Shown here: in pieces, positions 1 through 27,284 of the stretch | How the letters are laid out: every line of letters begins with the position of its first letter | Numbering within the stretch: the stretch's first letter is position 1 | Notes under the pieces: model-generated | What the model saw: the letters and a program-made list of their open reading frames with translations, nothing else | Told to the model about the DNA's origin: nothing | Database searches by the model: none | Program-made: the position numbers and the translations under genes | Assembly: GCA_035530415.1 (NCBI GenBank) | Contig: DATKUV010000042.1 | Span: forward strand, 1-27,284 | Origin: Candidatus Nanoarchaeia archaeon | GTDB lineage: Archaea; Halobacteriota; Methanosarcinia; Methanosarcinales; Methanocomedenaceae | DNA length: 27,284 nucleotides | Reading direction: 5' to 3'

Positions 1-19
1 AGAGCCTAAAGTTGATACC

Positions 20-1066
20 ATGATCACATGTCCCATCTGCGGAAAACCAGACTGCATCCAGACAGCTGAGGAGGTGCTGGATTCCATATTTCAATTATAC
101 CTGGCATGTCCGGAATGCCTGCCAGAACCCGGCTGGGATAAGAAGGCTCCACTACCAGCTCTTCCAGGTGATCAAAAAATAAACAGCAATACCCTGTTAT
201 GCCTTTCATGCGGCCGAAGACCCCTGGATGCCATAATGGGTCAGGTATTATCTATTATGCAGGAACATGGGGACAGGGATGATTCTACAGGACTGGCCCA
301 GGTGGGTACACCACTTATCACTCCAGGTTTTCCAATAATGTACCCACCCAGGCTGGGACCTGATAATCTTGTCATCATAGCTGATAATGTCCAGCAGGTT
401 AGTGCTGAAGATATTGTGAAAAAGGTGCCTGAGGTCAGGGGAGTTATTTTGCGAACCGGTGACCAGGCACAGAGTGTGGGCATTCTTGACCTGGATTCAG
501 AGCCTCATGAATATATTCTCCTGGCAGGGTGTGATATGAGAAGCGATCTTGCTCAGACCGTTTTCGGTGAGCTGGTTATCTATAAGAATCAAAGCAAATT
601 GCATATTGAGTTCAATAACCAGGACAAGATGGGGATCATTGAGCAACTGGACATGAAGGGATTATTGGCAGGTAAAGTGATGGTGGACGGCATGTGTGGT
701 TCTGGCATGCTTGGGATGATGGCCATGCTCTCAGGAGCCAAAAATGTTATTTTGAATGATGCATGGCGCCCCGCTATTGAAAACCTGCTAATTAATTTTA
801 AGGTTAATGCGGAAATACTTGATGTCGATCTGGAGACTATTGTTACCCTCAATGATCTGCCCATTATTGGAAATAAACCGGTTCAGGTAGCAAGGGCTAC
901 ACGGAATGGTAAAACTGTGGCAGAGGTCTATTTTGGTGATCTACGGCTCCTGGGTGATCTAATTGATATGTGTGATGTATGCCTGGTCGATACCTACCCT
1001 TCGGCAGACCCATCTGATTTTGTTACTATATGGTCTAAAAAAACCCCTAATGTGATAGTGGTCTGA
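20..1066 (+). CDS. Zn-finger-containing class I SAM-dependent methyltransferase-like protein (conserved methanogen hypothetical)
   Basis: 348-aa ORF with N-terminal CPIC-x4-C, CPEC and CLSC Cys motifs. C-terminal Rossmann motif I 'MVDGMCGSGMLG' is followed by 'VILND' and 'NL..N', typical of SAM-dependent MTases. Confidence 0.75.
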   Translation: MITCPICGKPDCIQTAEEVLDSIFQLYLACPECLPEPGWDKKAPLPALPGDQKINSNTLLCLSCGRRPLDAIMGQVLSIMQEHGDRDDSTGLAQVGTPLITPGFPIMYPPRLGPDNLVIIADNVQQVSAEDIVKKVPEVRGVILRTGDQAQSVGILDLDSEPHEYILLAGCDMRSDLAQTVFGELVIYKNQSKLHIEFNNQDKMGIIEQLDMKGLLAGKVMVDGMCGSGMLGMMAMLSGAKNVILNDAWRPAIENLLINFKVNAEILDVDLETIVTLNDLPIIGNKPVQVARATRNGKTVAEVYFGDLRLLGDLIDMCDVCLVDTYPSADPSDFVTIWSKKTPNVIVV

Positions 1067-1093
1067 TTTCTGATATTAAAATGATGGGATAGA

Positions 1094-1549
1094 TCATTTA
1101 CGGGATGGGATAAATCGCGCGGCGACCAGTCCGGCCAGCAAACTTAATATCAGTCCTTCAAATGCCCATTCCAATAATAACATACCAGGCAGATTTATCA
1201 GATAAGACATGGTCACATAAGATTGAGCAGTGAGAAGGAAGACTAAGGATCCGTAATATAATCCTTTCTTTTTCCAGGTTTTTCCAGGTACTGATGCTTC
1301 AAAGATGTCATAGACAGAAACGAATATCAGAGCGAATACAAAGGCCGATAACATAGATATGATATAGAAGGACACTGGTGGTGGACCCATAGCAGGCATC
1401 ATGATCTTGCTCCACACCTGGGCATACGCTTCATCCGTATAATAATTCATGGTCAAAACAGCGCCTATCGTGTGTATGACCTGGCTTATTATTAGAATAA
1501 GAATACTGGCAATGACGATATTTCTGAGATTTTCTTTCCTGATACACAT
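1094..1549 (-). CDS. Small integral membrane protein (about 4 TM; DUF1761-like)
   Basis: 151-aa ORF with four hydrophobic stretches and a 'GKTWKKKGLYYG' loop. The family label is from recollection only. Confidence 0.7.
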   Translation of the reverse strand: MCIRKENLRNIVIASILILIISQVIHTIGAVLTMNYYTDEAYAQVWSKIMMPAMGPPPVSFYIISMLSAFVFALIFVSVYDIFEASVPGKTWKKKGLYYGSLVFLLTAQSYVTMSYLINLPGMLLLEWAFEGLILSLLAGLVAARFIPSRK

Positions 1550-1617
1550 GGAAAATCAACTATAATTATTAAAAGATGTCTCAAGGTAAAAATATTTTGC
1601 ATAGAAATAAAGGGTAA

Positions 1618-1995
1618 TGAGTGAGGATAGTAAGCCCCCTTCTGTTTGCACGGCACTTCCCCTTAGGGATGTGATCCGCGTCTAAACGGCATTCGGCTAA
1701 GCACCAACTCCGAACCGGCTCCAGAAAGGCCTAACGGTCCACTATTTGGCTTGCACCCACGAGGATTCACGCGTTCCATCCGCAATTCGCGCGACCTCAA
1801 CCTTTTGGGTATCATAGCATTAACGCGGTACGGTATCGTTTCTGTGCCATCATATAGCTGTGCCATATGAGCTGCTGGTTTTAATCAGCAACTGCCAGGA
1901 CTCTCGTCCTACGCCCACTACAGGCGTTCGTGTATCTGGAAGGTGGGGGGACTTTCCTCAGATCCAATGACCCGGCGGCCGTCCTTCCTCTCTCA
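1618..1995 (-). ncRNA. rnpB: RNase P RNA (archaeal type A)
   Basis: The minus strand contains the universally conserved GAGGAAAGUCC (P4 5' strand), ACAGAAA (CR-II), UGGAAC (CR-III), AGCCGAAUGCC and ACAGAAGGGGGCUUAC (CR-V). The ends UGAGAGAGGA and UCCUCACUCA pair as P1. Length is about 378 nt. Confidence 0.97.
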
Positions 1996-2018
1996 AGCAC
2001 TAATAGGAGGTTAAGCTT

Positions 2019-2026
2019 AATATAAA
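2019..2026 (-). promoter_or_regulatory. TATA box of rnpB
   Basis: TTTATATT on the minus strand about 24 nt upstream of the P1 5' end (1995). Confidence 0.6.
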
Positions 2027-2041
2027 TTCGGGTGGCAGGAA

Positions 2042-2293
2042 TTATTTCTTTAAAAAAAACTCTCTGACAATATATAATACTGCAATGATTACTGCCAGAT
2101 CAAAGATGGATCCGATCAGATCACTATATTGGAGATTGAATAAATTACCTATAGCAGAGTGCATACCGTAATAAAAACTGAACGAAGCAAGCAATAACAA
2201 CAGTAGCAAAATCAGGATCGTCCCAGTCTTAAATAATTTGATATTGTCTATCTTGTCTTTTTCCTGAACCGTATCTTCGTCCATTGCCTTCAC
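2042..2293 (-). CDS. Small 2-TM membrane protein, translationally coupled to the PGF-CTERM gene
   Basis: 83 aa with two hydrophobic segments. Its ATG overlaps the upstream TGA (ATGA, 2290-2293). Confidence 0.75.
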   Translation of the reverse strand: MKAMDEDTVQEKDKIDNIKLFKTGTILILLLLLLLASFSFYYGMHSAIGNLFNLQYSDLIGSIFDLAVIIAVLYIVREFFLKK

Positions 2294-3279
2294 CTGTCGT
2301 TAAGTTTGAATTTCCTGAAAAATATTATCACTGATAGCAGACTTATTATTGCGGTTAAAAACCCGAATCCCGGTTCTTTGAAAACTGGTGCACCTTCAGT
2401 CCTGAACACATCCTCTGATGGACGGTATGGCGTAGGTTCCACCTCAAATTCAGTGGTAAATGTTTCAGTTGTGCTTATTGTCCGGGTCTGTCTAGTTACA
2501 TCCTCGACACCTGTACTTTGAGGAGCCATAAAGAAGGATACTCCGTATTCGGTTATAATGCGCTCGTTTTCAAATATCATCACTTCTACCCTGTAATCCC
2601 TATCTTTTGGGACTTCGAGCTCAATATCTTTGACCACTGTGGTATCGGACTTGACCACGCCCACATTAATATTGCCACTGTTACCTATGAGATTTGTATC
2701 TGCATCTCTGAGCTTGACCAGCGCTGTAAGTGGTGTTGAATCTGACCTGCCGTAATTATCTAAAAATGTAGTTACTTTCATGGTTGTGGTAGATTCACTT
2801 CTGCTCAACAAAGTAACGTCCACGTCGCGGATGTTGATGTATGAATGTGTTGGACTTGTGAGCAGGGATTCAAGTCCTGATATACTACCCTGGCCAGAAG
2901 TTATCAGACCGTCATCCTCATACAGGGTCACCTCGATCCGATAGTTGCCTGTTATGGGGACTTCAAGGTCCACTGTACCGTTCTGAGTCCTGTCCTTGCC
3001 AATTTTTCCCATGGATATCTTCTCATCAGCCATGAGCAGATTGGTTTTCAGGTTGTAAGCTTTTGTCTGGATATCCACATTACCCGAGGTCTGGCCGCTG
3101 TTGCTCACATAGCTTATGATGCTTAGTTGTACTGTATCGTCGTCCACTACGTCGGCTTTTATGTCCACCTTGTTAATGGTCAAGCTGGTAGTATCGTATT
3201 CCTGCAGGCACCCACCTGCCAGAATGGATATGAGAATTAAAGCTGTGATTAGAAACTTTCTATTGAACGTTACAGTCAT
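2290..3279 (-). CDS. PGF-CTERM (archaeosortase A substrate) surface protein with N-terminal lipobox and two tandem beta-sandwich repeats (DUF7490-like)
   Basis: N-terminus is 'MTVTFNRKFLITALILISILAGGC'. Two ~100-aa repeats each end in 'LEVP..G/DYR(I/V)EV.(L/I)(Y/F)E'. A Thr-rich linker precedes the C-terminal 'PGFGFLTAIISLLSVIIFFRK' (PGF, TM helix, basic tail). Confidence 0.88.
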   Translation of the reverse strand: MTVTFNRKFLITALILISILAGGCLQEYDTTSLTINKVDIKADVVDDDTVQLSIISYVSNSGQTSGNVDIQTKAYNLKTNLLMADEKISMGKIGKDRTQNGTVDLEVPITGNYRIEVTLYEDDGLITSGQGSISGLESLLTSPTHSYINIRDVDVTLLSRSESTTTMKVTTFLDNYGRSDSTPLTALVKLRDADTNLIGNSGNINVGVVKSDTTVVKDIELEVPKDRDYRVEVMIFENERIITEYGVSFFMAPQSTGVEDVTRQTRTISTTETFTTEFEVEPTPYRPSEDVFRTEGAPVFKEPGFGFLTAIISLLSVIIFFRKFKLNDR

Positions 3280-3374
3280 CTAAATAATTTGCAGGGATTA
3301 TTGGTTAAAATAGTTTTCCATGCTTAAAAATATATATTATAATATAATATTTGAATATGAATATTATCGCGATT

Positions 3375-3662
3375 TCACCCCTGTCCAGAAGCATTATTGA
3401 TCCAATAACCGGAAGAAATACAGCCAGATCTCTTTTTCAATTGAGATCCGCATTTTGGACAATCGTTTTTTTTCTTGTGATCAAGAAAAATATTTGGAGA
3501 ATTTATTTAGGGTTTTTTACTTGATGTTCTGACCTTCGGTCTTTGTAATATATTGTCCATTATGTCTGCAGCACTTTCAAAATATCATAATTGTGTGCCA
3601 CAATTTATGCAAAATTTTGCTTCTTCGCTTGTTAATTTCCTACAATTAGAACAGAACCCCAT
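3375..3662 (-). pseudogene. Zinc-ribbon gene with two in-frame stops (or a 25-aa Zn-ribbon microprotein at 3585-3662)
   Basis: RBS GAGGT lies 7 nt before the ATG at 3662. The frame reads MGFCSNCRKLTSEEAKFCINCGTQL*YFESAADIMDNILQRPKVRTSSKKP*INSPNIFLDHKKKNDCPKCGSQLKKRSGCISSGYWINNASGQG*, with internal stops at 3585-3587 and 3507-3509. Not in the ORF track. Confidence 0.65.
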
Positions 3663-4210
3663 TTACATTACCTCGTTTTGTAAGGAATATTTGATTGTAA
3701 ATTTTTTTAGTTTTACTCACATTATATGGATATACATACTTATTATTTTTGGTCATTTTTGTATACTATTGAAATTGTTATCGCTTTATCCATACCTTTT
3801 CTTCTTACCATATTCACACCATATCTGAACAATTACACAAATAATCCACACATTCAGATTGAACAGACACCAACCTGAACACGCAGATTTCCAGCTTGTC
3901 TTGTGACGGCACACCCAACCGCAGCAGAGCTACTGGATATAATTATTAGGAAAATATACTATAAGGATCAAGGCACCCAAACTTATTTTAAATACGGTCT
4001 CTCATAGATTTCCTAAGTCTTCTCTTCCCTGATGCAGGTGCACTTACCATCTTCAGGTACTTCAGATATCAGTCAGGTCGAATACAATAAATTCTTTATA
4101 ACGCTGGTGTTTTTTTTCCCCTTTATTTTCTTTGCCGCCACTCCGAAATGTTCCTTGTGAGATTCATTATTCCAGACCAATATTAATTGGGGTCCATTTT
4201 GAAAAAAATA

Positions 4211-4981
4211 CTATCTTTTTATTACCACCATTATGACAGTGGTATAGCGAAATATCAACCTGTCATCATCCCACCTCACATTTAACCCTGATAAATCCCC
4301 GTCCATCGAATCCATCATCATATCCCAGATCCTTCTGACATTCTTGGCCGGGGGGTCGGCAATCCCGATCCAGTGGTTAAAATCAAAATCAGTTCCACCG
4401 TTAACAATGTCAAGTACATCAAGCCCTTCATCTCTCAGCATCTGTTTCAGCTCAGAGATCTGATAGTGCCTGATGTGTGAAGGATCTCTCAGATACTCCA
4501 TTGTGTTCTGATATTCGCTCTTGGCTTGGTCTTGTGATGATACGATATCTTCGATCACAAGCTTACCTCCGGTTTTCAGTATCCTGGCCATCTCTGATAT
4601 GGATTTCAGGGGCTCTGGGAAATGGTGGAAAGAGAACCTGCATGTGACCACATTGAATGGCGAGTACCTAAAGGGTAGATGTTCAACGTCCCCCCCATGG
4701 TTGGAAATGTTGTCAATTCCTCTCTCATGTGCAGCTTGTACAGCCATCTCCAGCATCCCGGGGGTGATATCAAGCCCCACCACCCGCTTAACATGGGGCG
4801 ACAAGGTCATGGCAAGATTGCCAGTACCTGTAGCCACATCCAGTACAATCTCATTTCCTGAGAGATTGAGTAATCTCACCACAGTATCCAGGTCGGTCTG
4901 ATCTATCAGGGTACTTGAAGTAGCATAGGCTTTTGAGCGCCTGCCAAACTCATGTACTGCTACTTTCTTTGAATTTCTCAT
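4211..4981 (-). CDS. Class I SAM-dependent methyltransferase (UbiE/Methyltransf_11-like)
   Basis: Contains motif I 'VLDVATGTG', 'VVGLDITPGML', 'GDVEHLPF' and 'FSFHHF...LKTGGKLVIED'. The start was moved from 5059 to ATG 4981 (MRNSKK, preceded by GGAAGGA) because the extra N-terminal part looks non-coding. Confidence 0.88.
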   Translation of the reverse strand: MRNSKKVAVHEFGRRSKAYATSSTLIDQTDLDTVVRLLNLSGNEIVLDVATGTGNLAMTLSPHVKRVVGLDITPGMLEMAVQAAHERGIDNISNHGGDVEHLPFRYSPFNVVTCRFSFHHFPEPLKSISEMARILKTGGKLVIEDIVSSQDQAKSEYQNTMEYLRDPSHIRHYQISELKQMLRDEGLDVLDIVNGGTDFDFNHWIGIADPPAKNVRRIWDMMMDSMDGDLSGLNVRWDDDRLIFRYTTVIMVVIKR

Positions 4982-5064
4982 TATTCTGATCCTTCCTGGC
5001 TCATATCTGGTTTTTATCCTGATTCTTATTAATGTAACCGAATTAATTATATCTTCCATATTCC

Positions 5065-5409
5065 ATGAATAATAGTATGGCTCGAAAGCTTACATTCCGG
5101 GATATGGAATTATTAAGAAAAATTGTCCCTGAACTGGATATTGATCATTTTCCTCCCGCTTTTCGTTCCATATTGCCACCTCTAAGCAAACGATTCAGCA
5201 GTTCGAAACAGGAATTCAAATCAAGGCTTGATATATTGTCCACTGCAGATCTGGAATATCTGGTAGACCTTATTTTCCAGGGTGATGAGTGCCTGAGTTG
5301 TTTAACAGATGAATATTTGGATGTCCTGCTGGACAAGATCAGGGATAATATTTCTCACAAAAAAGCTGAGGACCTGAGGGAACTGCTTGGATATATTAAG
5401 GAGGGATAG
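5065..5409 (+). CDS. Conserved hypothetical protein (likely start ATG 5077)
   Basis: Helical, acidic 110-114-aa ORF ending 2 nt before the marker-8 gene, suggesting an operon. Confidence 0.7.
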   Translation: MNNSMARKLTFRDMELLRKIVPELDIDHFPPAFRSILPPLSKRFSSSKQEFKSRLDILSTADLEYLVDLIFQGDECLSCLTDEYLDVLLDKIRDNISHKKAEDLRELLGYIKEG

Positions 5410-5411
5410 GT

Positions 5412-6263
5412 ATGCCCCATATCATGGAGATCCTGGGAAAGACCAGGGTAATGGTAAAGGATGGCAAGGTAATTGAGGCTGGTAAGCCCCAGATAACCTG
5501 GTGTCCTCTCTGGAACAAAGCCAGCGGGATTGAGGAAATTACAAAAGAGTCGGCTATCCGGAACATGGAGCAGCGGATAAAGGATTTTGGTATGTTCACG
5601 CCGGGCAGGCGTTTGGATCTGGGAGTGTTCGCAAGTTTTGGTATATCTGAGATTATGATGACAGCGCTAGGCAGAGGCCTCATAGATTCCACTGTCACAG
5701 TATGCGACGGAGCCGGAACAGTTGTTACTTCAAATCCCGAACTGGTCCAGGGTATGAGCGCTCAGATCTCAGGACTGATAGAAACAGAGCCCATTTCTGA
5801 AGTGATAGAGGCCATTCATGAGAGAGGAGGTTATGTACTGGACCCGGAATCAGCAAGAATTGATCAGGCAGCAGGACTGGAACTGGCAGCATCTAAAGGT
5901 TATACCAGAATTGCTGTATCGGTCGTGGACGTGAATTCAGCTACCCGAGTACTGGAAATGAAACAGAAACTGGGTATTGAAGTAATAATAATGGCCGCTC
6001 ATGTTACCGGAATGAGCAACGATGACGCAGTAGAATTTTTAACACAAGTAGATGTAATCACTGGTTGTGCTTCAAAAAAAATAAGAGAACTGGTACAACC
6101 CCTCATTCAGGTAGGTACAGCTATTCCACTATTCGGGCTGACACCCAAAGGAAAAGAGTTGCTTATTGAAAGAGCAAAAGATATCGAATCCCCCCTCATG
6201 ATAAACACAATGGCTCTCCCTGTCCTACCTGAAGAGAAACAACCTAAGCCATTAATTAATTAA
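5412..6263 (+). CDS. Methanogenesis marker protein 8 (DUF2099 family)
   Basis: Characteristic 'MPHIMEILGKTRV', 'CPL', 'FGMFT..R', 'TVTVCDGAGTV', 'GLIETEPI', 'ARIDQ..G', 'HVTG' and 'CASK.IR' motifs. Confidence 0.88.
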   Translation: MPHIMEILGKTRVMVKDGKVIEAGKPQITWCPLWNKASGIEEITKESAIRNMEQRIKDFGMFTPGRRLDLGVFASFGISEIMMTALGRGLIDSTVTVCDGAGTVVTSNPELVQGMSAQISGLIETEPISEVIEAIHERGGYVLDPESARIDQAAGLELAASKGYTRIAVSVVDVNSATRVLEMKQKLGIEVIIMAAHVTGMSNDDAVEFLTQVDVITGCASKKIRELVQPLIQVGTAIPLFGLTPKGKELLIERAKDIESPLMINTMALPVLPEEKQPKPLIN

Positions 6264-6280
6264 TTAATTAGGTATAGACC

Positions 6281-6394
6281 TCATTGTTTTATTCTATTAT
6301 TCTTTTCAAATTTATCAAATTCCTTTCTTGCAGCCTGAATCTCATTGATCATTCTAAGTTTTTCTGGTTCTATAAAGCTAATTGTTACTTTCAT
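6281..6394 (-). CDS. 37-aa small protein missed by the ORF track
   Basis: GGGGT RBS lies 6 nt before the ATG. Sequence is MKVTISFIEPEKLRMINEIQAARKEFDKFEKNNRIKQ*. It fills the gap convergent with the marker-8 gene and has an amphipathic, charged composition. Confidence 0.5.
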   Translation of the reverse strand: MKVTISFIEPEKLRMINEIQAARKEFDKFEKNNRIKQ

Positions 6395-6570
6395 TTAACT
6401 ACCCCAATGTGAAATTCCCCACATTTCATTCGAAATGTATTATATTGATAATTTAATTGAACAACGAAATAGTATTTTGAATCAGATTTGGTAATAAACG
6501 GATTATCATTATAATTCAATTTTATATAAGTTAGAGTAAATTATTTATACTCAAGGCCGTATCAATTATT

Positions 6571-7614
6571 ATGCCCTGGCACAGCATCGATGTTGTCGAT
6601 AATGCATTTGATAAAACCAAAAAGGCTTTGATCGAACCTTTTAGCTTCTGGAAATGGATTAAACTGGGAATAATTATCTTTCTGATGGGTGGCATTGGTG
6701 GTTTTAATTTCAATCCCAGTGGATTTAATAACAGGAATTATGGAAATGAGGGAATTATGCCGTCTGCGGGTGATATTTCGGCACAGATCAGTCAGTTCCT
6801 GCAACAGTATTTGATGGTCATCTTAATTATTGCAGGACTGGTCCTGCTTCTAATTCTCATTTTTTCATACATTTCCAATATAATGGAATTTGTATTTGTA
6901 CACTCCCTGGTTACAAACAAGGTAAGATTTTGGGAATATTCAAGGAAATATCTGCGATTAGGATTTAACCTGTTTATTATTAGAATACTGTTAATGCTGG
7001 CGTTTTTTGTTCTGTTAGGGATAAGCATGCTTCCGCTACTGCTGCCCATATTGGATTCGCCTGAAAATATTGGCATTGGTTTTATTTTCTCAATCATTAT
7101 CTGGGTTATTTTTATATTTCTTGTACTTGCCATAATTTTCGGGATCATCGGCTCATTTATCAATCTCTCCATACCCCTGGCCATGTATCATAACCTGGGT
7201 ATAATAGCAGCTTTCAAGAAGATAACAGCAAGATTCAGAGCAGATTGGAAACAGATATTGGTCTACTGGGTGGTCAGGTCCGTGCTGGGTATTGCAGTAA
7301 CTATAATTATTGGAATTGTAGCGTTGATCTTCTTTATTATCGTATTTGGAATATCAGCTTTAGTAGGTGTTTTACTCTATTTCGTTTTAGGGGCAATTGG
7401 TCTGGGATGGAGTGATCCTTTATTTTGGGTAGTCTTTATACCCTATTTCCTGATCGCATATATAGTATTGATGTTGTCCACCCTGTTCATAATAGTCCCT
7501 GGTCCCGTGTTCTTAAAGTACCATATGTTGACATTCCTGCAAGTCTGGTACACCGAAGCTACGATACCATTTTTTAATGCACAGAACAGTATCCCAGGAG
7601 AACTAATTAATTAG
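6571..7614 (+). CDS. Polytopic membrane protein (DUF7544/DUF4013-like)
   Basis: 347 aa with about 6-7 TM segments, 'AFDKTKKAL..PFSFWKWIKL' N-terminus and a Gly/Asn-rich loop. The family label is from recollection. Confidence 0.8.
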   Translation: MPWHSIDVVDNAFDKTKKALIEPFSFWKWIKLGIIIFLMGGIGGFNFNPSGFNNRNYGNEGIMPSAGDISAQISQFLQQYLMVILIIAGLVLLLILIFSYISNIMEFVFVHSLVTNKVRFWEYSRKYLRLGFNLFIIRILLMLAFFVLLGISMLPLLLPILDSPENIGIGFIFSIIIWVIFIFLVLAIIFGIIGSFINLSIPLAMYHNLGIIAAFKKITARFRADWKQILVYWVVRSVLGIAVTIIIGIVALIFFIIVFGISALVGVLLYFVLGAIGLGWSDPLFWVVFIPYFLIAYIVLMLSTLFIIVPGPVFLKYHMLTFLQVWYTEATIPFFNAQNSIPGELIN

Positions 7615-8381
7615 AAAGGTGGAATAATATGTAAGGTTCTATGGAGCCTTGCCAGCTTTTCTTTGTCCTGCCGGGAAAAATCTGTAGGAAACTGGGATTT
7701 TATTGTTTCTCCTGGTATATTATGAAACACGTTAAACTGGGCGTTCATCATATTATCAGATTCATTTGAATGGTCCAGTCCAAAAATATGCCCAAATTCG
7801 TGTAACAGTATAGTCGTCTCAAGATCGTCTTTAATGAATGAGCCCTTAAATATGATAATAGAATCTGCAAGATAGGTCACACCCGCAGAATATATTTTAT
7901 CGGTAGCTGGCATGTTGTTAGAATCTGAATTATCCGGGTGCCAGGTAGTATCCAGATACATAACATAAATTGTAATGTTCCCACCCAACCAACCGGTCCT
8001 GTAATTTCTATGGGCTTTTTGCAGTCCCATAGCTACGTCATGCAGTTTACTTCCATTGATGATTAGTGGAACTTCATCGTTTTCAATCTCATGATTTAAG
8101 TGTATTACTACGGGTTTTTCTGAATATTGTTCAATTTGTTTTTGCAGTATTTCTATGGTTTTTGGGTCAGGTTCCATACCTGTCTGATAATCCACTTCTA
8201 TTACAACTGTGCTATAAGGAGAATATTTGGACAGGATAAGGGCATTATAGTAACCAGGTATATTATTAGCACCATAATGGACATAAGCTGGTATTAATAT
8301 GAATATGAAAATTATAGCAATGACTATAATTAATCCAACTGAAGAAATTACCAATTTTTTAAGAACTGAACCTTTACCCAT
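7611..8381 (-). CDS. Membrane-anchored metzincin (matrixin/M10-like) zinc metalloprotease
   Basis: HEFGHIFGLDH fits HExxHxxGxxH, followed by a Met-turn 'NMMNA'. There is an N-terminal TM anchor. Confidence 0.85.
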   Translation of the reverse strand: MGKGSVLKKLVISSVGLIIVIAIIFIFILIPAYVHYGANNIPGYYNALILSKYSPYSTVVIEVDYQTGMEPDPKTIEILQKQIEQYSEKPVVIHLNHEIENDEVPLIINGSKLHDVAMGLQKAHRNYRTGWLGGNITIYVMYLDTTWHPDNSDSNNMPATDKIYSAGVTYLADSIIIFKGSFIKDDLETTILLHEFGHIFGLDHSNESDNMMNAQFNVFHNIPGETIKSQFPTDFSRQDKEKLARLHRTLHIIPPF

Positions 8382-8419
8382 TTAATTTCTCAAATATTCT
8401 TGTTGTTCTTATGTCTCTT

Positions 8420-8866
8420 TTATTTTTCATATAAATTGAATTCTATATCCCTGCTCTTCAATTCCTGAATGATTTCATCAAAAAATATACCTGTCCCCTG
8501 TATATGGCTATGATCCATTTCTCGCAGGCGGCCACCTTCAAATCCCACACTGGTGGTCATTATTCCGCATGAAGGACTGCCCTTTACTCCCAATAGTTTG
8601 ATCTTATATCCTGCTTGATGCAGCATCTGCAGTGTATCTGCTGTTGGCTGGAATATTTTGCGGCAGAAACGCCTGTAATTGGGAATGTCCAGCTGTTCTG
8701 AGGTCACTTCCCAGCGGTTCAGACCAGAGTAGGTGGCCTCAGGACATGGGAGCTGGATAATATTGTCAGGAAGGTCTAAGGGTGGTAAGGGTTTCAGGCC
8801 TTTTAACCGCACGGCAGGATTCAGGAAACAGTGCGAAATAACATGGATTTCTTTCATATGATTCAT
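8420..8866 (-). CDS. TudS/DUF523-related putative Fe-S desulfidase (CD3072-like)
   Basis: Three-Cys signature 'SHCFLN', 'QLPCPE', 'GSPSCG'. The likely start is ATG 8866 or 8857 rather than 8920. Confidence 0.78.
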   Translation of the reverse strand: MNHMKEIHVISHCFLNPAVRLKGLKPLPPLDLPDNIIQLPCPEATYSGLNRWEVTSEQLDIPNYRRFCRKIFQPTADTLQMLHQAGYKIKLLGVKGSPSCGIMTTSVGFEGGRLREMDHSHIQGTGIFFDEIIQELKSRDIEFNLYEK

Positions 8867-8998
8867 ATAGATACCATTGAAATTATTTATTTCTACAGGC
8901 AAATTTGAAACCTCCCACAATCTTCATATAGAAGTACAAACATGTAAAATAGACTTTAAATAATCACAATCAATAGCAATAGGAGGAATAATTTTTTT

Positions 8999-10639
8999 AT
9001 GGCAGGACAATTAGGAGGACAGCCAATATACATTTTGCGCCAGGGTACGGAGCGTTCCCGCGGGAAAGAAGCACAAAATAGTAACATCATGGCAGCCAGA
9101 GCAGTAGCTAATGCGGTACGCACCACATTGGGTCCCAAAGGAATGGATAAGATGCTGGTGGATGGAATGGGCGATATCGTCATCACCAATGATGGTGCCC
9201 AGATCTTGAAGCAAATGGATATCGAGCACCCGGCAGCCAAAATGGTGGTCGAAGTGGCAAAGACCCAGGACGATGAAGTAGGGGACGGTACCACGTCAGC
9301 CGCTGTGCTGGCAGGAGAACTGTTGAAAAAAGCTGAAGAACTGCTCAATATGAATATCCATCCGACCATAATAGCAGCCGGTTACAGGATTGCCAGTGAT
9401 GAAGCCAAAAAGATCCTTAATGGAATGACGAAGGTGGTAACTGAAGAAGATAACGATCTTTTGTTGAAAGTTGCAGGTACTGCCATTACAGGTAAAGGTG
9501 CAGAGAGTGCAAAAGAGAAACTCTCAAAGTTGGCAGTAGCAGCGGTACTATCAGTAGTTGAGATGGATGATGGTCACAAAGTCGTGGATCGGGATAACAT
9601 CAAACTGGAAAAGAAAGTAGGCGCCAGTGTGGAAGATTCTGAACTTGTTGAAGGTATGGTAATAGATAAAGGGCGAGTACACCAGAACATGCCCAAAACA
9701 GTTGAAAACGCTAAGATACTGTTGCTCAATGCCGCTGTGGAATTTCAGAAGACCGAAATGGATGCAGAGATCAATATTACTTCTCCCGATCAATTGCAGT
9801 TATTCCTTGACCAGGAAGAGAAGATGCTCAAAGACAAGGTTGACACTATTATTGCCAGCGGCGCTACTGTCCTGTTCTGCCAGAAAGGTATTGATGACAT
9901 GGCCCAGCATTACCTGGCAAAGGCAGGTATTTTTGCAGTTCGCAGGTTCCTGAAAAGCGATATAGAGAAAATGGCCAGGGCCACCGGAGCCACCATTATC
10001 AATAATATGAACGAGATCTCAGAATCAGACCTGGGCTTTGCCGGTCTGGTGGAGGAGCGCAAGGTAGGTAACGCAGACACCACTTATGTAACAAAATGCC
10101 ATAACCCGAAAGCTGTATCCGTGGTGTTAAGGGGCGGTACCGAACATGTAGTTGATAATGTGGAGACCGCATTCGAGGATGCCACCAGAGTTGTTGGAGT
10201 GGTAATAGAGGACGGACTAATCGTAGCAGGCGGCGGTTCACCTGAAATTGAACTGGCACTTCGCCTGAAAGAGTATGCAACTACCCTTAAAGGAAGGGAA
10301 CAACTGGCAGTTACTGCCTTTGCAGAAGCTCTCGAAGTCATCCCACGCACCCTGGCTGAGAATGCAGGATTGGATCCCATCGACAAACTGGTGGAAATGC
10401 GCAGCCAACACGAAAAGGGTGTGAAATCTGCAGGCCTCAATGTATTTACAGGTGATGTGATCGACATGTGGAAGGAAGGTGTGGTCGAACCCCTGAGGGT
10501 AAAGACCCAGGCAATAAATTCCGCAACTGAAGCGGCTGTTATGATATTAAGAATTGATGATGTCATTGCCAGCAGCAAATCAGGTGGAATGCCAGGCGGA
10601 ATGCCCCCAGGCGGTATGCCTGATATGGATTTTGATTAA
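8999..10639 (+). CDS. ths: Thermosome subunit (group II chaperonin)
   Basis: Contains '[12 protein letters not shown]', 'ITNDGA', 'GDGTTS' and 'GGGSPE', with a C-terminal GGM repeat tail. RBS AGGAGGA at 8981-8987. Confidence 0.98.
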
Positions 10640-10698
10640 AGGAGTTGAGCTGTGCCTTGTGGCACAGCTTGCATTTTTTCAAACCTGAGGTGCCTATA

Positions 10699-11874
10699 TT
10701 GGATGTCTTTAATACATCAGAATATTCAAAAGAAGAAGCTATAGAGATTCTTAAGAAGGAATTGGCACTAAACCCGATCCTTTATCTTACAGGTCCCCAG
10801 GGGGGCGGTAAGACTACATTGAGCATTGCCATGGCTGATGAGAATGTAGGTGCTATTTATGAGGGACGTGCTCGTAGTGCCCAGCCTGTCATACTGATAC
10901 GGCGGGATTGTCTTGAAAAAATGGAAAAAGAGATCGTTGAGCACCGCAAACTTCCGATTTTTGATGAGAACGGGCAGGCTTACGTAGATGTGACCATGCT
11001 GGAAAAACTCAATTTCATCATAGAACATATATTTGATATTATGGAAATGGGTGAAGAAAAGCTGTATGAAGATATCAAACAACTTACGGAATCGATAGGT
11101 GTAGTGCCAAGGCAAATTGAGATTGTTGCAGATGATGATGTCCTGGTAAGGCGCAGGCTCAGCCGCCATATAGATGCCGGTGAAAGACTTTCAGACCTGT
11201 TAGCAAAGGAAAAACAATACGGCATTAAATCAAATATGTGGGGTATTCAGGGCGCCAGGGTTCTGGACATTGTGAAGAGGGAAGGTGTAGGCAAATACGT
11301 GGATGGAAAATTCTCAAGGACCATCGAGGACTTCGACCGTGTGATACCCACAAAGGGCATGAGTATTGGTCAATGCATGCTCAAGTTGGTTGAGATCTCA
11401 AATGAGGAAGGTAAAGAGACGGGATTCCTTGTCCAGCATACCAAGGATGGTAATCAAAAGATCATGAGCGACCTGGTGGTAGGCAAACCCGATAATTCCA
11501 TGATAGGAGTTACCCTGCTTGAGATATATATTGGTTACAGGCAGAGCCGACATATGTACCAGACCTATACAAGCAATGTTGATGGTAATCTGGAACTCAT
11601 TCATACATTTACACCCAAATTACAGGCTATGGCTGCACAGGAAGTGCTGGGCAATATTATGCTGGACCAGATCACTGAGGTAGATGAAACAGGACTGGTC
11701 TCTGATGCTGATAAATCAGCTGCTGAGCGATTTGGCATCACTGTTACTGTTGTGGATTCTGATGGTACTATAGAATCATCTGATCCTGAAAGAGCAGAAG
11801 AACTGGACAGATTGATGTACGAGGCATACCAGCAGTGGAAAAGTGAACCGGATTCTGATTCAGTAAGTTCATAA
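10699..11874 (+). CDS. Hypothetical protein: N-terminal P-loop NMP/guanylate-kinase-like domain plus C-terminal JAB/MPN-like domain
   Basis: Walker A 'LYLTGPQGGGKT' and kinase lid-like 'IEIVADDDVLVRRRLSR'. The C-terminal half has 'ETGFLV', 'IHT' and 'VSDAD'. The start was placed at TTG 10699 (GAGGTG RBS 6 nt upstream, in frame with the 10645 ORF). Confidence 0.7.
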   Translation: MDVFNTSEYSKEEAIEILKKELALNPILYLTGPQGGGKTTLSIAMADENVGAIYEGRARSAQPVILIRRDCLEKMEKEIVEHRKLPIFDENGQAYVDVTMLEKLNFIIEHIFDIMEMGEEKLYEDIKQLTESIGVVPRQIEIVADDDVLVRRRLSRHIDAGERLSDLLAKEKQYGIKSNMWGIQGARVLDIVKREGVGKYVDGKFSRTIEDFDRVIPTKGMSIGQCMLKLVEISNEEGKETGFLVQHTKDGNQKIMSDLVVGKPDNSMIGVTLLEIYIGYRQSRHMYQTYTSNVDGNLELIHTFTPKLQAMAAQEVLGNIMLDQITEVDETGLVSDADKSAAERFGITVTVVDSDGTIESSDPERAEELDRLMYEAYQQWKSEPDSDSVSS

Positions 11875-11908
11875 AATCATATATATTATCAGATAGTTCC
11901 CTTTTGTT

Positions 11909-12145
11909 ATGTTTCAATATGTTGAAAACATTATGGGCTTTACAAAGGAAGCCTTTTGTGAAGCCCATAATCAGGGAGTGGCATCTAACGATGAATCATC
12001 AGAGATGGAACTAACCATTAAAACATATGAAAGGGTAAAAGAATTGGAATCCCAGGGTAATACTGTTGAGATGATAATGGTCGGATTAAAAAAAACCGTT
12101 ATACTCTATGCAGGGGGAAAATACGAGATTACTCTTATTTCTTGA
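11909..12145 (+). CDS. Hypothetical protein (78 aa)
   Basis: The ORF fills the gap between co-oriented genes and has a protein-like composition. An AT-rich TATA-like tract lies about 25 nt upstream, and no RBS is visible. Confidence 0.6.
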   Translation: MFQYVENIMGFTKEAFCEAHNQGVASNDESSEMELTIKTYERVKELESQGNTVEMIMVGLKKTVILYAGGKYEITLIS

Positions 12146-12213
12146 ATGTCAATTTACCCCTCTAATCAGACAAATATTAATATCAAAACAATGATATTAC
12201 CATGAGTTATACA

Positions 12214-12238
12214 GTACACCACAACAAAAGAAGTGTAC
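12214..12238. promoter_or_regulatory. Inverted repeat GTACAC-N13-GTGTAC, candidate operator of the HTH-CBS gene
   Basis: Perfect 6-bp inverted repeat ending 5 nt before ATG 12244. Confidence 0.3.
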
Positions 12239-12243
12239 ATACC

Positions 12244-12816
12244 ATGTTTCTACCCACGCCTGAAGAATTAAAGAAACGAAGGACCAATCTCAATCTTACC
12301 CAGAACGAGCTTGCCAGACTTGCTGGTGTAAGCCAGCCCCTTATAGCCAGGATCGAATCAGGGGATGTAGACCCCAGGCTTTCCACACTTAGAAAGATAT
12401 TTGATGCGTTTTTAGTAATGGAAAAACAGAGGATCAAGGCCAGTGATATTATGCATATCCCCGTGATACAGACTCATCCTGAGTCGTCAGTGGAAGAGGC
12501 AGTAGATATCATGGAAAAGGAGGGTTTCTCCCAGGTGCCTGTTATCGAAAATGGAGTTCCTGTAGGCAGTATATCCTCAGATATGGTAGTGCATTCCATG
12601 ACAGAGCGGGATACTGAAAAACTGTCAAATATGAAGGTAAAGGAAATCATGGGCAGTTCATTCCCCTCGGTTTCCAAGGATACTATTGTCAGCACCATCT
12701 CACACCTGCTTGAGCAGAGTCCGGCCGTAATGGTAGTGGAGCAAGGAAAGGTGGTGGGTGTTGTGACCCAGCATGATGTTATGAAACTGGTCCATAAAAA
12801 AATTGAAAAACCCTAA
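12244..12816 (+). CDS. XRE-family HTH plus tandem CBS domain transcriptional regulator
   Basis: HTH '[30 protein letters not shown]' followed by two CBS motifs ('GFSQVPV...GVPVG.IS' and '[15 protein letters not shown]'). The likely start is MFLPTPEEL at 12244 (track gives 12202). Confidence 0.9.
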
Positions 12817-12833
12817 ACAATGAGAGATATGAT

Positions 12834-14978
12834 ATGCTTCCTGAACAAGATTACAAGATAATTACAGAAAGACTTGGCAGAGAACCTACAGAAGTGGAAC
12901 AGGGTTGTTTTTTGAATCTCTGGAGCGAACATTGCTCCTACCGTTCCAGCGCTTCAGTATTGAAGACCTTTACTACCACAGGGGAGCGGGTGATTATTGG
13001 TCCGGGTGACGATGCAGCAATTGTTAGACTGGAAGACGGCTGGGTATTGGCATTTGCCATGGAAAGCCACAATCATCCTTCGTATGTGGACCCTGTTAAT
13101 GGTGCGGCCACTGGTGTTGGCGGTATTGTGCGGGATATTATATCAATGGGGGCACGTCCGATTGCACTCATGGACCCCCTGTATTTCGGACCACTGGACG
13201 ATGAAAAGAACAGGTATCTTTTTGAACATGTTATCATGGGTATTGCAGGGTATGGGAACTGTATCGGTGTTCCAGTGCTAAACGGTGAAGCATATTTCCA
13301 TGAAAGTTTTAGCGGTAATCCTCTGGTCAATGTAGTATGTGTAGGACTCGCCCGCGAGGATAAGATAGTAACAGCCAATGCCCAAAAGGCAGGGAATAAA
13401 GTTATTCTCATGGGCTCATCCACTGGCAGGGACGGTCTGGGCGGAGCATCATTTGCTTCAAGGGACCTGAGCGAAGAATCAGAATCCGAAGACCGGCACA
13501 GTGTCCAGATAGGTGATCCTTTTACTGAAAAACTGCTCATTGAAGCTACTCTTGATGTTATATATAAAGGACTGGTGCTCTCATGCAGGGACCTGGGTGC
13601 AGCCGGCCTGACAGGAGCAAGCAGTGAGATGGCAGCCAAAGGAAATCTTGGTATCCATATCATTGCTGACATGGTGCACCTCAGGGATGAGACCCTGACA
13701 CCCTATGAGATCATGATCTCTGAGTCCCAGGAACGGATGCTCTTTGAAGTGGAACCTGGAAAGGTGGATGAGGTCATGGCAATAGCAGACAAATATGACC
13801 TGATAGCTAATGTGATAGGTGAATTTACCAGTGAAACCCAGTATATGGTGGAATATAAAGGTGAAGTAGTAGTTGATATCCCAATATTGTTTTTGTGCGA
13901 AGGAGCCCCAACATCAGAAATGCAAATCCAGCCTGAAACAAAAGAGCGGAATATGGATATCCCTCCAATTCCCGACAATCTCAAATGCTTCATCCTCAAG
14001 TTACTCTCATCCCCTAATATTGCTTCAAAGGAATGGATATATCGTCAATACGACCATGAAGTGCAAGTGCGTTCAGTTGTCAAACCAGGTAGAGACGCCG
14101 GGGTTCTGCGAATAATAGATGACAAACAGGGGCTTGCGATGTCATGCGGCTGTAACCCTGCCCAGGTGGAGGCTGACCCATATAACGGCGGAGCGGGAGT
14201 GGTAATCGAAAATGCAATGAACATGGCAGCAGTTGGTGCCTGTCCCCTGGCTTTAGTGGATTGTCTTAACTTCGGGAACCCGGAAAGACCAGAGATCTAC
14301 CATCAGTTCAAACAGGCATGTTTGGGTCTGGGGGATGCAGCCCGGACACTGGAAATACCTGTTGTCGGTGGAAACGTATCCTTCTATAATGAGAGTGATG
14401 AATTCGGAACTGCCATTGCACCTACACCCAGTATTGGGATGGTGGGATGGATTAAAGATCTGGATAAAATCCCTTCAGGAACTTTTCAGCAGACTGATGA
14501 GACAATTATCCTGATAGGTGAGACTCTGGCCGAAATGGGAGCAAGTGAGTATTATTCATTGCTAGGTTACAATGAAAGCGGTATTCCACCCAAAGTACCT
14601 GAGAATATCGATAATATTGTGAACAATATAATCTCAGTTGTTGAATCGGGTTATATATCAGCTGCTCATGATGTATCCAATGGCGGATTAGCAATCACAC
14701 TCTGCGAAATGGTGGATTCTGTGGGTGCTGAAGTGGATATTTCCAAAACGGGTCTTAGAGCAGAAGAGGTTCTTTTTTCAGAATCCTACGGCAGAATGGT
14801 TATCTCTACAAAACAACCAGAAAAAGTATTAAAAATGTTATTAGGAATTCCCTGTAAAGTAATAGGAAAAACAAAAGGTTTAGTATTGAGCATACTGTCT
14901 GAAAAAGAAAATAGTATAATATCATTTGATGAAATTAAAGAGGCAAGGGCCACCCTTACCCGTCAAATGATGGATTGA
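12834..14978 (+). CDS. purL: Phosphoribosylformylglycinamidine synthase subunit PurL
   Basis: Contains 'WSEHCSY', 'ESHNHPS', '[12 protein letters not shown]', 'DLGAAGL', 'SESQERM', 'DCLNFGNPE' and 'VVGGNVS'. Confidence 0.98.
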
Positions 14979-15104
14979 TTATCTTCTTTTCGTATTTTTT
15001 TATTCTAATCATATAAATTATTTGTATATTTTATACGATAATTCAATTAATAAACATCATTTATGTAAGTTAACCGCATTATTCCGATTAGGTGATCGTG
15101 AAAA

Positions 15105-16442
15105 ATGGCAATCCATCCAATTGAATATCGGTACGGTACTCCTGAGATGAAGCAGGTATGGAGTGAAGAATCAAAACTTAACAAACTTCTCCTGGTAGAA
15201 GCTGCATTGGCAAAAGCTGAAGCAGATGTTGGTATGATACCCAAAACGGCAGCAGATAAAATAGCTGAAAGTATAAATAGCGTTAAACTTGAACGGGTCA
15301 ATGAGATAGAAGACGAGATCAACCATGATATGATGGCAGTCGTACTGGCCCTGTCTGAGAGGTGCGGGGATGCTGATAAGTGGGTACATTTCGGCGCCAC
15401 GTCAAATGATATTCTAGATACTCAGTTGGCTTTGCAGATCAAGGACAGCATCAAATTGTTGCGCCAAAAAGCCATTTATGTCAGGGACGCTCTGGTTGAT
15501 AAAGCTGAAGAGCATAAAAATACCGTATGTGTGGGCAGGACCCACGGCCAGATCGGTGTACCGACTACCTACGGACTACGTTTCGCGGTATGGGCCAGCG
15601 AGATGGACAGACATCTTCAGAGGCTGGATGAATTGGAACCCAGGGCGGCAGTGGGTCAGATGACGGGGGCCGTGGGTACACAGGCTGCTTTCGGGCCTGA
15701 CGGTATAGAGATCCAGCGCAGGGTTATGGAATATCTGGACCTGGGCAGTGTGGAGGTTTCCACACAGATCATACAGCGGGATCGGCATGCTGAATTTGTT
15801 ATGTGGATGGCCAATACTGCCACTACTCTTGATAAGATATGTGTGGAATTGCGTAGTCTCCAGCGCAGTGAGATCGCTGAAGTAGAGGAGAGTTTCGGCA
15901 AAAAACAGGTGGGATCGTCTACTATGCCCCACAAGCGCAACCCCATCAAGAGCGAGCAGGTATGTGGACTGGCCCGGATAATCAGGGCAATGGTAGAACC
16001 TGAACTGCTCAATAATACCCTGTGGGATGAGAGGGATCTGACAAATAGTTCAAGTGAGAGGATAATCTTCCCTGAAACCTGTGTGTTGACAGACCACATC
16101 CTGAAGCTGACTGAAGGCATCGTCACGAATCTAAGATTTTATCCCGAGAACATCAAGCGCAATCTGAGCCTGTTGAATGGTCTCAATATGGGTGAAGCTG
16201 TGATGATTGAACTGGCAAAACGGGGTATGGGCAGGCAGGAAGCCCATGAGATCGTGAGAGTATGTGCTATGGAAGCCCATGAGGCAGGGCTGCATATGAA
16301 GGATGTGTTGATGTCAAAGGTCGAAGTTACCGAATATATCAGTGCCGGTGAAATTGAAGAGATCATGGACCCGGAAAAGTATATCGGGACAGCAGTGGAG
16401 CAGGTGGAAGCTGTGGTGGGGAGAATAAGGAATAAATTATAA
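15105..16442 (+). CDS. purB: Adenylosuccinate lyase
   Basis: Contains 'HFGATSND', 'GRTHGQ' and the fumarase-superfamily signature 'GSSTMPHKRNPIKSE'. Confidence 0.98.
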   Translation: MAIHPIEYRYGTPEMKQVWSEESKLNKLLLVEAALAKAEADVGMIPKTAADKIAESINSVKLERVNEIEDEINHDMMAVVLALSERCGDADKWVHFGATSNDILDTQLALQIKDSIKLLRQKAIYVRDALVDKAEEHKNTVCVGRTHGQIGVPTTYGLRFAVWASEMDRHLQRLDELEPRAAVGQMTGAVGTQAAFGPDGIEIQRRVMEYLDLGSVEVSTQIIQRDRHAEFVMWMANTATTLDKICVELRSLQRSEIAEVEESFGKKQVGSSTMPHKRNPIKSEQVCGLARIIRAMVEPELLNNTLWDERDLTNSSSERIIFPETCVLTDHILKLTEGIVTNLRFYPENIKRNLSLLNGLNMGEAVMIELAKRGMGRQEAHEIVRVCAMEAHEAGLHMKDVLMSKVEVTEYISAGEIEEIMDPEKYIGTAVEQVEAVVGRIRNKL

Positions 16443-16687
16443 ATTATTAATATTTTTTTCCATCCTCTGCTTTTATAGTTTTGACTATTCTAATGAAATA
16501 ATCTATCAATAATGTAAAAAAACGCTTTTTTTTTGATTTAGAAGGATAATGAAGTATTATGGGGCGTTATAAAGGGTTTTAAAGTTTCATGGAATTTAAA
16601 AATTTTAAAAACTAAAATAATGTATATTTATTTGAACATTTTATTAGTCCATACAAGTCTTTCAAATATGAAGGGAGGTGAAAATAT

Positions 16688-16969
16688 ATGAAAATAAGAA
16701 CAATTTTGGGAGTACTGCTGGTCCTTGCGTTAGTGTTGGGTTCTACAGGAGTTGCTGTTGCAGCTAGTGTTTGTCCAAATCCAGATTGTCCAAATGAGGA
16801 TTGTCCAAATGAGGATTGTCCAAATGAGGATTGTCCAAATGAGGATTGTCCAAATGAGAATTGTCCAAATGAGAATTGTCCAAATGAGGATTGTCCAAAT
16901 GAGGATTGCCTAAAAGAATATTTGAGTCCAGGACCTCATGGCAATCATGGCAATGGTCGTGGTAAATAA
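16688..16969 (+). CDS. Secreted Cys-rich tandem-repeat microprotein, (CPNED)n
   Basis: Strong RBS GGAGGTG and a Sec-type signal peptide ending AVAA. The mature part has ten Cys spaced C-x4 and a 'YLSPGPHGNHGNGRGK' tail. Confidence 0.85.
   Translation: MKIRTILGVLLVLALVLGSTGVAVAASVCPNPDCPNEDCPNEDCPNEDCPNEDCPNENCPNENCPNEDCPNEDCLKEYLSPGPHGNHGNGRGK
16771..16920 (+). repeat. Coding 15-bp tandem repeat (TTGTCCAAATGAGGA), 9 units plus 1 degenerate unit
   Basis: Unit 1 encodes CPNPD, units 2-5 and 8-9 CPNED, units 6-7 CPNEN, and unit 10 CLKEY. There are no spacers. Confidence 0.97.
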
Positions 16970-16984
16970 TGGGCAAGATTAAAA

Positions 16985-17012
16985 GCGTGGTATAACCACG
17001 CACTTTTTTTTT
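16985..17012 (+). terminator. Hairpin plus U-tract downstream of the CPNED gene
   Basis: GCGTGGT-ATA-ACCACGC followed by a run of nine T. Confidence 0.65.
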
Positions 17013-17017
17013 GTACC

Positions 17018-17091
17018 AATAAATTGTTTAGTAAGACCAGATTCATCTGGCTGAAAAATCCAATAGGTTATCTGAGAGTGAGAAGGACAGA
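17018..17091 (+). mobile_element. ISL3-family transposase scrap
   Basis: With one frameshift at about 17062 it reads NKLFSKTRFIWLKNP(N)RLSESEKDR, resembling the ISL3 'K.TR(Y/W)(I/L)WLKNPENL(S/T)E.Q' segment. Confidence 0.4.
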
Positions 17092-17100
17092 CATTTTATT

Positions 17101-18028
17101 TTACGACTCCGTATGTATAATTTTGAACTTTTGTGTAAAAATTGTTGATAATTCCTGATGATAGTCACCTAAATTGTTGAAGAAACTGTCAGTCGCATTG
17201 ACAAATTGAATGTAATCTTCGTGATATGTGTTATTTACCAGATTGAGGTTTGGTGCATAAGGCGGTAAAAAAAGTAGATTTATGTTATTATCTTCTGCAA
17301 AAACTCGACAATACGCCCGGAATCACACGTTTCTTCTGTTAATGTTGCAATCATAAAAAAATCTTCAATATCGAGTGCTCCGAGTATATTGATTCTTTTT
17401 CTACCCGTATTGGATTTTATTATGATTGTACGTTTTTTATCTCGTGGCTGCCACATTCTTGCATTTACTACATTGCGGAGAAGGCGACAAGGATCAAAAA
17501 AGAGCAGAACCACTCCTTTTTGTTGGGAATAGTATTCTATCTGTTGGATAAAATCTTTCTGTACAGTTTCGGTTGGAGCCTTGCCTGGAATCAATCCTGT
17601 TTTATTAAAGGATAATTGAAGTTTTGTTTTTAACAAGAGCTGCACATGACTCAAATTGTACTCAATACCAAAGTTCTGCTTAATATAGTGCTGTACGTCT
17701 TTTGCAATAGCAAATACTCCTTTACCGCTTTGATTTTAAGTTCAGATAATTGTTCTTCACTTAATTTTGCTTGTCCACCATGATAATTGAGCACGAGTAA
17801 AGAGTCGATTCCACCTTTCTTGTAGTAATTAATCCAATTGGTGATGGTATTATTTGTAACCGATAAGAATTCGGCAATATCTGAATATTCCCAACCAAGA
17901 TACATGAGTTTAAACGCTTGAATGCGCTTCAGAACTTTAACAGACTTGGTTTTCGGCTCAGCAACTTTAAGTTGTTCATACTCTGCGTTTGAAATTTCAA
18001 CTCGTTGAAATGGTTCACCTTTTCTCAT
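17101..18028 (-). mobile_element. IS630-family transposase pseudogene
   Basis: HTH part 'IAEFLSVTNNTITNWINYYKKGGIDSL', then 'FFDP', 'NTGRKRINILGAL' and, after a frameshift, 'LLFLPPYAPNLNL' through the stop at 17101. A frameshift lies at about 17725. Internal deletions at about 17290 and 17238 remove the segments that normally carry the second Asp and the Glu of DDE. Confidence 0.9.
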
Positions 18029-18313
18029 ATATTATTTAATGCAGTCTTGCTAATTTTTCATACATATCTCTTGCATCTTAAATAAGAGTCCTCCTTCTAG
18101 ATATTAGTTATTTTCAATTCATCGACCAAATCACAATAATTAACCAAAACACTTGATATTTAGGTCTATTTTTTAAATATAAAGTATTATTAAGCTTATT
18201 AAACCTTTTTGCACTATTTAATACATTAAAAATTAAATAAACTTAAAGAATACATATATAATTAAAATCTTTTAGTAGTAAATATCAAAAAAGTAGAAAG
18301 GAGGTGAAAATAC

Positions 18314-18559
18314 ATGAAAATAAGAACAATATTAGTATCCTTGCTGGTAATTGGATTGATAGCAGGTTCAATTGGGATGGCTGCTGCCCGTCATGCGAAT
18401 GATTGTGATCAGACCCATGAACACGATAATGATAAAGCAGGATCATCATCCATAGTTTTACTAAGTACTGCTGACCAGGACAATGGTGACCAGGACCAAA
18501 TTCGTGACTGTGATGAAGAAACAAATCCTGATGGTGATGAACTCCATAGTGGTTGGTAA
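18314..18559 (+). CDS. Secreted acidic Asp/His-rich microprotein, paralog of 16688-16969 in the leader only
   Basis: RBS GGAGGTG. The signal peptide is 16/25 identical to that of the CPNED protein. The 56-aa mature part has 12 Asp, 4 Glu, 4 His and 2 Cys (both in DCD). Confidence 0.82.
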   Translation: MKIRTILVSLLVIGLIAGSIGMAAARHANDCDQTHEHDNDKAGSSSIVLLSTADQDNGDQDQIRDCDEETNPDGDELHSGW

Positions 18560-18619
18560 AGAAATATTCAGTTATTGAGACTGAAATATGAAAAGATAAA
18601 GAAATATACGAGTGGGGAA

Positions 18620-18709
18620 GTGGGGAAATAATTTGCCCTTCCCACAATTTTTTTCATTTTGATAATACTGGTTTTGTTTTCAGGATGCGTCTCTCAGGAG
18701 GACATGTAA
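18620..18709 (+). pseudogene. Remnant of a lipoprotein gene (signal peptide and lipobox only)
   Basis: From GTG 18620 it reads MGK*FALPTIFFILIILVLFSGCVSQEDM*. This is a hydrophobic stretch plus lipobox-like FSGC, with a stop at codon 4. Confidence 0.45.
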
Positions 18710-18743
18710 TGTCACAATGAGAGATAATAGGTAAATACGATCA

Positions 18744-20732
18744 TTAGATAATCGCGAAGAGGGCCGTGATCTCAGCCAGTCTGTCCCTATGCCCCATCAC
18801 AATCACAGTATCGTCTTCTAACAGCATATCCTCGGCCTGGGGGTTGGTAAGAATTTTATCCTCACGCTTAATGGCCAGGGCCGTGAATCCGAATTTCTTG
18901 CGCATCTGTAAATCCGCAAGTGACTTTCCGGCAGCTTCCGACCCACCTTTCACAATAAACGTATCAATTTCAATATCCATCAAATGATGTTTCAGATCAT
19001 GAATTGATCTGGGCTTATGATAAATATCCCTGAACATCTCATACCCGTCGGTTCGCACTTTTTCAACATTCTTCTGGATCTCATCCCTGGGAATGAGATA
19101 CCTTGAAAGCACCCTGGAAAATATCTCAATGGATGTCTCGAACTCTTCAGGTATCACTTCGTCTGCACCCAGGTGTATCAATATTTCCAGTTCACTAACA
19201 TATCGTGTCCGTGCGATAATATAGATGGAAGGATTAAAATGTTTAGCAGTTTCCACCATCATCCTGGTGTGAGCTGCATCAGAAATGGCTATTACTAAAA
19301 TTTTTGCTTTCTTGATATTAGTATGTTTTAATACTTCTTCCTTTGATGCATCACCGTAAATAATGGGCGTCCCTTTCTTTTTTTCTGAAATCACAGTCTC
19401 AGGGTTCATCTCAACTACCACATATGGTATATTCGTAGCCGACAATACCTTTGAGAGGTTTCTTCCATTGATACCGTAACCTGCTATGACTACATGGTTT
19501 TCGAGTCCAGGTTTTTTTGAATATTCAGGGTAATTACCAAAAGCCAGGAATTTAGGCAATTTCTTCCTGCTTAATATTTTTTCTATTCTGGGACCAACCT
19601 GGATCATAAAAGGAGTGATCATCATAGTCAATATGGCTGAGCCCAGGAATATTTGATAGATATCATAATCAAGCAAACCCCAATGTATCCCTATTAGGGA
19701 TAGCACAAATGAGAACTCACCGATCTGGGCAAGGGATAGTCCAACAAGAATGGAAGTGATGAAAGGGTACCCCATTACAACTGCAGTTAACAGGCTCAGC
19801 ATGAACTTAATTATGAGAATTATCGCAATCACAAAGAACACAGTGGCAAGATGATCCATAACAAACCCCATGTCCAGGAGCATACCTATGGAGATAAAAA
19901 ATAGACTGTTAAAAATATCCCTTAGTGGCAGGATCTCACTTAATGCCTGGTGGGAAAATTCAGATTCCGAGATAATCAATCCTACCAGAAAGGCACCTAT
20001 AGCCAGTGAAAGCCCTGCCATTGAGGTTAGCGTGGCAGTACCCAGACTTATCATCACTATACCCAGCAGGAACAGTTCCCTGTTTCGGGTCCGTACGATC
20101 TGATATAGTATAGCAGGAACCAAAAACCGGCCAGCCGCTAAGACTAATGCAACGATAACAAATGCTTTTAATATTGAAAGAACTGCCCAGGTCAAAGAAG
20201 AATCATCACTACCAGCAAGCACTGGTACCAACATGACCATAATAATGATGCTTAAATCCTGGAAAATTAATATCCCGATTGCGAGTTTGCCGTGAGGGGA
20301 TTCAACTTCACCCCTTTCGGATAGCAATTTCAATACAATAGCAGTGCTGCTGAGGGCCACCAGAAATCCAATGAATATCGAAAGTTTGGCGGGCTGGCCA
20401 ACCACCATAGCAATAAAAGCAACGACTGCAGTTGTGAGTATGACCTGCACTCCACCCCCCAGCACAATCATCCTTTTTGATCTCAGGAGTTCTTTCAGGG
20501 AAAATTCAATCCCTATGGTGAACAGAAGCAATATAACTCCGATCTCAGCAAGCAACCGGATCATGTTCTGATCATTCACCAAACCTAAAACCGATGGGCC
20601 AATCAAAACCCCTGTTAAGAGGTATCCCACTATTGGTACAACACGGAGTTTATGAAATATGAAGACGATAACCACAGACAGGCTGAATATCAAAACAAAA
20701 TCGGTCAATAATGTTATGTTTTCTGTGGTCAC
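18744..20732 (-). CDS. Kef-type CPA2 cation/H+ antiporter with TrkA-N (KTN) and TrkA-C domains
   Basis: Contains 'GVILLLFTIGIEFS', 'ALSSTAIV', 'GILIFQD' and 'QIGEFSFVL', then KTN 'VVIAGYGING' and 'IIYGDAS', and a C-terminal TrkA-C. GTG start. Confidence 0.93.
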   Translation of the reverse strand: MTTENITLLTDFVLIFSLSVVIVFIFHKLRVVPIVGYLLTGVLIGPSVLGLVNDQNMIRLLAEIGVILLLFTIGIEFSLKELLRSKRMIVLGGGVQVILTTAVVAFIAMVVGQPAKLSIFIGFLVALSSTAIVLKLLSERGEVESPHGKLAIGILIFQDLSIIIMVMLVPVLAGSDDSSLTWAVLSILKAFVIVALVLAAGRFLVPAILYQIVRTRNRELFLLGIVMISLGTATLTSMAGLSLAIGAFLVGLIISESEFSHQALSEILPLRDIFNSLFFISIGMLLDMGFVMDHLATVFFVIAIILIIKFMLSLLTAVVMGYPFITSILVGLSLAQIGEFSFVLSLIGIHWGLLDYDIYQIFLGSAILTMMITPFMIQVGPRIEKILSRKKLPKFLAFGNYPEYSKKPGLENHVVIAGYGINGRNLSKVLSATNIPYVVVEMNPETVISEKKKGTPIIYGDASKEEVLKHTNIKKAKILVIAISDAAHTRMMVETAKHFNPSIYIIARTRYVSELEILIHLGADEVIPEEFETSIEIFSRVLSRYLIPRDEIQKNVEKVRTDGYEMFRDIYHKPRSIHDLKHHLMDIEIDTFIVKGGSEAAGKSLADLQMRKKFGFTALAIKREDKILTNPQAEDMLLEDDTVIVMGHRDRLAEITALFAII

Positions 20733-20831
20733 ACTATTCTTTAGGGATAATAGTGTATATGTAGGTAACTAAAATTTGCGATTTACATATATTTTTTTGG
20801 ATCCAGATCATTAGCCAGGCACAGCAACGGG

Positions 20832-21026
20832 TCAGTGGGTGCCGTTACTCAACATTATCACTATTAGACTGGTTGATCTCAGGTATTCAATAAACTCTCA
20901 TATTCGGGGATGCAGCAGGGGTTCACCCCCTGAAAGCATTATCTTAAGCCTGCCCATTTGCTCAAACTCATTTACTACGCGTTTGAACTGATCAAAATCC
21001 TTTATCTCCACGGAATTGTTTTTCAT
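20832..21026 (-). pseudogene. Radical SAM enzyme fragment
   Basis: Reads MKNNSVEIKDFDQFKRVVNEFEQMGRLKIMLSGGEPLLHPRI*EFIEYLRSTSLIVIMLSNGTH*. It has the GGEP motif and downstream '(S/T)NGT', with an internal TGA at 20898-20900. No CxxxCxxC was found upstream. Confidence 0.75.
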
Positions 21027-21144
21027 TTATAATGATCTTTAATTGCCCGGTCATATCAATATTTGATGTCGTTCAATCTTATTTATGTATTACCCTGATG
21101 ACCAAAATCTTATTATATCGTTAAATCACACTAACAATCGTTAT

Positions 21145-21172
21145 TTATTACAATATATAAAATTTGTAATAC
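21145..21172. promoter_or_regulatory. NikR-type operator overlapping the TATA box of the nikM operon
   Basis: TTATTA-N16-TAATAC (28 bp; inner 8-bp inverted repeat TATTACAA/TTGTAATA), the same geometry as the E. coli NikR box GTATGA-N16-TCATAC. TATATAAA (21154-21161) sits in the spacer. Confidence 0.6.
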
Positions 21173-21227
21173 AAATAACAATTCTATTTATATTTGTTTA
21201 ACATGAACCTCACAGGAGGAACTATAC

Positions 21228-23072
21228 TTGCACATACCAGACGGACTTATTCCATTCCCACAGTACATTATATACTGGTTACTTGTGTTGCCGCCTGTGT
21301 ATCTTTCCCTTAAATGGGCCAGGCAGGAACTGGACGAAATGAAAACGCCTCTTTTGGCAGTGTTGGCAGCAGGGATATTTGCTATCCAGGCCATTAATCT
21401 GCCTATTGGAATGGGTACCAGCGGGCACATGGTAGGGGCTGTGCTGGCTGCTATTATACTGGGTTCCCCATATGCTGGATTGCTGCTCCTCACACTTGTG
21501 CTGGTAGTACAGGCGTTCGTGTTCTATGATGGTGGAATTACCACATTAGGGGCCAACATATTTAATATGGGACTGGTAAGCTGCTGGTCCGGATATTATA
21601 CATACCGCTGGCTGGAAAGCAAATTGGGTACTGTAAAAGCTTCATTTGCCGGGGCCTGGGTGGGTCTATTTCTTTCTGCAATTGTCGCAACGTTTCAATT
21701 ATACCTGGCAGGGGCCTTTCCACTCCTGGAAGCACTTGTGGTAATGGGTACCTTCCATGCTATAATCGGCCTGGTAGGGGAGGGTTTTATAACAGCCATC
21801 GTTGTGAAATCAATAATGGCATACCGACCCGATATTATGAAATTGGAGCAAAGAAAACCCATCTCAAGAAACGTGCAGATGATGGGTATAGCCATTGTAT
21901 TGATCCTGGCTGTTGCAGCTCCATACATTGCTTCTACAAATCCGGACGGATTGGAGCAAGCTATGATATACCTTATGGGAGAGGAACAGGCGTCTAACCT
22001 CGAAACTTCCATACAGTACAGTGCACCCATGGCTGATTATTCCATACCTGGCCTTGGGCGGGTCGGGGAAGTTGGAGCAATAGCCATAGGAACATTGATT
22101 TTATTAGGAATTGGTCTGCTGCTTGCAAAGTTCAGTCGGACAAAGCAGGATATCCCTATCATGAATCTTGAGGTAAAGGAGAGTGTAAATGGGACTGAAA
22201 ATGGGAACGGCTGGGTGTCACAGGATAGGGACTGGGGTACACCCTATATCATAGAAACAAGGAACCTGATGCATGAATACCACAGCGGTTCAACCAAAGC
22301 CCTGAACGGCATCGATTTTTGTGTTAAACCCGGTGAGAGAATAGTGCTGCTTGGTGCCAATGGAGCCGGGAAATCCACATTGTTCAAACATTTGAACGGA
22401 ATATTGAAACCAACATCAGGAGATGTACTTATCAAAGGTCAGTCCATTGATAGAACCAATATCAAAGAGGTACGCAGGACAGTTGGTGTCGTATTCCAGA
22501 ATCCTGATGACCAGATATTTTCACCCACAGTAGCACAGGATGTAGCTTTCGGACCCATGAACCTTGGACTAACTGAAAAAGAAATTGAACGCAGGGTAAA
22601 GCGGGCACTTGAGATGGTACGGCTTACCGGTTATGAGGACAGAGCTCCACACCATCTAAGCGGTGGAGAGAAGAAGCGTGTGGCCATTGCAGGTATCCTG
22701 GCTATGAAACCTGAAGTCCTTATATTGGATGAACCTACCACTGGCCTTGATCCGGGAGCAGCAGCAAGGCTTATGCGGATGATAATGGAAATGAACAGCA
22801 ATCTCGGTATTACTATGATCATTGCCACACATGAAGTTGATCTTGTTCCCGCTTTTGCCCAAAGGATATGTGTATTATCCACTGGCAAGATCATTGGAGA
22901 AGGAACACCCGCAGAGATATTCAGCCGTCCGGATCTTATAACGAAAACACATTTGCGACTTCCATTGGTTGCCCAGTTAATGGAGCAGCTAAAGGAAGCC
23001 GACCTTGATGTGGAGGTGGCACTTACCATTGACGGGGCCAAAAGTGAGATATTAAAAGCATTCGGCAGGTAG
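21228..23072 (+). CDS. nikM: ECF-type Ni/Co transporter: fused S component (NikM/CbiM), PDGLE (NikN-like) domain and ATPase (NikO/CbiO)
   Basis: TTG start after AGGAGGA, N-terminal metal-binding 'MHIPDG', 'GTSGHMVG' and 'PDGLE'. The same frame continues into Walker A 'GANGAGKST', 'FQNPDDQ', 'LSGGEKKR', 'LDEPT' and H-loop 'ATHE'. Confidence 0.9.
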   Translation: MHIPDGLIPFPQYIIYWLLVLPPVYLSLKWARQELDEMKTPLLAVLAAGIFAIQAINLPIGMGTSGHMVGAVLAAIILGSPYAGLLLLTLVLVVQAFVFYDGGITTLGANIFNMGLVSCWSGYYTYRWLESKLGTVKASFAGAWVGLFLSAIVATFQLYLAGAFPLLEALVVMGTFHAIIGLVGEGFITAIVVKSIMAYRPDIMKLEQRKPISRNVQMMGIAIVLILAVAAPYIASTNPDGLEQAMIYLMGEEQASNLETSIQYSAPMADYSIPGLGRVGEVGAIAIGTLILLGIGLLLAKFSRTKQDIPIMNLEVKESVNGTENGNGWVSQDRDWGTPYIIETRNLMHEYHSGSTKALNGIDFCVKPGERIVLLGANGAGKSTLFKHLNGILKPTSGDVLIKGQSIDRTNIKEVRRTVGVVFQNPDDQIFSPTVAQDVAFGPMNLGLTEKEIERRVKRALEMVRLTGYEDRAPHHLSGGEKKRVAIAGILAMKPEVLILDEPTTGLDPGAAARLMRMIMEMNSNLGITMIIATHEVDLVPAFAQRICVLSTGKIIGEGTPAEIFSRPDLITKTHLRLPLVAQLMEQLKEADLDVEVALTIDGAKSEILKAFGR

Positions 23073-23073
23073 C

Positions 23074-23880
23074 ATGCACATCACCCTTACAGATATTGAA
23101 CGGGAGGCCTATAAATCCAGCTTGCTCCATAACATGGATGGACGCATCAAGATCATAATGACACTGGCTGTCATTATTTATGCGGTAAGTCTCCCCAGGC
23201 TTGATATTATTACCATTGAACGGTTGGGTATTATGTGGTTGTACCTGCTCGCGCTATTGATCGTGGCCAGGCTGAATCCGGTCTATGTTGCAGCCAGGAT
23301 GGCTATTGCGTTGCCTTTCGGTTTGGGGATCTCTGTATTGCAGCCTTTTATCAGGCAGCCATTCATCAATGACTTTACTGTAATCTCCTTACTACCCCTT
23401 GGCATTACTGTAACAGAAGAAGGACTGCTATTTGGAAGTATTCTATTTTCCAAATTCATGGTAAGCGTCACAGCAGTGGTGTTGTTATCATCCACTACCC
23501 AGATGAGGGATATGGTATCAAGCGCACGGCGACTGAAACTTCCGGCAGAGATGACCTTGCTTTTTAGCATGATGGTAAGATACCTGTTTGTGTTCTGGGG
23601 AATGCTGAGGCGCATCAGGACGGCACAGAAGACCAGGTGTTTTGATATCTGGAACAAAAACCTCCCACGTAGATGGATACTTGAACAGATCGGGCTTTCA
23701 ATCAGTGCGCTGTTTATCAGGTCATACGAGCAGGGTGAGCGCACGTATCAGGCCATGCTGTGCCGGGCCTATTCGGCAGATTCACAGATGTGTGTGGGTA
23801 AAAAGACGTTGGGATTTGGTGATTATGCGGTGTTTTCGATTACGGTTGTTATGATTATTGGAGTGCAGTTTCTTATTTAG
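23074..23880 (+). CDS. nikQ: ECF transporter T component (NikQ/CbiQ)
   Basis: Contains 'LHNMDGRIK', 'MMVRYLFV' and 'LFIRSYEQGERTYQAMLCRAY'. It starts 1 nt after the ATPase stop. Confidence 0.92.
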   Translation: MHITLTDIEREAYKSSLLHNMDGRIKIIMTLAVIIYAVSLPRLDIITIERLGIMWLYLLALLIVARLNPVYVAARMAIALPFGLGISVLQPFIRQPFINDFTVISLLPLGITVTEEGLLFGSILFSKFMVSVTAVVLLSSTTQMRDMVSSARRLKLPAEMTLLFSMMVRYLFVFWGMLRRIRTAQKTRCFDIWNKNLPRRWILEQIGLSISALFIRSYEQGERTYQAMLCRAYSADSQMCVGKKTLGFGDYAVFSITVVMIIGVQFLI

Positions 23881-23962
23881 TAGATAATTCAATTAATCTG
23901 CAGGTAGCTGAGACTGACAAGATCGCAACTGCATCACGCTTTGCGGCATCCATAACGGTGAA

Positions 23963-24273
23963 ATGGCGGGCATTCCAGCCACAGGCAAAGAATAGCTCAA
24001 AATACTCGAATGCCCAATATGGGATCTCCAGAAAACCATGTCCCTGCTATGCGAACTTGTGCGCCGTGAGAAGTCAGCCGGTAATTTCGTCTACATCAAC
24101 CTCTCTATCAGGCAGCAAACTATCAGCCGTTGCCGGAACACTGGCCTCATTCACCGCCCGATGAGCTTACCAGTGCCATTGATATCGTTTCAGAAAATGA
24201 AGAGAAGATAAAACAGAAATAAATCATTATCGTCCTGGAAGAAAGAGGATTCCTAAACGATATCAAGTACTGA
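23963..24273 (+). pseudogene. Degraded DUF6293/HFX_2341-family (CARF-like plus wHTH) transcription regulator
   Basis: Across frames it reads '..LECPIWDLQKTMSLLCELVRREKSAGNFVYINLS', then a frameshift at about 24107 to 'SGSKLSAVAGTLASF', then another frame 'PDELTSAIDIVSENEEKIKQK*IIIVLEERGFL'. 'VYINLSSGSK' matches the family motif as I recall it. Confidence 0.6.
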
Positions 24274-24285
24274 TTTACATTCCGA

Positions 24286-26064
24286 TCATTGCAATGTATA
24301 ATAATATTCGCCTATAGATTTTTGCTGCCTGTCCAGTTTTGAATCCGGTTTGTTCACTCTGGGCCTGCGTGTCTCTTCATCACGTCGAAACGTAATATTA
24401 ATGTTTTTCAGAAAGTGGTTCATACCCTGGCGCATATTGAACGGGCCGTGTATCTCGCCTCTAACTCCAGGTTGGCCCATAAATACCATAAGCCTCTCAG
24501 ACAGCATATCGATCATATAAATATCATGATCCACTACCATGGCAGTCACGTTATTATTCTCAGCGAACCGTCGGATCACTTTTGTAGCCATGGCCCTCTG
24601 TTCCACATCCAGGTGTGCACTGGGCTCATCAAAGATATACATATTTGCAGTCTTACCCAAACAACCTGCAATAGCCACACGCTGGAGCTCACCGCCAGAT
24701 AGTTCAGGCAGCATCCTGTCCATAAATCCATCCAACTGTAAAGGATTAATAATCTCGGTCTGGTAATAACTGGTATCAAATTTCTTATTGATACTGCGCA
24801 AAAAATCCCTGACCTTTAACGGATAATCCCCTGTTAAGTACTGGGGTTTATAGGAAATTGTAAGACTTGTCTCAAGTTCACCTGTGGTGGGTGTTTCCGC
24901 ACCTGCCAGCATCTTTACGAACGTGGACTTGCCAATGCCGTTGGGCCCCACGATCCCAATCACTTCGCCATGTTTGATCTCATTCCCGAGCGTATCACTT
25001 CCGACAACCAGTTCAAACCCATTTTCTCCGAATTTTTTAGTAAATCTATGGAATTCCAATAGAGTGGGAATATCCTTCTGCTCTCTCGGCGGATGTTCCT
25101 CAAATTCAATTGCTTCTGTCCGCAGGCGTATGTTCTCTTCAGGCAAAAATCCTTTCAGATATTCGTTAATACCCACCCTGACACCTTTAGGATGGGTGAT
25201 CACACCATACCCGCCTGGTATACCATATGCTATATGAACAGTATCTGCAAGCAGATCCAACAAAGCCAGGTCGTGTTCAATCACCATCACTGATCTATCA
25301 TGAGCCAGCTCTTGAACGATCCTGGCTGCATTTATACGCTGGTAGATGTCCAGATATGGGCTGACCTCGTCGATAAAATAGAAATCCGCATCGCGGTTGA
25401 CACAGGCAGCCAAAGCCACCCTTTGAAGTTCTCCACCTGAGAGAGCACTGATATCCCGGTCCAGTATATGGGTGATCTCAAGTTTGTCAACTGTTTCATC
25501 CATAATCCCCCTCTCATCAGTCTTATCCAGCAATGTAGAGACCGTGCCTTTTACGACTTTTGGTATATTATCCACATATTGAGGTTTATGTGAGGCCTTG
25601 ATCCTGCCTTCTGAGAGGGCTTTCATATATTCATACAATCCTGTAGAGGAATATATATCCAGTATCTCATCCCAGGCTGTATCCGATTTACCCAGATTAG
25701 GCATCAGATTTCCACTCAAAATATTCACAGTTGTGGACTTGCCTATACCATTTTGACCCAGGATACCAGTCACTTTACCTTTGACAGGAGTGGGCAGGCC
25801 GTAAAGAGCAAAACCGTTCTGGCCATATCTGTGGATGGGATCGGCTAATTCCTCAGGCAGCCCGATTATCATAATAGAATGGAAAGGACATTTCTTAATG
25901 CATATCCCACAGCCAACGCATAATTCTTCTGAAATAACAGCTTTGCCATCCTCACCCTGTACTATTGTTTCATCTCCTGTCCGCACCCTGGGACAGAAGT
26001 GGATGCATTCCAGGTTACATTTCTTGAACTGGCACCTGTCCTTATTTACAATAGCAATCCTCAC
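24286..26064 (-). CDS. rli: ABCE1/RLI ribosome recycling ATPase
   Basis: N-terminal double 4Fe-4S motifs ('CQFKKCNLECIHFCP', 'CVGCGICIKKCP') and two ABC cassettes (GQNGIGKST and GPNGIGKST, each with LSGGELQR). GTG start. Confidence 0.97.
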   Translation of the reverse strand: MRIAIVNKDRCQFKKCNLECIHFCPRVRTGDETIVQGEDGKAVISEELCVGCGICIKKCPFHSIMIIGLPEELADPIHRYGQNGFALYGLPTPVKGKVTGILGQNGIGKSTTVNILSGNLMPNLGKSDTAWDEILDIYSSTGLYEYMKALSEGRIKASHKPQYVDNIPKVVKGTVSTLLDKTDERGIMDETVDKLEITHILDRDISALSGGELQRVALAACVNRDADFYFIDEVSPYLDIYQRINAARIVQELAHDRSVMVIEHDLALLDLLADTVHIAYGIPGGYGVITHPKGVRVGINEYLKGFLPEENIRLRTEAIEFEEHPPREQKDIPTLLEFHRFTKKFGENGFELVVGSDTLGNEIKHGEVIGIVGPNGIGKSTFVKMLAGAETPTTGELETSLTISYKPQYLTGDYPLKVRDFLRSINKKFDTSYYQTEIINPLQLDGFMDRMLPELSGGELQRVAIAGCLGKTANMYIFDEPSAHLDVEQRAMATKVIRRFAENNNVTAMVVDHDIYMIDMLSERLMVFMGQPGVRGEIHGPFNMRQGMNHFLKNINITFRRDEETRRPRVNKPDSKLDRQQKSIGEYYYTLQ

Positions 26065-26092
26065 GATCTCACCTCTAAAAATATTATTTGGG

Positions 26093-26533
26093 CTAATTAA
26101 GTAATAATGTCCAGACCACTAACCAAAAATCAACTGTAATGAATTCCACATACAACCAGTCTTTAGCCCCAAATTCTTTGACATCTATCTTTATTAACGG
26201 GTAGATGATCCGTTGAGCATAATACGAGGAAATGATTACCAGAAGCATTATGGAAATCCATGGGAATTCAGTACCGTCTTTTAGTTGGAAAAAACAGAAA
26301 AAACCAGCTAACGTACCTATCAAGGCCGGTACAACTGTTTTGATAATGCCATTGATATGATTTTGCTTTTTTTCTTCAGGGGTTTTCTCAATAACCAGAG
26401 CCGGTTTTGATTCTACTTCTGGCTGCTTTTGCTTGCCAGCCTTCTCGCGTTCTTTTATTGCCTGCTGTTGAGCTGCTGATTCTCTGGCTCTTTCAAGGAA
26501 TCCTTTCTTAGCAGGTATCTTTTTCTTACTCAA
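26093..26533 (-). CDS. Archaeal EMC6-like membrane protein
   Basis: Charged N-terminus, three TM segments and C-terminal 'KDWLYVEFIT.DFWLV.WTLLLN'. It sits directly upstream of RLI. TTG start after CAGGAGA. Confidence 0.75.
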   Translation of the reverse strand: MSKKKIPAKKGFLERARESAAQQQAIKEREKAGKQKQPEVESKPALVIEKTPEEKKQNHINGIIKTVVPALIGTLAGFFCFFQLKDGTEFPWISIMLLVIISSYYAQRIIYPLIKIDVKEFGAKDWLYVEFITVDFWLVVWTLLLN

Positions 26534-26622
26534 TAATAAATCTCCTGATAATGAGGTTTGACTTTATAGGCTTCGTATACATTATATGTTTAACTCTTTC
26601 AAAGAAGAAATCTCATTTCTGA

Positions 26623-27284: not shown

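Follow-up and report, generated by a model that had tools for sequence, protein, structure and literature searches.

In the window (the whole 27,284-nt stretch of DNA that was analysed), two small genes, here called gene A and gene B, lie on the same strand on either side of an IS630-like transposase fragment (Table 1). Both open reading frames are present where a sequence-only reading had placed them, and the ties it had drawn between them hold as well. The window contains exactly two copies of a 31-nt block (16674-16704 and 18300-18330), which differ only at Y; shuffled sequences give an expectation of zero. The two leaders are identical at 16 of 25 residues. The looser likeness claimed for the upstream regions (16596-16673 and 18226-18299, with the 31-nt block left out) proved modest but real: these ~80 nt reach a local alignment score of 38, compared with 24.1 +/- 4.0 for dinucleotide shuffles (38 or more in 5 of 1000), and alignments to five intergenic regions elsewhere in the window score 16-32. 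The region upstream of gene A is kept in the same-genus genome G001, and the 31-nt block in every family member compared at the DNA level. Its Shine-Dalgarno sequence, GGAGGTGA, is found only 42 times in the 1.94-Mb source genome (79% complete), and 12 of these 42 occurrences sit 4-8 nt 5' of an ATG. An Rfam search of positions 16300-18800 returned no riboswitch or leader RNA, the sole match being a chance hit to MIR408 (E 0.73).

Table 1. Features of the two-gene locus, with positions counted from the first letter of the window.
Feature	Position	Strand	Details
Putative AT-rich promoter/5'UTR of gene A	16596..16673	+	TATA-like TTTAAAAAT at its start
31-nt block	16674..16704	+	Full Shine-Dalgarno GGAGGTGA, spacer, ATG and codons 2-6 (KIRTI)
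Gene A, 93 aa	16688..16969	+	Signal peptide 16688-16765, (C-P-N-E/N-D)n core, tail ...SPGPHGNHGNGRGK
Coding VNTR in gene A core	16771..16908	+	15 nt x 9.2 copies, 95% matches
Gene A terminator	16985..17010	+	7-bp GC hairpin + T8
IS630-like transposase fragment between both cassettes	17100..18046	-	ORFs 17651-18028 (HTH_23) and 17280-17654 (partial DDE_3; Pfam)
Native intergenic segment, acting as gene B upstream region	18046..18297	+	88-91% identity in relatives without gene B
Gene B cassette (RBS, ORF, ~40 nt)	18298..18597	+	One 300-nt presence/absence block
Gene B, 81 aa	18314..18559	+	Divergent leader variant 18314-18388, acidic His/Cys core, tail ...DGDELHSGW
Gene B terminator	18604..18656	+	GTGGGG...CCCAC hairpin + T7; common to relatives without gene B
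Relic of signal/lipobox region of a PEBP-family lipoprotein gene	18650..18709	+	Gene intact in relatives

The products of both genes have a net charge of -13. Gene A carries a leader that fits the family consensus and a tail reading SPGPHGN, and near-identical contigs hold length alleles of 88, 93 and 98 aa. An AF2 model of gene A (13-row alignment, mean pLDDT 49) consists of a helix at residues 2-19 with pLDDT < 50 elsewhere, and the ESM atlas gave scores of at most 0.79 and no lead. The leader variant of gene B has relatives in P0024 and P0046, the C-terminal 23 aa of its product align to the tail of P0020 (E 1e-5), and its alleles differ by one 15-nt indel and by four non-synonymous and two synonymous changes. 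Alignment to L030 and G001 stops exactly at the gene B RBS and picks up again at the terminator hairpin. The IS630-like insertion is present in L034 and L035 and missing from the syntenic relatives L004 and L043 as well as from L030. The PEBP gene is intact in L030 and L043, and the relic in the window reads ...LVLFSGCVSQEDM* where the 166-aa PEBP ORF of G001 has ...MFFSGCVSQEN.... Fragments of gene A were found in all four metatranscriptome runs and gene B in one of them, with an RNA contig matching 18450-18600 at 100%, while a single piece of purB was the only other RNA across the 5.8 kb compared; these are assembled contigs from runs picked for containing gene A, in which DNA carry-over is possible.

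Genes A and B are members of a real, undescribed family of small secreted peptides (about 50-110 aa) in ANME-2-type Methanosarcinales. A profile search of 1.84 billion proteins gave 50 matches, every one of them 46-123 aa long and about 45 carrying the leader MKIRTIxGxLLVxALVLGSTG. The family conjectured from the two genes was thus borne out by the leader, which retrieved only small proteins with the same leader and divergent, acidic, often Cys-rich cores, with zero ordinary large secreted proteins among the 50 matches. Further members came from a word search (21 + 1 matches) and a metagenome scan (11 further loci), while a scan of genome contigs confirmed one locus, the confirmation being made with the gene A sequence. 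The leader was not found elsewhere in the source genome, and the viral contigs searched held no family member. It is present in 4 of the 20 species-representative genomes of the taxonomic family, so its role is not essential for the clade. The idea of a cassette family stood as regards its many members but had to be modified as regards their arrangement: a genome has only 1-2 copies, so that the diversity sits between populations. Neither Pfam nor NCBIfam gave anything above cut-off for genes A, B and 10 relatives, and literature searches on small secreted or Cys-rich peptides of ANME, on archaeal conserved signals with hypervariable cores and on "Cys-every-fifth" peptides brought up nothing relevant. 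The family has been overlooked by both databases, and its sole annotation is "hypothetical protein".

Inspection of 55 members and the AF2 helix identify the leader as a Sec-type signal peptide of the classical kind, with a predicted AxA site for cleavage by SPase I. The 55 members have a basic n-region, an h-region of 10-15 residues and small residues at -3 and -1; the layout is an MKIR n-region, a 12-residue hydrophobic core, GSTG and then the AxA-type cleavage site. The lipobox [LVI][ASTVI][GAS]C occurs in no member, and any Cys after the cleavage region has D, E, V or S before it. Codon comparisons show that the leader is under purifying selection at the amino-acid level: codons 1-21 differ between genera by up to nine synonymous and 0-2 non-synonymous codon changes. 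Plain Sec substrates seldom have a signal peptide as strongly conserved as this one, and the conservation could mean a specific partner.

The cores (55-59 members) are rich in D (19%), G (12.6%), P (11.1%), N (8.7%) and C (7.8%), carry a net charge of -3 to -15 that is negative in all members, and are predicted to be disordered, consisting mostly of short tandem repeats. Cys occurs in odd numbers in 35 members and in even numbers in 19, so that no disulfide-pairing constraint applies, and many cores have 0-1 Cys. Several motifs far exceed their frequency in composition shuffles, namely DxDxDG-like (27 vs 4.6, about 6-fold), DGDG (22 vs 1.5), GP[HN]G (21 vs 0.6) and CPNx[DEN] (57 vs 1.2). The cores of genes A and B had been described as unrelated, and between these two there is indeed no significant similarity (BLASTP E = 5.9); across the family, however, modules are shared, and the cores are mosaics of a few enriched modules (DxDxDG-like loops) followed, in many members, by a C-terminal GPHG-type tail. 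The CPNED repeats of the gene A core have no DxDxDG loop.

That these are cassettes with swappable cores is supported in three ways. A 143-nt head is 98.6% identical on two genes that have unrelated cores and lie at different loci, a tandem duplication has flanks 88-98% identical around cores of 32-50% identity, and gene B itself is a 300-nt indel beginning exactly at its own RBS. At the purB-adjacent locus, the cores of different populations were assigned to different groups by BLAST, and repeat expansions are also found in other family members. A diversity-generating retroelement was considered and rejected, as variants differ by indels and repeat number and not by A-specific substitutions in a region of fixed length.

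We give about even odds to the reading that genes A and B encode Sec-exported, polyanionic, cation-binding peptides whose cores turn over by repeat changes and swapping behind a constant head. Each gene is a self-contained cassette made up of a putative AT-rich promoter and full Shine-Dalgarno, a near-invariant Sec-type signal, a hypervariable core, a GPGPHG-type tail and a hairpin/T-run terminator. Its peptide would leave the cell through Sec and lose its signal to signal peptidase I, both steps being predicted, and the released product of ~40-70 residues would be an intrinsically disordered, strongly polyanionic chain with much Asp, Gly, Pro and Asn and usually an unpaired Cys. Its activity may come from bulk chemistry and not from a fold. 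Binding of metals or Ca by the cores is plausible: divalent cations might be held extracellularly, Ca2+ by DxDxDG/TSP3-like loops and soft metals by thiolates and His, and the outcome could be metal buffering or control of mineral nucleation at the surface of the cell or consortium. On this reading, composition and short motifs would suffice for function. The core would then be free to turn over, its short tandem repeats changing by slippage and recombination taking place between a conserved head and a conserved tail, while the head might be held constant because expression and export of the acidic cargo depend on it.

Other readings have to be weighed against these data. The pairing of a conserved signal with a hypervariable mature part, and strain-level variation at one locus, could point to diversifying interaction peptides (antagonistic and archaeocin-like, signalling, or acting in partner recognition) with positively selected cores, by analogy with conotoxins or with bacteriocin families whose export signals are conserved, and non-synonymous changes do outnumber synonymous ones between the gene B alleles, albeit in tiny numbers (4 vs 2). 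We regard this as unlikely. In being polyanionic, of low complexity and without a stable Cys framework, and in mostly having an odd number of Cys, the cores differ from known toxins and bacteriocins. Genes for immunity, a receptor or a dedicated transporter are not conserved in the adjacent neighbourhoods, and the variation lies mainly in repeat number and would thus alter length and not a binding surface. With a lower probability again, the products might form a size-variable surface coat or decoy, in which an uncleaved helix or an envelope-attached tail would anchor a variable anionic brush protecting the S-layer against viruses or minerals, much as in the size-variable Vlp/Vsp lipoproteins of Mycoplasma. 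A head conserved including 5'UTR and signal, VNTR size variation and the association of members with IS elements and duplications would suit such a coat, but the hydrophobic core of ~12 residues followed by GSTG and AxA is typical for cleaved signals, and there is neither a lipobox nor a homopolymeric phase-variation tract in the promoter, with 1-2 copies per genome. A hydrophobic, conserved N-terminus with a variable C-terminus is also the pattern of type IV pilins, and AF2 places a helix at the N-terminus; pilin-like subunits with a class III signal, an assembly helix and a variable C-terminus exposed on the filament are nevertheless extremely improbable. Such proteins have a [KR][GA] prepilin-peptidase site directly before a hydrophobic helix of at least 20 residues; here MKIR-T-I stands ahead of the hydrophobic stretch, and the short helix is broken by GSTG. 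Towards the C-terminus the peptides are acidic and disordered and have no globular domain, and no pilus assembly genes lie nearby.

The sequence-only reading had also raised RiPP precursors. On such a view the N-terminus would double as a recognition leader, and a radical SAM enzyme (CefA/CefB-like, "Cys-every-fifth") or an MNIO (bufferin-like) would act on the Cys prior to or in the course of export to give a modified metallophore or antibiotic. Closer comparison did not support this, and it is quite improbable: the signal is of Sec type instead of being a RiPP leader, and a maturase is neither conserved beside members nor found in the genome. Gene A does match NCBIfam NF038108 (CefA, the Cys-every-fifth RiPP peptide) with E 1.4e-5, but its score of 24.9-25.1 bits is under the curated cut-off of 30 and arises from Cys periodicity, and the partner radical SAM NF038107 reaches at best 57.9 bits in the genome (on other contigs) against a cut-off of 600. 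Metal-binding RiPPs with signal peptides exist in the bufferins (PMC11626156), but MNIO/DUF692 (PF05114) was found neither in the 79% complete genome nor in the 12 neighbourhoods examined. The neighbours vary by genus, being purB/PEBP/Kef, an ABC ATPase and ATC-hydrolase-like gene, or transposases, and many cores have 0-1 Cys. One close relative (L030) has a radical SAM gene and a 74-aa ORF 3.5 kb downstream. As a maturase this gene was rejected, since it has a generic core without a SPASM match, lies on the other strand beyond Kef and is down to a 164-nt relic in the window, while both peptide genes are intact. The ATC_hydrolase-like neighbour follows the peptide gene in one genus, where the two were duplicated together; in the source genome it has only weak, unrelated matches elsewhere, and it was likewise discarded as a family-wide partner.

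ANME-2 archaea carry out sulfate-dependent methane oxidation, by which alkalinity and sulfide rise around the cells, and they have a large demand for Ni and Co. Silica-rich envelopes are reported to encrust their consortia, whereas attached carbonate was not observed on cells (PMC4100016; PMC10743459). In a bolder and rather unlikely extension, the family might represent the first genetically encoded peptides of archaea for "mineral and metal control". These secreted polyanionic thiol peptides, with a repeat number tuned by slippage, would prevent carbonate, sulfide or silica from nucleating on the surface of ANME-2 cells, or would supply the neighbouring Ni/Co ECF importer with Ni/Co taken from sulfidic pore water, and a putative export or processing partner would recognise the frozen signal. 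Clade-specific, transcribed, exported, polyanionic Cys peptides are a cheap and concrete candidate for cation and mineral management at the surface of the uncultured ANME-2 cells, and their synthesis is feasible. The family further offers a clean archaeal case of a signal peptide evolving more slowly than its cargo, with the mechanism of turnover visible as VNTR slippage and as head- and tail-anchored replacement.

The closest known relatives belong to a wider family in Methanosarcinales (loci L006-L008, L010, L012, L017, L018 and L020). Its secreted proteins of ~105-135 aa contain the repeat [FY]VDxDGDG[IV]CDN three to four times and, at the C-terminus, an RD.DGDGIPNGQDDDYEPPRDG module. Both families are acidic, Asp/Gly/Cys-rich small secreted proteins of the same order, their signals are homologous (MKTRT..GILIVALVA.SAGVAAA in the wider family; hhalign probability 96%), and the C-terminal module RDDDGDGIPN.DDDY.PP is identical at 16 of 19 positions in several MKIRTI members. 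The wider family, however, is larger, occurs in more families of the order and is conserved over its full length (74% mean column identity), whereas the MKIRTI family keeps only head and tail around a variable middle. The wider family has no Pfam or NCBIfam match either, and a PDB sequence search with its profile was empty; its atlas neighbours include TSP3_bac clusters. In TSP type-3 repeats, acidic loops of the DxDxDG type often precede Cys-Pro, and loops of this type are enriched in the family cores, but the family peptides are free-standing, 40-70 residues long and predicted to be disordered. No match at E <= 1 to Pfam PF02412 (TSP_3), PF18884 (TSP3_bac) or dockerin was obtained for the two genes, eight other members and two proteins of the wider family, so the likeness to Ca loops is one of motifs only.

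Bufferins combine an adjacent MNIO (DUF692) + DUF2063 pair with conserved Cys that become thiooxazoles and a folded core (PMC11626156). They resemble the family as small Cys-containing proteins with a Sec signal and proposed extracytoplasmic metal binding, and differ in that the family has no conserved neighbour, a variable number of Cys and a disordered core. With CefA, gene A shares a Cys at each fifth residue, but it has a Sec signal instead of a RiPP leader, and the periodicity is missing in most family members. In the conotoxin superfamilies and the Mycoplasma Vlp/Vsp proteins, the signal (in Vlp also the 5'UTR) is highly conserved and the mature region hypervariable, and the size variation of Vlp stems from tandem-repeat slippage. 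A Pfam Conotoxin match of P0020 (E 0.026) did not reach the threshold and was set aside. These systems belong to other domains of life and have no sequence relation to the family, which is without a Cys framework or lipobox and has anionic cores and 1-2 copies per genome rather than a large array, but it likewise pairs a conserved signal with a hypervariable mature region.

The sequence-only reading saw in genes A and B of the window two cassettes with a common leader and unrelated cores, candidates for an undescribed family of secreted peptides, and the analysis upholds both this observation and the main idea drawn from it, that cassette-like genes join a conserved leader to diversifying cores. 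The window has exactly two copies of the common block GGAGGTGAAAATA[T/C]ATGAAAATAAGAACAAT, against none in any of 100 shuffles, and the proteins are identical at 16 of their first 25 residues. The ~80 nt upstream, block excluded, align with a score of 38 versus 24 ± 4 (5 of 1000 shuffles reach 38), and these upstream regions match each other better than other intergenic regions. The core of gene A, a 15-nt × 9.2 tandem repeat encoding (C-P-N-E/N-D)n, gives no alignment with that of gene B (E 5.9). Both genes end in hairpin and T-run terminators and are separated by a broken IS630-like transposase on the minus strand (HTH_23 and a partial DDE_3 domain); purL and purB lie upstream of the region, and on its downstream side a Kef-type antiporter is followed by a fused gene for a Ni/Co ECF transporter and by its cbiQ-type partner. 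Between antiporter and ECF transporter, the close relative L030 has an intact radical SAM gene and a 74-aa ORF, which are gone from the window except for a relic. Another relic, of a PEBP/YbhB-family lipoprotein gene (..LVLFSGCVSQEDM*), has intact counterparts at the corresponding position in the relatives L030, L043 and G001.

Coordinates of genes A and B and of other features in the window and in related loci
Feature	Sequence	Position	Orientation	Description
Gene A	window	16688-16969	same as gene B	ORF, 93 aa
Gene B	window	18314-18559	same as gene A	ORF, 81 aa
Gene B block	window	18298 to ~18597		300 nt
Lipoprotein relic	window	18650-18709		signal/lipobox
Radical SAM relic	window	20837-21000		164 nt, 93% identical to the middle of the 406-aa gene of L030
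L026	JGI metagenome contig	7450-10915		second genus
L023		8570-9064		second genus
L040	own contig C184	132-644		170-aa protein
L055	JGI contig Ga0255419_10124	3001-3327		family member, 108 aa
L042	GCA_975960265.1	1232-1684		P0057, 65 aa
Signal-peptide ORF	own contig C181	~520 nt from contig end (reverse-complement position 9806)	minus strand	29 codons

The MKIRTI family, as we call it after its leader, is real, clade-restricted and undescribed. A word-based search of public protein collections linked gene A to 21 relatives and gene B to one, while a profile search of all 1.84 billion cluster representatives returned 50 proteins with E <= 1e-3, of which 27 reach E <= 1e-10; their lengths span 46-123 aa, and no large secreted protein is among them. 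About 45 of the 50 start with MKIRTI[IVL]G.LLV.ALVLGSTG and continue in quite different sequences. A metagenome scan added 11 loci. Members from named sources are 'hypothetical protein' entries of 'ANME-2 cluster archaeon' or 'Methanosarcinales archaeon', and neither Pfam nor NCBIfam holds a model for the family. In the own assembly (1.94 Mb, 290 contigs, 41.7% GC, 79% complete) the leader is found in genes A and B only, and 4 of the 20 genomes that represent species of the taxonomic family carry it in one or two copies each (the own genus with both its species, a second genus with two of eight), counts that are lower bounds because many members sit on short contigs. With so few copies per genome, diversity lies between populations and not within a genome.

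The leader is built like a Sec signal, with an MKIR n-region, ~12 hydrophobic residues, GSTG and small residues at -3/-1, and its residues 2-19 are helical in an AF2 model. Between genera, leader codons 1-21 differ by up to nine synonymous and only 0-2 non-synonymous changes (nine and none for L026b versus L030), so that the conservation is not merely due to recent copying and selection acts on the leader as a peptide. So strict a conservation is the unusual point about this signal peptide. Codons 2-5 are nearly invariant at the DNA level too, which fits a strongly translated gene, and the own genome has few copies of the 8-nt Shine-Dalgarno GGAGGTGA (42 sites, 12 ahead of an ATG). The leader of gene B is a divergent variant (7-9 non-synonymous differences) common to the members P0024 and P0046, which places gene B in an older paralogous lineage.

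Behind this leader, the cores change in number of repeats, in sequence and in kind. Alleles of gene A encoding 88, 93 and 98 aa occur on otherwise near-identical contigs, each with an identical gene B, and other members vary in the copy number of CCEDGP, DRDQ, GD or ECNN/AYNN units; these repeat-number alleles are ascribed to slippage. In the same class are alleles of gene B, which differ by a 15-nt indel, four non-synonymous and two synonymous changes, all in the core, with none in the 25 leader codons. At L026, a ~1.9-kb cassette is tandemly duplicated with 88-98% identity in the flanks, including non-coding DNA and the next gene, and 32-50% in the core, the drop coinciding exactly with the core, a pattern that points to localised core replacement. 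Furthermore, two genes whose cores are unrelated, the first located after purB and the second beside transposases, have a head of 143 nt in common (98.6% identity over 76 nt of 5'UTR and 67 nt of leader), which would represent head-anchored shuffling. The core type at the purB-adjacent locus depends on the population (CPNED × 9-11, CPNPD × 4 or a 26-aa repeat × 2). Gene B itself forms a presence/absence block, and this block, the L026 duplication and the common head bear out the cassette-like nature of the genes. The block is missing in L030, the closer relative, and in G001, a genome of the same genus; both have kept the terminator hairpin as well as the upstream 250 nt, which are 88-91% identical. 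The alignment breaks exactly at the ribosome-binding site, and contigs with gene B also carry the IS630 fragment. Gene B may have been gained in the lineage of the window or lost twice elsewhere. In the second genus, the peptide gene always has a divergent ABC ATPase before it and, after it, an ATC_hydrolase-like gene of 164-183 aa whose C-terminus is Cys-rich, and the unit of ABC 5' fragment, peptide and ATC_hydrolase-like gene is tandemly duplicated. The protein on own contig C184, a small pentahaem cytochrome c typical of ANME (N-terminal membrane helix, five CxxCH motifs), adjoins a weak ATC_hydrolase-like ORF.

Core statistics cover 55-59 members. The cores have a median length of 43 aa; taken together they consist of D (19%), G (12.6%), P (11.1%), N (8.7%), C (7.8%), E (5.8%) and other residues, and each one carries a net negative charge (-3 to -15). 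Cys counts are odd in 35 cores, even in 19 and zero in one, a parity that argues against a disulfide framework, and the gene A core has a pLDDT < 50 throughout (AF2). The claim of unrelated cores stands for the gene A/B pair but not family-wide, as short modules are far above the means of composition-preserving shuffles: DxDxDG-like (27 observed versus 4.6), DGDG (22 versus 1.5), GP[HN]G (21 versus 0.6) and CPNx[DEN] (57 versus 1.2). BLAST single linkage yielded a group of 30 cores including gene B, a CPNxD group of 13 including gene A, 15 singletons and one pair. Gene B aligns over its last 23 residues with the P0020 tail (E 1e-5), and many members have a GPGPHG-type ending, which in one genus is conserved as DNA together with the 3'UTR hairpin. 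Extreme among the low-complexity cores is that of the L055 member, composed entirely of tetrapeptide repeats, (ECNN)n and (AYNN)n. P0057, and similarly P0058, combines a different signal peptide with a gene A-like DCPNPDCPN repeat core, so that the CPNxD repeat is not confined to the MKIRTI family; the P0057 gene has as neighbours a second small acidic peptide, likewise secreted, and a DUF5667 protein.

Pieces of gene A (16674-16904) were present in assembled contigs of four metatranscriptome runs, and the 3' part of gene B (18450-18600, zero mismatches) in one of them, while the rest of the 5.8 kb compared was empty apart from one purB piece. This suggests that the peptide genes are transcribed above their neighbours, in runs that were selected for holding gene A and with DNA carry-over possible.

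That the products are RiPP precursors, which had been proposed alongside metal chelators, is highly improbable. Gene A does show a sub-threshold match (24.9 versus 30 bits) to CefA, a Cys-every-fifth RiPP peptide (NF038108), but this reflects Cys periodicity, and the cognate radical SAM family (NF038107) is absent from the own genome (best 57.9 versus 600 bits). Bufferins are defined by an MNIO gene (PMC11626156), and no such DUF692 enzyme was found in the own genome (79% complete). Gene neighbourhoods are unconserved between genera, and the sole nearby radical SAM, in L030, is generic and on the opposite strand; in the window it is a relic, yet both peptide genes are intact. A toxin or signalling role, a minor possibility, fits poorly with cores that are uniformly anionic, of low complexity and variable in length, and with the lack of partner genes. 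Pilin, lipoprotein and DGR readings were rejected on defining features, the leader having neither a class III (prepilin) site nor a lipobox. Most likely, the product is a Sec-exported, disordered, polyanionic and thiol-bearing peptide, which would act through its composition and through short motifs that bind cations; to cation binding, mineral control or metal capture as its function we give an even chance.

Weaker genome matches led to a wider family of unannotated Methanosarcinales secreted proteins (~105-135 aa), in which the signal MKTRT.TGILIVALVA.SAGVAAA-QYG precedes three or four repeats of [FY]VDxDGDG[IV]CDN and a module RD.DGDGIPNGQDDDYEPPRDG at the C-terminus. Both families are related: their leaders match with 96% probability (hhalign), and the C-terminal module is retained in MKIRTI members such as P0037 and P0016 (16 of 19 residues identical). 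The ORF on own contig C181, behind a GGGGGGTGA ribosome site, encodes a signal peptide alone, ending in AVAQYGN before the stop, and has the look of a stub of the wider family, no other trace of which was found in the own assembly (79% complete). Pfam thrombospondin type-3 models do not match the wider-family repeat, and no solved structure is related to the family by sequence. The repeat resembles the calcium loops of thrombospondin type 3, and TSP3_bac clusters are among the atlas neighbours of this family.
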